From: an uncultured virus (IMG/VR IMGVR_UViG_3300016466_000860)
Taxonomy: Duplodnaviria > Heunggongvirae > Uroviricota > Caudoviricetes
Length of the DNA stretch: 64,000 nt
Virus record (IMG/VR): IMGVR_UViG_3300016466_000860
Direction: 5' to 3' (one strand)
The notes below the pieces were generated by a model. That model had not been told where the DNA came from and did no database searches. It saw only the letters and a program-made list of their open reading frames with translations. A program made the translations under genes and the position numbers. Shown here one piece after another: positions 1 to 64,000 of this stretch. How positions within the stretch are numbered: the first letter of the stretch is position 1; each line of letters starts with the position of its first letter.

Positions 1-2
1 AT

Positions 3-179
3 TTTTATCAAGAAGAATTGGGAGAAAACGATTACGGATTTGTAGTCGGCGCCGATGGCGAGCTCAAAAGCGTTTTCGTACCTTCGACTGATCTCGAAAC
101 TCCTATCCCCAATAATGTGCTAGAAATTTTAAAGATGTTTGGCATTCAGGACATGGGTGGCCAACGCACATTACATTAG
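3..179 (+). CDS. 3' end of hypothetical protein (truncated by window edge)
   Basis: Open frame FYQEELGENDYGFVVGADGELKSVFVP...TLH to TAG at 177-179. Confidence 0.6.
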   Translation, partial: FYQEELGENDYGFVVGADGELKSVFVPSTDLETPIPNNVLEILKMFGIQDMGGQRTLH

Positions 180-415
180 TCACTGATTTTCACTTTTCTC
201 TATATATTCGTCCAATAGTGGTTGCACACCTGTACTCACACCCTATACACTGGTGGAAAGATACATTCATAAACAGGTCGCACTAAATTTTTATATCGTG
301 GTTTTTACTTAGTACTGATGTTGACATCAACGAATGGTACTAAAAACCTGCAGTCTCTTGTTTGTAAGTATAACAAAGTGCTGAATGTCAATGAGTAAAA
401 AAAAGGTATGAATGC

Positions 416-1147
416 ATGGAAAACAAATCAAACACCAACAGAGTGGTACTGCATTTAGGTCGTCGCGCACACGGAGACACTTTCGTGTTCGAAGAGATAT
501 CGAATAAACTCAATTTTCACCCTTGTCGACTAATTGGCTTAGACGACTTGTTGTGTTATCTAACCTCGGCAAGTGCGCCACCGATGATGATAGCTGTGTA
601 TGATTCCATAGTACAAGAACTATCGCCGAACCACTCCGCCACTGATATCGATCATGAAACAAGTTTCAAATCAATCGTTTCGGCGATCAAATTGATACTA
701 CACACAAGATTTTCGGAAAATGTCACAAAAGTAGCAGTTTTGGTTGAAGAAACAGTTGGTCGAGAAAAAATCAAAATTTGGAAATCGGCAGGAATCGACG
801 GTATACTGCCGACGACCTCTGAGTTTTCTTTTCATATATCTTTGAAAGCCTATCAGGATATCATTGAGCAGGGCGAGAGTTGGCCCCCGGAGGTCATTGA
901 AAAATATCCTCGTCGCAGAGACGATCAGAAAAAAGTCACCAATGTCAACGGCATAGATCTCACTGATCGGCAAGCACAGGTGCGTGATCTCTTGTGTGAA
1001 CGCGGGCTTTCAAACAAAGCCATAGCCCGACAATTGAACATTTCAGAAAGCACGGTAAAGATACACGTGGGATCAATACTCAAACGCTATGGGGTGCGGA
1101 ATCGCACTCAATTGGCCCTGGCAGTCAACAACGGAGCGAGATTATAA
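416..1147 (+). CDS. LuxR/NarL-family transcriptional regulator (degenerate receiver-like region + C-terminal HTH)
   Basis: C-terminal [54 protein letters not shown] is a typical LuxR HTH. Confidence 0.9.
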
Positions 1148-1148
1148 A

Positions 1149-1763
1149 ATGGTCTACAAAGTCACAACCACCCAATATTTCCAAGAGGATCCAGCCAAGA
1201 TAGGAAACTTTCATGCTCAGATGCGAGATCTCTGGAACGACTATATCTGGAGGAACCGCAGCCATTTGGTGGCAGCAATGAATGGCGCCCCAGAGATGAT
1301 GGCAGCCCGAGAATGGGTAACAGCTAACATAACCGATTACTACACAGTCATCAATGACTACTATGATGCAGACTCGGCGCAGAGATGGCGAGACATCATG
1401 GAATCTCAGGTCACTGACATGATACAATTGTTGGACTATGTCAAAAAACCACCGGTCAATTTCAACATCAACACCGACACATTTGTACAGGAAATCGTTG
1501 CTAGGCTGAACACCACTGCCGCAGAGATGTTTGAATTCCTGGCCACGGTCAATCCCGGTGCGTGGAACACAATCAATCTAAAAAATCAACTGCTTGATCT
1601 TGTTGAGGCCTGGATGAGCCAGATAAAAATGAGGATGATAAAAAATTGGAACGAAGACATGGCGGCCACCGACAAATCTTTTGATGTTGCCAGGCAGATA
1701 GCACATCAGTTTGCCACCGGCATAGTACAACAAAATCCTGACAGGTTCGCTATGTCAACTTGA
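1149..1763 (+). CDS. Helical protein resembling the Firmicutes family often misannotated 'acetylglutamate kinase'; paralog of 4420-5184
   Basis: MRDLW..YIWR, INDYY, FLATVNP..W, GIVQQNPDRF motifs; start moved to ATG 1149 (MVYK). Confidence 0.6.
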   Translation: MVYKVTTTQYFQEDPAKIGNFHAQMRDLWNDYIWRNRSHLVAAMNGAPEMMAAREWVTANITDYYTVINDYYDADSAQRWRDIMESQVTDMIQLLDYVKKPPVNFNINTDTFVQEIVARLNTTAAEMFEFLATVNPGAWNTINLKNQLLDLVEAWMSQIKMRMIKNWNEDMAATDKSFDVARQIAHQFATGIVQQNPDRFAMST

Positions 1764-1786
1764 ACCGACAAGGTTACAGAAGTATT

Positions 1787-1814
1787 AAGCCAGGCCCAAG
1801 CCTGGCTTTTTTTT
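1787..1814 (+). terminator. Rho-independent terminator
   Basis: AAGCCAGGC-ccaa-GCCTGGCTT followed by T run. Confidence 0.85.
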
Positions 1815-1884
1815 GGTTGTTTGCTTCTAAGTACTGTTACCGGGACGTCCGGTTAACAATACCATTTAAAAGGAGATAACCAAA

Positions 1885-2448
1885 ATGGCTGAAGTAACAG
1901 GAGCATTTACCACAGATCCTTTCTACGCTCTGAGCGCACAGATTCAGGCCGTAAACACAAAAGTTTCTGACAGCGTTTTCGAAAACTATAAACTTCAAGT
2001 TGCTCAAAGCAACGATATCAACAACCGTGCCATGCAGACGGCGTTTCACACAGACCAAGCACTGGCCGCTACCAAGCAAGCAGTAAACGATGCCAACACA
2101 CAGGCTATGCTGGCTGCTGCACGCACCGATGCACTGGTCATGCAAGAAGCCAACCGCACTCGTGAAACCACGATGGCCGAGGCAGCTCTCACACGCCAGC
2201 TTATCAATGAGATCAACCGCGAGAATCTCAACACCGCTTTGATCAATACCAATACCAATCTAGTGGGTCTCAATGGCTTATATGGTGGCTTGGGTTTGGC
2301 CTACGGCGGTGCTGTTAGTGCATATCAGAGCGCAAATAGTATTGCCGCGATTAACGCTCTAAACAGTGCAATCTCAAGCCAAGGTCTGGTCAACACAGGC
2401 ACGATGACAGGCACCACACAGACATCGACACCTACTTCGATCACTTAA
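1885..2448 (+). CDS. Ala/Thr/Asn/Gln-rich hypothetical protein
   Basis: Strong SD (AAGGAG); C-terminus shared with 2675-2926. Confidence 0.85.
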   Translation: MAEVTGAFTTDPFYALSAQIQAVNTKVSDSVFENYKLQVAQSNDINNRAMQTAFHTDQALAATKQAVNDANTQAMLAAARTDALVMQEANRTRETTMAEAALTRQLINEINRENLNTALINTNTNLVGLNGLYGGLGLAYGGAVSAYQSANSIAAINALNSAISSQGLVNTGTMTGTTQTSTPTSIT

Positions 2449-2463
2449 TCGGAGGATCGGTCA

Positions 2464-2616
2464 ATGTTCTATAGGCCCTGGATTTACCCAAGGCCCTATG
2501 CGAGGCCTTACCTGGCAGCAGGCATCGGTTATCCTTACTATGGGGGCTATGCCTACCCATATTGGGGAGCATATGGATACGGTTACCCATACGGTGGCGG
2601 TCCATACTACTGGTAA
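2464..2616 (+). CDS. 50-aa Gly/Tyr/Pro-rich peptide (not in ORF track)
   Basis: GGAGG upstream; MFYRPWIYPRPYARPYLAAGIGYPYYGGYAYPYWGAYGYGYPYGGGPYYW. Confidence 0.75.
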   Translation: MFYRPWIYPRPYARPYLAAGIGYPYYGGYAYPYWGAYGYGYPYGGGPYYW

Positions 2617-2628
2617 TGCAACCAAAAC

Positions 2629-2656
2629 AGACGGACAAGATTCTTGTCCGTCTTTA
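2629..2656 (+). terminator. Stem-loop / probable terminator
   Basis: AGACGGACAAG-att-CTTGTCCGTCT then TT. Confidence 0.55.
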
Positions 2657-2674
2657 TAATTAGGAGAGAAATCT

Positions 2675-2926
2675 ATGTTTGGAGCACACTATTTCCATCC
2701 GTGGGGATTTGGCTCGTATCGTCGTTACCCATGGGGAGGTTATAATTGGCCTCATTACAGCTCATGGGGGTACGGTGCGTACGGTCCTGGTATCGTAGCC
2801 GGACAAAGCGCCAACAATGTCTGGGTTGGCAATTTCAATCGCAGCGCCTACAGTCGCCAGCGACTGATCAACACCGGCGACATGAGCACGGTTGAACAGA
2901 CATCTACACCCACAGTGATAGGTTGA
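2675..2926 (+). CDS. Gly/Tyr/Trp-rich small protein
   Basis: AGGAG SD; aromatic/Gly-rich N-half; C-terminal LINTG..TSTPT motif. Confidence 0.75.
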   Translation: MFGAHYFHPWGFGSYRRYPWGGYNWPHYSSWGYGAYGPGIVAGQSANNVWVGNFNRSAYSRQRLINTGDMSTVEQTSTPTVIG

Positions 2927-2927
2927 T

Positions 2928-3182
2928 GTGATTATGAGTTTTGTGGTCGCAGCCAAAAAATATCTCGGCATCGAGCGTGACAACCTTGAGGCACACGTAG
3001 AATTGTGCCATGAACGATATCAGGCGCTTGAGAAAAGGATAGAAGAGGCCGAAGAAGATTTGGCCCAACTCAAAGATTTCCGCGATCACAATCGAAGAGA
3101 GATGATCAAGGCAGTGACTACTTCAGTGTCATTGGCCACTGCCTTGATATCTGTGTTGATTATAATATTAGATAGGATGTGA
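2928..3182 (+). CDS. Coiled-coil protein with C-terminal TM helix (holin/XhlA-like architecture)
   Basis: LEAHVELCHERY coiled coil, hydrophobic C-terminus. Confidence 0.55.
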   Translation: MIMSFVVAAKKYLGIERDNLEAHVELCHERYQALEKRIEEAEEDLAQLKDFRDHNRREMIKAVTTSVSLATALISVLIIILDRM

Positions 3183-3382
3183 TGGATCTCATACGGAGGA
3201 CTGTGGCCAAAACCATAAGTTGGCGAGCTTGGATGATCGTCACTAACAGTATAGTTGGTTGGATAGTGACCGGAGACCTCATGAAAGGTTTATCCATTGG
3301 TTTCATGACTTTTGTAGTCAACACCATTGCCTATGTCATACACGAAAGATTATGGAACAGGATCAGTTGGGGACAACAATGA
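3179..3382 (+). CDS. DUF2061-like small membrane protein
   Basis: RTVAKTISWR...YVIHERLWNRISWG signature. Confidence 0.8.
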   Translation: MMDLIRRTVAKTISWRAWMIVTNSIVGWIVTGDLMKGLSIGFMTFVVNTIAYVIHERLWNRISWGQQ

Positions 3383-3774
3383 TTGACAAAGATGTGGAAT
3401 TTACCAAGCATCGCATGGAGATATTGCGCATGGCCCGGCAGATGCTCAATGAACAATACATAAACCGTCGCGCTGAAGATCACAACCGGTGGCTGGCCGA
3501 TGCCGATGTGGCTTGGCGCACCAAAGGTATACGATTGCCTTATCCGCCTTTTGCTCCTTATCCCACCGAAGAACAAGTGTTGGCTAAGGCACAAGAACTG
3601 CTCAAGTTTGTAGTAGCCGAAGAAGAACGCAAGCAAGAAGAAAAAACAGTCGAACTCGAGGCACCTAAATCTGGACCGTTGTTTAGTGATATCAATGTGC
3701 TGGAAGAAAAACTCAAAAAAAACAAAAAAGCCTTGGTCTCGCAAACCTTTGACGACATAAAGAAAGAACTATAA
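3379..3774 (+). CDS. Hypothetical phage protein; paralog of 38595-38822
   Basis: RMEILRMA...YPTEEQVLAKAQELLKFV; ATG overlaps upstream stop. Confidence 0.75.
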   Translation: MIDKDVEFTKHRMEILRMARQMLNEQYINRRAEDHNRWLADADVAWRTKGIRLPYPPFAPYPTEEQVLAKAQELLKFVVAEEERKQEEKTVELEAPKSGPLFSDINVLEEKLKKNKKALVSQTFDDIKKEL

Positions 3775-3777
3775 ATC

Positions 3778-4404
3778 ATGTTCCAATATTACAGTCCAAT
3801 TTTATTTGTTCGTCGGCCCTCGTCGTGTACTAAATTTAGACCAATGGCCACGCAACTCAACAACAGCATCGGAGGGTTTGGTAATGATTTTATAAATCTT
3901 GGAACAATGGGTACACCCGGACCAGCAGGGCCGCCGGGTCCCCCTGGCGTTAGTGTGATTTCGGCCGAAGTCGATCCTAATCCCGGAGATTTATTCATAC
4001 ATCTCAGTGATGGGACCGAAATCAATGCTGGCAATGTTTTAGGACCACCAGGACCACCAGGACCACCAGGACCACCAGGACCCGGAAGTAATCACAATTG
4101 TGTAACAAAATATATTAATGCCAACTACACAGCCACCGTTAATGACTACTATATCGGAGTCATCAAGCCCAGCACAGATAAGACAGTTGAAATCAAGCTG
4201 CCAGTGGCTGGTGCAATATGTCAAATTTTGATCATCAAGGATCAGCGTGGACCGGGTGGATACAAGATCAAGATTACTCCGCAAGGCGGAAACGATCTCG
4301 AAGGCAGCAACCAGCAGATAGAACTGCAACAACCCTATGAGTCAGTGACTCTCTTAGGACAAAATGGCGCATGGTGGGTCATCGCCAATGTACAGCAATC
4401 TTAA
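3778..4404 (+). CDS. Collagen-like (Gly-X-Y) protein with C-terminal beta domain
   Basis: GTPGPAGPPGPPG and (GPP)n tracts; start may be ATG 3844. Confidence 0.8.
   Translation: MFQYYSPILFVRRPSSCTKFRPMATQLNNSIGGFGNDFINLGTMGTPGPAGPPGPPGVSVISAEVDPNPGDLFIHLSDGTEINAGNVLGPPGPPGPPGPPGPGSNHNCVTKYINANYTATVNDYYIGVIKPSTDKTVEIKLPVAGAICQILIIKDQRGPGGYKIKITPQGGNDLEGSNQQIELQQPYESVTLLGQNGAWWVIANVQQS
4042..4082 (+). repeat. Tandem 9-bp repeat GGACCACCA (encodes GPP)
   Basis: Four perfect copies plus a partial fifth. Confidence 0.9.
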
Positions 4405-4419
4405 CAAAGGAGAATTAAA

Positions 4420-5184
4420 GTGGTTTACAAACTAATAACACACACCATCAAGGAAGAACATTTTGATCATCCCTTGGCCTTGGAAGCCATCAACGGCGTC
4501 AAGCTCAATGGTGCCTATGCCAATTATAACAATTCCAATGGAAATTCTGATGGAGTAATGGTCACCGAAACGTCCGTGTATGTACCTGGAACAATATCAG
4601 CATTCAACACAGAGCCTGCTGTGACATGGCGCATGAATCAACGCACTATCTGGGCTAGGTATCTATGGAGATTGCGCAACTATATTACCAGCGCATTACA
4701 CAATGGCGAGGATTTGGCCGTGGTCGAGGAACAACTGTTTCAGAACATCGATGAAATCGGCGATTCGGTTCGTCCCTATTATGGATTGGTGGCCAGCAAA
4801 GAATTGGCACAGTATATGAGATCATTTGTTTTGACTGTGTTGGATATTGTACAGGCACTAAAAAAAGGTCAAAACATTGATTCACTGGTAACAAAAGTTG
4901 ATTCTGAGCTTGATGCATTTGCAAATTTCGCACAAGAAGCCAATCCACAACACTGGCCAGCAGAAACAGTCAAAAAAATATTTGGCAAGGTATTGCAATC
5001 TTGGATCGAGCAAGTTCGTGCTCGAGTATCTAGCAACTGGCCCGCCGATATCGAGGCTGTGGATACTGCGCATCGTATCATTCTAGCCGGACAATATGAT
5101 GGAACACCGGCGTTTTCAGACATATTCGCCAAAGGCATAATCATGCAGTTTCCGGATCGTTTCACAGAGGTTAAAAATGCCTGA
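4420..5184 (+). CDS. Paralog of 1149-1763 ('acetylglutamate kinase'-misannotated helical family)
   Basis: SD AAGGAG + GTG; IWARYLWRLRNY, RPYYG, ANPQHW, GIIMQFPDRF. Confidence 0.65.
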   Translation: MVYKLITHTIKEEHFDHPLALEAINGVKLNGAYANYNNSNGNSDGVMVTETSVYVPGTISAFNTEPAVTWRMNQRTIWARYLWRLRNYITSALHNGEDLAVVEEQLFQNIDEIGDSVRPYYGLVASKELAQYMRSFVLTVLDIVQALKKGQNIDSLVTKVDSELDAFANFAQEANPQHWPAETVKKIFGKVLQSWIEQVRARVSSNWPADIEAVDTAHRIILAGQYDGTPAFSDIFAKGIIMQFPDRFTEVKNA

Positions 5185-5386
5185 GCCACGATTTTATCCC
5201 GATGGCACCGCGGTGTGCCCAAAACTGCCACCCGAATATCAGCTTTCAGGAATCCCGGGTACGACCCCGGGCAGTCAGATGTGTGGTAACTGTGGCTATT
5301 TTGATTCTGGACAGTGCCGCCGGTGGTTCGCCCCTGTTCGCCCAGAACACTGGTGTCTGGCTTGGAAACCATCGATTCTTGGTTGA
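5177..5386 (+). CDS. Small HiPIP-like Cys protein (putative Fe-S)
   Basis: CGNCGYF...C...V...HWCLAW matches HiPIP Cys spacing. Confidence 0.55.
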   Translation: MPEPRFYPDGTAVCPKLPPEYQLSGIPGTTPGSQMCGNCGYFDSGQCRRWFAPVRPEHWCLAWKPSILG

Positions 5387-5446
5387 TTTAAACTTTGAGA
5401 TCTGCTAGTATGTTTCTAACACGATCTCAAGGTTAAATACAAGACT

Positions 5447-7165
5447 ATGTTTTTAGGCATATCAACTCTGGCAGTGGCCATACTTATATCTGTGGTCGCT
5501 GCCTATTATTCTGTATTGGGGCTTACGGCCATATTTGCAGCGGCTTTTTGGCCCATTGTGATCATGGGCGGCGCCCTTGAAACCGGCAAGGTCATGGCTG
5601 CGGTATGGCTACACCGTAATTGGTATCGTGCCGGTTTGGCCTACAAACTCTATCTTGTTCCGGCCTTGGTATTTCTCATGCTGTTGACCAGCATGGGTAT
5701 CTTTGGATTTCTTAGTAAAGCACATCTCGATCAGACTGTGCCCACCGGTGACGTGGCTGCCCAGGTAGCTCTCATCGACGAAAAAATCAACAACGAACGC
5801 GATACCATCAACAATGCTCGTACTTTGTTGGGTCAGCTGGACAAAGCCGTCACTGACATCGGCAGCGCACCAGATCGCGAAGTCAACGGTAGAGTGATCT
5901 CATCGGCCGAGCGAGCACTACAGGTCAGGAGGCAACAGTCCACAGATCGGGCCGCGTTGACTCGGACCATAGAACAAAGTCAGGCACGCATAGTAAAATT
6001 ACAGGAAGAAAAAGCACCCTTCGCCAAAGATCTGCGCAAGATTGAAGCCGAAGTCGGCCCTGTGAAGTATATTGCAGCTTTGATCTACGGTGACAATCCC
6101 GACCAAAATCTACTGGAATCGGCGGTTCGATGGGTTATAATACTCATTGTATTGGTGTTTGATCCACTGGCCATTGTTCTAATTCTGGCAGGTAGTAAAC
6201 AGTTGGAATGGGCACGAGGTGTTAACTTCGAAACCGAAGATCATCACCGAGAAGTGATGCGGAAAAAAGAGATCGAGGAAGAAGAAAAAAATCTTTCTAT
6301 CGTTCCGCCTCTGCCACCGGATTCTGTGCCTGAACAGCAAGACATCAATGAGATCAATGATTTGGCCCAAGAACATCGACCCGAAGTTGATGTTGACAAC
6401 ATAGTTGCACAGGCCCAAGACATCGAAAAACAACAGCAAGAAGAACTCGAACAACAAAGGTTGTTGTTTGAGGAAATTGAACGAGTGCAACAACGATACG
6501 ATGCTATCCTCCAGGAAAAACAAACTCAACTCGAAGAAAAAGAAACCATGATAGCAGAGCTTAATTCTGCCATTGACGAAATCTTTGAACACAGTGAGGC
6601 TTTGAAGGAAGAAAACAAAACTGTTTCACAACAAAATTCTGAGCTTGCTGAAAAAATAACTTCCATGTATTCTGACATCGAGGGCAAAGACGTTGAGATC
6701 GAAGCACTAGAAAAAGAAATTGTATCTCTACGACAGCGACTCGATGATCTTTCTCAAAAAAACAACATCGTAAACGATATCCCTAATTACGAGGAAGATG
6801 ATGGCCCATTGACCGACGATCAGATGCAGAGCATACAAAATTCTGCATTGATGAATTTTGGTCTAACCGCAGACAATCTCGATATACCAGCTCAGGGAAC
6901 AAATGCGGCATTTGGCAACAAGTTCCCCGGAGATCCACTCAAGGGAGATCTTTTCTTGAGAGTGGACTATCTACCCACGAAACTGTTCAAATGGAACGGC
7001 ACCAAATGGATAGAGATTGACAAGCGCATGACAGATTCCTACACCTACAATGAAAAATACATCGAGCACTTGATCAGTAGACTGGAAAAAGGTGAGTACG
7101 ACAGCGACGATCTCAGCGACAACGAAAGGCAACAGATCGAAGAGTATCTCAAAAATAAAAGTTAG
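5447..7165 (+). CDS. Membrane-anchored coiled-coil phage protein
   Basis: N-terminal TM helices, long acidic coiled coil, C-terminal GDLFLRVD...LFKWNG domain; late-like TTAAATA at 5433. Confidence 0.8.
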   Translation: MFLGISTLAVAILISVVAAYYSVLGLTAIFAAAFWPIVIMGGALETGKVMAAVWLHRNWYRAGLAYKLYLVPALVFLMLLTSMGIFGFLSKAHLDQTVPTGDVAAQVALIDEKINNERDTINNARTLLGQLDKAVTDIGSAPDREVNGRVISSAERALQVRRQQSTDRAALTRTIEQSQARIVKLQEEKAPFAKDLRKIEAEVGPVKYIAALIYGDNPDQNLLESAVRWVIILIVLVFDPLAIVLILAGSKQLEWARGVNFETEDHHREVMRKKEIEEEEKNLSIVPPLPPDSVPEQQDINEINDLAQEHRPEVDVDNIVAQAQDIEKQQQEELEQQRLLFEEIERVQQRYDAILQEKQTQLEEKETMIAELNSAIDEIFEHSEALKEENKTVSQQNSELAEKITSMYSDIEGKDVEIEALEKEIVSLRQRLDDLSQKNNIVNDIPNYEEDDGPLTDDQMQSIQNSALMNFGLTADNLDIPAQGTNAAFGNKFPGDPLKGDLFLRVDYLPTKLFKWNGTKWIEIDKRMTDSYTYNEKYIEHLISRLEKGEYDSDDLSDNERQQIEEYLKNKS

Positions 7166-7549
7166 ATGCACAGCAATTTTATAGGCCCCCCTGATTTTGT
7201 CAACGACGACGACAATCATACCGTGTTGATCATTGAACCCGATCAAAAAACCATCTTGGATCTGGGATTGATTTGCAAAAGTGCTGGCACCGATTTCAAC
7301 GTGTATTTTTACCACCACAACTTCAATGATCTCGCTTGGTTGGAAAAAGCGTTTAACCGAGCCAATGCAGTCATTATCAATACCCATCCGACACCTTTGT
7401 CCTTGATCAAAGACCGTTTGGTCGAGCACCCTAAATCCTATATCTACGGGCCAAAAAATTTCTTAGGGGCGATAAAAAAACTAGAGTCAGCTCAGCAATA
7501 CTTTATACTCTATCTACAAAATCAACAAAAAATCGGGTTTTCCACATGA
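7166..7549 (+). CDS. Hypothetical protein
   Basis: ORF abutting upstream stop. Confidence 0.7.
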   Translation: MHSNFIGPPDFVNDDDNHTVLIIEPDQKTILDLGLICKSAGTDFNVYFYHHNFNDLAWLEKAFNRANAVIINTHPTPLSLIKDRLVEHPKSYIYGPKNFLGAIKKLESAQQYFILYLQNQQKIGFST

Positions 7550-7619
7550 TCAGTAAATTTTAATAAATTCTAATATCACATTAAATACATAACTTGGTAA
7601 AAACTTTTAACAGATCACA

Positions 7620-7868
7620 ATGACATATCAACGAGACAATAATCGAAAACTAATGGGCAGTACTGTTTTTGTGGGGGCCGACGGCAACGTCGAGAAAGCC
7701 CTGCGGAAATTCAAAAAGAAAATACAAGAAAGCGGAAAATTGCAAGAACTCCGTGATCGCGAAAGCTACGAAAAGCCCAATGTCACACGCAAAAAAAAGA
7801 AAGCTGCCGCTAAAAATCGTTGGCGTAAAACACTGGCGCAACAGGCTTTGCCCAAGCGACTTTACTGA
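7620..7868 (+). CDS. rpsU: Ribosomal protein bS21
   Basis: NVEKALRKFKKK...ELRDRESYEKPNVTRKKKKAAA signature. Confidence 0.92.
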   Translation: MTYQRDNNRKLMGSTVFVGADGNVEKALRKFKKKIQESGKLQELRDRESYEKPNVTRKKKKAAAKNRWRKTLAQQALPKRLY

Positions 7869-8179
7869 TGGACGACAAAGACATCCTTGTGTTTGATTCC
7901 AGCGGAACCACTGTTGATCTTGCTGGTGCTATAACCATTGATCTTTCCCACTATAGTGCCGCCCAAATGACATATACGTTGTTGGGCACGGATGATATAA
8001 CCATCGACAACACCAACTGGGCAACCGATTGGGTAGTAGAACGAGAAATCATCGACCAACATCATGAAGAACAGCGCATACGTGACACCCATCCTGCTGT
8101 GCAATATGCATGGGAGCAGTATCAGATCATGTTAAACCTGGCGCGGGATGACGAAAAATCCGCCGAAGATCCGCAGTAA
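7868..8179 (+). CDS. Hypothetical protein
   Basis: Coupled start; HPAVQYAWEQYQIML C-terminal motif. Confidence 0.7.
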   Translation: MDDKDILVFDSSGTTVDLAGAITIDLSHYSAAQMTYTLLGTDDITIDNTNWATDWVVEREIIDQHHEEQRIRDTHPAVQYAWEQYQIMLNLARDDEKSAEDPQ

Positions 8180-8182
8180 GTA

Positions 8183-8213
8183 TTGACATCCGCCAAATAA
8201 AACTGTATAAATA
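8183..8213 (+). promoter_or_regulatory. Overlapping sigma70-like and T4-late-like promoter for hsp20
   Basis: TTGACA(8183)-17nt-TATAAA, within TATAAATA 8206-8213. Confidence 0.75.
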
Positions 8214-8281
8214 CACTTGTAGCGCCGATGGTCGGGCTACACATCAATTGTCATAAACTTGCTTAATGAAAGGAGAAAACT

Positions 8282-8728
8282 ATGACACAATTCACTTTTT
8301 CCACACTCGATATTCCAGCTCTGCATCGTCATGCAATTGGCTTTGATCGCATGTTCGAAGAGTTGAATCGCAGCTTTGCCAACAGCAAAACCAACGACAA
8401 CTATCCTCCCTACAACGTGATCAAGCTTGACGAAACTCACTATGTAGTTGAAGTAGCAGTGGCCGGATTTGCCGAGGAAGAACTCGATGTTGAACTCAAA
8501 GACGGTGTACTGAGCGTATCGGGAGAGAAAACCAAAACCGAAGGAGACTCTGCGGAGTATCTCCACAAAGGTATTTCGGCTCGCAGTTTCCTGCGCAGAT
8601 TCACACTGGCAGAAAATGTTGAGGTCCGTGCTGCCACTGTGAAAAATGGTGTGTTGAGCGTGGCTCTCGAGCATGTAGTACCTGAGGAAAAGAAGCCCAA
8701 GAAAATCGCGATCACCTTCGCGAAATAA
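8282..8728 (+). CDS. Small heat-shock protein Hsp20 (IbpA-like)
   Basis: IGFDRMF, NYPPYNV, AVAGF, YLHKGISARSF, NGVLSVAL, PEEKKPKKIAI. Confidence 0.95.
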   Translation: MTQFTFSTLDIPALHRHAIGFDRMFEELNRSFANSKTNDNYPPYNVIKLDETHYVVEVAVAGFAEEELDVELKDGVLSVSGEKTKTEGDSAEYLHKGISARSFLRRFTLAENVEVRAATVKNGVLSVALEHVVPEEKKPKKIAITFAK

Positions 8729-8735
8729 CTTGAGC

Positions 8736-8762
8736 ATTGGGTGGCCATGGCCACCCAATTTT
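8736..8762 (+). terminator. Perfect 24-bp palindrome / terminator
   Basis: ATTGGGTGGCCATGGCCACCCAAT followed by TTT. Confidence 0.65.
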
Positions 8763-8782
8763 GTTAAATATTCAAACATTCA

Positions 8783-9112
8783 TTGAAGATCAACATGACA
8801 GATACCAAGACCGAAGCCACCGTGAAACCCCGGATTGATCCAGACCTCTCAATCAAAGAGCCGCCCTTGTTCCGGGTGATCTATATCAATGATGAAACTA
8901 CTACCGTTGAATTTGTGATAGAGACTCTCCGATCGATATTTGATTACAGCGAAGAGCAGGCCGGAGAAATCACGATAAAAATACACAAAGATGGTTCTGC
9001 TGTGGTAGCAGTATTACCATTTGAAATCGCCGAACAAAAAGGCATAGAAGTCACCGTGCTCGCCCGCAACAACGGGTTTCCTTTACAAGTCAAGCTCGAA
9101 GCCGAACAATGA
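8783..9112 (+). CDS. clpS: ATP-dependent Clp protease adaptor ClpS
   Basis: PPLFRVIYINDETTTVEFV...IHKDGSAVV...EIAEQK...FPLQVKLE; start likely ATG 8795. Confidence 0.92.
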   Translation: MKINMTDTKTEATVKPRIDPDLSIKEPPLFRVIYINDETTTVEFVIETLRSIFDYSEEQAGEITIKIHKDGSAVVAVLPFEIAEQKGIEVTVLARNNGFPLQVKLEAEQ

Positions 9113-9588
9113 TTTTCAACCATATCAAAGACCTCAAAGCCCAGGGCAAGAGGATTGGCATCACTTTCTCTACCTTTGACATGTTGCATGCTGGCCATAT
9201 CGCCATGCTGGCTGAAGCCAAAAACCATTGCGACTATCTCATCGCTGGGTTACAGACTGATCCTACCATTGACAGACCTGACACTAAAAATCGCCCGGTG
9301 CAAAGCATCGTGGAGCGCCAGATACAGTTGGCTGCTTGCCGTTATGTGGACGAAGTGGTAGTTTATCAAACCGAAGAAGATCTCTGCGATCTGTTGCTGA
9401 TCTTGCCCGTGGATGTGCGTGTGCTGGGTGTGGAATACGAAGGCCGGCACTTCAGCGGCCGAGATGAATGCCATAAACGAGAGATCGAAATCGTATTCAA
9501 CGGTAGAGACCATTCGTTTTCCAGCTCGAGCCTGAGAAAACGGGTAGTGGCCGCCGAAAGCCATAAAGTCTTGACACAATCAAAATAA
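9109..9588 (+). CDS. Cytidylyltransferase (TagD/RfaE-like)
   Basis: STFDMLHAGH motif, RYVDEVV, RDHSFSSS. Confidence 0.88.
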   Translation: MIFNHIKDLKAQGKRIGITFSTFDMLHAGHIAMLAEAKNHCDYLIAGLQTDPTIDRPDTKNRPVQSIVERQIQLAACRYVDEVVVYQTEEDLCDLLLILPVDVRVLGVEYEGRHFSGRDECHKREIEIVFNGRDHSFSSSSLRKRVVAAESHKVLTQSK

Positions 9589-9599
9589 TAGCATATAAT
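9571..9599 (+). promoter_or_regulatory. Sigma70-like promoter
   Basis: TTGACA-17nt-TATAAT. Confidence 0.75.
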
Positions 9600-9606
9600 A
9601 TCCATT

Positions 9607-10137
9607 ATGGATGTGATGCTTGATCTCGAAACGCTAGGAACTCGCCCGGACTGTGTGATACTGACTCTGGGTGCTGTCAAATTTGACCCCTACACCCCCA
9701 AGGAGCCCGGGCCAGGCTTGTATCTGCGCATCGACGCCGACGAGCAAATCGCCCGGGGCCGCGAAGTGCAGGAGGACACCTTGCAATGGTGGATGAAGCA
9801 GGATGAAATTGTGCGCGAAGAAGCCATTGGCGAGAACGATCGAGTCTCGGTTGAAGACATGTACAAACAATTGAACCGTTTCCTAGTAGGTGTAAATAAC
9901 ATATGGGCGCAAGGGCCTGTGTTTGATATCGCGATCCTTGAAAACATATACCGCCAGTATGGTTGGCCTACTCCGTGGCAGTTTTGGCAGATCCGAGACA
10001 GCCGCACGTTGTTTGGGGTCCTGGGCGATCCAAGGGCAAAAGGCCGAGTGGGACACCACAATGCCCTGGCCGATTGCGTGTATCAAGCACAGGCTGTCCA
10101 GCAAGTCTATCACGAACATGGCATACGACCACGATGA
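9607..10137 (+). CDS. DEDDh 3'-5' exonuclease (Rv2179c/DUF5051-like)
   Basis: MLDLETLG, WAQGPVFD, RDSRT, HNALADC. Confidence 0.9.
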   Translation: MDVMLDLETLGTRPDCVILTLGAVKFDPYTPKEPGPGLYLRIDADEQIARGREVQEDTLQWWMKQDEIVREEAIGENDRVSVEDMYKQLNRFLVGVNNIWAQGPVFDIAILENIYRQYGWPTPWQFWQIRDSRTLFGVLGDPRAKGRVGHHNALADCVYQAQAVQQVYHEHGIRPR

Positions 10138-11414
10138 ACCTCTTCCATCCCGACAGCGATAAAAACAAGTTTGGTTATTATGAAGTCGGAGATTATCGTA
10201 CCTACAGCAAATATGACGCTATAGTAGTGGCCGAGCAACAAGGCAAAACCCCAACTTGGAACTTCAACGATGCAGTCTTTTCTTGTTATGATTGGACGCA
10301 AGAACCTGCTGAATCTTTGCAGGAACTTTATCGCCGCCGGGCCGAACAATTGCGAAACAAATATGACTACTTGGTGTTGGCCTTCAGTGGAGGATCAGAC
10401 AGTCACAATGCGTTGATGGCGTTTATAAAAAACGGAATACATATCGACGAATTGATGACATTTCATACGTTCGAAGGTAATCGCGGAGATCGAGATTCCT
10501 TCCAGAATGCAGAAATATGGAGAGTGGCCAAACCCTATGGAGAACTGTTGCAATCAAAGTATCCCGGAATCAAACATAGATTCGTTGATCTCACTTCTTA
10601 TCAATTCCGATTCTGGAAAGATCACCCTGAAGCCAAATTTGACTTTGTTTATTACGGCAACGCCTGTGCCAGCATACAAAATATCTGTCGATCTGATCTG
10701 CGTTTATATATCGATGACTATCGATCATTGATCGAGTCGGGAAAAAAGTTGGGAATAATTTTTGCGGTCGACAAGCCCGAAGTACGATTTGAAAATGGTC
10801 AATGGCAAGCCAGTTTCTATGACATCGTCGATCATAGCGTTCCTCCGATACAACAGATAAACAATAGAGAAACTGATCACAGTGAGTTTTTTTACTGGAC
10901 GCCAGATCTTCCTGAACTCGTGATCAAACAGTGCCATGAAATTAAAAAATATCTACAAGATCCCAAAAACGTAAAAAAAATCAATCAGTTTCCAAAATTT
11001 AATCGCTGGGGGTTTGAAGTGACAGAGTCTCATGTCTGGTATGATCAACGCCGGCTCACCAACGACCAGATTAAAACTATATTGTATCCCCATTGGAGCC
11101 TTGATACGTTCAGTATCGAAAAAAGTCCCACCGGCATACTCTTCTCCAAGAGAGATGAATGGTTTTACGGAACCAATCTGGAAGAAACAGAGATATATAT
11201 GCGCAATGCAGCCAAGGTTTTACAAATAGGAAAAAAATGGTTCAATTGGGTCACAATTAAAAATGACAATTATAAATCATTTGAGGGTATGCTTAAAAAT
11301 TTTATCTATCCAAGGCAGTCGGAGTTTGGTGTATTTTTTAAAAACAAATCCAACGAGATAGTGTTTCCCAAAAGTTACAAAATATTTAATACTAGAAATT
11401 ATCATATCGGTTAA
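10134..11414 (+). CDS. PP-loop (adenine nucleotide alpha-hydrolase) family protein
   Basis: LAFSGGSDS motif; start at ATG 10134 overlapping upstream stop. Confidence 0.7.
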   Translation: MNLFHPDSDKNKFGYYEVGDYRTYSKYDAIVVAEQQGKTPTWNFNDAVFSCYDWTQEPAESLQELYRRRAEQLRNKYDYLVLAFSGGSDSHNALMAFIKNGIHIDELMTFHTFEGNRGDRDSFQNAEIWRVAKPYGELLQSKYPGIKHRFVDLTSYQFRFWKDHPEAKFDFVYYGNACASIQNICRSDLRLYIDDYRSLIESGKKLGIIFAVDKPEVRFENGQWQASFYDIVDHSVPPIQQINNRETDHSEFFYWTPDLPELVIKQCHEIKKYLQDPKNVKKINQFPKFNRWGFEVTESHVWYDQRRLTNDQIKTILYPHWSLDTFSIEKSPTGILFSKRDEWFYGTNLEETEIYMRNAAKVLQIGKKWFNWVTIKNDNYKSFEGMLKNFIYPRQSEFGVFFKNKSNEIVFPKSYKIFNTRNYHIG

Positions 11415-11432
11415 CTGTAGAAAAATACAATC

Positions 11433-11738
11433 ATGCAAATAATATTCCATAGACACATTGCTGAAGAACTCAGGAAGAGGTATACGGTACTGGACCTCGA
11501 AGAATTTGACATCAATGGGCAAAAAGTTGAAGCATTTTGTGTGATACCTGCGGAAAAAATCGGCCTTGGTGAAATGTGCTCGTTGGAGCAGAACATGAAA
11601 AACCATGCCGACTTTGTTGCTCTTGCCAAGGCTAAAAATTACGAAGCTTGCTGTGCTCTTGTTGATGATCTTTACGGCAAATTTGGTGGAGAACTGGATT
11701 CATTCTACGATGAGATCATGAGCCGAAAAAACACATAA
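11433..11738 (+). CDS. Hypothetical phage protein
   Basis: ORF with C-terminal GKFGGELDSFY. Confidence 0.7.
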   Translation: MQIIFHRHIAEELRKRYTVLDLEEFDINGQKVEAFCVIPAEKIGLGEMCSLEQNMKNHADFVALAKAKNYEACCALVDDLYGKFGGELDSFYDEIMSRKNT

Positions 11739-11765
11739 ATATCAAGAACAAAAAGGAAAAACACA

Positions 11766-12473
11766 TTGTTAGAATTACTATTGGTATTGATAATCACACA
11801 CGTCACCATAGCAAGTGTTACCATCTATTTGCATAGATGCCAAGCGCATCGAGCAGTCGAATTACATCCAGCTGTTAGTCATTTCATGCGTTTTTGGTTG
11901 TGGATCACCACCGGAATGATCACCCGGGAATGGGTAGCCGTGCATCGCAAACACCATCAAGCCTGTGAGACACATCAGGACCCGCATAGTCCGCAAGTAC
12001 ACGGTATTCTTCGAGTATTGTTCGGGGGAGCCTGGTTATATGCCAATGCCACCAAGAATCGCAGGATGATCGAACAGTACGGCAAGGGCACACCTGATGA
12101 CTGGATGGAGCAAAATGTCTATACACGCTACCCCAACATGGGCTATCTCATCCTATTGGTGACCCTCACCTTGGCATTCAATGGCTGGGGCATAGTGATG
12201 TGGCTGACTACTGTGGCGTGGATTCCTTTCTGGGCTGCTGGCGTGATCAATGGTGTGGGACATTGGTGGGGCTATCGCAACACCAACACCAAGGATTGCA
12301 GTCGTAATATCGTGCCATGGGGTATCATAGTGGGCGGAGAAGAACTGCACAATAATCACCACAAGAGTCCGGCATCGGCCAAACTCAGCGATCGTTGGTG
12401 GGAGTTTGACATAGGTTGGCTATATATCAGAGTACTAGAGATCGTGGGCCTTGCCCGAGTTAAGATCCGATAA
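11766..12473 (+). CDS. desA: Fatty acid (acyl-CoA delta-9-like) desaturase
   Basis: His boxes HRCQAH, HRKHH, HNNHH; WWEFDIGW. Confidence 0.9.
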   Translation: MLELLLVLIITHVTIASVTIYLHRCQAHRAVELHPAVSHFMRFWLWITTGMITREWVAVHRKHHQACETHQDPHSPQVHGILRVLFGGAWLYANATKNRRMIEQYGKGTPDDWMEQNVYTRYPNMGYLILLVTLTLAFNGWGIVMWLTTVAWIPFWAAGVINGVGHWWGYRNTNTKDCSRNIVPWGIIVGGEELHNNHHKSPASAKLSDRWWEFDIGWLYIRVLEIVGLARVKIR

Positions 12474-12570
12474 GAACACACCTTAGGACCGGTATTAAGT
12501 TACCGAAAGTGTGCGCCGGCTGCTGGCGCGGGCAAAGCGATTCGCTACCGTGGAGCTCGGAAGTGAGCTA
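12474..12570. ncRNA. Candidate structured ncRNA made of rRNA-like motifs (strand unresolved)
   Basis: Between convergent genes; several hairpins; minus strand contains GCCAGCAGCCG, GGTAGCGAA and CGGTCCTAAGGT, identical to conserved 16S/23S segments. Confidence 0.55.
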
Positions 12571-13752
12571 TCAATAAGTTAGAATTTTATATAATTTTTG
12601 ATACTGGTTTGCAGAAACAGAAATCCCCGACCAATTCAAGGCCGGTTTTATGTTATCGATGAATTCTTGAGCAACGATATGTTTGAGATCATAATAAAAA
12701 TGATTCCAGTTGTGCTCTAGGATTGGTAACATGTCTTTGACGATTTCAGTTCGTTGTCGGTCAGATAGTCTAGAAAGATCCTCTAATATTTTGACTACCG
12801 CTCCAACCCTTTCTCCAGGATCGGTGATATCGTCGTAGCCTTCATCCCAATAATCTCCGAATGTTTTGAATCCGTAGTCTCGAAAATATTTTAAATTCCC
12901 TACCCCACCCAATAAGAGAAACGGTTGTTTGCAGACAATGGGTTTGAATATTTTTTCAGTGAGGTGTAGTTTATTGGGATAGAAAACAGTCTCTGTGACT
13001 ATTTGGACAAACGCACGTTGGGAGTTGGGTATATCAATGGTGGTGCTCAATGCGCCATGTGGTTCCTGGGTATCGATATATAAATCAGTGAACTTGTGTT
13101 TGTGCCGTTGGAAAATATCGTGGCTGTCCTGAGTATAATCCGTGTTCTGTAACACAATATCTTCTAGATCGTTTAAACCCGGATGTTTGAAACTAATAAG
13201 TCCCCGACGAAATAAATCTTTTTCGTGTATCCTTGACAAAAAATCAATCCTATGAGCACGTCGGGGATTCACAATGTGTTGATAGCTGACAAATAAATAC
13301 TCATGGCTAGTCTGTACGTCGATATTAATTTTCCAATAGTTTCTATACCAATCAATCGCAGCAGCGGCATGAAAAAAATAGTAAATACTCTTAAATCCAA
13401 TGAAATCTCTGAATGAATCAAATGCCGGCGATTTTTCGCTGGTAACAACGAAACGATCATCATACGTCTCATTGAGCCAACTCAAATCGACTATGTTTTT
13501 ATCTTCGGATGTGAGTGGTGGGTTTTTCGAAAAATTGATCATCTGTCTAAACAATTTTCCGTCCAATGGTTCCTGATCAAAAAATGTGATCACCCTTGAC
13601 GTGGATCGAGGCTGTGGCAAAGGACCCGATATTTTTGTAAACTGATAAAATGGCAACCTAGAAAAAAATTTATCATTGACGTATGTCTCGAAGTTTAGAT
13701 CTTTGAGAAATCCATTATAGATATTTCTGTACCAATAATTAACGGAGTCCAT
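12571..13752 (-). CDS. Glycosyltransferase-like phage protein
   Basis: IVTET...LTEKIFKPI...QPFLLLG...YFRDYGFKTF...WDEGYD motif. Confidence 0.6.
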   Translation of the reverse strand: MDSVNYWYRNIYNGFLKDLNFETYVNDKFFSRLPFYQFTKISGPLPQPRSTSRVITFFDQEPLDGKLFRQMINFSKNPPLTSEDKNIVDLSWLNETYDDRFVVTSEKSPAFDSFRDFIGFKSIYYFFHAAAAIDWYRNYWKINIDVQTSHEYLFVSYQHIVNPRRAHRIDFLSRIHEKDLFRRGLISFKHPGLNDLEDIVLQNTDYTQDSHDIFQRHKHKFTDLYIDTQEPHGALSTTIDIPNSQRAFVQIVTETVFYPNKLHLTEKIFKPIVCKQPFLLLGGVGNLKYFRDYGFKTFGDYWDEGYDDITDPGERVGAVVKILEDLSRLSDRQRTEIVKDMLPILEHNWNHFYYDLKHIVAQEFIDNIKPALNWSGISVSANQYQKLYKILTY

Positions 13753-14982
13753 ATGAAAAAAGTAGGTTTTATAGGAATTGGAAAACTAGGTTTGCCATGT
13801 GCCGAAGCCATGGCCAAATGCTATAATGTTACCGGCTATGATATTTATCCGCCGGTTAGCGACAAGATCAAAATAACCAACACGCTTGAAGAAGCTGTCA
13901 GAGGTAAATCTTTTATTTTTGTAGCGGTACAGACTCCGCACGAACAGAGGTACGATGGCAGAGAACCAATATCTCACCTCGAAAACAAGGACTTCGATTA
14001 CAGCATAGTTGAGCAGGTATTGCGAGATATCAATGAGCTAGTGACCACAGATCAGATAGTGGTCCTGATATCAACGGTGCTGCCAGGTATCGTTAGGAAA
14101 AGATTACAACCATGCATCACAAATGCTAGATTCATCTACAATCCCTATCTCATTGCCATGGGATCAGTGGCCTGGGACATGGTCAACCCCGAGATGGTCA
14201 TGATCGGAACTCATGACGGTGCGCAGTCATCGGAGGCTCAGGACCTGATAGAATTCTATCGACCTCTCATGCAAAACGATCCTAGATATGTGGTTGGTAC
14301 CTGGGAGGAAACAGAGTGTATCAAAGTATTCTATAACACATTCATCTCAGCCAAGATCGGGTTGGTCAATATGATACAGGACGTGGCCATGAAAATCGGC
14401 AACACCAATGTAGATGTGGTCACTGACGCATTGGCCAATTCGACCATGCGGATTATGAGCCCCAAGTATATGAAAGCCGGCATGGGTGATGCCGGACCGT
14501 GCCATCCCAGAGACAACATCGCACTACGCTATCTCGCTGAGAAGCTTGACCTTGGCTACGATATCTTTGACACTATCATTGAAGCGCGAGAAAAACAGGC
14601 AGAAAACATCGCTCTCTATCTCAACTATCTGCAACAAGGATCGCAAATGCCAGTGATCATCATGGGCAAGGCCTACAAACCTGATGTTGAATATGTGGAT
14701 GGCAGCTATAGTTTATTGATTGGACACTATCTTGAAAAACTCGGAACAAGATTTTCCTATTGCGATCCCCTTACCAATGATGCGATACCAGGACCAATAC
14801 AGGCCATCGCTTTCTTGGCGCACAATCGATCTGTGACCTATGGCTACAGTGGCGAGCAGGTCCAGCAAGAACTTTATGTAGAACTATCTCCGGGATCGGT
14901 CATAGTTGATCCCTGGAGGATGTATCCCCTTGACGACTACAGATACAGTGTAGTACACTACGGAAACACTAGGTCAAGATAA
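13753..14982 (+). CDS. ugd: UDP-glucose/GDP-mannose dehydrogenase family
   Basis: GIGKLG Rossmann motif, AVQTP, STVLPG, KVFYN, GPCHPRD, GKAYKP. Confidence 0.9.
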   Translation: MKKVGFIGIGKLGLPCAEAMAKCYNVTGYDIYPPVSDKIKITNTLEEAVRGKSFIFVAVQTPHEQRYDGREPISHLENKDFDYSIVEQVLRDINELVTTDQIVVLISTVLPGIVRKRLQPCITNARFIYNPYLIAMGSVAWDMVNPEMVMIGTHDGAQSSEAQDLIEFYRPLMQNDPRYVVGTWEETECIKVFYNTFISAKIGLVNMIQDVAMKIGNTNVDVVTDALANSTMRIMSPKYMKAGMGDAGPCHPRDNIALRYLAEKLDLGYDIFDTIIEAREKQAENIALYLNYLQQGSQMPVIIMGKAYKPDVEYVDGSYSLLIGHYLEKLGTRFSYCDPLTNDAIPGPIQAIAFLAHNRSVTYGYSGEQVQQELYVELSPGSVIVDPWRMYPLDDYRYSVVHYGNTRSR

Positions 14983-15494
14983 TGCAATCAGTCACTTACA
15001 GAAACATCGAAACCTTCTGGGATGATCAATATCAACATCTAGAGTATATCAATGAGGATTTTAATTCGCCCGAGGATGTTGAGAAATGGCAGCAACAGGG
15101 TTTTACTACGCGATTTACCGGGGACATGTGTGATATGAGATCACCACAACCAACCTGGAACAGCAAAATCATTGATCATTTTTCTAATCTAGGTTGGAAG
15201 GACATTGGCACCAGTTACTATCGCATGATGCCAGGAACGGTGTTACCCACGCATCAGGACAGGTATGTCAGGTACATTGACATATTTGGATTGCAGGGAC
15301 GAGAACAGTCCATACGCCGCGCAGTGGTATTCTTGGAAGCCTGGCAACCCGGACACTACGCTGAGTATGATGGTAGACCTTATGTGAACTGGAGCGCAGG
15401 CGCCACAGTGGAGTGGACCTACGATACTCCACACATGGCGGCCAATATTGGCATCACACCGCGTTACACTCTACAAATCACCGGACATCTATGA
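14982..15494 (+). CDS. 2OG-Fe(II)/cupin oxygenase-like protein
   Basis: PGTVLPTHQD (HxD) ... HMAAN...RYTLQITG. Confidence 0.7.
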   Translation: MQSVTYRNIETFWDDQYQHLEYINEDFNSPEDVEKWQQQGFTTRFTGDMCDMRSPQPTWNSKIIDHFSNLGWKDIGTSYYRMMPGTVLPTHQDRYVRYIDIFGLQGREQSIRRAVVFLEAWQPGHYAEYDGRPYVNWSAGATVEWTYDTPHMAANIGITPRYTLQITGHL

Positions 15495-16402
15495 ACAGTT
15501 TCAACGAATGGGATCGGTTGCGTGAAGTGGTAGTAGGCACTGCCACCAATGCCAATTGGCCCTCCAGCGACCCAGTGTTCTCGCAGGAAAGCGAAAAGAC
15601 CTTGTGGAAAGAAACACCTGTGCCCGCGGGCCCGGTGCCCCAGTGGATCGTGGACGAAGCCAACGAGGATCTTGAAGTGTTGTCTAATACGCTCGAAGAA
15701 GAAGGGGTCACAGTGCATCGTCCCAGAGACTTGGATTTCGTGGCCCGTGGCGGCATGTATAATTATTGCCCCAGAGATAGGTTGATAGTCTACGGCAACC
15801 GTGTGATCGACACGGCCATGATGTACCCTTGCCGCGACATGGAGATCGAAGCCTTAGAAATGGTCACGTCTCGTGCCAGCGAAGTCATGGGCATGCCACG
15901 TGATCAAGGGCTGATACTAGATGCAGCCAACGTATGTCGACTAAACGATCGATGGTTATTCCTGGAGTCGGCATCGGGCAATCGTGCCGCCTATGAATGG
16001 CTTTGCCAGAATGTGCCCAACGTCGACATTGAGCTCTGCAACTTCTATGCCGGAGTACACATCGATTCGACTATCGTTCCTTTGCGTGAAGGACTGGTAC
16101 TGTTGAACGCCAGCAGAGTCAACGAAAAAAATTGTCCCGCTGTGTTCGAAACTTGGGAAAAAATCTACGTCGATGATGTGGCCGCTCAAGGATTTTATCA
16201 GTACCCCTATGCCAGCAAATGGATAGCATTAAACATGCTGAGCATCGATCCTGAAACAGTCATAGTTGACGGTAGTCAACAAAATTTGATCAAGCTGTTA
16301 GAAAGCAAGAAATTCACGGTGATTCCCTTGACACTGAGACACAGCCGTACTTTGGGAGGTGGATTCCATTGTGTTACCTTGGACCTTGTTAGGTCCGCAT
16401 AA
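15491..16402 (+). CDS. Amidinotransferase (glycine/inosamine-phosphate type)
   Basis: NSFNEWDRLREVVVG, CPRD, DAAN, HIDST, GGGFHCVTLD. Confidence 0.9.
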   Translation: MNSFNEWDRLREVVVGTATNANWPSSDPVFSQESEKTLWKETPVPAGPVPQWIVDEANEDLEVLSNTLEEEGVTVHRPRDLDFVARGGMYNYCPRDRLIVYGNRVIDTAMMYPCRDMEIEALEMVTSRASEVMGMPRDQGLILDAANVCRLNDRWLFLESASGNRAAYEWLCQNVPNVDIELCNFYAGVHIDSTIVPLREGLVLLNASRVNEKNCPAVFETWEKIYVDDVAAQGFYQYPYASKWIALNMLSIDPETVIVDGSQQNLIKLLESKKFTVIPLTLRHSRTLGGGFHCVTLDLVRSA

Positions 16403-16434
16403 ATATCAAATAACAATAAAAATTTATTGGAACT

Positions 16435-17181
16435 ATGACAAAATTTGATATTTACACCGATGCGGTATTTTCAGCTCTGGTAGATCATCCAAAAAAACTC
16501 GAAATAATAACTCGCAAGCAAGAGGTACTTCGAGAAGTGGCCAGTTTCCACAATTTCACACCGTCTAGTGTGCTGTATGTGGGATTTACCCCATCGATCT
16601 TAGATTGTCGGGTCAAGTCTGTGTCAGTGACGGAAATCAGCGATGCCGCCAGAGATTATCTTGATCAGCACAAGATCAAGTATACCTATATCGACCCTAA
16701 AAATCTTGCCAACTACAACAAAAAATTTGATGTAGTGGTTGCTCTTGACGAATATTTTACCTTTGCATCCAGTGATCAGGAACAACAAGATCAGATACGT
16801 CTTTTTTGTTCATTGACCAAAGAATTCCTGATAAGTACTTTGAAGGATTACAAGAATCAAGATTTCAAAGACAAAGAATTTAGTCATCCGGCGTTGATCC
16901 GTAAAAGCAACCGTGTTTTTTCTTACCTAGAAGTACACGATTGGGACGTCAAGGATCGTGCGCAATGGACTACCACAGTGCATGAAATTTCGTCGCCGGG
17001 GAATACTTTGAAATCCTGGGGAGATTTCCAGCGTCGTACCATGTATTTCAAACAGCTGGCCAAATTCTCTCACGATGCCGGTGCCGCTGATTTTGTAGTA
17101 CACCGCAATCTTATGTACAAGAGCTTAATCAAAAAAAATTACGAACATGTAATTAGCATTCGATTCGAAGATGGATATTAA
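16435..17181 (+). CDS. Hypothetical protein, possible degenerate SAM-methyltransferase fold
   Basis: SVLYVGF, KFDVVVALDEYFT; CATAAATA upstream. Confidence 0.55.
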   Translation: MTKFDIYTDAVFSALVDHPKKLEIITRKQEVLREVASFHNFTPSSVLYVGFTPSILDCRVKSVSVTEISDAARDYLDQHKIKYTYIDPKNLANYNKKFDVVVALDEYFTFASSDQEQQDQIRLFCSLTKEFLISTLKDYKNQDFKDKEFSHPALIRKSNRVFSYLEVHDWDVKDRAQWTTTVHEISSPGNTLKSWGDFQRRTMYFKQLAKFSHDAGAADFVVHRNLMYKSLIKKNYEHVISIRFEDGY

Positions 17182-18430
17182 CAAAACAGTAGCAGAACTA
17201 ACAGCACAGCTCACAGAAAACATACTTGGTTCTATCAAAGTTGATATTGAGCGTCAACTTGGTTCCATGCTACAGACCAAACTCAAAGACATTGACATAC
17301 CGGCAGTGGTAGCCGGTTCAACGGCTGCACGCATTGATGCATACCTTGATTCCAATAATGGTTGGGTCAGTGATCTCAATCAAACTGTCATTGATAACAT
17401 AGTTGAGAGAGTCACCGTATCAGCAAACAAAAAACTCGAGGAAGACATCCATCAATTGATATCGACTTATGCGCAACAAAACATCAACGATGTTGCGTTG
17501 CAGGCCTATGAAAATGTCATAAAAGAAAAGCTTCGAGGAATAGCGGTCCCGGCGAAATCTATGCCGATTTCGGCTTTGGATTTCTCTTCGCAAAAACTCA
17601 GCGGCGACAATATTTCGGGTGGCATCATTGATAGATTCGGCAGCACTGGCATCGAAGATCAGGCCACACAGTGCCAGATCACTGTGCTAGACGAGCATAC
17701 TATTTTTGAAAACAATTTGGTTGCACAAGGGCTCACAGTCAAAGGAACCACCACGCTCGAAGGTGATGTCATAATACGTGGTGTGATACCGGTGGACTCG
17801 CCGGTGTTTGAGAGATTGGTTGACCATAGCAAAAACAAAGTCATAGACAATATCAACCAAACATTGTTTACTGGTTACAGCGATTTGATCTTTGAACGCA
17901 TACAGACCGACGGAATCGACCTCTCAAAGATCACCGTTGGCGGCAAAGAAGTGATACGCAATAATCAATTGATGCCCGCGATAACTGAAAGTGGTCTTCA
18001 GAAAGTCGGCACACTAAAAACACTAGAAGTGTCCGGAGAGACCCTATTGTCCGAAAGCCTGTACGCTACGAAAAAACGAGTAGGCATCAACACCATCGAT
18101 CCCAGTGCAGCCTTGACCATATGGGACGAAGAGGTTGAATTGGCCATCGGTAAACGCAATAAAGACACAGTATGGATCAATACTCCAAGATCACAGCGTG
18201 TGATAATTTCCAGCAACGGCAAAGAAAATCTCGTGCTTGACACCGACGGATCTGTGCAGATTGACGAATTGAAATTGGGCACCCAAACATTCTCTAGCGC
18301 ACAGCAGGCACCCAACTACGAGTCATCCAAAGGCACAGTGGTATTCAATGCCAATCCCAGTCTGGGCGGACCACTTGGTTGGGTGTGCTTGGGAGGAGCC
18401 CGCTGGGCCAATTTCGGAATCATTGACTAA
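17171..18430 (+). CDS. Putative virion/tail-fibre-like protein
   Basis: SGLQKVGTLKTLEVSG, RVGINT.DP, C-terminal GTVVFN.NP..GGPLGWVC. Confidence 0.55.
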   Translation: MDINKTVAELTAQLTENILGSIKVDIERQLGSMLQTKLKDIDIPAVVAGSTAARIDAYLDSNNGWVSDLNQTVIDNIVERVTVSANKKLEEDIHQLISTYAQQNINDVALQAYENVIKEKLRGIAVPAKSMPISALDFSSQKLSGDNISGGIIDRFGSTGIEDQATQCQITVLDEHTIFENNLVAQGLTVKGTTTLEGDVIIRGVIPVDSPVFERLVDHSKNKVIDNINQTLFTGYSDLIFERIQTDGIDLSKITVGGKEVIRNNQLMPAITESGLQKVGTLKTLEVSGETLLSESLYATKKRVGINTIDPSAALTIWDEEVELAIGKRNKDTVWINTPRSQRVIISSNGKENLVLDTDGSVQIDELKLGTQTFSSAQQAPNYESSKGTVVFNANPSLGGPLGWVCLGGARWANFGIID

Positions 18431-18451
18431 TATTTCTTGTGATGCTATACT
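18423..18451 (+). promoter_or_regulatory. Sigma70-like promoter (near-leaderless mRNA)
   Basis: TTGACT-17nt-TATACT, ATG 7 nt downstream. Confidence 0.65.
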
Positions 18452-18457
18452 AGCATC

Positions 18458-19480
18458 ATGTTTACTACTCCCCGCATAGGTTTTGCCTGCAAATGGATCG
18501 ACACTCCTGAAGAGTGTGCTGGCCGTAAACCCACCTCAGAGAGCCGTGATCTCAATGGCCGCAGTACTACCATGCGCTGGCTGCGCGAACACCCCGAAGA
18601 AGCCGAACAGCGACAGTGGGACATCATGAACCACAATGCCGCCGCGGCCCTACGCATGGTTGAGCGTGTGGGCAACCTGCCCGAGCACCTACGCATGGTG
18701 CGCCTGGGATCAGAGATGCTACAAGGATACACCGAACCAGCATGGCAGACCTGGTGGCAACAACAGGACGTACAAGCCCATTTGGCTCGAATTTTCGCTC
18801 CAATTGGAGAATCGGCGCGACGCCTGGGTGTGCGTTTGAGTTTTCACCCTGGACAGTTTTGCGTTCTTGCTTCCGAGAGCGATGATATCGTAAATAGAAG
18901 CATAGAGGAGTTTGAATATCATGCAGATATGGCCCGTTGGATGGGGTACGGTCGACAATTTCAGGACTTTAAGATCAACGTCCACATTTCGGGTCGACGT
19001 GGTCCAGCCGGTATCATCCACACACTTGGGCGTCTCTCACCAGAGGCGAGAAATTGTATCACCATCGAAAACGACGAAATGTCCTGGGGACTCGACGCCA
19101 GCCTCGAACTGGCAGACCATCTCGCTTTGGTGCTAGACATACATCATCATTGGATCAACAGTGGCGGAGAATATATCACCCCTCAAGATGATCGTTTTAA
19201 ACGTATCTGTGATAGCTGGCGCGGCGTTCGTCCTGTGGTCCATTATTCCGTCAGTCGCGAGGATGTTCTCCGTGATCATTGTAGCCGCACTCGTCCGGAT
19301 TTTCAATCTCTCTTAGCCCAAGGCCACAAAAAAGCTCGACTGCGAGCACACAGCGATTTCTATTGGAATCACGCTGTCAACGACTGGGCTGCCACTTTCA
19401 ACGAGTATGCTGACATCATGTGCGAGTCAAAAGGTAAAAACCTCGCCAGCCGCCAGTTTGCAGAATATGTCCACGGGTAG
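18458..19480 (+). CDS. uvsE: UV-damage endonuclease
   Basis: RIGFAC, RLSFHPGQF, TIENDE, VLDIHHHW, RAHSD, DIMCESKGK. Confidence 0.92.
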   Translation: MFTTPRIGFACKWIDTPEECAGRKPTSESRDLNGRSTTMRWLREHPEEAEQRQWDIMNHNAAAALRMVERVGNLPEHLRMVRLGSEMLQGYTEPAWQTWWQQQDVQAHLARIFAPIGESARRLGVRLSFHPGQFCVLASESDDIVNRSIEEFEYHADMARWMGYGRQFQDFKINVHISGRRGPAGIIHTLGRLSPEARNCITIENDEMSWGLDASLELADHLALVLDIHHHWINSGGEYITPQDDRFKRICDSWRGVRPVVHYSVSREDVLRDHCSRTRPDFQSLLAQGHKKARLRAHSDFYWNHAVNDWAATFNEYADIMCESKGKNLASRQFAEYVHG

Positions 19481-20246
19481 TATTCCTTTTCCAGTAGAAA
19501 CACCCTATGCCATGCGCCCACACATGAGGCTTTGGCAACCCGGTGAACCCATACTCACCGCTGATCGAGATTTCCTAAGATATCAAGATGCCAAATTGGA
19601 AAATTACAATCCGGTATATGGTGATTCGGTGTCGGCAGAATTGGTATACTCGGCCGCTGATGCATTGAGATCTTACGACTCCACTGCACCCGCGATCAAA
19701 GGTGATGCACCAGTCTGGCAACTGACTCGTGCCTTACAAGAAGATTTCGTGATATGGGCTCCCAACAAAAGCGGTGAATTATCAGCTCAGGTGTTGTCAG
19801 TGTGTTTGCCGTCGGGCTGGGATCCACTCACCAAAGCCAACAAAACCTTTCTAGAAATACATGAACCTGTACCTGATTTTGAAACGGTCAACAAGGCCGC
19901 TGGCCATATCGCCAAGATGATCACCACCCGCGGGCCGTTTATCAGGCATGTGTGGACTATAGCCAACAGATCGAGATTGGGACGTCATCCCAGTGTGTGC
20001 GAACCCTGGGATAGGGAGACACTGGATGACATGTGGTTCCGCGTGGAGCGGCAAGTGACTATCCCAATAGAAGATCGGGCCGCGCTATTCTTGATCCGTG
20101 TGTACATGGAACCCTTGCGTGATACCTTCCGGGACGAGGACAAAAAACAAAAGGTCATTGACAGCATAATGTCAATGACCCCTGGGGTTTTAGATTACAA
20201 AGGTCTCGGGTATGTGCGAGACTATTTCTTCAATCGGCGTGTCTAG
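19467..20246 (+). CDS. DUF3445 / heme-dependent oxidative N-demethylase alpha-like
   Basis: LQEDFVI, VCLPSGW, EIHEPVP, FRVERQ, LFLIRVY. Confidence 0.75.
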   Translation: MSTGSIPFPVETPYAMRPHMRLWQPGEPILTADRDFLRYQDAKLENYNPVYGDSVSAELVYSAADALRSYDSTAPAIKGDAPVWQLTRALQEDFVIWAPNKSGELSAQVLSVCLPSGWDPLTKANKTFLEIHEPVPDFETVNKAAGHIAKMITTRGPFIRHVWTIANRSRLGRHPSVCEPWDRETLDDMWFRVERQVTIPIEDRAALFLIRVYMEPLRDTFRDEDKKQKVIDSIMSMTPGVLDYKGLGYVRDYFFNRRV

Positions 20247-20586
20247 TCAGGAAATTGACTCGCATCCGGGCAGGTGCGAAGTATTCTGTCACTACCTGTT
20301 TGACTGTATCGATATCAAACTCTTTGCAACTAAAAACATCAAAATAAGCTGTTCCATCTAATTCCATGAAATGACCCGACAGGTTACTGGTAGTGATCAG
20401 CTGTAACATGCTGAACCCTTGTTTGGGATCTCCGGGCAAGAGGTATTCGATGATGGGTTCACCGTGCGCGACCATGTCAATTCTTTTTACGAGATCTTTG
20501 GTGAAACGGTAGATGTTGTCGCGGCTGTCGATCCCGGTACATCCACTGCAATCCAACATCAAGTGATAGCCCCAATAGGCACTCAT
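20230..20586 (-). CDS. speD: S-adenosylmethionine decarboxylase proenzyme family
   Basis: GYHLMLDC, LITTSNLSGHF (pyruvoyl cleavage site), YFDVFSCKEFD. Confidence 0.85.
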   Translation of the reverse strand: MSAYWGYHLMLDCSGCTGIDSRDNIYRFTKDLVKRIDMVAHGEPIIEYLLPGDPKQGFSMLQLITTSNLSGHFMELDGTAYFDVFSCKEFDIDTVKQVVTEYFAPARMRVNFLTRHAD

Positions 20587-20856
20587 TGACTTTTCCTTTC
20601 TATGGGTGTTTAATACAATTGTAATAGAGTTAAGTAAAGATGCTGTCTTACTAATACGAAAGCATTCAATGACTATTTACTCCTCGCGAGTGTTGAAAGA
20701 TTTCGAAATGGGCTTCATGCTTGATGGCTGGGGACCACATCCTGTCCTACACGGTCCATTCCGCGGGCCCGACAATCAAGTCTACTACTACAATCCCTAT
20801 ACCGATCGTTTGGTTGATCCAAAACTGGAATTTTCGTCCAAAATCCCCGAAACCGT

Positions 20857-20885
20857 TTGACCAGAAAATAATACAAGCATATAAT
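20857..20885 (+). promoter_or_regulatory. Early (sigma70-like) promoter
   Basis: TTGACC-17nt-TATAAT. Confidence 0.7.
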
Positions 20886-20891
20886 GGCACT

Positions 20892-21119
20892 ATGAGATAC
20901 TTTTTAGTGCCCGTATTTTTGGTTCTGGCAGGCTGTGCCCAACATCGTCCTCCATCCAGCGGCCTGATGGGGATGGCGCCCGATTGTCGAAACGCAGACA
21001 GCCAGATACGCTATCTCACCCAACTCAAGCAATACCCTGCCCACCCCAGCGAAGACCCTTATCTCGCCGATCGTAAATTGGATTTTTACATTTCTCGACT
21101 AAAAGGATATTGTCAATGA
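20892..21119 (+). CDS. Small lipoprotein
   Basis: Lipobox LAGC; PDC motif shared with next gene. Confidence 0.7.
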   Translation: MRYFLVPVFLVLAGCAQHRPPSSGLMGMAPDCRNADSQIRYLTQLKQYPAHPSEDPYLADRKLDFYISRLKGYCQ

Positions 21120-21565
21120 AAGCTCTTTGGTTGTTGCCCATACTTCTGGTTGTCTCTGGTTGTGCAGCCACTGATACTCGCAGGATGAGCATGACCGATC
21201 TCAATCATTTCGTGCCTGATTGCAGCCGCAAAGAAGAACAATTACAATGGTTGCGATCCCAGATGCCCAGTCAGTGGGAACAGCAACGTGATTCTATGGC
21301 TGTTACCAGTATCGGTGGGACCTTCTGGAGTTTAGCAGATGGCACTTACGATCAACGCAGAGATGTGCATGATCGGCGCACACAGGCAGTGATCCGTAGT
21401 TATATCAGTGAATTGGAGAGATACTGTCCAAACAGGCCGCGGCCCGCGGGATGCGTGACTGTGCGCGATTCCACCCAAAATGGGTCAAGCCAAGGTCAAC
21501 GATGTCATGATGGCCGACGCTCAAAACCCGTCATAGACCGTTGGCAACCCATGGTTGACCAATAA
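21116..21565 (+). CDS. Lipoprotein
   Basis: Lipobox VSGC; PDC...QLQWL. Confidence 0.7.
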   Translation: MKALWLLPILLVVSGCAATDTRRMSMTDLNHFVPDCSRKEEQLQWLRSQMPSQWEQQRDSMAVTSIGGTFWSLADGTYDQRRDVHDRRTQAVIRSYISELERYCPNRPRPAGCVTVRDSTQNGSSQGQRCHDGRRSKPVIDRWQPMVDQ

Positions 21566-21617
21566 ATCATTAACTGTTAATATTATACTATCTTAACCCC
21601 TAAAAGGAAGATTTGAA

Positions 21618-22190
21618 ATGAAACGACTTGTCCTAGTAACTGCTATCGGCGCCATCCTTACTGGTTGTGGCACCACTGATGTCTACGAAAAACGAGCCGA
21701 AGCCGCTCGCGAGCGTCAAGAACGTGCTGTAGATCGTGCTCTTGACCAAGCACCCAAGTGGATGACTGAGTTACCCAAAAGCAAAGATGCTGTGTTTGCC
21801 TCGGGAACAGCATCATCGGGTGATTACAACATGGCCCTGGGCATCGCCCGCACCAATGCGTTTGAAGGTATCTGTATGGCCGCTGGCGGCGAAGTCAAGA
21901 GCCAGACCAAGGTTTTCCGTACTGACACAGAAAAATCCAGTACTGCTCTAAATACCACTGCTATTAAAAGCATGTGCCCGAAAGTGGATATCACTGGTGC
22001 CGAAGTCAAAGATACCAAAATGGTGCGTGACGGAACCCGTTTCCGGGCCTATGTGTTGGTGGCATTGCCCATGGGCGAAGCCAATACTTTGGCCACAACC
22101 AAGGAAGCCAATCGCCAGGCACGGCGTGCTATGAGCCAACGCGACCAGGAATTCCGCGAATTGGACGCACAAAAACCAAAAAGCGAGTAA
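21618..22190 (+). CDS. LPP20-like lipoprotein
   Basis: Lipobox LTGC; APKWM...ASGTASS. Confidence 0.7.
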   Translation: MKRLVLVTAIGAILTGCGTTDVYEKRAEAARERQERAVDRALDQAPKWMTELPKSKDAVFASGTASSGDYNMALGIARTNAFEGICMAAGGEVKSQTKVFRTDTEKSSTALNTTAIKSMCPKVDITGAEVKDTKMVRDGTRFRAYVLVALPMGEANTLATTKEANRQARRAMSQRDQEFRELDAQKPKSE

Positions 22191-22291
22191 ATCACCCAGA
22201 GTACTGGCTCCAAAATATGTTGGTCTGATGCTTGATCTGCTATATAATAGTAAATCATAGCACCAGACCAACTTTCATTTCAACGGATAAA

Positions 22292-22873
22292 ATGCCACAA
22301 GACAACTACAATGACGTACCTGATTTAAGTACGCAAGATGCAGGAATCTATGTGCTCATGGGCGACATCAACGAAGAAAATGTCAAACCCGTGATTGAGT
22401 GGATCCTGATCGAAAATCACGTACAAAAAATTAAGAAAAAAGAGCTGATATTAATGATTTGCTCAGACGGTGGATCGGTGGTAGATGGCTTTGCACTTAT
22501 CGATGTCATGAACGCCAGCAGTATTCCCATCAAGACCGTGGGCCTGGGCTGTATCGCTTCCTGTGGGCTTTTAATCTTTTTGGCTGGGGCACAAGGACGC
22601 AGGGTACTCACGCCTAACACCAGCATACTCAGTCATCAATTCAGCTGGGGGACCACGGGCAAAGAACACGAATTGTTTGCTGTGGTCAAAGAGTATGAAC
22701 TCACGCAAGAGCGCATGCTCAACCACTATCGTGTCTGTACCAACTTGAATGACGAGCAGATTCGCAAACATCTATTACCACCACACGATGTCTATCTCAG
22801 TGCTTCTGAAGCGTTGAAACTGGGTTTGTGCGATCATATCGCAGAAGTCCACAAGCGCCGGACTCGTAAATAA
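22292..22873 (+). CDS. clpP: ClpP-like protease (divergent copy)
   Basis: ICSDGG, GCIASCG (Ser), LSHQF (His), DVYLSASEALKLGLCD. Confidence 0.85.
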   Translation: MPQDNYNDVPDLSTQDAGIYVLMGDINEENVKPVIEWILIENHVQKIKKKELILMICSDGGSVVDGFALIDVMNASSIPIKTVGLGCIASCGLLIFLAGAQGRRVLTPNTSILSHQFSWGTTGKEHELFAVVKEYELTQERMLNHYRVCTNLNDEQIRKHLLPPHDVYLSASEALKLGLCDHIAEVHKRRTRK

Positions 22874-24010
22874 ATGACCTTTTGCCACCACCCCTGGGTG
22901 GGGCTCGATATCAGCCCGCAAGGTGACTTTAAACCTTGTTGCAAGTATAATCGTACCATTGCCCACGATCTCAAAAGTTACTTGGCCAGCGACGAACTGG
23001 CCGAGCTCAAGGCGGCCTTTGAGCGAGGTGAACAACCCGCAGGATGCGAGAGGTGTTGGCGTGACGAAGCGGCTGGATTACCCAGTAAACGAGAACTAGA
23101 CTGGGAATACGTCTTCAATAAAATCGAACCCGATCACGATTACATCGCGGTAATCAGCATGCCATTTGGTAACACCTGCAATCTCGCCTGCAGGATCTGT
23201 GGCAGCCATGCTTCCAGTCGTTGGGGGCAGGAGAGTCGAAAGCTGTCAGTTAACTTTCCCGAAATCAAAATCTACGAGCATCAACGCTACTATCGTGATG
23301 ATGGCTATATGCGGCACATCAAGGCACTACTGCAACGTGTCAAACACATTGAGTTTCCGGGCGGAGAGCCTTTTCTAGCAGGTAAAGAACAACATATCAG
23401 TTTCCTCGATCACATCATTGCCAATGACAGCAAAGATGTCAGCCTACACTACATCACCAATGGTACCCAGATGCCCTGTGCTGAGTTATTGGAACGATGG
23501 AGTCAGTTTAAAAAAGTTGACTTACAAATCAGCATCGACGGCATTTATGGAGTATTTGAATACAATCGATGGCCAGCCAATTGGGAAACGGTCTACATGA
23601 ACGTCAAATACTTCAATGATGGCCTGCGTTCTGTTTTGCCCAACTTGCAGATCAGCATCAGTCATAGTGTCAGTGTGTTTACTGTCTGGCACTTACAAGA
23701 GTTTGTGGAATGGTGCCGACGAGAAGGATTACCCGATCCTTATTTGGGGTTGGTTAGCCGGCCCGAACATTACTCTGTAACGGTATTGCCTTGGGAAGCC
23801 AAACAAGCCATCACTGAAAGATCTTGCGATCCCATATTGAAACCAGTTTTGGATGCCATGTGGGCAGAAGACCATACGGACAGGCTTGACAAAATGATGC
23901 GTTATGTTAAAATATTAGACAAGCACCGGGAGCAGAGTTTTCCCAAGATGTTTCCTGAATTATATCAACTAATGGGTGAAAAATGCCACACTTTGTACCA
24001 ACTGTATTAG
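22874..24010 (+). CDS. Radical SAM protein with twitch/SPASM domain
   Basis: CNLACRIC (CxxxCxxC), GGEPF, TNGT, SIDG; N-terminal C..PW...PCC. Confidence 0.88.
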
Positions 24011-24579
24011 AAAAGACCTCGCACGGTGAACGTGCCTATGATATCTACAGCCGCTTGCTCAAAGAGCGCATAGTGATACTTGACACCGATGTCAATGAAC
24101 ATTCGGCTTCGTTGCTGGTGGCACAGATGCTGTTCCTGGAAGCCGAAGACCCCAATGCCGACATACTTTTTTACATCAACAGCCCCGGCGGCAATATCAC
24201 CGACGGCATGGCCATCTATGACACCATGCAGTTCATCAAGCCCGATGTATCAACTATAGTAATGGGACAAGCTTGTTCCATGGGTTCGTTGTTGGCCACT
24301 GCTGGTGCTCCTGGCAAGCGACTCATGCTGCCACATGCCAGACACATGATACACCAGCCCTTGGGTGGTGCTCGCGGCCAGGCCACCGACATGATGATTC
24401 AGGTTGAGGAAATCATGCGCATGAAACGCTTCCTAACTGAGCTTTATGTCAAACACAACAGCATCGGCAAGACCTACGAAGAGTTTGTGCCCGATATGGA
24501 GCGCGACAATTTCATGACCGCTGAACAGAGTCTGGCCTATGGGTTAATCGACCGCATCATTGAGCGCCGAGAATCATGA
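23983..24579 (+). CDS. clpP: ATP-dependent Clp protease proteolytic subunit
   Basis: [40 protein letters not shown]. Confidence 0.95.
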
Positions 24580-24782
24580 TCCAAGAATTGGTAGAACTCT
24601 GGAGTTGGTTTTTTGGAATGGTTGCCGGGTGGGGAGCCACCACCATTGGCATAGTGATCGCTATAGTGATACTTTATATGCGACATGCTCGACTAAACCG
24701 ACGTGTAGAGACGCTTTATAGTCGTTTGGTAGCAACAGAAAGGGACTGGGCCTTGATGCAAAAAGATCGGGACGGAATCTAG
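24576..24782 (+). CDS. Small membrane protein
   Basis: Single TM helix; overlapping start. Confidence 0.6.
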
Positions 24783-24836
24783 CTACTACCTCTGTTGGGT
24801 CTGCGATAAATACTTGATCTTATCAAAAGGTCAAGT

Positions 24837-25640
24837 ATGCGCAAATTTTTATATCTATTACTCCCGTTATTTCTACTAAACAATGCCTGGGCTTGGCAAA
24901 GACCCCCTTTGCCCGAAGCCGCTTGTGCCATCCACGCACCCTGGGGCACTCCCAATAGCCCAAAACCCAACGTCACACGCGAATGTCGCGAAGGTTATTT
25001 CCTGAGTCACGACAATGATGCCCGCATTCCTGTATGGGGCGCCTGGCAAGTGCGCTACGATCGTGTCAACGGATGCTGGCCCAGAACCAACGCTTTTGCC
25101 CGTAACCAACACATGCCTTACAGCGCACACCCCAACGATTATGCTGGCACCGGCTACGACAAAGGGCATTTAGCCAATGATGCGCATCAAACCTGGGCAG
25201 AGTTGCCCAGTTATGAGAGCTTCCTTATGACCAACATGTATCCGCAATTACCGGGTCTAAATCGTGGCATTTGGAAACTGTTGGAAACAGCCACTGGCGC
25301 CTGGGCGTTTGAGCGCAAAACCTTCCTGATAGTCTATGCCGGAGCCATCTACGACACGGCCTCGAATCCCAAAATAGGATCAGGAGTAGTGATACCTAGT
25401 GGATTCTTCAAAATCATCGTGGATCAGCGCACCAATGAAGCCCTGGCTTTTATATTTCCCCATCGCGAAGATCTCGGTAAAGATCTCGCTACCGTGCAGA
25501 CCACCATCGCGGAAATCGAACGCTACAGCGGCATCAACTTTCCTTTGCATCCATCAGCGAACAAAACAGCCAAAGCCGCTATCTGGAACATCGATTACAA
25601 AACAGTGGCCGATGACAAGAAGAAAACCTGCAAGAGATAA
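24837..25640 (+). CDS. DNA/RNA non-specific endonuclease (NucA/EndA family)
   Basis: GYDKGHL, TNMYPQ...LNRGIW; signal peptide; GATAAATA at 24805. Confidence 0.92.
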   Translation: MRKFLYLLLPLFLLNNAWAWQRPPLPEAACAIHAPWGTPNSPKPNVTRECREGYFLSHDNDARIPVWGAWQVRYDRVNGCWPRTNAFARNQHMPYSAHPNDYAGTGYDKGHLANDAHQTWAELPSYESFLMTNMYPQLPGLNRGIWKLLETATGAWAFERKTFLIVYAGAIYDTASNPKIGSGVVIPSGFFKIIVDQRTNEALAFIFPHREDLGKDLATVQTTIAEIERYSGINFPLHPSANKTAKAAIWNIDYKTVADDKKKTCKR

Positions 25641-26339
25641 ATGAACGCACGAGATTTAGTGGCCCAGACCACACGCTACAATGATACCTTGAATCCCGTG
25701 GCCTGGGAGTACAAATCTCTCCGTCCCGAGATCCGCGCACACTTGCTGAAAGTAGCCCAGCAGTTCGTGGACTATCTCGAAATTCCCGATTTCCAAGTGT
25801 TGGACATCGTGCTGACAGGATCGAACGCCAACTACAACTGGAATCGTTTCAGCGACTTTGACCTACATGTAGTCACTGACTATGATGATCTTCAATGCCC
25901 CGACATCGCAGAGAACTTCTACAATGCCAAGAAAAAAATCTGGAACGATGCTCATGACATCAAAATCGGTGACCATGAAATAGAACTCTACATCGAAGAC
26001 AACGACAACCCACCCAAGAGTGGTGGTATGTATAGTCTACTAGAGGACAAGTGGATCAAGGAGCCCCAACACAATGCTCCTGATATCGACGATCGTGCCA
26101 TACAAGTCAAAGTCAAGCACCTACTAAACATGATGAGTAAAACACTGCAACACGCCACCGAATCCAATGACCTTAAAATGGTTTTGACACGTTTGCGAGA
26201 CCTACGGCGTGCTGGATTGGAATCTGGCGGCGAGTTTGGAGTGGAGAATCTCGCATTTAAAACACTGCGTAACATGAAGGCCATTGATATGATCGCAAAA
26301 GCAGCATTGAAGTTACAAGATCGAGATCTGACATTATGA
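25641..26339 (+). CDS. Pol-beta-fold nucleotidyltransferase
   Basis: LTGSNANYNW...SDFDLH, IELY. Confidence 0.8.
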   Translation: MNARDLVAQTTRYNDTLNPVAWEYKSLRPEIRAHLLKVAQQFVDYLEIPDFQVLDIVLTGSNANYNWNRFSDFDLHVVTDYDDLQCPDIAENFYNAKKKIWNDAHDIKIGDHEIELYIEDNDNPPKSGGMYSLLEDKWIKEPQHNAPDIDDRAIQVKVKHLLNMMSKTLQHATESNDLKMVLTRLRDLRRAGLESGGEFGVENLAFKTLRNMKAIDMIAKAALKLQDRDLTL

Positions 26340-28954
26340 AATTCTGTGAAATAAAAAAACAACTGCGAGAAACACAAAACAAAGCTCGGGTCCAAGAGGA
26401 CGAAGAACTCACTGAAGTCAAGATGAGCCCTGCAGAGTTCCAGAAGTTCCTTAAGAGCCCGGCAGCAGAAGGCATCCGCGCAGGCTTTGAAGCTGAGCTT
26501 ATCTTCCGCGACACACAGAGCGATGCCGAAGGCGGCGAGAGCGAACCTGACTATGATGCGGACGAACGTACCGGCAGCATCAGTGACATCATAGATTTCT
26601 TCACCGGCGGAGACAACGGCATCGGCGGCCGTGCCGCACGACGCTTACAGGACGAACTCACTGAACAGTTCTTTGACTGGGTGCGAGAGAGTTTCCACAA
26701 CGATTATTTTGACCAGGACCGGTTCCGAGAATGGGCCGACGATACGATCTGGCCTGACGTAGACGATGAGTATCGCGAACAGGCCCGTGACAATCTCGGT
26801 GACGAAGCCACCGATGAAGAAGTGGAAGCAGAAGCAGTCACATTATTCCACGATGACGTGGAACGCGACTGGGATCGGTCGGGCGAGTGGTATGAACGAG
26901 CCAGCGAAGAACTCTATGACGAATATGCCGGCGACGCTGACGAGTCAGATTGGCTGGATCAGCAAGGACTGAACTACATGAGCAATGTGGCCAATGAATA
27001 TGACCTGGACTGGCCCTACTGGACCGAAGGTGGTGCGGGAGGTGGCACCCGAGACTGGCAAGAAATCGCCGACAGTCTAGGACGTGTGACCGGCATGCCA
27101 GTTCGTGTCAGCGGTGGCTATCATGGTGCTGCCCGTAGACCCGGACAGTACATCATTGAACCGGACTCCAGCCTGGACGCTGATGGCTCAGACGACTATG
27201 GCCTAGAAGTGGTATCACCACCCTTGCCCTTGCCCGAAGCCGTGGAACAACTGCGTCGTATCATTGATTGGGCCAACGGCCCCGGCGATGCCTACACCAA
27301 CTCAAGCACAGGCCTGCACATGGGCGTGAGCTTGCCCTACCGAGGCGGCGATGTAGATCCTGTGAAACTGATCCTGTTCATGGGAGACAGAAATCTGCTG
27401 GAACTGTTCGGTCGTGAGTCAAACAACTATGCTCGTAGTGCCTATGAGAGACTGGAATCAAAGATACGCAGCATGAAGAACGCTGGTCCCAAGCAAGTGG
27501 CCGGCATCATGGAGCTCATGAAGAACAACCTCATCGAGCTGGCCGATCGCGATCTCCAGCGGGGATTGCTGGGCGACAAGTATGTGAGCGTGCATCCGCA
27601 GGACGGCTACATCGAGTTCCGCGGACCTGGTGGTGACTATCTCTCCAAGGAAGACGAGATCGACGGCGTGCTGGAAAACACCATGCTCCGCTTGGCCTAT
27701 GCCATGAGCATCGCCGGTGATAACTCAGCCTATCGTAATGAGTATGCCAAGAAACTCTACAAGGTGCTGACCACCGGTGACCGAGAAAATCCTTTCATGC
27801 GCTTGTTTGCCGACTACTCCGCGGGCACGCTCACCGGTGAAGAACTCAAGGCCCGTTGGGCCGACACTGTGATGGCGGCCGAACGCCCTGATGTAGAAGA
27901 TGTGCCCATGGGCACAGCACAAGAATACGAAGTGTATGACCGCAACACCGGCGAAATCTATAAAACATTCCAGGCCCGCAACGACGACGAAGCCATGGAT
28001 CAGTTCCGCCAACACCATCGAGCACCCTACGCCCAGACGGGATTCCCTGTGCTGCGTGTGAAAGGGCCGGTCCAGCGTGAATATGAAGTCGTGGATCGCA
28101 GGACAGGAACTCCTGGTGACCAAGACAGTTACAAGGTCATCGACACATTCTCGGCTGCGAACGATACCGAAGCCGCGGAAATGGCCATGAATAAGTGGGC
28201 AGGCCAAGGCATCGACTTTGTTGTGCGTAAGAAGGCCCGGGAAGAACCCCGATCTCAAAAACCCAAGAGCCGCAGAGCCGAACTGGCCAAGCGTGTGACC
28301 CGCAGCACACGGGATGTGGGCGAGCAACTGTGGCGGGTGAACCATCACAGCAGCCAACGGTGGGTGATCGCCCGCAGCCAGGCCGAGGCCGTGGAGAAGG
28401 CCGTGCAGCAGGATCGCATGTTTGACAGTCCGGAAACCCGTGCCCGGATCGCCACCGATTTAGAGAAACAACAATGGCAGCAGGATCAGCAAGCCCGGGC
28501 CCTGAGACAGAGAGACAGCGAGCAAGATGCGGCCCAGATCCGGGCACGGCTGGGTGCTCCGCAACCTGCCGGAGGTGAACCCACCGGTGAGTGGTCCGTG
28601 CGTGACCGTGCAGGTTTTTTAGTGACCACTCTCAGACCTCCAGAAGCCATGCAAAGCCAAGCCGGGGCTGAAAGATATGCCCAGAACTGGATCGCTCGAT
28701 CCAGGCCCGATCTGGATGCATCGGATATCACCGTGACACGATTGACCACGGAACCTGAACCCATACCAGGACAAAGCCAGGGCGAGTTCACTGGCCGTTG
28801 GGAGATCCGCGATAGCCAAGGTCGTGTGCTGCACCATTTTGGCGGTATAGGCAACAACCAAAGCGATGCCAACAGATGGGCTGCCAGATGGTTGGGCCAG
28901 GTCCGACCTGATTTAGTGGGTCAAGAAGTAGATGTAGTACCGGTGATGAGATAA
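26336..28954 (+). CDS. Amidoligase-like protein with C-terminal repeats
   Basis: GFEAE, EPDSSL, LEVVSPP, TGLHM, YIEFR motifs. Confidence 0.75.
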   Translation: MKFCEIKKQLRETQNKARVQEDEELTEVKMSPAEFQKFLKSPAAEGIRAGFEAELIFRDTQSDAEGGESEPDYDADERTGSISDIIDFFTGGDNGIGGRAARRLQDELTEQFFDWVRESFHNDYFDQDRFREWADDTIWPDVDDEYREQARDNLGDEATDEEVEAEAVTLFHDDVERDWDRSGEWYERASEELYDEYAGDADESDWLDQQGLNYMSNVANEYDLDWPYWTEGGAGGGTRDWQEIADSLGRVTGMPVRVSGGYHGAARRPGQYIIEPDSSLDADGSDDYGLEVVSPPLPLPEAVEQLRRIIDWANGPGDAYTNSSTGLHMGVSLPYRGGDVDPVKLILFMGDRNLLELFGRESNNYARSAYERLESKIRSMKNAGPKQVAGIMELMKNNLIELADRDLQRGLLGDKYVSVHPQDGYIEFRGPGGDYLSKEDEIDGVLENTMLRLAYAMSIAGDNSAYRNEYAKKLYKVLTTGDRENPFMRLFADYSAGTLTGEELKARWADTVMAAERPDVEDVPMGTAQEYEVYDRNTGEIYKTFQARNDDEAMDQFRQHHRAPYAQTGFPVLRVKGPVQREYEVVDRRTGTPGDQDSYKVIDTFSAANDTEAAEMAMNKWAGQGIDFVVRKKAREEPRSQKPKSRRAELAKRVTRSTRDVGEQLWRVNHHSSQRWVIARSQAEAVEKAVQQDRMFDSPETRARIATDLEKQQWQQDQQARALRQRDSEQDAAQIRARLGAPQPAGGEPTGEWSVRDRAGFLVTTLRPPEAMQSQAGAERYAQNWIARSRPDLDASDITVTRLTTEPEPIPGQSQGEFTGRWEIRDSQGRVLHHFGGIGNNQSDANRWAARWLGQVRPDLVGQEVDVVPVMR

Positions 28955-29394
28955 TGCGAATCCAAGATATCATAACAGAAAATCGACAAGGTGTGGCGGA
29001 AGACGCTGATCATGACATCGCTATAAGTTTATCTAGGTTAGGTAAATTTCATCATGGCGAAGATCCGCTTGCAGAGTTTGTGCCAGAAAGAGCTACAGCA
29101 CAATATGCCTTGCACCCAGATAAGTGGGAATCAACTTTTTACAGTTTGACCAACAAAGATTCAGACAAGATACGATATTATGGGCCAAAGAAGATTGCCG
29201 TTCCCCCAGGAACTCTGGTAGGCGACATGGCCATCGCCAACAAATTTTATAGAGCAAAAACATCTCAAGAGAAACAACAGTATGCTGATGCATACCGAGC
29301 ATCATTACAACCATATCCAGTGGATGTCAGCCGATATCGCATGCCTGAGTTGTTGATGCCCAAGCCAGGTGTGGCGGAAAGTGGCCGGAGATAA
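28954..29394 (+). CDS. Hypothetical protein flanked by GVAE motifs
   Basis: MRIQDIITE start; GVAE at both ends. Confidence 0.75.
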   Translation: MRIQDIITENRQGVAEDADHDIAISLSRLGKFHHGEDPLAEFVPERATAQYALHPDKWESTFYSLTNKDSDKIRYYGPKKIAVPPGTLVGDMAIANKFYRAKTSQEKQQYADAYRASLQPYPVDVSRYRMPELLMPKPGVAESGRR

Positions 29395-29395
29395 C

Positions 29396-29944
29396 ATGCG
29401 AGCCCACGAGTTCATTCCGGAAAAGATCAACCCCGAAACCATCCAGCCCGGGTTTGAACGTGTGCGACGTATGAAAAACGGCTATGTGATCCGAGCTCGC
29501 GCCAAAGACCTCTACGACGATGGCGGTATTGAGATCGAAGTGTTTGATCCTCAAGAAGATCCTGAACTGCGCTGGCCCATAGCCGATGTGCGATTCAAGG
29601 TCAAGCATGATGACACAGGAGAACCGTTCCTGGCCAGCCTCAGCACCGGCACCAAAGAACGCTACCGCCGCCAGGGCCTAGCCGCTGCCATGTACAACTT
29701 CGCACGCATGCTGGGCAATGAAGTGCGTCCCAGCCGACTGCAGACCGATCAAGGTCGTGCGTTCTGGCAGGGTGGTGCTGGTGCTGGACGCGAACTTGAA
29801 CTCACAGACGAACCTGTGTACCAAGCGCCGACACCTTCTCCCAAGGCCGAGCCTGAGCCCGAACCACGGCCTCGTGGTTTCCTGCAGAGATGGCGCCGGC
29901 TGTTGATGCCTGATCTGACCGCACAAGAAAAGAGACCAGCATGA
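29396..29944 (+). CDS. GNAT acetyltransferase-like protein
   Basis: RYRRQGLAAAMY (acetyl-CoA motif A), QTDQGRAFW. Confidence 0.7.
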   Translation: MRAHEFIPEKINPETIQPGFERVRRMKNGYVIRARAKDLYDDGGIEIEVFDPQEDPELRWPIADVRFKVKHDDTGEPFLASLSTGTKERYRRQGLAAAMYNFARMLGNEVRPSRLQTDQGRAFWQGGAGAGRELELTDEPVYQAPTPSPKAEPEPEPRPRGFLQRWRRLLMPDLTAQEKRPA

Positions 29945-30066
29945 ACGAACTGATGGTGGCATTGGAATGGTTGGGCATGGGCCTGGCCGGTCTCTTTGTG
30001 TTAGTGGTGATCTGGATGATAGGTGCCATCGTCAATGCAGGCCGCCGAGATCAGGACTGGGAATGA
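29941..30066 (+). CDS. 41-aa membrane peptide (not in ORF track)
   Basis: ATGA overlaps at both ends; MNELMVALEWLGMGLAGLFVLVVIWMIGAIVNAGRRDQDWE. Confidence 0.6.
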   Translation: MNELMVALEWLGMGLAGLFVLVVIWMIGAIVNAGRRDQDWE

Positions 30067-31016
30067 GGGCCGGAGAGTTCATCGCCGAGCTAGGCGACAG
30101 CCCCGCGGAACATGAGCCCAACCGTCGCAGGCGGAGGAGCCTGTTCCACGCCACGGTAGACGGTCAATGGGTGGATGTGTTCTTTGACCGCAGTGACTTG
30201 AACGGTACCTTGCACATCACGTTCACTGTCAACGACAATTACGAAACACCTGATCAGCCTACACGAGCCAGTAAATCCACCATCAAGATCCTGAGCACGG
30301 TGCTGGCGATCATCCGGCAGAGGCTGCCCGAATACATCCGGTCCGCCCGACCTCCTGCTGTGTCTTTCACTGCCCGAGAAGACGGTCGAGCCAGATTGTA
30401 TCGCAAGTATTTCGTGCCGGTGATACAAGACATACTGGGACCTAAATGGGAACTGACGGAATACCCCACCATGGGCATGACCGTGTTTAACTGGCGGCCT
30501 GTGAAAAAGAAAGAGGTCACAGAAGGTGTGCGTGCTTACCACGGCAACCAAGGTGGCATCGACACCGAACAACTGCACGCACCTATGTGGTTCACTGCCA
30601 GTCGTCGGGATGCCGAGCAATATGCCGGCGACGATGGCTATGTGGTAGTGGTGGATCTTGACATCAAGAATCCCTATCAGCTCCGTGCTGGTGAAGAAGC
30701 CAACACAGTGCTGCGTCGTTGGCAGGAGCTACAAGCACAGGGCTACGATGGCATCCACGATCGCAGACTGGGAGACTGGATACCTTTTACCAGGGATCAG
30801 ATTCATGTGATCAGCAAAGATGATACTTTCGTGGGCGAAAACTTCGCGGATGGTCGAGTCAAAGGCAAAAGCAGACCTGGTAGAGTAAAAAGATCAGGTG
30901 CATCGTGTAAAGGATCTGTGACTGACTTGCGTGCCCGTGCAGAAAAGTATGGTGGTGAGCGTGGTCGGATGTACCACTGGTGTGCCAACATGAAGTCGGG
31001 AAAGAAAAAACAATAG
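30063..31016 (+). CDS. Multidomain protein with ADP-ribosyltransferase-like module and basic C-terminal domain
   Basis: RAYHG..., WFT....AEQYA, LDIKNP, GYDGI; C-terminal ENFADG...HWCANMK. Confidence 0.6.
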   Translation: MRAGEFIAELGDSPAEHEPNRRRRRSLFHATVDGQWVDVFFDRSDLNGTLHITFTVNDNYETPDQPTRASKSTIKILSTVLAIIRQRLPEYIRSARPPAVSFTAREDGRARLYRKYFVPVIQDILGPKWELTEYPTMGMTVFNWRPVKKKEVTEGVRAYHGNQGGIDTEQLHAPMWFTASRRDAEQYAGDDGYVVVVDLDIKNPYQLRAGEEANTVLRRWQELQAQGYDGIHDRRLGDWIPFTRDQIHVISKDDTFVGENFADGRVKGKSRPGRVKRSGASCKGSVTDLRARAEKYGGERGRMYHWCANMKSGKKKQ

Positions 31017-31091
31017 TATTATCTGCCCGCTTTTAGATCGCTGGACTAGCTCTTAAATAATAGTATTAGTATTATAATCGGAGCTAGATGT

Positions 31092-31679
31092 ATGAAAAAA
31101 ATAATAATAACTGCTGTTTTAGCATGTCTTCCCGTGATGGCTGTGGCACAAACCATCGTGACAGAGTCTACTTCAAGAAGTACCACAGATAATACCAGCA
31201 CAACAACAGTCAAGTCGCCACCACCTACGGCAGTGGCACCTGCTGTTACTTCTATCAACAACGATGTCTGCGCGGTGGCAGCAAGTGGTGCAGTTCAGAC
31301 ACAGATATTAGGTATTTCCATGGGTGGAACCATGCGTGACATGAATTGCGAACGCATCAAGCTGGCCAAGAATTTATATGACATGGGCATGAAAGTGGCC
31401 GCTGTGGCTACCTTATGCCAGGATGAGCGTATATTCACTGCCATGTTAGCTGCAGGAACACCTTGCCCTGTAGATGGTAAGATTGGAGAACGGGCCCGAG
31501 AAGAATGGGAAAGTCGTGGAGTATTGGCCAATGCTCGTAAGGAAGACGTAGGACATTACGCACAAGGCCCAAAACCACAACCTGTACCTGCCAAGGAGTC
31601 ATCCAAAAGTTCCACTGTGGCTGGCTGTTCTTACACTGGTGATGATCCTATTGTGAAATCTAGATTGGAATGCAAATGA
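31092..31679 (+). CDS. Secreted Cys-containing protein
   Basis: Signal peptide; SPPPTAVAP, DMNCERIKLAK, AGTPCP. Confidence 0.75.
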   Translation: MKKIIITAVLACLPVMAVAQTIVTESTSRSTTDNTSTTTVKSPPPTAVAPAVTSINNDVCAVAASGAVQTQILGISMGGTMRDMNCERIKLAKNLYDMGMKVAAVATLCQDERIFTAMLAAGTPCPVDGKIGERAREEWESRGVLANARKEDVGHYAQGPKPQPVPAKESSKSSTVAGCSYTGDDPIVKSRLECK

Positions 31680-32041
31680 AAAAATTACTTGTAATGCTTT
31701 CGTTTTTGCCTTCGATGGCGTTGGCATTTACTAATTCAGAAAAACCCAGTCTTGATGTAGCAACTATGCAGACTGTGTGCTTGAACGCCAAGGATCTGAC
31801 TTTATTGATCGACGAGTTCAAAGAAATACCTTATGTCCGTGGTATTTCGAGACCCATCATCAGTGACGGCGCTCCACTGAGCCTAGTGATTTTTGTCAAT
31901 CCCAAAGATCGCTCGTTCACTATAGTAGAACGAACAGCCGACGGTGTTTATTGTATTTTAGCCGTAGGCAACAATTTTGAGCCGGTTCCCCGAGAAATAC
32001 AAGACGAAGTAAAGACCGAGCAAGAAAAAGGTCGCCTGTGA
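31676..32041 (+). CDS. Secreted hypothetical protein
   Basis: Signal peptide; two Cys. Confidence 0.7.
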   Translation: MKKLLVMLSFLPSMALAFTNSEKPSLDVATMQTVCLNAKDLTLLIDEFKEIPYVRGISRPIISDGAPLSLVIFVNPKDRSFTIVERTADGVYCILAVGNNFEPVPREIQDEVKTEQEKGRL

Positions 32042-32042
32042 A

Positions 32043-34586
32043 ATGTGGACGAAAGCTGTGCTGGCGACGATATTCGCTGTGTCTCTCACAGCAGTCTCGG
32101 CACAGACTTCAACTGAGCAGACCACAGGCAACGTAGTCTATACCACAACGAATCCTGCTCCACCCGGAACCAACATAGGTCAAAGTTGGACTGGATTTAC
32201 TAACGTTACTTCAACGGGTGGAAACACTACCGGTGATAATGGTGCCGTTACTGGTTACAATACTAGTACCGGCACATTCATGTTTGGTTACAATCAAGGA
32301 ACCATCGCCTATACCTACGCGATAAATCAAGCACTGGCCAACGCAGGCACGGGCATACAGGTCAGAGGCTATAACTGGTCGTGGGACATCAACAATCTCA
32401 ACTACGACAACAGACAAAGTGGCACGGATACACTGACCGCTAGGATCACAACCTACGCTGCAAACAACTCAACTATTTTGCAACAAGAATCTTGGACCTA
32501 TAATACCAAGTTCGACTGGACCACATTCAGCGGCAGTGTAAATTACACCAATCCCGGTCTTGTTTCATCATACGGGAATATGCGCATTGAGTTCTCAGGC
32601 CGAGACTCGGGCTATTGGGCTGGTTACTATGGACCAATGGTAAGGAACATCGATGTGAGATTACGATACGGTGTCGACGAGTGCGCAGTGAATCCCCAGA
32701 GCTCGCCTGCCTGTCCGGGATACAAAACCTATTACACAATGACCGACGACGGCTATGCCCAGGTAAACCTGCCCTTTGCTTTCCCTTTCTATGGCCAGGT
32801 CTATACCACATCTTACATGTATACCAATGGTGTGGTAGGATTCCTCAATCCCAACTGGGGTGGTTACTGCTGCGATGGCACAGACCTCAATCAGCAGAGA
32901 TTCCAGGCCAACTCTCCCTGGAATTACGCCATCTACGCACTGAATACGGATCTCTATCCCGGCGAGCAGAGCAGATTCTACACACAGCAGACCGACAACG
33001 GAACCGGTATCCGATACACCTGGGAAAACGTGTTACAGATAGGCACCAACAACGAAAACACTTTCAGTGTCAACATCAAGGACTCGGGCTACATCGGTAT
33101 CAATTATACTAAAATTAACCTTGACAGTTGGACCAACCCATTGATCGGTATAGCCGGCGATATCAACCAAGGACAATATTACCAAAAACATTATGGTCCA
33201 GCATCCTCAATGACTGCCACGGCCGGCACTACTTATACCTTCACCGGCACAGAAACCACGGACGTATGTGCCCAGAATCCCTTGTACAATCCTCAATGTC
33301 CAAATTATGCCCAGGCTTATCTCTCTCAGCAATGTTCTATCAATGCTCTATATGATCCACAATGCCCAGGGTATGCCGCTGCTTATTTGACCTATCAATG
33401 CAATATCAGTCAACTTTATTCGCCTAGTTGCCCAGGATATCAGCAGGCCTACCTAGATCAGCAGTGCGGTATCAATCCACTATATTCCACTAGTTGCGCT
33501 AATTACCAGACTGCTCTCAATCAATGCACCACAGATCCATTATCAGCGGTCTATTGCCCGGGGCATCAAACCGCAATCACAGATTGTTCAACCAATGGAC
33601 TATTACATACCTATTGCCCCACATATCAATCAGAATTGAACTATTGTTCCGCAGATCCTTTGTTTAATAATCTATGTCCCACGTATCAAACAGCTTCAAT
33701 CTCTTGTGCCGCCAACGCACTAAATCACAGCTATTGCCCTGGGTACACTACAGCATTAAATACCTGCTCCTCTAATCCTTTGAGCAATATTTTATGCTCT
33801 GGGTATGCGTCTGCAAATAATGCCTGTTCTGCTAATCAATTGACCTATACCTATTGTCCTAGTTACACCACCGCTATAGCCGCTTGCGCCACGAATCCGC
33901 AGGGCAATACCATGTGCCCAGGATATAGTTCAACAGCATCGTCTGGAGGATCTTCCTCTGTTACGGCTTCCGTCACAGAACCTGCTGTCCAAATCTCCAA
34001 TGACGGTAAAGTATCCACCGAAGTGGCATTGGTCGCAGACAGCGCAGTTAACTCTGTGATCACAGAACGTGCCACCAGCACCGCTCCTAGCCCCACAGCC
34101 ACGGTCAACTTGACACCGCAGTCATCAACGACCGCCGAGCCGACAAAAACGGCGGCCGCAGAAGAAAAGAAAGAAGAAACCAAGACCGCAGACAATAGTG
34201 GTTCTTCATCATCTACATCATCAACTGGCGACACTAAAAAAGATCAGCCCAAGACTGCTCGTCAAGAGATACAGGAACGCAGAATAGCTGCCGCTCGAGA
34301 AAAAGCCATAGAAGCAGGCAAGGAGCTGGCCAACAAGATGGGAGAAGCAGCATCCATGGAGTCTCAGGTAGCTGTACAGAACGTAGTTATCCAGGCCATG
34401 GGATTTACTCCGGGATTTGACGCATACAATAGAGCCACACTGCCAGACGCACAAGGTTATCGACCATTTGAAATCTATCCCGGACAGCGTGTCATTGACA
34501 ATCCGGCAGGTCGTAGATTCCTGACAGGCTCTGATAGATTACATTCAGAAATGGTGGATCAACAGTACGGGAGCAGTTCGCAATGA
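32043..34586 (+). CDS. Large secreted protein with NIDO-like domain and Cys-rich repeats
   Basis: Signal peptide; DDGYAQVNLPFAFPFYG..Y...Y.YTNGVV; 12 C-x9-C units. Confidence 0.75.
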   Translation: MWTKAVLATIFAVSLTAVSAQTSTEQTTGNVVYTTTNPAPPGTNIGQSWTGFTNVTSTGGNTTGDNGAVTGYNTSTGTFMFGYNQGTIAYTYAINQALANAGTGIQVRGYNWSWDINNLNYDNRQSGTDTLTARITTYAANNSTILQQESWTYNTKFDWTTFSGSVNYTNPGLVSSYGNMRIEFSGRDSGYWAGYYGPMVRNIDVRLRYGVDECAVNPQSSPACPGYKTYYTMTDDGYAQVNLPFAFPFYGQVYTTSYMYTNGVVGFLNPNWGGYCCDGTDLNQQRFQANSPWNYAIYALNTDLYPGEQSRFYTQQTDNGTGIRYTWENVLQIGTNNENTFSVNIKDSGYIGINYTKINLDSWTNPLIGIAGDINQGQYYQKHYGPASSMTATAGTTYTFTGTETTDVCAQNPLYNPQCPNYAQAYLSQQCSINALYDPQCPGYAAAYLTYQCNISQLYSPSCPGYQQAYLDQQCGINPLYSTSCANYQTALNQCTTDPLSAVYCPGHQTAITDCSTNGLLHTYCPTYQSELNYCSADPLFNNLCPTYQTASISCAANALNHSYCPGYTTALNTCSSNPLSNILCSGYASANNACSANQLTYTYCPSYTTAIAACATNPQGNTMCPGYSSTASSGGSSSVTASVTEPAVQISNDGKVSTEVALVADSAVNSVITERATSTAPSPTATVNLTPQSSTTAEPTKTAAAEEKKEETKTADNSGSSSSTSSTGDTKKDQPKTARQEIQERRIAAAREKAIEAGKELANKMGEAASMESQVAVQNVVIQAMGFTPGFDAYNRATLPDAQGYRPFEIYPGQRVIDNPAGRRFLTGSDRLHSEMVDQQYGSSSQ

Positions 34587-34750
34587 GCTGGTTCAACAGA
34601 AAACCACATCTCAAAGAATCGGAGAAGAAATACCCGCGCCATACCAGTCATATGGCCGAAGAATTACAGCGTGAGATAGATAACAATCGCCGACAGCTAG
34701 AGGAACATCGCCTGGCGGCAAAGGAAAACAAACAATGGAAAATTTCATAG
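34583..34750 (+). CDS. Small hypothetical protein (not in ORF track)
   Basis: ATGA overlap; MSWFNRKPHLKE... Confidence 0.55.
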   Translation: MSWFNRKPHLKESEKKYPRHTSHMAEELQREIDNNRRQLEEHRLAAKENKQWKIS

Positions 34751-34920
34751 ACGACAACGAAGCTTATCAGAGACTAAAGCCTGCTTGCACATGCGGTTGC
34801 CTTAAGCACTGTGGGCTGAGTTGCATGACTGACAATTGTGATTGTTTCGAATGTGCGTGTGCCATGTGTCGAGAGCCTCTTCTATTAGTGGGCCTTGATG
34901 CCAGCAAAGGAATTAAATGA
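34735..34920 (+). CDS. Small Cys-rich (metallothionein-like) protein
   Basis: CTCGCLKHCGLSCMTDNCDCFECACAMC. Confidence 0.55.
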   Translation: MENFIDDNEAYQRLKPACTCGCLKHCGLSCMTDNCDCFECACAMCREPLLLVGLDASKGIK

Positions 34921-35200
34921 AACCCTATTTGCTTTCCTTTATCGTAGACACTTCTAGTTTATTGTTGGGTATTGTACTGGGAGTGGTGGCTGCTATGGCT
35001 GCGATTATAATAATAAAAAATTTATAGGAGACGACGATGGATCAATTATATCTAGGATACACTGGGTGGGAATATTTGTTCATGACGACATGGACCGCAC
35101 TTTCTATATTGATAGTGTATTGCTATGTGCGTGTACAGGATCTCAAAGACGAATTACAGTACCGCCGTTATCTCACCGACATCATGACGAGAAAATCATA

Positions 35201-35404
35201 ATGGATGGAATCATTTTTGCTATCTATACCATAAGTCTGATATCGGCTTTTGTATGTCTCTGGGTAAAATGGGAGCAAGATTCTGACAAACATCGCATGA
35301 GTGCCCTGGAAAGAAAGAATCAAGAATTGCAACAGCAAATCGATATGTTGCAACAGCAGGTAAAACGCCAAGGCGTAAAAGATCCCTTCGCGGGAAGAAA
35401 GTAA
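35201..35404 (+). CDS. TM + coiled-coil small protein
   Basis: Start moved to ATG 35201. Confidence 0.6.
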   Translation: MDGIIFAIYTISLISAFVCLWVKWEQDSDKHRMSALERKNQELQQQIDMLQQQVKRQGVKDPFAGRK

Positions 35405-35416
35405 AGGAGCAATACA

Positions 35417-35896
35417 ATGACAAAAAACATCGACGAACAAGTGGACAAACTAGAAGCCGCGGTCGATCCCAACACAGTGATCTCAATAGGGGGGTATAAT
35501 TTTACTCCTGCTAAGATAATGATCGCTGGTGGTATCTTAAGTTCAGTGCTGGGAGGATTGTACGGAGCATTTGAAGTCTACAAAGACTATCAAAGCATGA
35601 AGGAGGCCATACAAACCTACGTAGCACCAGACCTGTCAGAGATCAACAAAAAGATCGCTGTGCTGGAACAGAACTCAGAGAAGAGCACAGAGTATGTGCG
35701 CGACATCAACACCAATCTCAAACAGGACATCCGCAGACTAGAAAATGTAGTTGAACAGGTTGAGCGTAGCTCAAAGCAACTACAGCGTGAAACACAGCAG
35801 GATGTCAAGGAGGTGCGCAACGAAGTCAAACAGCTTGAAAAAGATGTTGACAAAAAAATACAGCGTGCTCTAGACAATCCCTTGTCTGGCAAGTAA
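35417..35896 (+). CDS. TM + coiled-coil protein
   Basis: SD AAGGAG; C-terminal ALDNPL. Confidence 0.75.
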   Translation: MTKNIDEQVDKLEAAVDPNTVISIGGYNFTPAKIMIAGGILSSVLGGLYGAFEVYKDYQSMKEAIQTYVAPDLSEINKKIAVLEQNSEKSTEYVRDINTNLKQDIRRLENVVEQVERSSKQLQRETQQDVKEVRNEVKQLEKDVDKKIQRALDNPLSGK

Positions 35897-35898
35897 CA

Positions 35899-36375
35899 GT
35901 GGATCCGATTACCGCTCTAGCAGCCGCTACAGCGATATGGAGCGGTATTAAAGCCACTGTAGATGCTGGTCGCGAAGTACAGGATGTGTTTGGCCAACTT
36001 GGTGTCTGGGCCGAACAGGCCCAGCATGTCTACGAAGGGATGGGCATCGGTGGCCGCCGGCCCGCAGATCAACCTCGCCGGAGCGAAACCAAAGAAGCCT
36101 TTAATATCTATGCCGCGCGGGTGAAAATGCGAGAGATGGAACTGGAGATACGGCAAATGTTTCTGTATGGTGCCTTAAATCATCTAGGCATGGACGGCTA
36201 TAAAGAGTTCTTGGACATCCGATATCAGATAAAGATACAGCGCATGCGGGAAGAGCGCGAACAGGAAAGAGACAAAGAACAATTTTGGGAAGATGTGAAA
36301 TACGCAGTATCGATAGTAATGCTGGTTTTGGTACTCACTGGTCTGCTGGGCTGGTTGTGGTGGTCGATGAGTTAG
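35899..36375 (+). CDS. Membrane protein (MDPIT-type)
   Basis: MDPITALAAA start, C-terminal TM. Confidence 0.7.
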   Translation: MDPITALAAATAIWSGIKATVDAGREVQDVFGQLGVWAEQAQHVYEGMGIGGRRPADQPRRSETKEAFNIYAARVKMREMELEIRQMFLYGALNHLGMDGYKEFLDIRYQIKIQRMREEREQERDKEQFWEDVKYAVSIVMLVLVLTGLLGWLWWSMS

Positions 36376-36424
36376 TATTTGGGATTTTTGAGTAAATACA
36401 ACATAAAATCAAAAAGGAGCTAGT

Positions 36425-36682
36425 ATGAGATTCAAATTATTGGCATGTATCATTGTACCTGCGGCGTTGACTTTGACTGGGTGTGAAGAAAGATACAGAT
36501 ATCCCTGTCAGGATCCCACAAACTGGAACGAAAAGTTTTGTCAAAAACCTTTTTGTAGTGCCAACGGTACCTGCCCAGAAGACCTCACTCATTATGAAAA
36601 ATCTGGTGCACCTGGTGGTACGAAAATTCCTGAATCAACACAACGACCGAACTTCAATAAAGGAGATTGCAACAAATGTTAA
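36425..36682 (+). CDS. Cys-rich lipoprotein
   Basis: Lipobox LTGC; RYPCQDP.NW...C.KP.C...GTC. Confidence 0.75.
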   Translation: MRFKLLACIIVPAALTLTGCEERYRYPCQDPTNWNEKFCQKPFCSANGTCPEDLTHYEKSGAPGGTKIPESTQRPNFNKGDCNKC

Positions 36683-37173
36683 GAAATCTATTCACTGGTG
36701 AAAAATACACCACCGAAGAACTCAACGCACGATTGAAATTTTTCATTGGTATCGTGCTGGGACTCACGCTGTTTGGCATCGTGTTTGTGGTGCTCTACAG
36801 TCTCATATTTGTCACACAACCCATGAACGGCATGAGCCCAGTGGACAACAAGTTTTTTGAACTGATCATCCCAATCGCTACATTCTTGACTGGTACACTG
36901 TCTGGTATCATGTTGGCCGGTGATGACAAAGAACTGCGTGCCAAAGCCATTGATGCTGCTTCTAAATCCGCTCCACCACCGGTGTCGGGCGGTTCGCCTA
37001 GCGGCCCGGGGCCCAGCGGATTTCCGTCATCGATGAACAGACCACCAATGGCACCTCCCATGACCCCGCCATTGTCTGGTATGCCGCCACCTCCCCCACC
37101 ACCAATGGCACCTCCACCGCCATTGTCTGGTATGCCGCCACCACCCCCGCCACCACCTCCCTTGGAGAAATAA
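36676..37173 (+). CDS. Two-TM membrane protein with poly-Pro tail
   Basis: Two TM helices; duplicated PPMAPP..PLSGMPPP repeat. Confidence 0.75.
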   Translation: MLRNLFTGEKYTTEELNARLKFFIGIVLGLTLFGIVFVVLYSLIFVTQPMNGMSPVDNKFFELIIPIATFLTGTLSGIMLAGDDKELRAKAIDAASKSAPPPVSGGSPSGPGPSGFPSSMNRPPMAPPMTPPLSGMPPPPPPPMAPPPPLSGMPPPPPPPPPLEK

Positions 37174-37183
37174 AGCGGCAATC

Positions 37184-37210
37184 AAAAACCCTGCTATAGC
37201 AGGGTTTTTT
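37184..37210 (+). terminator. Rho-independent terminator
   Basis: AAAAACCCTGC-tata-GCAGGGTTTTTT. Confidence 0.9.
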
Positions 37211-37237
37211 GTAGGTAAGTGTTTGCTAACTTGTTGT
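37209..37237. repeat. 29-bp dispersed repeat containing GTAAG-N6-CTAAC (copy 1)
   Basis: 28/29 identical to 53731-53759. Confidence 0.85.
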
Positions 37238-37257
37238 AAAAATACGACATTTTTTGG

Positions 37258-37286
37258 TTGACCGAAAATACCCTATTCTGTACAAT
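37258..37286 (+). promoter_or_regulatory. Early promoter
   Basis: TTGACC-17nt-TACAAT. Confidence 0.75.
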
Positions 37287-37314
37287 AATAGAAACAATAC
37301 AAAAGGAAACCTCA

Positions 37315-37494
37315 ATGAACCAACCTGGAACAATACGTCTTTTTTTAGGTTTAATTTTGGTTTTTGGAGCAGTAGGCGGAATGGATGACCCCGATCTTGC
37401 CGACTATTTTGGCGAGCAAATGATAGTGGCTGTTCTGGGTCTGGGTCTGATGATGTGGGCCGTTCGCGCCATCAACCGAAAACATTTCGGTTGA
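37315..37494 (+). CDS. Small membrane protein
   Basis: SD AAGGA; GLILVFGAVGGMD. Confidence 0.7.
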   Translation: MNQPGTIRLFLGLILVFGAVGGMDDPDLADYFGEQMIVAVLGLGLMMWAVRAINRKHFG

Positions 37495-37519
37495 CCAAAA
37501 ATCATCAATTTTGTATACT
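37491..37519 (+). promoter_or_regulatory. Early promoter
   Basis: TTGACC-17nt-TATACT. Confidence 0.75.
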
Positions 37520-37551
37520 GTACTTGTGCTTAACATCACAAAGGAATATAG

Positions 37552-37674
37552 ATGAAACGTCTCACAGTGATTTTTATTAGTTTGGCATTGACTGCTTGTG
37601 GTACCCTAGGTGGCGCTGTCAGTGGTGCTGGCGATGATCTAAAAAAAGCCGGTGGCTGGATCCAATCGCGTTAA
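37552..37674 (+). CDS. Entericidin EcnA/B-like lipoprotein (not in ORF track)
   Basis: MKRLTVIFISLALTACGTLGGAVSGAGDDLKKAGGWIQSR. Confidence 0.7.
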   Translation: MKRLTVIFISLALTACGTLGGAVSGAGDDLKKAGGWIQSR

Positions 37675-37681
37675 GGAGAAC

Positions 37682-37816
37682 ATGATGCGTAATTTTTTTC
37701 TAGGAACCATTTTTGGCATCGTTGTATCTGCGGTGGGATTCCAGGGCCTGGCCAAAATGGCTGACACCGGAGTCACCAAGATACAGGAAGTCACCAAAGA
37801 ATACGCGGTGAAATAA
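37682..37816 (+). CDS. Small membrane peptide (not in ORF track)
   Basis: SD AAGGAG; MMRNFFLGTIFGIVVSAVGFQGLAK... Confidence 0.65.
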   Translation: MMRNFFLGTIFGIVVSAVGFQGLAKMADTGVTKIQEVTKEYAVK

Positions 37817-37817
37817 A

Positions 37818-38015
37818 ATGGCAAAATTCCAAGTCACTTATGAAATTGGTAGCCGTGCCGGGGAATCCAGTTCTTCGGCGTGGCAGTCGAGCTCGAGCCG
37901 GCACTTTACCGTTTTGGTTGAAGCCAATGGCTCCAGTTTCGCACGAGATATGGTCATCGCCCAAAACGGCGGTGCCAATAACTGCCTGGTCATTTCGGTT
38001 GTCCAGCAGTATTAA
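37818..38015 (+). CDS. Hypothetical protein
   Basis: ORF following upstream stop. Confidence 0.6.
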   Translation: MAKFQVTYEIGSRAGESSSSAWQSSSSRHFTVLVEANGSSFARDMVIAQNGGANNCLVISVVQQY

Positions 38016-38031
38016 AGGATCCAAAAAGTGG

Positions 38032-38060
38032 TTGACATCAAATCACATTTCAACTATACT
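38032..38060 (+). promoter_or_regulatory. Early promoter
   Basis: TTGACA-17nt-TATACT. Confidence 0.75.
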
Positions 38061-38128
38061 TTTGGATATGCTGTAGTGAAACAGCATGGTAGTAATTCAA
38101 TCAACCCTTAAAAAGAGGTAATTATCAA

Positions 38129-38464
38129 ATGAGTAAACTGTTCAAAGCTGGTGGTGTTTCCAAGTCGCAGGGCGGATCTTACAAGGTGCGTTTTGCCAGT
38201 GACATGACCCGTGTCAAGGTGCTGGCCAAGACTGACAGCGACATCAATCTCATTGAACTGCCAAAGGCAATGACCAAAGGCGAGCTGGTCCAGCATCTCA
38301 AGACCACAGACTTGTATGCCCGGGCTGAGTTCAAGGAGGCCATTGACGCCGCTGACGCCAAGTACAATGGCGTGGTCAAAGCCAAGGCTGCTAAAGTCAA
38401 GGCAAAACCCTCAGTGGAGGCCATCAAGGCCCGCGTCGCAGACGCCCAAGGCGAAGCCGCTTAA
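38129..38464 (+). CDS. Basic Ala/Lys-rich hypothetical protein
   Basis: GAGGT SD; own promoter and terminator. Confidence 0.8.
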   Translation: MSKLFKAGGVSKSQGGSYKVRFASDMTRVKVLAKTDSDINLIELPKAMTKGELVQHLKTTDLYARAEFKEAIDAADAKYNGVVKAKAAKVKAKPSVEAIKARVADAQGEAA

Positions 38465-38478
38465 CAGCACTTCGTTAC

Positions 38479-38504
38479 AAAAAGGCACTTCGGTGCCTTT
38501 TTTT
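38479..38504 (+). terminator. Rho-independent terminator
   Basis: AAAAAGGCAC-ttcg-GTGCCTTTTTTT. Confidence 0.9.
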
Positions 38505-38594
38505 ATGGCTCCGCATTCAGCGAGATAAGTATTATTGCGACAACAGTCGCGCTCGTGTTTTACCACACACATACACACAGAAAGGAGATAAACC

Positions 38595-38822
38595 ATGAGC
38601 AAAACACCCTACGAGGTCCGCCTCGAACTTCTCAAACTGGCAAACGAAATCCTGACCACACCCGTGTTCCAACAACGGGAAGCACTGAGAGAGGAATTCC
38701 ATTCCAAACTCACAGATGCCAATCGTGGATCGACGCCATTCCCCACCCTTCCAGATTTCCCTTCGGTCAACGACATCGTGGCCAAAGCCGAAGAACTCAA
38801 CCGTTTCGTCAGCCAAAGCTGA
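38595..38822 (+). CDS. Hypothetical protein; paralog of 3379-3774
   Basis: SD AAGGAG; PYEVRLELLKLA...FPSVNDIVAKAEELNRFV. Confidence 0.8.
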   Translation: MSKTPYEVRLELLKLANEILTTPVFQQREALREEFHSKLTDANRGSTPFPTLPDFPSVNDIVAKAEELNRFVSQS

Positions 38823-38842
38823 CGCTCGCTTGAGCAGGAAGG

Positions 38843-38865
38843 AAGGCACCTTCGGGTGCCTTTTT
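38843..38865 (+). terminator. Rho-independent terminator
   Basis: AAGGCACC-ttcg-GGTGCCTTTTT. Confidence 0.85.
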
Positions 38866-38922
38866 GTTGACCTTTCCAGATGTTCTTGACAAAGGGCACC
38901 GCAAAACTCTACAATAACAGAT

Positions 38923-39126
38923 ATGCTATACCGTTTCCACGATCGTATGTTTGAGCCACCCTACAAACAGTATTATGAGGCCTATCGGGGTCATGTGTTC
39001 CGTATCTGCCATTATCACCCCGAGGATGAGATGCAATTGCATGTATGTTTGACCTGCGACGACGATCCCGCAGTTGAAGTCAAAGGCTACGTTCATTTAA
39101 CGGATCTAGTAGCAGTGAATAAATAA
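38923..39126 (+). CDS. Hypothetical protein
   Basis: Downstream of TTGACA-18-TACAAT. Confidence 0.6.
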   Translation: MLYRFHDRMFEPPYKQYYEAYRGHVFRICHYHPEDEMQLHVCLTCDDDPAVEVKGYVHLTDLVAVNK

Positions 39127-39129
39127 CAT

Positions 39130-39422
39130 TATCGCTGTATGAAGCGAAGCAAAATGTGTTCTGGACGCGGGTTCGATTCCCGCCCGGTCCACCAAAAGTA
39201 TATTACGACAAATAAAGTGTGTAGCGTGCTATACCAAGTAATATACTTCTGATGGGCCGGACCTGGTTTCGACAGGGCAAGGAGTAGCCGAGTGGACAGC
39301 GGGGTAGGCGATGACCCTAAATCAAGCAAATCTAGTAGACGCAAACGACTCTACATTCGCTATGGCCGCTTAAGGCCTAGCTGAGGTTTTTCCGGTTCTT
39401 CCTTATCACCCAAAGAACCGGC
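39130..39422 (+). ncRNA. ssrA: Circularly permuted (two-piece) tmRNA; tag ANDSTFAMAA
   Basis: T-arm+acceptor (GCGGGTTCGATTCCCGCCCGGTCCACCA, ends 39194) precedes 5' piece GGGCCGGA..TTTCGAC (39254); G3:U70 pair; tag frame 39341-39373; outer ends approximate. Confidence 0.92.
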
Positions 39423-39439
39423 CTAATTCAACGATAATT

Positions 39440-40366
39440 ATGCGACCCGAATTCGATCTTGACCTCACCAATCCCAAGGGACTTGGTATAGAAACAGCCG
39501 ATCCCAACCTCCCTTCAGATCACGGCGAACACCTCACCGATCGAGATATTGAAAAACTAAAATCTTACGTTCCCGGACTTGATGTTTTAACGATACCGGG
39601 AACGATAAGACAGCACCGTTATCTAGCAAGAATACGGGAAGGTAACCAGTCCACTGTGATATTCATACCCGGAGGTATAGGATGGCTGTACTCGGTTGAT
39701 GCCGAACACTCATTGTCTGGTTTCGTTTATCCATTGACCTTGTTGTCCTCGTGGCCCGATGATATAAATTTAGTGATAGTTGACATGGATCATGACTTGG
39801 GCTGGTTATGGGCATCAAAATCTCAGTTCCGATTACAAAATGTCGACCTAGACAGATATCGGTATCTCTTGACCAAAGATTTGTTTGATGATCCCTATAG
39901 TAAAAAAATCATTGCGGCGTTTCATGATTTGCAATTGATGATAAAATATATCAACGATACGACAAAAACAAAAATCTGGTTGGCCGGTCATTGTAACTCC
40001 TGTGACATGCTGGCTAGGTTCTACGATTTTTCGTTGCATCGTGATCTGATACATGGATTGATTTTTACCAGCCCGTTCTGGATAAAATATTGGCATAAGC
40101 CCAGGGATAAAATCACGTATTTTAAAACACCAGTGAGTGTACCTTTGTTGGTGGTACAACATCGGCACGACAGGAATCGTGGTTGCCACGCCGACATAGC
40201 GAACAAGATAATCGAAGACTCGAAGTCGGCTCACACCGATTACATCGAACTAGATGGCGGGATAGATCAAGGACTTCCGCATTTTTCCATGGGGCATCAT
40301 GGATTCCGTGATATTGAATCACAGCTGACAATGTCGATTCAAAGCTTCGTCAAAAAACACGACTAA
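39440..40366 (+). CDS. Alpha/beta-hydrolase-fold protein (GHCNS elbow)
   Basis: IFIPGG, IWLAGHCNS, PLLVVQHRHD, GHHGFRDIE. Confidence 0.7.
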   Translation: MRPEFDLDLTNPKGLGIETADPNLPSDHGEHLTDRDIEKLKSYVPGLDVLTIPGTIRQHRYLARIREGNQSTVIFIPGGIGWLYSVDAEHSLSGFVYPLTLLSSWPDDINLVIVDMDHDLGWLWASKSQFRLQNVDLDRYRYLLTKDLFDDPYSKKIIAAFHDLQLMIKYINDTTKTKIWLAGHCNSCDMLARFYDFSLHRDLIHGLIFTSPFWIKYWHKPRDKITYFKTPVSVPLLVVQHRHDRNRGCHADIANKIIEDSKSAHTDYIELDGGIDQGLPHFSMGHHGFRDIESQLTMSIQSFVKKHD

Positions 40367-40375
40367 GACCTTAAT

Positions 40376-41341
40376 ATGCCTATCTATACTATAAAATTTT
40401 ATTTTCCCGAAGAAAACGAGTTACACCTTGACACCAGCAATCCCAAAGGATGGGGACTCAGCGACGAAGAAAGTTTACCCAGCGAACACGGAAAAATATT
40501 AACCGAGGTTGATGTTGAAAATATAAAACACAATATAGATCGTGTTGTATTTCAAACCATCAATGGATATACCGGAAAACATACTTACTTTATCAAAAGT
40601 CGTCCCGAAAATCGAGATACTGTAATAGTATTTCCCGGCGGAGCCGGTCGATTGTATGCTTTAAATTCTACATCGATACCCAATGGGCTAGTATTTCCAC
40701 TCAATCTTTTATCTTTCTGGCCCGACGACATTAACTTGGTTGTCATGGACTTACGGCATGGTCTAGATTGGAATTGGTACAATTATAATTCTCCAAGACT
40801 TAAAAATGTCGACAATAGCAAACACGATAAAATATTAGAACAAACCAAAATGACCGCTCAGCCGTTCAATTACAGGCTGTTATTGTCCTTTAAAGATATC
40901 AAAACCATTATTGGTCATTTCAATTCTATGCTGGGACATACAAAAATCTGGTTAGTTGGTCATTGTACATCAAGTGATCTTATCAGTAGATTTCATGATT
41001 TCATCGATGATAGATCTATCATCGACGGTATGATTTTTACCAATCCCATATGGAAGAGGGACTGGGAAGAAAAACTAGATAAAATGAAATACTTCCATAC
41101 CACAGTCAACGTGCCATTGATGACTATACAACATCGCGACGACAAGAACAAATCTACCGCATCTGAGATAGCAAAAAAAATACTTGTTGATTCGGGATCT
41201 CCTGATCAGGAGTTCGTGGAATTGTCGGGTGGAATAGATCAAGGGTGCGGACATTTTTCCATGGGGCATCATGGGTTTAGAGACATCGAATCGCAGTTAG
41301 TTTCGGCCATGGCCCAATTCATTCAACGACCAAGAAAATAA
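40376..41341 (+). CDS. Alpha/beta-hydrolase-fold protein, tandem paralog (GHCTS elbow)
   Basis: IVFPGG, IWLVGHCTS, PLMTIQHRDD, GHHGFRDIE. Confidence 0.7.
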   Translation: MPIYTIKFYFPEENELHLDTSNPKGWGLSDEESLPSEHGKILTEVDVENIKHNIDRVVFQTINGYTGKHTYFIKSRPENRDTVIVFPGGAGRLYALNSTSIPNGLVFPLNLLSFWPDDINLVVMDLRHGLDWNWYNYNSPRLKNVDNSKHDKILEQTKMTAQPFNYRLLLSFKDIKTIIGHFNSMLGHTKIWLVGHCTSSDLISRFHDFIDDRSIIDGMIFTNPIWKRDWEEKLDKMKYFHTTVNVPLMTIQHRDDKNKSTASEIAKKILVDSGSPDQEFVELSGGIDQGCGHFSMGHHGFRDIESQLVSAMAQFIQRPRK

Positions 41342-41348
41342 ATCTATC

Positions 41349-42656
41349 GTGATCACTTTATTTCTAGTCGCCGGTGCCGGTCTACTCACTGGTGTATTAC
41401 TGGGCTTGTTTTCTGTGTTCCCCATCTATTTTGCCGGGTTTTTAGTCTATGCTTTCCATGGTATCTGGAGTCCGGAACTGCTCTTGGTTTTTTGGATGAC
41501 AGCGGCCATTGGTAGCCAATTTTTTGGTTCGGTTAGTACTATCACCTTGGGTATACCCGGCGAGTCATCGGCTTTAGTCTATATGCGAGATCTCAAATCA
41601 ATGACCTTAGATGATCGCAATCGTTTACTTTATCATACAGCCAAAGGTAGTCTTTTTGCAGGGATAATGGCACTGGCGGTGGTATGGCTCATGTATCACT
41701 GGTTGGGATCAAAAGCCAACATGTTGGCCAGCGTAGATTTCACCTTGGCGGTTTTTGCGATAGTAATAGCTTTGTTTGCTGCCACAGATCGCAGACCGTT
41801 GATCGCATTGTGCCTGCTGACTGTTGGCATCATGCTGGGACCTAACAATAACTATGCTTTGCCCGAATGGTGGTACAGGATACAACAGTTGTTTGAAAAC
41901 ACTTCGTTCTTTCTCTTGATTGTCAGCCTGATGATCTTGCCTGATCTCATTTTCGATCGATTATCTTCAAACGACACGATCAGGCAAAAATATGTGGCCA
42001 AGGACAGCGATGATCGTACCTGGTGGACCATCATCAAAAGTACAGCGATTGGAATCTTCGCTGGCAGCGTGCCTGGGCCTGCTGCCGAAACAGCCAGTGC
42101 CGCGGCCTATCATGCACACCGCCGTCGGGGAGTGTTCCAACAGATAGTGGCCGCCGAGACAGCTAACAACCCCGGCGTGGTCATGATGTTCTTGCCATTC
42201 TTCGTTATGGCTTTACCCATAACAGCGTCGTCGTTGATTATCAGCAATGTCATGGATATCAAAAACATAGACATCGTGGAGTTCGCCAAAGGAAACAGTC
42301 AGTTCTTTCCGGAGCTCGCTGTTTTTGATGTGTTAATGATCGTGGCGGCCATGGCCACGGTCTTTTATTTCTTGCTCAGCACACGTTTTATCGATTTTTA
42401 TGTAGCCATAGTCAAACGGCTGTACGGACAGAGCCGATGGTTGTTGGCTTTGCTGATCACGGGCATGATCGCAGCCGATATGTACTTCAATGAAACTACT
42501 GCAATTATCTATGCGGCCTTGTTGATTTTTTTTACTGCGGTCGGCATGTCGATTAAATACTTCAAAGCAAATCCAATACTGCTGATTTTCGGGGTCATGT
42601 TCGGCGACAAACTGATTTGGTCCCTGATGCAATTTTATACCATACATTTTCTATAA
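41349..42656 (+). CDS. tctA: Tripartite tricarboxylate transporter TctA-like permease
   Basis: FFGSVSTITLGIPGE, GSVPG, AAETANN; many TM helices. Confidence 0.8.
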   Translation: MITLFLVAGAGLLTGVLLGLFSVFPIYFAGFLVYAFHGIWSPELLLVFWMTAAIGSQFFGSVSTITLGIPGESSALVYMRDLKSMTLDDRNRLLYHTAKGSLFAGIMALAVVWLMYHWLGSKANMLASVDFTLAVFAIVIALFAATDRRPLIALCLLTVGIMLGPNNNYALPEWWYRIQQLFENTSFFLLIVSLMILPDLIFDRLSSNDTIRQKYVAKDSDDRTWWTIIKSTAIGIFAGSVPGPAAETASAAAYHAHRRRGVFQQIVAAETANNPGVVMMFLPFFVMALPITASSLIISNVMDIKNIDIVEFAKGNSQFFPELAVFDVLMIVAAMATVFYFLLSTRFIDFYVAIVKRLYGQSRWLLALLITGMIAADMYFNETTAIIYAALLIFFTAVGMSIKYFKANPILLIFGVMFGDKLIWSLMQFYTIHFL

Positions 42657-42666
42657 AGGTGATAAC

Positions 42667-43536
42667 GTGATTATGTTTAATAGAACCCTGCTGTCTGCTG
42701 TGATGTTGTCCTTGACCTTTGCTGTGCAAGCTCGAGAAACCATCACTGTGATCAATCCCAGTAACAAAGCATCGCCGGCCACAGTGTTTGCCAAGAGTTA
42801 CGAAGAATCTCTTCGCAAAAATGGCAAATACGATGTTGAGTTTTATCAGGCCAGTTCTTGTGCCGATGCCGATGCCAAGTATGCCAAAACCAAAAACGCT
42901 GTTATGGTCTACAATGCTGATGTAGCCATCGCAGCTCGCGACAAGGGTGTATCGTGTGAATTCCAAGCTACATCGTCCAACACTACCTTGATCACTAAGA
43001 GCTACCTCAAGTTTTGCCGCAAATCTGGTAGTACCGCATCGTTTGGCGAAGGCGAGAAAAGCACCAAAGTAGGGATCGCATCTGTGATATTGAGTCCGGG
43101 CCTGTTCAACGACCTCAATCAGGGCAAGCGCAACCTAGTGGGAGTGCCATATTCGGGATCCAAAACCGTGTTGGCCGCTGTCATGGCCGGCGACATTGAA
43201 TACGGTATCATCGGTGCTGGAGTGGTCAACGAACCCGAAAAACGCGGTGAAATTGAATGTGTCTATGACTACGACCCACGTGCTAAAAACTTTATTGGGA
43301 ACACATTGACCAATCTCAAGGTTCCCACTCTTCCCATCATACAGTTGATACATACCAACGGAAATCTTGATATCCGGCAAGCGGCAGAAAAAGCAGGCCA
43401 GGACAGCGAATTTTTATCATCGATTGAAAAGAATGGATTCTCTGATACTAAAAACTCGCGTATCTCTCTCAACGATGTATCGTCAGTGTCAAAACATGTT
43501 GACCAAGTCTACCATCATTATTGGAAAACAAAATAA
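42667..43536 (+). CDS. TctC/Bug-like periplasmic substrate-binding protein
   Basis: Signal peptide; VPYSGSKTVLAAVMAGDIE. Confidence 0.7.
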   Translation: MIMFNRTLLSAVMLSLTFAVQARETITVINPSNKASPATVFAKSYEESLRKNGKYDVEFYQASSCADADAKYAKTKNAVMVYNADVAIAARDKGVSCEFQATSSNTTLITKSYLKFCRKSGSTASFGEGEKSTKVGIASVILSPGLFNDLNQGKRNLVGVPYSGSKTVLAAVMAGDIEYGIIGAGVVNEPEKRGEIECVYDYDPRAKNFIGNTLTNLKVPTLPIIQLIHTNGNLDIRQAAEKAGQDSEFLSSIEKNGFSDTKNSRISLNDVSSVSKHVDQVYHHYWKTK

Positions 43537-43549
43537 AAATCGTACCGCC

Positions 43550-43580
43550 AAAAAAAAAGCCCGCTTCGGCGGGCTTTTTT
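43550..43580. terminator. Bidirectional terminator
   Basis: A9-GCCCGC-ttcg-GCGGGC-T6 between convergent genes. Confidence 0.92.
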
Positions 43581-43597
43581 ACGATTAAAAATTCTTA

Positions 43598-44539
43598 TTA
43601 GGAATTCTTGATCTTGGCTACGAGATCGGCGTATTCGCCAAACTGCTCATAAACAGGTTGCACAGCAGCCTTGAATTCGTTGATGGCTTCGTTGCTCCAC
43701 TCAACAACTTCAATACCTTCGCTGAGAGCACGCTGTTTGGCAGCGGCACCGTCGATGAGGCTTTCTTTTCTCTCTTCGGTGGCAGCGATCTGTGCGCATT
43801 CTTTGATGACATTTCGTTGCTCTTCGGTGAGTATATTCCATACTTTGCTGCTGATAACGATGCTGGTCAGGAACAATGCGTGTTCGGTGTTGGCAACTGT
43901 GTTTGTCACAGTGTTCACAGAACTACGGAAATAACGTGGGAACACGTTTTCTCCGCCTTCGCACTCGCCGGCAGCAACAGATTCAGCAAAGCCATCCACA
44001 CCCATTGCTAATGGCTCAGCACCAATGGCACGGAAAGTGGCTTCCGACACTGGGCTCTTACCGCAACGCAGAGTCTGGCCTTCGAGATCTTTGATGCTCT
44101 CGGCATTTTTGTTGACAGCCATCATTTTGTAGCCGCCTGAGTATGTGAATGCTAGGCCGCGGGCACCCGACGTCTCGGACAGACCCGACAGCAATTTTTT
44201 ACCAATTTCGCCATCCAGCACTCGTGTAGCATGATCGTGATCACGGAACAGGAACGGAAGATCCAACGCAAAGAAATCTTTGTTGAGATGTCCGAGCACT
44301 GTAGAATAAGTTTGGCTCATGTGGATTTCGCCACTGGCCACTTTTTTCATGACTCCGAGATTTCCGATTTCTACGCCATTGTTGTACTTTTTCTCCCACT
44401 CATCTTTGCCCATAACTTCAACTTCAATGGCGCCATTTGTACGCTCATTGATGGCTTTGCAGAATGCATTGGCAGAACGCAGGAACAAGTCATATGGAAT
44501 ATGAGCAAGTACCCAGCGTAATTTCAAAGGTTGTGTCAT
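43598..44539 (-). CDS. dctP: TRAP transporter substrate-binding protein DctP-like
   Basis: F...INERTNGAIEVEV, LDLPFLFRD.DH, DLEGQTLR; no signal peptide. Confidence 0.85.
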   Translation of the reverse strand: MTQPLKLRWVLAHIPYDLFLRSANAFCKAINERTNGAIEVEVMGKDEWEKKYNNGVEIGNLGVMKKVASGEIHMSQTYSTVLGHLNKDFFALDLPFLFRDHDHATRVLDGEIGKKLLSGLSETSGARGLAFTYSGGYKMMAVNKNAESIKDLEGQTLRCGKSPVSEATFRAIGAEPLAMGVDGFAESVAAGECEGGENVFPRYFRSSVNTVTNTVANTEHALFLTSIVISSKVWNILTEEQRNVIKECAQIAATEERKESLIDGAAAKQRALSEGIEVVEWSNEAINEFKAAVQPVYEQFGEYADLVAKIKNS

Positions 44540-44610
44540 TTCTATTTCTCCTAGGATTTAGGGATCGATTGATCCTTAAAATTATTTATCTTGTTTGTGC
44601 TATTGTAGAC

Positions 44611-44655
44611 AGTTAGCACGACGTTTAACAAAGGTTTTATCGTGCTAACTTTTTA
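44611..44655. terminator. Stem-loop, possible terminator
   Basis: AGTTAGCACGA...TCGTGCTAACT inverted repeat. Confidence 0.5.
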
Positions 44656-44657
44656 TA

Positions 44658-45089
44658 TCAGACATTTTCTAGTGGCACATAAGGAACCCAAGCGCTGGGT
44701 CCTGTTCCTTGCACAGAAATTCCACGGTTATCGTGCAAGAGTTGAACGATATTGCCATTGTCGTCGACTATCTCAAACCGTCCTTTGACGCCATTGTTTT
44801 TGTTCCATTCAAAAATATGTTCTTGCCAGAATGTACTGTTAGAAACATCATTGAATCGAGTTTCTGCTTGCTCAATAGAGTCAAATCCCAATTGCATGAT
44901 CGTTCTGATATGCGTTCCGGACTGATCTTGGCTATAGGTAACAAGCTGGTTGCCGCCATCTAGATTGTTTTTTTCATGCACAGACGCTACAGTCTGAGAC
45001 AATCTGGCAAGTAACCCGGCATTTTCGGGCGCGGTTTCGAAAAAAACATTGGCCGAAGTATTGTAGTGCGTCATTTTAAGGGTATACAT
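44658..45089 (-). CDS. Hypothetical protein
   Basis: GAGG SD on minus strand. Confidence 0.7.
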   Translation of the reverse strand: MYTLKMTHYNTSANVFFETAPENAGLLARLSQTVASVHEKNNLDGGNQLVTYSQDQSGTHIRTIMQLGFDSIEQAETRFNDVSNSTFWQEHIFEWNKNNGVKGRFEIVDDNGNIVQLLHDNRGISVQGTGPSAWVPYVPLENV

Positions 45090-45118
45090 GGTATTTTTTC
45101 CTCAGTGGGTAATTGGGA

Positions 45119-45319
45119 TCAATCATTGACTTCGGCCAAAGCCGAGCTGGGAATATAAAGAACCAATCCGTCGACCGCGGTGGCTTTTTTGTAATCGGGG
45201 TTAACGGTATCTTCAACCGTGACGAACTCGCTTCCTTCATTTACTACCACACCTGCGGTGTCGAATATGTCCAGAGAACGCTTTCCAAAACTTCTTTTTG
45301 TAATGATTTTCCATGTCAT
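45119..45319 (-). CDS. Hypothetical protein
   Basis: Perfect late-type TATAAATA on minus strand at 45342-45349; GAGG SD. Confidence 0.7.
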   Translation of the reverse strand: MTWKIITKRSFGKRSLDIFDTAGVVVNEGSEFVTVEDTVNPDYKKATAVDGLVLYIPSSALAEVND

Positions 45320-45543
45320 GATGAAATCCTCGGTATATGGTTATTTATATCAATTGATGTGCAAAGAGTTAGTTCTAACATATTATTAGAGAAGTAACTC
45401 GTGCTCGGTCTCCCATTGGAGCCAATACCACCGCCAACTTGGGCCATAACGAGAAACAAGATAGAACTTAACCCATGGATCGATCCACAGGCCCATCAAT
45501 TCTGCTTGTAGCAAGGACAGTTTGACAACCCCCACATGTCACC

Positions 45544-45678
45544 TCAACAACATTTGCATTTTTCCGCCATGATCCTTTGAGCCATTTTATAATTTCCTTG
45601 GCGGGCAAAGGTGCTGGCCGCGCGGGCACGACCCATTGATTCAAAAAAACAGTATACAGATTTCCAAAATTTCTTCAT
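45544..45678 (-). CDS. Small hypothetical protein
   Basis: AAGGA SD; MKKFWKSVYCFFESMGRARAA...; CATAAATA upstream. Confidence 0.6.
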   Translation of the reverse strand: MKKFWKSVYCFFESMGRARAASTFARQGNYKMAQRIMAEKCKCC

Positions 45679-45774
45679 TTTCTTTTCCTTGTGAGAATAT
45701 TCAACATCGCCTTGTGGGCATGGGTATTTATGCTGTAGTGCAACATATCTAATGGTTTCTACTGATTTTGCTGG

Positions 45775-45803
45775 TTGACCAATAATTCCCATTCTCATAC
45801 AAT
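45775..45803 (+). promoter_or_regulatory. Early promoter
   Basis: TTGACC-17nt-TACAAT. Confidence 0.75.
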
Positions 45804-45835
45804 GTAATCATACAGTAAACAAAAGGAGCCACAGC

Positions 45836-46009
45836 ATGTCTCGGAAACACTTTGAACTGCTCGCCAAATACATCGACGCCATCCTAGATCCCCACGCACG
45901 CCTGCAGGCCGCTACCGCAGTGGCATCAGCCTGCCGGGAAGCCAACAGCCGCTTTGATTGCGACCGCTTCTTCTACGCCTGCGGTGTTGGCCCCCGGCCT
46001 CAAAAGTAA
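45836..46009 (+). CDS. Small phage protein (not in ORF track)
   Basis: SD AAGGAG; MSRKHFELLA...NSRFDCDRFFYACG. Confidence 0.75.
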   Translation: MSRKHFELLAKYIDAILDPHARLQAATAVASACREANSRFDCDRFFYACGVGPRPQK

Positions 46010-46041
46010 GCGCAAACTAACCAAGCGAAATTTTCGTTCGG

Positions 46042-46071
46042 TTGACCAAAAAACCCAATTTCGGCTATAAT
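46042..46071 (+). promoter_or_regulatory. Early promoter
   Basis: TTGACC-18nt-TATAAT; GTAAG-N6-CTAAC at 46006-46021. Confidence 0.7.
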
Positions 46072-46100
46072 TAGGTATAGTGGATAACAAGGAGCAGACT

Positions 46101-46367
46101 ATGACAGCAGATCAAATCGTACGCGAGATCCGGACCGGTGGGTTCACCAACTCCGAACTCAATGACCTAGCCCGGGCCATCCAGTTCGCCCGCAGGCAGC
46201 TGGCGCAGGAGATCAAAGGGGAGATCTACCCTGGACTCACGGTGTATTTCAAGAACCGCGCAGGCAGCAGAGTGATCGCTACTGTGGAGTCGGTCAAGAT
46301 CAAGAATGCCATCGTGAACTCCAACGGTCACCGCTATCGTGTGCCCTGCAACATGCTGGAGATTTAA
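46101..46367 (+). CDS. Hypothetical (SH3-like C-terminus)
   Basis: SD AAGGAG. Confidence 0.75.
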   Translation: MTADQIVREIRTGGFTNSELNDLARAIQFARRQLAQEIKGEIYPGLTVYFKNRAGSRVIATVESVKIKNAIVNSNGHRYRVPCNMLEI

Positions 46368-46585
46368 TGACTTTCACCCGCGGCTTGGCCTGGACAGCCA
46401 CTTGTGTGACCCTGGCTGGTGCTCTATGCACCAGTCTAAGGATAGACCCACTCAATGTTTACTTGCTCAACATTGGCGCCTTACTGTTTTTATGGTGGGC
46501 CTTCCGCATACGTGATCGTGCTATGATCACAGTCAATGCAGGTTTATTGAGCATCTATGTTTTGGGACTGTTTTTTTCAAGATGA
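46367..46585 (+). CDS. Small membrane protein
   Basis: Three hydrophobic segments. Confidence 0.7.
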   Translation: MTFTRGLAWTATCVTLAGALCTSLRIDPLNVYLLNIGALLFLWWAFRIRDRAMITVNAGLLSIYVLGLFFSR

Positions 46586-46589
46586 GCAA

Positions 46590-46892
46590 GTGGTTGTGAT
46601 AGAGGTACCACGGAGGCATGCTCCTGCAGTGATCGAGTGGTTGGATCGGGAAGTCAGTCCCAACCAAAGTTATCAGATTCCGGACTCAGAAAGAACACCC
46701 GAGAGCCGACTGAATCCTTACTCTGTAAGCACCACAGCCCAAATAGCCTACTGGCGTGGTGAGGGTGACCTTTGGTGTGTGAAGCAGAGCTCGCGACGTC
46801 GCCAGATAGAAGTACATTGCCAGGAGCCTGCGTTAGAGACCTTGATCTCCCTAAAATGGGGAGGTCGACCAATAAATCCCAAAATAGTATAA
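46590..46892 (+). CDS. Hypothetical protein
   Basis: GTG start inferred; C-terminal LISLKWG. Confidence 0.55.
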   Translation: MVVIEVPRRHAPAVIEWLDREVSPNQSYQIPDSERTPESRLNPYSVSTTAQIAYWRGEGDLWCVKQSSRRRQIEVHCQEPALETLISLKWGGRPINPKIV

Positions 46893-46899
46893 TTTAGAT

Positions 46900-47283
46900 A
46901 TGCTGAAAATCTACCAAGAAGTCACAGAATGGAAGGGCGTGGAATACCGCCAGCCCAACCATGTCTACCTTATGAGCGGCGACCGAGCCTACGCCTACTC
47001 CCGCTGGGGCGAATCTAAACCCGAATACTTCCGCAATCCCGCCAGATTGGATCGCCGCGGGCGTAAGTTTGTTGAAGTGAAAAAGAATTTGTGGGGCTTT
47101 GATCTCAAAATAACCATGCCGGAAGAAGAACGACCCCAGGGTCGGATCTGGGAAGTCACGGGTTCAAAAGGCAACATCTATACAGTGAGCCTCAATGACA
47201 GTCGTTGGTCATGCACCTGCCCGGGCGCCACCTTCCGTGGGGCATGCCGTCACATTGAATCTAAAAAGCAGGAGCAAGCATGA
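46900..47283 (+). CDS. SWIM zinc-finger protein
   Basis: WSCTCPG...CRHI; TCGACC-17-TATAAT promoter upstream. Confidence 0.85.
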   Translation: MLKIYQEVTEWKGVEYRQPNHVYLMSGDRAYAYSRWGESKPEYFRNPARLDRRGRKFVEVKKNLWGFDLKITMPEEERPQGRIWEVTGSKGNIYTVSLNDSRWSCTCPGATFRGACRHIESKKQEQA

Positions 47284-48590
47284 AACAACCATGGCAAGTT
47301 ATCGCTGAACTAGAAAGCGACAACAGTCGCTTGTTCAAAGAATCCGTCATTGAACGCGAAGCACAAGAAAGCAATGTCGAATTTTTTCGAGGGTGCCGCG
47401 CGGCCCTAGACCCCATGATCACCTATGGGATCCGTCAGGTTTCAGAGAAAAAAGACAATGGCCGCGGCCTCCGTCCTGAAACATTTTGGCGACTGGCCGA
47501 AGATCTGGCCAAACGCAACCTTACCGGCAATGCAGCCATCACCGCAGTCAATGCCGCTAGGATGAACGCCACTCAGGAAGAATGGAACGGATGGTATCGC
47601 AGGATCCTGATCAAGGATCTGCGTTGTGGGGTCACTGAAAAAACCATCAACTCAGTGGTAAAAAAAATCCAGCCCGAGTTCGAAATTCCAGTATTTGCAT
47701 GTCAGCTCGCTCATGATGGCGCCAATCACGAATCTAAGATCTCGGGCCAAAAGCTCATTGAAGTCAAGTTGGATGGCGTGCGAGTTATCACTGTGGTCTA
47801 TCCCGATGGTACGGTCATACAGTACAGCCGCAACGGCAAAGAATTGGTGAACTTCGAGCACATCAAAGAGCAGATAGCCCGAAACGCTCGACTTTTCGGT
47901 GAACCCACTGTGCTGGATGGCGAAATCATGAGCGCCAGTTTTCAAGATCTCATGCGGCAGGTGCATCGAAAGAGTGATGTTGAAGCCACGGATGCTGTGC
48001 TCCATTTGTTTGATATCGTAAGCCTGGCCGAATTCCAGTCCGGTCGAGGACTACATAGTCAACTAGACCGTAGCAGAACTCTGAGCTTGTGGCACAAACA
48101 CATCAGCGATTCGATGCCCAATGTCAAAGTATTGGGGCAAGAACTGGTGGATCTTGACACAGATGTGGGGCAGACTCGGTTTGCAGAAATCAACGCTGGA
48201 GCCATCGCGGGCGGCTTCGAAGGCATCATGATCAAAGATGTCGATGCCGTCTACGAATGCAAAAGATCACACGCATGGTTGAAGCAAAAACCTTTCATTG
48301 AAATCAGTCTGGAAATAACAGATGTTGAAGAAGGTACAGGTCGAAATCAAGGCAAGCTGGGCGCATTTGTGTGTGAAGGCAACGACGACGGAAGACACAT
48401 CCGGGTCAACGTGGGATCGGGATTCACTGACGATCAGAGAGAGACTTTTTGGATGGGTAGATTTCCCATGATCGGTCAAATCATTGAGATAAGAGCCGAT
48501 GCAATAACTCAGAATCAAGACGGTAGTTACAGCCTTAGGTTCCCGAGATTTCTGAGGTTCCGTGGATTCGCCGCCGGGGAGAAACTGTAA
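47280..48590 (+). CDS. ATP-dependent DNA ligase
   Basis: KLDGVR (motif I), LDGEI, FDIV, EGIMIK, WLKQK, LRFPRF. Confidence 0.95.
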   Translation: MKQPWQVIAELESDNSRLFKESVIEREAQESNVEFFRGCRAALDPMITYGIRQVSEKKDNGRGLRPETFWRLAEDLAKRNLTGNAAITAVNAARMNATQEEWNGWYRRILIKDLRCGVTEKTINSVVKKIQPEFEIPVFACQLAHDGANHESKISGQKLIEVKLDGVRVITVVYPDGTVIQYSRNGKELVNFEHIKEQIARNARLFGEPTVLDGEIMSASFQDLMRQVHRKSDVEATDAVLHLFDIVSLAEFQSGRGLHSQLDRSRTLSLWHKHISDSMPNVKVLGQELVDLDTDVGQTRFAEINAGAIAGGFEGIMIKDVDAVYECKRSHAWLKQKPFIEISLEITDVEEGTGRNQGKLGAFVCEGNDDGRHIRVNVGSGFTDDQRETFWMGRFPMIGQIIEIRADAITQNQDGSYSLRFPRFLRFRGFAAGEKL

Positions 48591-48778
48591 TGTATATGAT
48601 CGTGGCTGCGTTATTTTCGGTGTCCGCCAACATCAGCGCAACTATTACATTGGAAGATCGATATGATGATTACATGGAGTGCCTGTATTGGGCATCAACA
48701 TACAAGCAATCAATCAATGATCAGCAGGGTCCGGTGCAGGTTCGTGCAGTAGAATGCCGTCAGATAAACAAATCATGA
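48590..48778 (+). CDS. Small protein with two Cys
   Basis: Overlapping start; hydrophobic N-terminus. Confidence 0.55.
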   Translation: MYMIVAALFSVSANISATITLEDRYDDYMECLYWASTYKQSINDQQGPVQVRAVECRQINKS

Positions 48779-49013
48779 GCCAGATATTTTATATTTTTGC
48801 ATTGACTGCCGCTGTGATCAGCCTGCTCACATCAGATATCGTAGCTCTGGGAGTGGGATTGATTGGCGCGGTGTTGGGAATTTTAACAGAGAAGTCATAA
48901 CGAAAGGAAGCTAAAATGAGACATATTCCTAAAAGCGAATGGTTGCACTACATCAAATGGCGTATTCGCCAATGGTTTAAGCGACTGGAAAATAATAAAA
49001 GATTGGAGACATC

Positions 49014-49265
49014 GTGGAAAAAGATCAGTTAAGGAAGATCCTGGCAGAAAACCGCTGTGAAGTCACTTTCACTAAGGTAGATGGAAGTGTGCGGATCATG
49101 CCTTGTACTCTGCGGGAAGGCGATCTTCCCACCAGAGTCGAGCGCGAAGGTGGAAGCCGGGATCGTCGAGAAAATCCCGATACTATTTCGGTGTGGTGCT
49201 TGGACAAACAGGAATGGCGTTCGTTCCGTGTGGCCAATGTACAGAAAGTTGAAGTCTTGGGGTGA
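49014..49265 (+). CDS. WYL_2/DUF2693 SH3-like phage protein
   Basis: VTFTKVDGSVRIMPCTL...WRSFR. Confidence 0.8.
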   Translation: MEKDQLRKILAENRCEVTFTKVDGSVRIMPCTLREGDLPTRVEREGGSRDRRENPDTISVWCLDKQEWRSFRVANVQKVEVLG

Positions 49266-49268
49266 GCA

Positions 49269-49727
49269 GTGAAAAAAGTCTTTTACGAGAAAGTGGGTCG
49301 CAGATATCGGGCAGTATCTGAGTATGACAACGAACTGATGATGTCTTTTCCCAAAGGAACACATCTCGTTATGTGTTACCCGGGCGGCCAAAGCACCCGC
49401 TATCGGATTGATCCCAACTACGCGGCCATGATCGCCGCGGGAAGATTGGTCGAAGATGCCATCTGTGCAGTCATTTATCAGGAAAGTGAAGCCAAACCCA
49501 AAGAACAACCCATCACGGAACGACAACGACTTGCATGGGAAGAAATGAAAGCAGCATTCGGTGATGATCTTTACAGCCTAACATTCAGTAGCACCCGCGA
49601 CCTCGCCGAAGCAGGTGTACAGGCAATGATCAAAGAAGCCGATAAGTTGATGCGCCACGACGGTGTTCGAGCCGCCTACGAGCATTTCATGATGATGTGC
49701 GAACTAACAAAGGAAGAAAATGGATAA
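49269..49727 (+). CDS. Hypothetical phage protein
   Basis: Long ORF in operon. Confidence 0.75.
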   Translation: MKKVFYEKVGRRYRAVSEYDNELMMSFPKGTHLVMCYPGGQSTRYRIDPNYAAMIAAGRLVEDAICAVIYQESEAKPKEQPITERQRLAWEEMKAAFGDDLYSLTFSSTRDLAEAGVQAMIKEADKLMRHDGVRAAYEHFMMMCELTKEENG

Positions 49728-49908
49728 CGAAAAGCGTTGGACTCTCATTGTAGAAGAAGATCCCGAGACCGGTGATGGAATATTGACCTTCCCGCCCGAC
49801 TTGCTGGAAGCAGCCGGTTGGCAAGAAGGAGACAGGATCCGCTGGAAAGACAACCAAGATGGATCCTGGAGCCTGGAAAAGGTCGACGAACCTATCTCTG
49901 GTTGTTAG
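49720..49908 (+). CDS. AbrB/MazE-like DNA-binding protein
   Basis: ILTFPPDLLEAAGWQEGDRIRW. Confidence 0.7.
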   Translation: MDNEKRWTLIVEEDPETGDGILTFPPDLLEAAGWQEGDRIRWKDNQDGSWSLEKVDEPISGC

Positions 49909-50482
49909 CTACTACTAGAGCAGTCTTGGCCAGATACACAGCACCATCGGCAGCCGCTATGTTCCTGACTCGCTGGGAGTCTTCAACCAATACACGACAT
50001 CCGCGACTTTGCAGATGCTGTATCCAATACTCGGTGGGCTGTTCGTTGACATGATGGTACCCGCCTTGACCAGGCAAGGCATTGGTCATGACTATGATAC
50101 GCCCACACATCAATGATGCCAACAAGTTGTCGAGATACTGTTCTTCGATGTGTTCGACCACTTCTTGGCAGTGTACCAGATCCACGCGACAGTTGACTGG
50201 ACTTTGGGTGATGTCATGCTGTATGCAGGGATAATGGCTACGGGCTACATTATCGGGCAAGCCTTCGACGGCGATCACTTTCAGGCCTTTGCTGTGGAAG
50301 TATTGGCTGGCATAGCCCATGCCTGATCCCAGATCCAACACCGACCTCACTGCGAACCTGCCAATGAGATAATCCCAGACTCGGGGGCTGTAGGTGTAGG
50401 GATCGCCTTCTAAGAGATTTCCGCCCAGATGGGATTGGGCGGCATCTTGAACGTTGGTTAATCCTTGATAGTTTTCGGTCAT
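49892..50482 (-). CDS. Class I SAM-dependent methyltransferase
   Basis: SVLDLGSGMG, EVVEHI, GQGGYHHVNEQ. Confidence 0.85.
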   Translation of the reverse strand: MTENYQGLTNVQDAAQSHLGGNLLEGDPYTYSPRVWDYLIGRFAVRSVLDLGSGMGYASQYFHSKGLKVIAVEGLPDNVARSHYPCIQHDITQSPVNCRVDLVHCQEVVEHIEEQYLDNLLASLMCGRIIVMTNALPGQGGYHHVNEQPTEYWIQHLQSRGCRVLVEDSQRVRNIAAADGAVYLAKTALVVANNQR

Positions 50483-50537
50483 TTAGGTTCTTCTTTGAGT
50501 TGACTTTTTTGATATTTGAGCGTACAATGTATTTACT

Positions 50538-51068
50538 ATGAAACAGATATCACGTAGTCTAAATCGTCACCAATTCCAGCGAGAGGCCTACATACGCCGC
50601 TGTGAAGAACAAGGCCAAGAACCCCGCGAGGACTATCTGCGACTCATAGACACCGTGACCGAAAAGCATCTCACTCGTTTTGGAGATAATGCTCCAGAGA
50701 ATGATCTTGAGTATGATCTCCTGACCACTCCTTGGATCCTGGAAAAAGCGCGAGCATCCAAGTCCTATGCCCAGAATATTTACGCCGCGCTGTGTAACCA
50801 AGATTGGCAACGCATAGATGTCTTGCCCATATTACGGGATGAGGCTTGGGGATGCTCGTGGCGTTCAGCTGGAGGTATAGTAGCAGATATGTTGGGCGAG
50901 GGTGATTACATTGATTGGTACTGCTCGGGCATGGGTAGTGGTCTCGGAAACGGCGACGAAGATGGCTCCAAGGGTTATGTGGGCGAAGGCCATATCACCG
51001 AAGAAATAAGAGAAGATTTTAAGAAACTGGGCTGGCAACCCATCGACAACGAAGACGATCATATCTAG
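50538..51068 (+). CDS. Hypothetical phage protein
   Basis: YAQNIYAALCN, SWRSAGGIVA, DYIDWYCSG; TTGACT-17-TACAAT upstream. Confidence 0.75.
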   Translation: MKQISRSLNRHQFQREAYIRRCEEQGQEPREDYLRLIDTVTEKHLTRFGDNAPENDLEYDLLTTPWILEKARASKSYAQNIYAALCNQDWQRIDVLPILRDEAWGCSWRSAGGIVADMLGEGDYIDWYCSGMGSGLGNGDEDGSKGYVGEGHITEEIREDFKKLGWQPIDNEDDHI

Positions 51069-51078
51069 GAGATCAATC

Positions 51079-52029
51079 ATGGCGACTAAAAAGCAAAAAG
51101 AAGAACTGTTACAGACACTCAAATTTACTCCCATTCGAGCCAGGATTATGTTACAAGGTTATGGTGGTGAGTGTTACATTGGTTCGGTGCCGCGCGAAAT
51201 GTACGATTTTTTCAAATCCAAACAGATCGATGTTGAACAATACGCCAGCAACTGGGACGATGACATGTTCTCGGACGTGCCCGAAGACATGCGTCCATTT
51301 TCGCCTGGCAGTCCCTACGACTGCGACAACCTGTTCCATGCTTCGGGCGCCACCATGGATGATTCGAGCCGGCTCACCGTGATCGATGATGATACCAATG
51401 AGGACATTTTTGAAACTAACCTGGATATCAGCAATCTCGAAGATCAAGGTATTGTGGTAGACTGCGCGGAAGATTTTGACAGCAGCGATCTTGATCCCGG
51501 GTCAGTGGTATTCTGGGGCGGTCAAGGAGAAAAGGGCTGTTTCTTTGATGGAGAGATCACGCTCCGTGCACCATTTGATCCCAGTAAACTGCGCATCACT
51601 TATGGCAACGGCGACGACTGGTATCTCAGCACCGGAGTGGAATACGACGGTGAAGAAGTGGAAGGATATGATGGGTATTCTACCACCGGCAAATGGGCCG
51701 AACACAAGTTTTGGATCTCCGGCGACGAAGAGGTCTACGAAGGCCGAGAACGCGGTGAAAACGAAGACGACGAAGACGTCGAATTGTTGGATGGCGAAGA
51801 GATGCAGGCACAGGAAGCCATCGACAACAAGCCCGAAGCTTGGGAAGGCATCGAACTCACACCTTGGTGGCCCGACAGCCAGAACCCTGTACGGGAAGGC
51901 GAATATGAAGTGATCATCGGCACTTGGCCTTTCCCGCAACGAGCCCATTGGGACGGCGTATTATGGAAACAGGGCGACCAACCTGTGATAGTAGACCAAT
52001 GGCGCGGATTAAGCCGGCCTTTGGAGTAA
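51079..52029 (+). CDS. Acidic hypothetical protein
   Basis: AGGAG SD. Confidence 0.75.
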   Translation: MATKKQKEELLQTLKFTPIRARIMLQGYGGECYIGSVPREMYDFFKSKQIDVEQYASNWDDDMFSDVPEDMRPFSPGSPYDCDNLFHASGATMDDSSRLTVIDDDTNEDIFETNLDISNLEDQGIVVDCAEDFDSSDLDPGSVVFWGGQGEKGCFFDGEITLRAPFDPSKLRITYGNGDDWYLSTGVEYDGEEVEGYDGYSTTGKWAEHKFWISGDEEVYEGRERGENEDDEDVELLDGEEMQAQEAIDNKPEAWEGIELTPWWPDSQNPVREGEYEVIIGTWPFPQRAHWDGVLWKQGDQPVIVDQWRGLSRPLE

Positions 52030-52145
52030 TAGATACAAAATATGGCGATCTTGACCTCCAAAAAGCATTGATTTTATCAACGAGATAGTGCATAATACCT
52101 AGACGCTGTTGAACAACAGCCTTTTTAACTCAAGGAGATATTTGA

Positions 52146-52415
52146 ATGTTCAATCTAGAAACCAAGCAAGGTAAACTGTTCCAAGCCCTGGTCATCAACG
52201 GTGAGTCGCTGACCGCTAGCCAGATCAAAAAGCGTTTCAGCATCGCTAACCCCCGCGCCACTGTTTCGGAGATCCGCTACGCCGGCTTCCCTGTTTATGC
52301 CAACACCCGCAAAGCTGGCAACGGTGTCCGCGTCACCGAATACAAGCATGGCAAGGCCAGCCGTAAATTGGTTGCCGCCGGTTATCGCGCCCTGGCTGCT
52401 GGTCTCGTTGACTAA
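52146..52415 (+). CDS. Winged-helix DNA-binding protein
   Basis: LTASQIKKRFSIANPRATVSEIR..G; AAGGAG SD. Confidence 0.7.
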   Translation: MFNLETKQGKLFQALVINGESLTASQIKKRFSIANPRATVSEIRYAGFPVYANTRKAGNGVRVTEYKHGKASRKLVAAGYRALAAGLVD

Positions 52416-52439
52416 TCTTTTTAGTTAATGTTGGTCAAC

Positions 52440-52471
52440 AAAAAGCCCTGCGTCGCAGGGCTTTTGTTTTT
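52440..52471. terminator. Bidirectional terminator
   Basis: AAAAGCCCTGCG-t-CGCAGGGCTTTT. Confidence 0.85.
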
Positions 52472-52484
52472 GCGAAATTTCTTC

Positions 52485-52940
52485 TTAGAAATCTACGTCG
52501 ACTATTTCCATCCCAGTCATTTCAAACCCATGGATTTCGTTGTAGTCAAGGAAAAAGCTCAATGCCAGGTTTTTAGGAATAGTTCTTGGAATTCCGTCGA
52601 AGCTTTCCTCGGCTGTTTCGGTATAAGGGGCATCGTTGTGAGATAGAATAAATTCACGTACTTTTTTTCTATAAAATACATAAGCTTGTTCGGCATCATA
52701 TCCTTCTGGAAGATCCGACATTCTCCACTGCACACTTCTCATATTTGGATTTTCAGGATATGTAATCACACGTTTTTTGGTAGTGACACCATTGTCTACG
52801 GCAGGATCAAAATAATCCTGTAACTCATTGTAAGAAGCGATCAATGGGGCATATGCAGGATCATTGGCAACTGACTCAATGAATTGGGGCCACCAAAGTG
52901 TTCCTGGTGGTATAGTAAAGGTGATCTGAAGGGCCTTCAT
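52485..52940 (-). CDS. Hypothetical protein
   Basis: GGAG SD; GATAAATA on minus strand at 52969-52976. Confidence 0.7.
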   Translation of the reverse strand: MKALQITFTIPPGTLWWPQFIESVANDPAYAPLIASYNELQDYFDPAVDNGVTTKKRVITYPENPNMRSVQWRMSDLPEGYDAEQAYVFYRKKVREFILSHNDAPYTETAEESFDGIPRTIPKNLALSFFLDYNEIHGFEMTGMEIVDVDF

Positions 52941-53052
52941 CGGAAAATTTCTCCACGGTTGATGTTATTATTTATCAATGCCGCGAACTTCTGGTGAAAT
53001 CGTTATGTTATATCACGTGACAAGAAATAACAAATGGTAGTAAAATACACTC

Positions 53053-53241
53053 ATGACTGATATTATGATAACTTGTACATCCGGAAAAACACAGCATTTA
53101 ATGACCGCCATTGAATGGTGCGATCGCAACTTTGGGGCCGATTCTTGGAAGCTGGAAAATACTTTTCCATCACTGAGATATCGGTTCCGTTTCAGTGATC
53201 CTGCCCACGCTTCTTTGTTCGCGCTCCAATGGAACCATTGA
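53053..53241 (+). CDS. Small phage protein (WC...F.L.W family)
   Basis: EWCDRNFG...FRFSDP.HASLFALQW. Confidence 0.65.
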   Translation: MTDIMITCTSGKTQHLMTAIEWCDRNFGADSWKLENTFPSLRYRFRFSDPAHASLFALQWNH

Positions 53242-53447
53242 AATATCCGCATTGTGTGCAGGTTGACTGGAAATACAATGAATCAGGGCAGTTTTGGAAC
53301 GACCTCTGTGCCTGGGCCGTAGATGCATTTGGCCTTCCAGGTGATCGTTTCCAGTTTGAATCTTCCGCGGACTACATGATATGGCGATTCCACGACCCCA
53401 AGGATGCTTTTCTATTCCAATTGAGATCCGGTGGGCACCAGGTGTGA
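53229..53447 (+). CDS. Small phage protein (same family)
   Basis: CAWAVDAFGLPG...WRFHDPKDAFLFQL. Confidence 0.65.
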   Translation: MEPLKYPHCVQVDWKYNESGQFWNDLCAWAVDAFGLPGDRFQFESSADYMIWRFHDPKDAFLFQLRSGGHQV

Positions 53448-53704
53448 AAACTGTCAAAACCGTGGTTCACTCTTTCAACATGGGCGATGTCGAAGATCCC
53501 TATCTCTATGCCGCCCAACCCATACATGAGTGGCAGCAGACTGAAATGGGCCAATGGTGCATGGAACACTTGGTCAACGAAGGTACCTTTGTGTGCGAGC
53601 CAGATCCATTGATGTGGGGGTATCGTGTAGCCATCATTGGCGAGTTTGAGGAAAAAGACTACACCTATTTCCGACTAAAATACTCGGAAAACAAAGGTAC
53701 CTGA
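53444..53704 (+). CDS. Small phage protein
   Basis: GTG overlap start inferred; FNMGDVEDP.LYAAQP...YFRLKY. Confidence 0.65.
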   Translation: MKTVKTVVHSFNMGDVEDPYLYAAQPIHEWQQTEMGQWCMEHLVNEGTFVCEPDPLMWGYRVAIIGEFEEKDYTYFRLKYSENKGT

Positions 53705-53785
53705 TGTTGCAAAAAAACAACATCGGGATCTTGTAGGTAAGTGCTTGCTAACTTGTTGTTTTCCATTGGTTAGCAAGCACTTACC
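53703..53785. repeat. Palindrome plus 29-bp repeat copy 2 and 17-bp inverted repeat
   Basis: GATGTTG-N8-CAACATC (53703-53724); GGTAAGTGCTTGCTAAC 53736-53752 inverted at 53769-53785. Confidence 0.85.
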
Positions 53786-53802
53786 ATCCAATTATTTTTG
53801 GC

Positions 53803-53831
53803 TTGACCATAAATTCCCATTTCGTTATAAT
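53803..53831 (+). promoter_or_regulatory. Early promoter
   Basis: TTGACC-17nt-TATAAT. Confidence 0.75.
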
Positions 53832-53837
53832 AACATT

Positions 53838-54182
53838 ATGGAAATTAAAAAAGCACCCCGTAGAAAGCGAGTTGATCGCACCCACATCATCTACAAGATC
53901 ATGTCGGGCACAGACTTCTATATTGGCGTCACTGCCAAGACCGAAAGCACCGTTCAAAAGTCGGTGCGGGTGCGTATGAACAAACATCTGTATCGTAGCC
54001 GCTCAGAAGACAAATCCTGGGCACTCTACGAAGCACTCCGTGATCGTGGTCCAGGATGCTTCTGCTACACCATCGTGGCAGTGGTACGCGGCAAGACCCA
54101 AGCTCACCAATTGGAGCGAGCTTTGATCCGTGAACTCCGCCCAAATTTGAACACCGACACTCGTGAAAGGAAAGCGGCATGA
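53838..54182 (+). CDS. GIY-YIG nuclease-like protein
   Basis: HIIYKI...FYIGVT...R...H...E..LI....P.LN. Confidence 0.8.
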   Translation: MEIKKAPRRKRVDRTHIIYKIMSGTDFYIGVTAKTESTVQKSVRVRMNKHLYRSRSEDKSWALYEALRDRGPGCFCYTIVAVVRGKTQAHQLERALIRELRPNLNTDTRERKAA

Positions 54183-54520
54183 ATATGTTAGCCATTGACA
54201 ATATCGAATCCATCCATAACGAAGCCACCCAAGCGGCACAGGCCGCGGCCCGCAAATTCTTTGACGAGAAACTAGGCGGGCGTGATCAATATGCCTGTGG
54301 TTTCGCCTGGGTCACGGTGTTGGAAAAAGGCAGCACCCGATTGGGTCGCAGGCTCAAGGAAATCGGCTTCCGCAAATCATACGGTGGTGGCCTACAACTT
54401 TGGGATCCTAGCCGTTTCCCTTGCCAGAATGTAGATACTTTAGAAGCCGGTGCCCAAGCCTATGCGGCTGTGTTCAAAAAGTATGGCATCGAAGCCTACG
54501 CTGGTTCACGATTGGACTAA
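54179..54520 (+). CDS. Hypothetical phage protein
   Basis: CGFAWV...EAGAQAYA...SRLD. Confidence 0.75.
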   Translation: MNMLAIDNIESIHNEATQAAQAAARKFFDEKLGGRDQYACGFAWVTVLEKGSTRLGRRLKEIGFRKSYGGGLQLWDPSRFPCQNVDTLEAGAQAYAAVFKKYGIEAYAGSRLD

Positions 54521-54521
54521 C

Positions 54522-54653
54522 ATGACCAAGATCAAAGATCGATTAAAGACTCGTAATTGGGTGGCCAAGAACAACTTCAACCGCCCAGTCCGTCATCGCG
54601 ATCGCACCGAATATCAACGCCAGCCCAAACACCGGGCCAAGGAAATAGCATGA
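54522..54653 (+). CDS. Small basic protein
   Basis: RNWVAK...HRDR..YQRQPKH. Confidence 0.6.
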   Translation: MTKIKDRLKTRNWVAKNNFNRPVRHRDRTEYQRQPKHRAKEIA

Positions 54654-55000
54654 AAAATCCCATTGACTGGAATCTTCAAAATGATACCCGATATGTTTGG
54701 GCCGAATTCAGTGAAGACTTCAAAGGTAGCATGGAACGGTATCTCTTGCAAGGACTACGCCCAGGCGGCTTCGCTGAAGCTATGTTGGCACACGATCTTG
54801 AACGTGCCTTGTTCAATGCCGACATACACAATCGGCAGGTGTTTTGGGCCATTGCTATGTGGATCCGAGATCGTTTGCCGTCGAATTGTCAAGGCAGTTA
54901 TGCGGCCATCGAGGCCTGGTCGGCAGATCAAGATGGCATTCGTACCACCTTCCGTGAGCATTGTGAAAAGGCCAGAGTCTGGTTGACTCTGGTGAAATGA
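54650..55000 (+). CDS. Hypothetical phage protein
   Basis: YLLQG..PGGF..AML.HDL. Confidence 0.7.
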   Translation: MKNPIDWNLQNDTRYVWAEFSEDFKGSMERYLLQGLRPGGFAEAMLAHDLERALFNADIHNRQVFWAIAMWIRDRLPSNCQGSYAAIEAWSADQDGIRTTFREHCEKARVWLTLVK

Positions 55001-55040
55001 TCTAGTAAAATAATTTAGATCATAACCAAGGAATCAAAAC

Positions 55041-55640
55041 ATGATAACTCTCAAAGAATGGATGGAACTGGTCGAGTATCGCATCACCGAAGGCAGCGAC
55101 TACCACCAAAGCCGATATGGCAACTCAATTTACAGTCTAGACAGCTGGAACGGCGAACAAGACGGATATAGTTTTACTATCATCTTCAGTACTCGCACTC
55201 AACAGGTCTTTGAAGTACAGGCACACGATTACCTGCATAATAGAGCATACCGACGTTTTGCAGAAGGTTTTGAACCTCCCGCAGGCGAAGATAGAATTGC
55301 CTGGGATGACCTCAAATATGTCACTCTCGAAGACGACGATGATTTCATACAAAAGGCCCTGGCCATCCGCGAGGGCGAGGACTACGACACCCGCGTCTCT
55401 ATCCCTGTGAACTTGCCCGATGATGTGTTGCTTACCCTCATGAAGCAAGCTCACAAACAGGACATCACTTTTAACCAACACATGGAAACCATTCTTAAAA
55501 CGGCCATTCACCAGGTGCGAATTGAAAATCCCGACGCCGATTGGGACAACTGGGATGAATTGTGCGAGGATCATTGGGATGACGACGGCGATGATGTCGT
55601 TGTGCCCAAGAAGAAAAAATCCAAAGGTAAAAAGAAGTGA
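55041..55640 (+). CDS. Hypothetical phage protein
   Basis: AAGGA SD. Confidence 0.75.
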   Translation: MITLKEWMELVEYRITEGSDYHQSRYGNSIYSLDSWNGEQDGYSFTIIFSTRTQQVFEVQAHDYLHNRAYRRFAEGFEPPAGEDRIAWDDLKYVTLEDDDDFIQKALAIREGEDYDTRVSIPVNLPDDVLLTLMKQAHKQDITFNQHMETILKTAIHQVRIENPDADWDNWDELCEDHWDDDGDDVVVPKKKKSKGKKK

Positions 55641-56053
55641 AGATCGGATTCAGTTATAGTCGTTGCGTGCGAGACATCGTGGAAGGAGCCGTTGATCCCA
55701 GAGAGGTATTGGTGATCATCTCTCGCACCGACTTTGACCCACGTGACGACGATCAGTGGGCTGGTATCTGGCAAGGCTATCGCTACGGTGGCTTTTCCCG
55801 AGCCGAATGGGCCAGCGCCGCAGATGAAGAGGAATCTCGATATCGAGAGGTATCGGTGATGTTACTGGAGGCTGGACAGTTGCATCAACCCAGACAGTTT
55901 GGAGCACATCCTGTGCGTAGTCCACACACATGGGTGGACACCGGTCCCATTGGCATCGAACGCCAACCACAGGCTGTGCAGGATGCCTGGAATCAATATC
56001 AGGTCTTGGCATCCTTGGCACAAAATTCTACCCAGTTCCACAACGAGTTTTAA
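55637..56053 (+). CDS. Hypothetical phage protein
   Basis: KIGFSYSRCVRDIV, LHQPRQFGA. Confidence 0.7.
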   Translation: MKIGFSYSRCVRDIVEGAVDPREVLVIISRTDFDPRDDDQWAGIWQGYRYGGFSRAEWASAADEEESRYREVSVMLLEAGQLHQPRQFGAHPVRSPHTWVDTGPIGIERQPQAVQDAWNQYQVLASLAQNSTQFHNEF

Positions 56054-56065
56054 TAGGAGGCAACA

Positions 56066-56293
56066 ATGGTTCGACTTGAAGGTTTGTCCGTTCTGCAACG
56101 CGAGCTGGCCGAACGCATCTGGGAAATCCAAGATCATGATGCGCTGATAGAATTTGTGCGGAGCCTACCGCGTAGCGTGGCCATCGAAGCACACACGGTC
56201 ATTCAATTGATGATCATCGAAAGCATGGACCAAGAAGAGCTTAACGATATGGCTGAAGCCAACGAAGTCATTGAAAGGATTCGCTCATGCTGA
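56066..56293 (+). CDS. Hypothetical protein
   Basis: GGAGG SD. Confidence 0.7.
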   Translation: MVRLEGLSVLQRELAERIWEIQDHDALIEFVRSLPRSVAIEAHTVIQLMIIESMDQEELNDMAEANEVIERIRSC

Positions 56294-56970
56294 GATACGA
56301 AACCATCCACGCAGTAAACGCCGCACGACGGCGCATGATGGGTAGTGGAAGGACATATTACAGTTGGCGATCTGATGGTGTTAATCGTGAACAAGATCAG
56401 CTCAACCTGTTCACTTTCGAGCAGGCTGCTATAGATGACAGCCGCCACAATCTCGAGTGGTTGTTCGACGTGGCCCGCGGGCATGATCAACGCTGGCTGG
56501 TGCTGGCGCCCATGACTATACAGACCCTGGGCTGGGCCGGAACCGATCGGGTAGCCCGGGACATTACACCCGGCACATGGATCACAGAATTCCGCCGATG
56601 GTTGGACAGCGAACATCAGGATGCTCGTACAGAATCCAGCGATCGTGCGGAAATCATGCACTTCCATACCTGGCGGCGCTGTTTTACCACGAAGGAGCAC
56701 CAAGGGGTGTATGAAGTCGCTACGGGTCGCAGGCTGACCAGTCGTGAAGAGATCATTGAATCGTTCTGGGACATGGGCTTCGCCACCTGGCGCGGTCGCC
56801 CTTACTCAGTGGCCAAACAGCGTTGGTCTGGCAACCGAACGGAACTGGAGGATCTCACTGACCTCTATCATCAGCATTACTCCAGACACCGCACCTCGGA
56901 CATGGCCAAGAAAATGGTGTCGGCATTCCGGTCAATCAATCGCTACGCAGCCTGGCCTGGAGCTTGGTGA
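56287..56970 (+). CDS. Hypothetical protein
   Basis: Overlapping start. Confidence 0.65.
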   Translation: MLRYETIHAVNAARRRMMGSGRTYYSWRSDGVNREQDQLNLFTFEQAAIDDSRHNLEWLFDVARGHDQRWLVLAPMTIQTLGWAGTDRVARDITPGTWITEFRRWLDSEHQDARTESSDRAEIMHFHTWRRCFTTKEHQGVYEVATGRRLTSREEIIESFWDMGFATWRGRPYSVAKQRWSGNRTELEDLTDLYHQHYSRHRTSDMAKKMVSAFRSINRYAAWPGAW

Positions 56971-57052
56971 TTTTTGGCACAGAGTTTTATATCTCGCCGA
57001 GCAACAAGTAAATAGTCATGCAGTATTAAATTATCAAAAAAAGGAAATCAAC

Positions 57053-57241
57053 ATGTCAATCAACCATGACGCAATCAAATCTGCTTTTGAAACTTACATC
57101 GCAGAAAACGAAAAATTCACACAAAAGGGCGTGAAGGCCAGCGCCGCCCGAGCTCGCAAGGCTCTACAGGAAATGTCAAAAGCCATCAAAGAGCGCCGCA
57201 AAGAAATCACTGCGGAAAAAGAAGCTCTGGCCACCAAATAA
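57053..57241 (+). CDS. Histone H1-like (Hc1-type) small basic protein
   Basis: EKFTQKGVKASAARARKALQEM....KERRKEI. Confidence 0.7.
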   Translation: MSINHDAIKSAFETYIAENEKFTQKGVKASAARARKALQEMSKAIKERRKEITAEKEALATK

Positions 57242-57253
57242 GGAGAAATCACA

Positions 57254-57928
57254 ATGAACTTGAATGTTTCGGCGGCCGAAAGCCTCAATACCGCGGTGGC
57301 CGGTGTGCTAGGTCGCATGGCAGCAGGAATACTTGGAACCATGATCGTAGCGGCATTGATCTCCGGTACGGGGTTGGCAACTGCGCTGTTCTCGGGGCTG
57401 TTCGGATACGTCATAATCTTCGCGCCTTTGGCTATGAGCTTGTTTTTGGCCTGGCGCGGTGAAAGCATGAGTACTGACACCATTAGATTTTGGTTTATAG
57501 CTTTTGCCACAGTGATGGGATTAAGTTTGAGCCTGATTTTCACCGTGTACACTTCAACATCCATTGCGCAGGCTCTAGTAGGTACCACTGTGAGTTTCGC
57601 GGCCTTGGCTGGTTGGGGATATTTTACCAAGCGAGATATTTCTAATTGGGGTTCGTTCCTGTTCGCAGGGGTAATCGGTCTCATCGTAGCTGGTGTGATC
57701 AATATCTTTGTAGAATCCACAGTGTTGCAAATGACATTGAATGTGCTGACCATCTTGATCTTTTTGGCTCTTACTGCCTGGGACATGAATCGTATTCGGG
57801 ACATGTTCTGGAGTGCCACGGCGAGCGAAATCGAGCGAATGCAGTGGTTTGGCGCCTTGAGCCTCTACATCAATTTCATCAACATCTTTGTGAGCCTCCT
57901 CCAGTTGTTTGGTACCAAAGAAGAATGA
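57254..57928 (+). CDS. Bax inhibitor-1/YccA family membrane protein
   Basis: 7 TM; GYFTKRD, LTAWDM, GALSLYINFINIF. Confidence 0.92.
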   Translation: MNLNVSAAESLNTAVAGVLGRMAAGILGTMIVAALISGTGLATALFSGLFGYVIIFAPLAMSLFLAWRGESMSTDTIRFWFIAFATVMGLSLSLIFTVYTSTSIAQALVGTTVSFAALAGWGYFTKRDISNWGSFLFAGVIGLIVAGVINIFVESTVLQMTLNVLTILIFLALTAWDMNRIRDMFWSATASEIERMQWFGALSLYINFINIFVSLLQLFGTKEE

Positions 57929-57936
57929 ATGTTCGG

Positions 57937-58808
57937 TGATCAACGTTTTCCAAACGCAACCGCGGTGGATCGCTGAGGACAAAAGGACTCAGCGTCCCAC
58001 GGTGATTCCAAGCCCGGACAAGCCCGGGGGACCAAGCTTCAGTTACAATATTTCATCCAAGTTCATGTATGATCGGCATCGAGTCATGCTGCCACCCGAC
58101 ATGATTTCTGGTAAATCTATACTTGATATCGGAAGCCAATTGGGGTCCACCGGTGCCTGGTGTTTGGCCAATGGTGCCAGCGATTATACTGGTCTTGAGC
58201 CGCAATCGGAATATGTGGAACACAGCAATCGATTGTTCCAAGAGTATTTTCCCGACGGTGGATGGAGAAATATATCCAGCACCCTCGAAGAGTTTGAAAC
58301 AGATCAGCAATGGGACATTGTGATAGCGAGCGGAGTGCTTTATGCTTGCCTTGATCCTTTTGAGTTTGTGAAGCGAGTGTGTAAATGGAGTCGTGGTGTT
58401 GTGATCTTCGATACCGTTCATCCATTCAATGGATATCGCCGACTATTTCCCGAGGCTAGCGACGAGGATAGATATCGTGCCAGTGGTATCCTTAGCATAA
58501 TACAGCCCACCGAACGCATTAGGCATGGCATGGCTTCTTTGGGGTTTTCGGTCAGGATAGCTGGTAGTATGGTGAGTCCGGTAGCATTGCATCTACTAAT
58601 GAAAAATTGTGGGTTCTCTCACGACCCCGATCTTTATCTGCAGGCCGAGAAAGAAATGCCCGAATACTACGATGTTCGTAAACTCAATCGCTATATGGCT
58701 CGTTATGTTGTTGATGATGTAAGAGCAAATTTGTTTAAATATGCCATAGAGGACCCACAATCATTTGAGACAGCTAGATTATGGAATGGCAATTCAACTC
58801 ACAAATAG
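57937..58808 (+). CDS. Class I SAM methyltransferase (CmoB/DUF1698-like motif I)
   Basis: GKSILDIGS..G...GA..YTGLEP; WDIVIASGVLY; start uncertain. Confidence 0.7.
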
Positions 58809-59410
58809 CCGATATATTTTCGACTCATGCCCGGCAGCACATACCCAATTACGATCACGTACTAGATCTCGCGATAGATCTTTGCCAGCAAAAATCAAAC
58901 GTCGATGCTCCTATACTCGAGGTAGGATGTGCAGTGGGAGAAACAGTGATTCGACTGCACAATGCCGGATTTACTGACATCCATGCTGTAGACAACAGCC
59001 AGAGTATGTTGGATCGTTGTCCACCGGATATGGCCACGTACTACCTTTCAGACAAGTTTCCCGATGTCAACATTGAATTCGATGCTGTGCTCTGCAACTG
59101 GACCATGCATTTTATTGAAAATAAAAATCCTTATCTCTGGGAAATCTATCAACATCTGCGTCCCAATGGTTTCTTTTTTTTAACAGAAAAAACCGCTAAT
59201 TCAGGTTTGGCTCTAGACCAGTATCATCTCTACAAATCCCGCCATGGCGTATCCGACGAAGAGATACATAGAAAAGCTGCCAGTCTCCGCGGAGTTATGT
59301 TCCCCGAGACCATTGAATGGTATCTACAATCCTTGAAAGGGCTGGGATTCCGTGAAGTATGCGTAGCCAATGCCAATTGGTGTTTTACCACTTTTGTTGC
59401 TGTAAAATGA
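58781..59410 (+). CDS. CmoA-like SAM-dependent methyltransferase
   Basis: WQFNSQIADIF......IPNY, EVGCAVG, VDNSQSML, NWTMHF, LTEK. Confidence 0.75.
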   Translation: MEWQFNSQIADIFSTHARQHIPNYDHVLDLAIDLCQQKSNVDAPILEVGCAVGETVIRLHNAGFTDIHAVDNSQSMLDRCPPDMATYYLSDKFPDVNIEFDAVLCNWTMHFIENKNPYLWEIYQHLRPNGFFFLTEKTANSGLALDQYHLYKSRHGVSDEEIHRKAASLRGVMFPETIEWYLQSLKGLGFREVCVANANWCFTTFVAVK

Positions 59411-59433
59411 AAAATAAATTATAATATATTCAC

Positions 59434-59510
59434 GGGCCGTTAGCTTAGTGTCCCAAAGCAGCGTTCTCATAAAGCGTTGATCCTGGGTTAGAATCCCAGA
59501 CGGCCCACCA
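59434..59510 (+). tRNA. tRNA with CAU anticodon (probably Ile2, else Met)
   Basis: GGGCCGT/ACGGCCC acceptor, encoded CCA, loop CTCATAA, C4:G69/C5:G68; atypical T-loop TTAGAAT. Confidence 0.85.
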
Positions 59511-59518
59511 TTACAACC

Positions 59519-59758
59519 ATGACAGACTCTCGCATCATATGGATAGACACAGCCAACGGACCGCTTTGGTTGGCCGCCCGGCTGCTTTATCCCGAGGACG
59601 AAAGCCATCATGGCTATGCTGTGGGTCTGTCAGAAAAAGACATAGATCCCATACAAGCCTGGTGTGAAGAACACGACTGTGGCCGGCGTATGAGTTTCGA
59701 TATGTTCCGTTTTCGCAATCAGCGAGAAAAAACCATGTTCCTGATGGTGTGGGGATAG
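59519..59758 (+). CDS. Small phage protein (WC...F.L.W family)
   Basis: QAWCEE...FRFRN..EKTMFLMVWG. Confidence 0.6.
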   Translation: MTDSRIIWIDTANGPLWLAARLLYPEDESHHGYAVGLSEKDIDPIQAWCEEHDCGRRMSFDMFRFRNQREKTMFLMVWG

Positions 59759-60099
59759 TTGAAACAGTGCAAGATAAACACAAACAACTCATTGAGCATC
59801 TCAAAGGGCATCGCCGGCTAGTAATCAACCAGTGTTTTGGCGGGTTCGGCCTCAGTGACTTGGCCTGGCAAAGGTACTGTGGTCTAGTGGGTTGGGATCA
59901 CACCGACGAAAGCCTACACGATCGTATGATTGCCAGAGACGATCCCTATCTGGTCAAAGTGGTCGAAGAATTAGGGCCTCGGGCCAATGGTGATTTTGCC
60001 GAACTCAAAATTGTGGATATACCCGCAGATGTAGAGTGGCAGATCGCAGAGTATGACGGTAACGAGTGGATAGCTGAAAAGCACCGAACTTGGAAATAA
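59749..60099 (+). CDS. Conserved phage hypothetical protein
   Basis: VINQCFGGFGLS, RDDPYLVKVVEELG, EYDGNEWIAE. Confidence 0.8.
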   Translation: MGIVETVQDKHKQLIEHLKGHRRLVINQCFGGFGLSDLAWQRYCGLVGWDHTDESLHDRMIARDDPYLVKVVEELGPRANGDFAELKIVDIPADVEWQIAEYDGNEWIAEKHRTWK

Positions 60100-60145
60100 A
60101 CCGTTTTTCTTGCTCTATAATCTGTAAATAAGGTATAATACTATT

Positions 60146-61003
60146 ATGGCACAACATTCAAATTATTGGAGTTGCTCGCAGTTTGCTGATTGGCTGCGCG
60201 GCACGAAAAAACTCAAAATGGGCACCGGCGACGAGTGGGATCTCTGGCGCAAGACAGCTCAAGCCAACCATCGTTTCCGCTATTGGCTGGCCGAAGAGGG
60301 ACTCGACTACATCCAAGATTTCGTCACTTGGCCCACAAGGAAGCTCTATGATATCAAATACTATGTCAACAATCGTTGGGTCACTCGCACCCATAGCCTT
60401 ACTGCTCATCCTCGTGACATCCAACCTGGAAAATGGTGCGACGTAGGTAATCGATTCCTTCCTTGCCTTTTCAACGAGCTTGTAGATTTCGTTGAAGTAG
60501 AATTGGCCTGGTGGAACATTGCCTGGGACCCAGAGGCTCGCAAAAAGTACAAATCACCGTTCTGGGCCTCGGGTTGGTTTCGCTGGAGAACTTGGCGTTG
60601 TGCCGAGTCCGGCCTTGACAATCTAAAGTGGCAAATGAACATCCGGGCCGATGAAAGTTACGGTCTCCAAGAAGGTGATAAAGGATGGAACGAACCTACT
60701 CGTCAAGCCATCAACGCTCGAGAGATTTTTGAACTTTATACTTGGTGGACCACTGTTTACCGCAATCGTCCCGATGCCATGGACGCCAGCGGGTGGGCGG
60801 CCTACTGCGAAAAGAAACGACAGTTGCGCGACGAAAATGATGATCCCATTTCATTCTTCAGTGATCGCGGAGAAACCAAGGAGTTGCGACGAGAGCGCGA
60901 CCGAACTCTCAAACTCATGAACAAGATCGAAAAACAATACAACGACGAAGATGAAGCAATGATGATCCGATTGATCAAGATAAGGGATAGTTTATGGACT
61001 TGA
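60146..61003 (+). CDS. Hypothetical phage protein
   Basis: Trp-rich; ends MIRLIKIRDSLWT. Confidence 0.8.
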   Translation: MAQHSNYWSCSQFADWLRGTKKLKMGTGDEWDLWRKTAQANHRFRYWLAEEGLDYIQDFVTWPTRKLYDIKYYVNNRWVTRTHSLTAHPRDIQPGKWCDVGNRFLPCLFNELVDFVEVELAWWNIAWDPEARKKYKSPFWASGWFRWRTWRCAESGLDNLKWQMNIRADESYGLQEGDKGWNEPTRQAINAREIFELYTWWTTVYRNRPDAMDASGWAAYCEKKRQLRDENDDPISFFSDRGETKELRRERDRTLKLMNKIEKQYNDEDEAMMIRLIKIRDSLWT

Positions 61004-61350
61004 AAGCTCAACAACCAGCTGAAGGTGTGAGTTGTACCGGGATCTGGGATGATGCCAGAAGTTTCCGTATTGGCTGCGACTGCACCGATCCCAATCACGA
61101 TGTCAACATGTGGATCGAAGTCAAACATGATTCCGAAGTCAATGAAGTGGAAGTGGGGTTTTACGTGGAAGGCTCTAGTCCGCATTGGAGCCCGGGGTGG
61201 AACCGTATCCGGGCCGCTTGGCAGATCTTGACCCAGGGATATCATCGCAGTGAGCATCACCTATTGTTGAAGCCACAGGCCGCGATGAACATGGCCGAAG
61301 CCATCAAACATCATGTCAAACTGCTGTCTCAACGAGATTCTGTTAAATAA
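60994..61350 (+). CDS. Hypothetical protein
   Basis: CDC...H motif. Confidence 0.7.
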   Translation: MDLKAQQPAEGVSCTGIWDDARSFRIGCDCTDPNHDVNMWIEVKHDSEVNEVEVGFYVEGSSPHWSPGWNRIRAAWQILTQGYHRSEHHLLLKPQAAMNMAEAIKHHVKLLSQRDSVK

Positions 61351-61369
61351 CTCTGTATAGGACACAATC

Positions 61370-61693
61370 ATGACCCTACTTGAAATTATCGGACTGGCTT
61401 GGCTCGTTATGTTGACTTGGAGTTTTATTTCTGCCATACAGCAGGCCAAAAACGAAATCAGGGCCGAACACCAAAAAGACACCGAGAAAGAAGTCAACAA
61501 AGCTATCCGAGAAGTCTACATAGATGCCGTAGAAACCAACGGAAATCGTTTTTTCTTGGTCTATGACTCCAAAACACACGATTACATCGCCCAAGGCAAA
61601 ACACAAGAAGAAGTGCAAAACAATATCAAGACTCGTTTTCCCGATGTGGTGTTTATAATCAACAGCGAAAATCTGCAAAAAATCAGCGGTTGA
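61370..61693 (+). CDS. Membrane-anchored hypothetical protein
   Basis: N-terminal TM; FLVYD.....YIAQG. Confidence 0.7.
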   Translation: MTLLEIIGLAWLVMLTWSFISAIQQAKNEIRAEHQKDTEKEVNKAIREVYIDAVETNGNRFFLVYDSKTHDYIAQGKTQEEVQNNIKTRFPDVVFIINSENLQKISG

Positions 61694-61718
61694 CCACAAA
61701 TCTTTGATCTGCTATACT
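61690..61718 (+). promoter_or_regulatory. Early promoter
   Basis: TTGACC-17nt-TATACT. Confidence 0.7.
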
Positions 61719-61724
61719 AGCAGT

Positions 61725-61967
61725 ATGAGAGATCTTATTAAGACCTTTGAGCGAACCACGGTCACCATTGGCCCGGGCGATCCCAGTTTTCGCTTGCACG
61801 ACGGCTTCATCTCAGCGAATCGCGCAGGCTTCATTATTTCCAAAGACTGCCCGAAAGAATATGCCGAGGCCATTGTGCGGGCCATCCATTGTGGTTGGCT
61901 AGAACCTACAGCCACAGTACCTAAAAACGACCCAACACTGATCTGGGATACACTAAAATCAACATGA
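61725..61967 (+). CDS. Hypothetical protein
   Basis: Near-leaderless ATG after promoter. Confidence 0.65.
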   Translation: MRDLIKTFERTTVTIGPGDPSFRLHDGFISANRAGFIISKDCPKEYAEAIVRAIHCGWLEPTATVPKNDPTLIWDTLKST

Positions 61968-62212
61968 CTTTACCCGACGAACGATACCGTGCTATCCGCC
62001 AGGCCCGCCAGTTTCTGATCGATCTGTGTGATCGTACCGTGACCCCAAAGGTGCCCAGGGCTATACGCGGCGAAGCCTATCGCCTGTTACGACATTATCC
62101 TTCGGACTATGATCTGGACCGGTTGAGTGAAAAAGCACCTGATGTTATAATCAAAGAAATGGAACCGGTTTATCGTATGATTCGACAATACGAAGAGGAG
62201 ACAAAGCGATGA
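61964..62212 (+). CDS. BPSL0761-like protein
   Basis: MTLPDERYRAI...FL..L...P.VP..IR..A..LLRHYP. Confidence 0.7.
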   Translation: MTLPDERYRAIRQARQFLIDLCDRTVTPKVPRAIRGEAYRLLRHYPSDYDLDRLSEKAPDVIIKEMEPVYRMIRQYEEETKR

Positions 62213-62622
62213 CCATGCATCTCGAAGGCCCTTGGATGACCACTACAAAGTACAGCAAGAAAGCCCACAAGAAATGGGCCAGTAGCGCGGCCAAGCAAAA
62301 GGCTGCTCGCGAGGCACAGGAGTGGGAAGATCTGCAAAGGTCCTGGGATCAGCTGGCTCCGAGATTCTCCACTCGTAAACTACCAGCGGAGAAAATGCCC
62401 GCAGGTGCATTCCGGCCATTGCAGAGTGGACCAAAGTATCCTCCCGGTCGTGAACCACAAAACATACCCAGCAGAGATTCGGGCATGGGAGTGGCAACAG
62501 CGCCAGCGACCAAGGTCTATACCGGTACCAAAATCAAAGGCATTGGTACCATGCACAAATCAAATGCAGTACCAATTTTTTCTGACGAAGAAGCGCAGGA
62601 CATCGCGCATATGAGGAGATAA
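62209..62622 (+). CDS. Conserved T4-like phage hypothetical protein
   Basis: YTGTKIKGIGTMHKSNAVPIF...A.DIA.MRR. Confidence 0.75.
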   Translation: MTMHLEGPWMTTTKYSKKAHKKWASSAAKQKAAREAQEWEDLQRSWDQLAPRFSTRKLPAEKMPAGAFRPLQSGPKYPPGREPQNIPSRDSGMGVATAPATKVYTGTKIKGIGTMHKSNAVPIFSDEEAQDIAHMRR

Positions 62623-62624
62623 CT

Positions 62625-62879
62625 GTGAACTCTTTTGTTTTTGTTTTGGTGTTGACCGGTACCATGGAATTTACTGGGCCAGAAAATGACATCGATGTCT
62701 TCCAGAGTTTTGAACAATGCCGGCAGGCCAGTGCCAAGGTCAACCAGACCATGATGGGCACCGGACAGATAGCCACTTGTTTTCCGCGTCAACTCAACAA
62801 AGAAAGCGTGGCCTTTGCTCAAGAAATGCTAGAAAAAATCCAGCGAGCTGAATCAACATCACACATCGGGAGACAATGA
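62625..62879 (+). CDS. Small exported protein
   Basis: Hydrophobic N-terminus; F.SFEQC...ATC. Confidence 0.6.
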   Translation: MNSFVFVLVLTGTMEFTGPENDIDVFQSFEQCRQASAKVNQTMMGTGQIATCFPRQLNKESVAFAQEMLEKIQRAESTSHIGRQ

Positions 62880-63139
62880 TGATAGCAAGTATTTCATATG
62901 CATTGGTGTTGTTTGTGCATCCCAGTCCAGAGCCCAGGATCTTTGCTACATTCCCTACCGCGGAAGCTTGCCGCAAAGAACGAGTAGTAATATCCCAGGA
63001 TCTAGTAGGATCCAATATCACCGCCACGTGCGTGCCACAGGAGCGCATCAACCTCTCAGACATTGAGACTCAGATGCAGGCCATTATGGGCACCATGCGC
63101 GGTCTGCAACAACGAATAGAATCTGAAGGAAAATTTTAA
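62876..63139 (+). CDS. Small exported protein (paralog-like)
   Basis: FPTAEAC...ATCVP. Confidence 0.6.
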   Translation: MMIASISYALVLFVHPSPEPRIFATFPTAEACRKERVVISQDLVGSNITATCVPQERINLSDIETQMQAIMGTMRGLQQRIESEGKF

Positions 63140-63148
63140 AGGACTGTC

Positions 63149-63361
63149 ATGAAAGCCAAAGAGATCGGAGAAAAAATACAAGGTGGTTTCGATTGGGTGT
63201 GTGATATGTTGGAGCCCATAGAGAATCGTTGGTTGGTATTTGGCATCGCGGTATTTGCGATGTTGATCACCAAGGCCGCGGGTGCCCAAGGGCTCAGTCA
63301 TCTCATTGGTCTGATCTACATCATGTTTTGGATAACTAAAAATCAAATAAGGAAAGAATGA
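63149..63361 (+). CDS. Small membrane protein
   Basis: Two TM helices. Confidence 0.6.
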   Translation: MKAKEIGEKIQGGFDWVCDMLEPIENRWLVFGIAVFAMLITKAAGAQGLSHLIGLIYIMFWITKNQIRKE

Positions 63362-64000
63362 AGCTTTATCAAACCAGTGACTTGCATCTTGAATTCGGTG
63401 ACATCACGATTGAAAATCGTGATGACGTCGATGTTCTTGTGCTGGGCGGAGATATCTGTACTGCACATCACATCGATAAACAGTCTGACCGAGGAGAACG
63501 CTATCGCGCTTTCTTCCAGCGAGTGAGCCGGGACTTTCCCAATGTCATTTATGTCATGGGCAATCATGAGCACTATAGCGGAGACTTTGCCAAGAGCCAA
63601 GGCCAGCTCCAGCTCATGTTTGACCACTTGGGACTAAACAATGTGCATCTGCTGGAAAAAAGCACAGTAGATATCGGTGGCTACACTTTCATCGGTGGCA
63701 CCCTTTGGACTGACCTCAATCGTGGAGATCCCATCACTGTGCATTCTGTGGAAACGATGATGAACGATTATCGTGCGTGCAGAAACACCAATGACAAAAA
63801 TGTATGGAAACTGTTGCCTCGACACACCGCAGAAGATCATCGGGTCATGAAACAGTACATCAAATTCGTGATCGAAGACCGCCATGCACGAGGTATCAAC
63901 GACAAAAAAGTGGTGGTGGTCACTCATCACAGTCCCAGTCATGCCAGCATCCACGAGATGTATCGTGGTGACATGATCATGAACGGTGCATTCCACAGCG
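63358..64000 (+). CDS. Metallophosphoesterase (runs off window; not in ORF track)
   Basis: SDLHLEF, LGGDI, MGNHEHY, GTLWTD, VVTHHSP. Confidence 0.9.
   Translation, partial: MKLYQTSDLHLEFGDITIENRDDVDVLVLGGDICTAHHIDKQSDRGERYRAFFQRVSRDFPNVIYVMGNHEHYSGDFAKSQGQLQLMFDHLGLNNVHLLEKSTVDIGGYTFIGGTLWTDLNRGDPITVHSVETMMNDYRACRNTNDKNVWKLLPRHTAEDHRVMKQYIKFVIEDRHARGINDKKVVVVTHHSPSHASIHEMYRGDMIMNGAFHS

Follow-up and report, generated by a model that had tools for sequence, protein, structure and literature searches.

A widespread family of structured RNAs in large aquatic phages with invariant unpaired segments probably complementary to the helix 69 region of 23S rRNA

Base-pairing small RNAs (sRNAs), whether trans-encoded or derived from 3′ UTRs, are found in bacteria and phages as short structured RNAs whose scaffold holds single-stranded seeds for pairing with a target mRNA. 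In archaea and eukaryotes, box C/D and H/ACA snoRNAs are structured RNAs with a bipartite antisense part directed at a conserved stretch of rRNA. The leaders of ribosomal-protein mRNAs, located upstream of r-protein operons, mimic rRNA in the rRNA sense. In the caliciviruses, which infect eukaryotes, the TURBS motif of the mRNA is complementary to 18S rRNA and tethers the post-termination ribosome; it lies upstream of a stop-restart site. Finally, a synthetic PNA directed against helix 69 (H69) of E. coli 23S rRNA is reported to block translation and growth (PMC12828698), which would make this site a vulnerable one.

Here we describe a 97-base element that is one member of an unannotated, widespread family of structured RNAs, approximately 95-105 nt long, in large aquatic phages. 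The feature is real, the family is without annotation and its relation to rRNA is well supported; its function we infer from sequence comparison. In how it would work, the element comes closest to a base-pairing small RNA or a guide RNA for rRNA, yet it fits neither the snoRNAs nor the classical terminator-ended sRNAs. With the base-pairing sRNAs it shares its short structured form, its position behind a coding gene and scaffold-held, conserved single-stranded seeds flanked by covarying helices, for which pairing is proposed with a conserved and widespread target to which they are complementary in silico. It differs from them in that the proposed target is rRNA, in having two seeds that abut on the target or a single 20-nt loop, in its pseudoknotted scaffold, in the absence of a usual terminator hairpin from a scan of the window, and in being a predicted transcript. 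The snoRNAs are likewise structured RNAs with a bipartite antisense part for a conserved rRNA stretch, but no Rfam snoRNA model matches the element, no conserved gene for a partner protein lies nearby (its neighbor proteins are diverse), its arms abut without an unpaired target base, and it occurs in phages of bacteria. It has in common with the ribosomal-protein leaders that a non-ribosomal RNA carries rRNA-like sequence or structure; unlike them, it has diverse neighbors, does not lie in the 5′ UTR of a ribosomal-protein gene (bS21 is 4.6 kb off) and is likely read from the strand antisense to rRNA. TURBS resembles it as an mRNA element near a stop codon with complementarity to rRNA, whereas TURBS addresses the small-subunit rRNA from upstream of its stop-restart site and the element is proposed to address 23S rRNA from downstream of a stop codon. 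Complementarity to H69 is common to the PNA and the element; the former is a man-made short oligomer, the latter a natural, folded and evolutionarily conserved RNA whose pairing effect is only predicted. A riboswitch or other cis-regulatory leader fits poorly, given 148 neighbor proteins that fall into 69 clusters and a downstream gene that is convergent in the window. Searches of the full-text literature turned up no description of a phage RNA that mimics rRNA or is antisense to it. In a catalog of candidate structured RNAs of viruses (PMC10690425) the loop motif occurs 0 times in six supplementary files; the family may stand unnamed in files 1, 2 and 4.

The element fills the spacer 12474-12570 between the ends of two convergent genes, from the stop of a plus-strand desaturase gene to that of a minus-strand ORF of 393 aa, in a 64,000-nt stretch of viral DNA (hereafter the window). 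The window looks like part of the genome of a large aquatic phage, with 81 ORFs on the plus strand and 23 on the minus strand and genes for bS21, ClpS, two ClpP, a radical-SAM protein, UvdE, an NS endonuclease, DNA ligase, TctA, DctP, tmRNA and one tRNA. The DNA sequencing runs that contain the element region are aquatic, lake and sediment metagenomes. The relevant genes are as follows:

7620-7868, plus strand: bS21 gene, 4.6 kb from the element
8783-9112, plus strand: gene for the ClpS adaptor
11766-12473, plus strand: fatty-acid desaturase gene (Pfam FA_desaturase, E = 1.6e-11)
12471-12473, plus strand: stop codon TAA of the desaturase gene, 3 nt 5′ of helix P5
12571-13752, minus strand: 393-aa ORF with no Pfam match
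22232-22873 and 23983-24579, plus strand: genes for two ClpP-like proteases, with the radical-SAM gene in between
39060-39464, plus strand: tmRNA gene (Rfam: beta_tmRNA, 133.8 bits; permuted tmRNA, 134.9 bits)
41349-42656, plus strand: TctA gene, a transporter type unusual for a phage
43598-44539, minus strand: gene for a DctP-type solute-binding protein, also a transporter type unusual for a phage

The joint presence of bS21 and tmRNA in the window, pointed out in a preliminary description of this DNA, is correct. A link between bS21 and the RNA family is not supported, bS21 being present in one of five other large records, and no tRNA was found near the element in 60 loci; a single tmRNA was found, in contig L205, about 1.1 kb from that contig's copy of the RNA. 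The tag peptide encoded by the tmRNA of the window is ANDSTFAMAA (ARAGORN, marked with an asterisk). The 393-aa ORF, one of the few minus-strand genes of the window, has relatives at 29-48% identity that are common among large viral contigs. Because its homolog in contig L070/L004 sits about 3.7 kb from the desaturase gene, in the window it appears to have been inserted behind the RNA element. The ORF does not adjoin the element in L070, and the element is thus not tied to the 12571-13752 gene, of whose transcript it was earlier suggested to form the 3′ end. The word GATAAATA, named earlier along with such a minus-strand transcript, is not enriched as a promoter word (4 found vs 1.9 expected), and a promoter scan found nothing inside the element.

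According to the preliminary description, the spacer is a mosaic of several ribosomal functional centers. Against the E. coli K-12 rrnH operon, used here as the rRNA reference, all the rRNA-identical words it named are present. On the minus strand, CGGTCCTAAGGT (12491-12480) equals 23S 1920-1931 (a 12-mer), GCCAGCAGCCG (12527-12517) equals 16S 517-527 (an 11-mer, with 14/15 identical if extended to 513-527), GGTAGCGAA (12549-12541) equals 23S 1929-1937 (a 9-mer) and GTAACT equals 23S 1910-1915; two further 9-mers are shared with E. coli rRNA, and the 8/10 likeness to the 16S 3′ end, compared by eye, holds. In the single sequence alone, these words are not beyond chance, since both strands of the 64-kb window contain 109 maximal matches of at least 11 nt to E. 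coli rRNA, six places hold two such matches inside 97 nt, the summed match length of the element is reached by 994 of 127,808 sliding windows, and the fold z-scores are weak and not significant (-1.85 for the minus strand, -1.46 for the plus strand). With homologs the relation does go beyond chance, because the 23S words coincide exactly with an invariant unpaired bulge and loop of the family.

Homologs were sought in 143 viral-contig loci gathered as relatives of the two flanking proteins, and comparison by blastn found the element in four other contigs. The copy in L066/L002 is 94.7% identical, against 84% across the surrounding 5 kb, and that in L070 is 94.6% identical next to a desaturase that is only 73% identical at the protein level; the copies in L112 and L132 are 74% and 64% identical and stand in different gene contexts. 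Two blocks invariant in these five sequences provided the pattern for a first family sample from viral contigs, with at least 120 matches and, among the matches listed, 99 distinct cores, 38 of which were used to build a covariance model (R1). Because this sample had been ascertained with the bulge and loop blocks themselves, a second one was anchored on pseudoknot motifs only, again in viral contigs, and gave at least 120 matches, with 116 unique rows and 105 family-like members.

In a set of 100 loci, every locus has exactly one match to model R1. One strong copy apiece is also present in five phage records of 121-353 kb, two of which have a weak or partial second copy as well. In the window, a weak second match at 7242-7338 (plus strand; 11.1 bits, E = 0.08) overlaps the ORF 7166-7549 and is probably noise. 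The complete 353-kb phage genome (record G207) contains, besides a full copy, a 70-nt half copy at 76953-77022 (L301 454-523) with P4, the pseudoknot and P3 (loop ..UCGCUAC..) but without the 5′ domain and its 23S-like part, and because of this half copy the 5′ and 3′ domains may be separable modules. Among bacterial and archaeal genomes there were 36 pattern matches and four family members, all on MAG contigs: two contigs from a single Haliscomenobacter MAG, a 7.6-kb contig binned as Bifidobacterium and a weak match in a Granulosicoccaceae MAG. The Haliscomenobacter (Bacteroidota) members, L296 and L291, score 66.3 and 41.1 bits on contigs of 183 kb and 39 kb, and are possibly a prophage or a clue to the host.

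A blastn search of the region against GenBank phages in distant mode returned no match. Of the 4227 models of Rfam 15, only tmRNA and one tRNA matched the whole window at gathering score; the region 12350-12700, searched at E up to 10, gave noise of at most 18 bits and no LSU match, and nine representatives covering all subclasses gave 0 matches at E up to 1. No known Rfam family matches the element, and a very abundant, strongly covarying phage RNA family is thus without an Rfam model.

Covariation was tested on 88 distinct aligned sequences and 24 pairs, which comprise helices P2-P6 and a 4-bp pseudoknot. Paired cells amount to 91.4%, versus 67.6% in shuffles, and both-side changes occur in 22 of the 24 pairs; none of 500 shuffles reaches the observed values, and controls with slid registers are 32-45% paired. 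The family has six covarying helices and a pseudoknot, which are laid out in the window copy as follows (helix numbers are those of the covariation test):

12469-12575, plus strand: matches covariance model R1 over its full length (108.8 bits), with no other strong copy in the 64-kb window
12477-12481, plus strand: P5 5′ strand CACAC, pairing with GTGTG at 12509-12513 (helix 1, both-side changes in 4/5 pairs)
12482-12489, plus strand: invariant 8-nt bulge CTTAGGAC between P5 and P6, complement of E. coli 23S 1922-1929
12490-12505, plus strand: P6 hairpin CGGTA / TTAAGT / TACCG, complement of an H69-like hairpin (helix 2, both-side changes in 5/5 pairs)
12509-12513, plus strand: P5 3′ strand GTGTG, supported by covariation
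12514-12528, plus strand: P4 hairpin CGCC / GGCTGCT / GGCG (helix 3, both-side changes in 4/4 pairs)
12529-12533, plus strand: P2 5′ strand, pairing with 12555-12559 (helices 5 and 6)
12537-12551, plus strand: P3 hairpin GCG / ATTCGCTAC / CGT (helix 7), in which loop bases 12541-12548 complement E. coli 23S 1930-1937
12555-12559, plus strand: P2 3′ strand, supported by covariation
12566-12569, plus strand: pseudoknot 3′ strand AGCT, pairing with 12518-12521 in the P4 loop (helix 4, both-side changes in 3/4 pairs)

This scaffold, made up of P2-P6 and a pseudoknot in which the P4 loop pairs with the 3′ tail, leaves two invariant stretches unpaired, namely the bulge CUUAGGAC and the 9-nt P3 loop AUUCGCUAC. 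The P6 hairpin is variable or absent in other subclasses, and in members of the L069 type the core itself is paired within P5. Among the hairpins proposed earlier, GCGCC/GGCGC (P4), CACAC/GUGUG (P5) and CGGUA/UACCG (P6) are borne out by covariation; AGCUC/GAGCU is not, and its bases form a pseudoknot strand and helix P2. The homologs likewise divide the proposed rRNA words, with those of 23S rRNA invariant and unpaired among covarying stems and those of the 530 loop and the anti-SD variable. The 7-nt P4 loop is the '530-loop' word on the opposite strand, and it covaries with its pseudoknot partner, GGCUGCU changing to GGGUGCU, GGCCACU or ACCCCCG with matching tails (ACCCCCG, in L069, is matched by a GGGGG tail). 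The bases behind the anti-SD likeness are not conserved in the family. Both likenesses are treated here as coincidence, and the notion of a mosaic of several functional centers gives way to a single conserved region, the H69/H70 words of 23S rRNA.

The bulge and the P3 loop are, in silico, perfect complements of the abutting halves 1922-1929 and 1930-1937 (E. coli numbering) of one universally conserved 23S segment, which over its 16 nt runs from the 3′ strand of H69 into the domain IV junction; the predicted duplex with the target amounts to -10.2 kcal/mol per arm. Of the 116 unique rows of the pseudoknot-anchored sample, among the matches listed, 82 contain the bulge word and 60 the loop word. 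When the 5′ domain was aligned locally to the entire 2904-nt 23S rRNA, the top alignment lay within 1900-1935 in 101 of the 105 family-like members, again among the matches listed. Divergent members found via flanking genes, with no motif used, align to the same region (L072 at 23S 1911-1932, L069 at 1919-1930 and L130 at 1910-1933). The 16-mer target occurs in 45/101 and 56/101 genomes in samples of two phyla, versus four matches in all for the reversed control, and the genomes without it are probably assemblies without rRNA operons. Inside the phage window, targets of the two seeds are not found beyond expectation. As judged from these alignments, the relation of the family to 23S rRNA is real, but narrower than first proposed.

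Three main architectures are distinguished by the P3 module and the 5′ domain. Class A (69 members among the matches listed) has the P3 loop of the window, with the 1930-1937 word about 50 nt off and in permuted order. Class B (21 members among the matches listed) has another P3 hairpin, complementary to rRNA in 0/21, and a 5′ domain that consists of a stem capped by a loop of about 20 nt; among the matches listed, this loop is in the median 22/24 identical, in the rRNA sense, to 23S 1910-1933. In class C (10 members among the matches listed) the P3 loop is complementary to 23S 1968-1979 in 7/10. The word CUAC, the complement of 1930-1933, occupies one of two places, the P3 loop or the position immediately 5′ of the core; it is next to the core in 11/69 members of class A and 17/21 of class B among the matches listed (Fisher p = 7e-8, a statistic that ignores relatedness). 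A fourth, small subclass (L329, L346 and L416) carries a P3 module ..AGGCCGGGAAUCCUAG.. unlike those of classes A, B and C; its best rRNA matches are in the same sense and probably due to chance. A fragment or pseudogene of an rRNA gene was considered as the origin of the likeness and rejected, given a similarity of only 11-24 nt within 23S 1905-1937, the permuted order in class A and the absence of a match to the Rfam LSU models; the preliminary description had also argued, from words that are not collinear with rRNA, against a captured rRNA fragment.

Several lines of evidence bear on the strand from which the RNA is read. Among 74 distinct contexts, 72 have a gene ending next to P5 that runs in the direction of the plus-strand reading, and in 57 both neighbors do so; in about 50 of the 72 contexts, the end of the upstream co-directional ORF varies by no more than a few nt. 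All 10 model matches in desaturase-oriented loci lie on the desaturase strand. The model alignment has 58 G·U pairs in a plus-strand reading versus 34 in a minus-strand one, and the P3 closing pair of the 88 sequences, in the plus-strand reading, is Watson-Crick in 59, G·U in 24 and A-C in two. A register-neutral count of G·U pairs (plus to minus) is mixed, with 19:32 in P5 and 25:32 in P2, mostly at terminal positions, while P3, P4 and the pseudoknot favor the plus strand. Folding energies do not separate the strands, being lower for the plus strand in 46 cases and higher in 41. We consider it highly probable, from gene arrangement and pairing patterns, that the RNA is read from the plus strand of the window, and the window copy is most likely the 3′ UTR of the desaturase transcript, co-transcribed behind the upstream gene. 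Because gene context and G·U counts favor this strand, the RNA would be antisense to helix 69/70 of 23S rRNA and not a mimic of it. The pairing of a plus-strand RNA with rRNA, which the preliminary description had offered as its second option, is what agrees best with this evidence.

The explanation we favor, though only tentatively, is that a structured phage RNA transcribed from the plus strand base-pairs with host 23S rRNA at the junction of H69 and domain IV. The conserved scaffold leaves 8 + 8 nt unpaired in class A and about 20 nt in class B, which would serve in this pairing. In mature ribosomes, 23S 1920-1937 is base-paired and located at the subunit interface, so that pairing would need an unfolded target; such a target, with this region still unfolded or exposed, could be offered by rRNA that is being made, by late pre-50S particles or by free 50S subunits. 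As a result, 50S maturation or subunit joining might be blocked, delayed or redirected, or the transcript might be tethered to the large subunit. A more specific form of this proposal, possible but more doubtful, is a dedicated antisense RNA against the universally conserved H69/domain IV junction that would act in the takeover of the host translation apparatus. Hybridization to nascent or free large-subunit rRNA would then stall 50S maturation or subunit joining, or, alternatively, pairing could mark the 23S site for cleavage, repair or modification. Since the target does not vary, a single such RNA would serve in every bacterial host. Against the proposal of rRNA pairing stand the internal pairing of the core in members of the L069 type, the class B P3 hairpin with no complement in rRNA, and the dependence of the phage itself on host ribosomes; nor was a conserved partner gene found among the 69 clusters of neighbor proteins. 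As the target sequence is identical in E. coli, the proposal should be easy to test.

The strongest competing explanation is a structured RNA that has nothing to do with rRNA pairing, such as a ligand or protein binder, a ribozyme, or an element of stability or processing at gene ends, in which the 23S likeness reflects ancestry (a captured piece of rDNA) or a shared structural motif. Aptamers and ribozymes typically have such a compact, pseudoknotted fold whose unpaired bases do not vary, the near-fixed distance to the upstream stop codon hints at a function where translation or the transcript ends, the P3 module of class B is without rRNA complement, and the second copy in the 353-kb genome consists of the 3′ domain only. 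Such an RNA appears unlikely on balance, considering that the stretch matching 23S is the most conserved part of the element, is unpaired and is kept by three architectures, that the neighbors are too diverse for a gene-specific switch, and that no Rfam aptamer or ribozyme model matches.

A minus-strand RNA in the rRNA sense, mimicking H69/H70 of 23S as a decoy for a protein, a toxin or a modification enzyme, was the reading preferred in the preliminary description, and we regard it as improbable. The rRNA-sense strand is indeed collinear with 23S 1909-1931, the register of the H69 stem is kept in many members, the register-neutral G·U counts in P5 and P2 are higher on this strand, the folding energies are compatible, and a U-rich sequence follows P5 on its 3′ side. 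However, this reading makes the RNA antisense to the gene next to it in 72 of the 74 contexts and to both neighbors in 57. It also introduces A-C mismatches into the covarying closing pair of P3 (24 of 88 sequences) and into P2 of the window itself, where a G·U pair on the plus strand becomes A-C on the minus strand. Class B does not mimic the H69 hairpin, because it lacks the 5′ strand of H69 and carries the H69-like stretch as a plain loop. We also know of no factor that recognizes single-stranded 23S 1922-1937. What stands of the preliminary description is an RNA element that is real and whose relation to rRNA is not random; the multi-center mosaic and the decoy are not supported.

An ordinary bidirectional terminator or spacer between convergent genes, with rRNA words by chance, can be set aside as very improbable, since the convergence of the genes in the window, the unexceptional k-mer density, the weak fold z-scores and a T-rich tail (at least 5/8) after the pseudoknot strand in 40/102 members are outweighed by a terminator scan without a G+C-rich hairpin and U-run anywhere within 12474-12570 (two sites lie at 12625-12645), and the reading is already contradicted by the 94.6% identity in L070 despite 73% desaturase protein identity and no convergent gene, by covariation in support of a complex fold, and by best 23S alignments in the same 35-nt region in 101/105 members among the matches listed.

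Even if pairing with rRNA should prove not to be its function, the family deserves a name and a model, being modular in construction with three P3 modules and several 5′ domains. If the RNA does pair with 23S rRNA, this would represent a new viral route to the ribosome, one that goes through RNA-RNA pairing at the central intersubunit bridge and not via a protein, and the RNA would be the bacterial world's first natural example of an RNA that targets rRNA. It would then join the translation-related genes of large phages, of which bS21, tmRNA and a tRNA are all encoded in the window, and would show by a case from nature that antisense antibacterials against helix 69 can work in principle.
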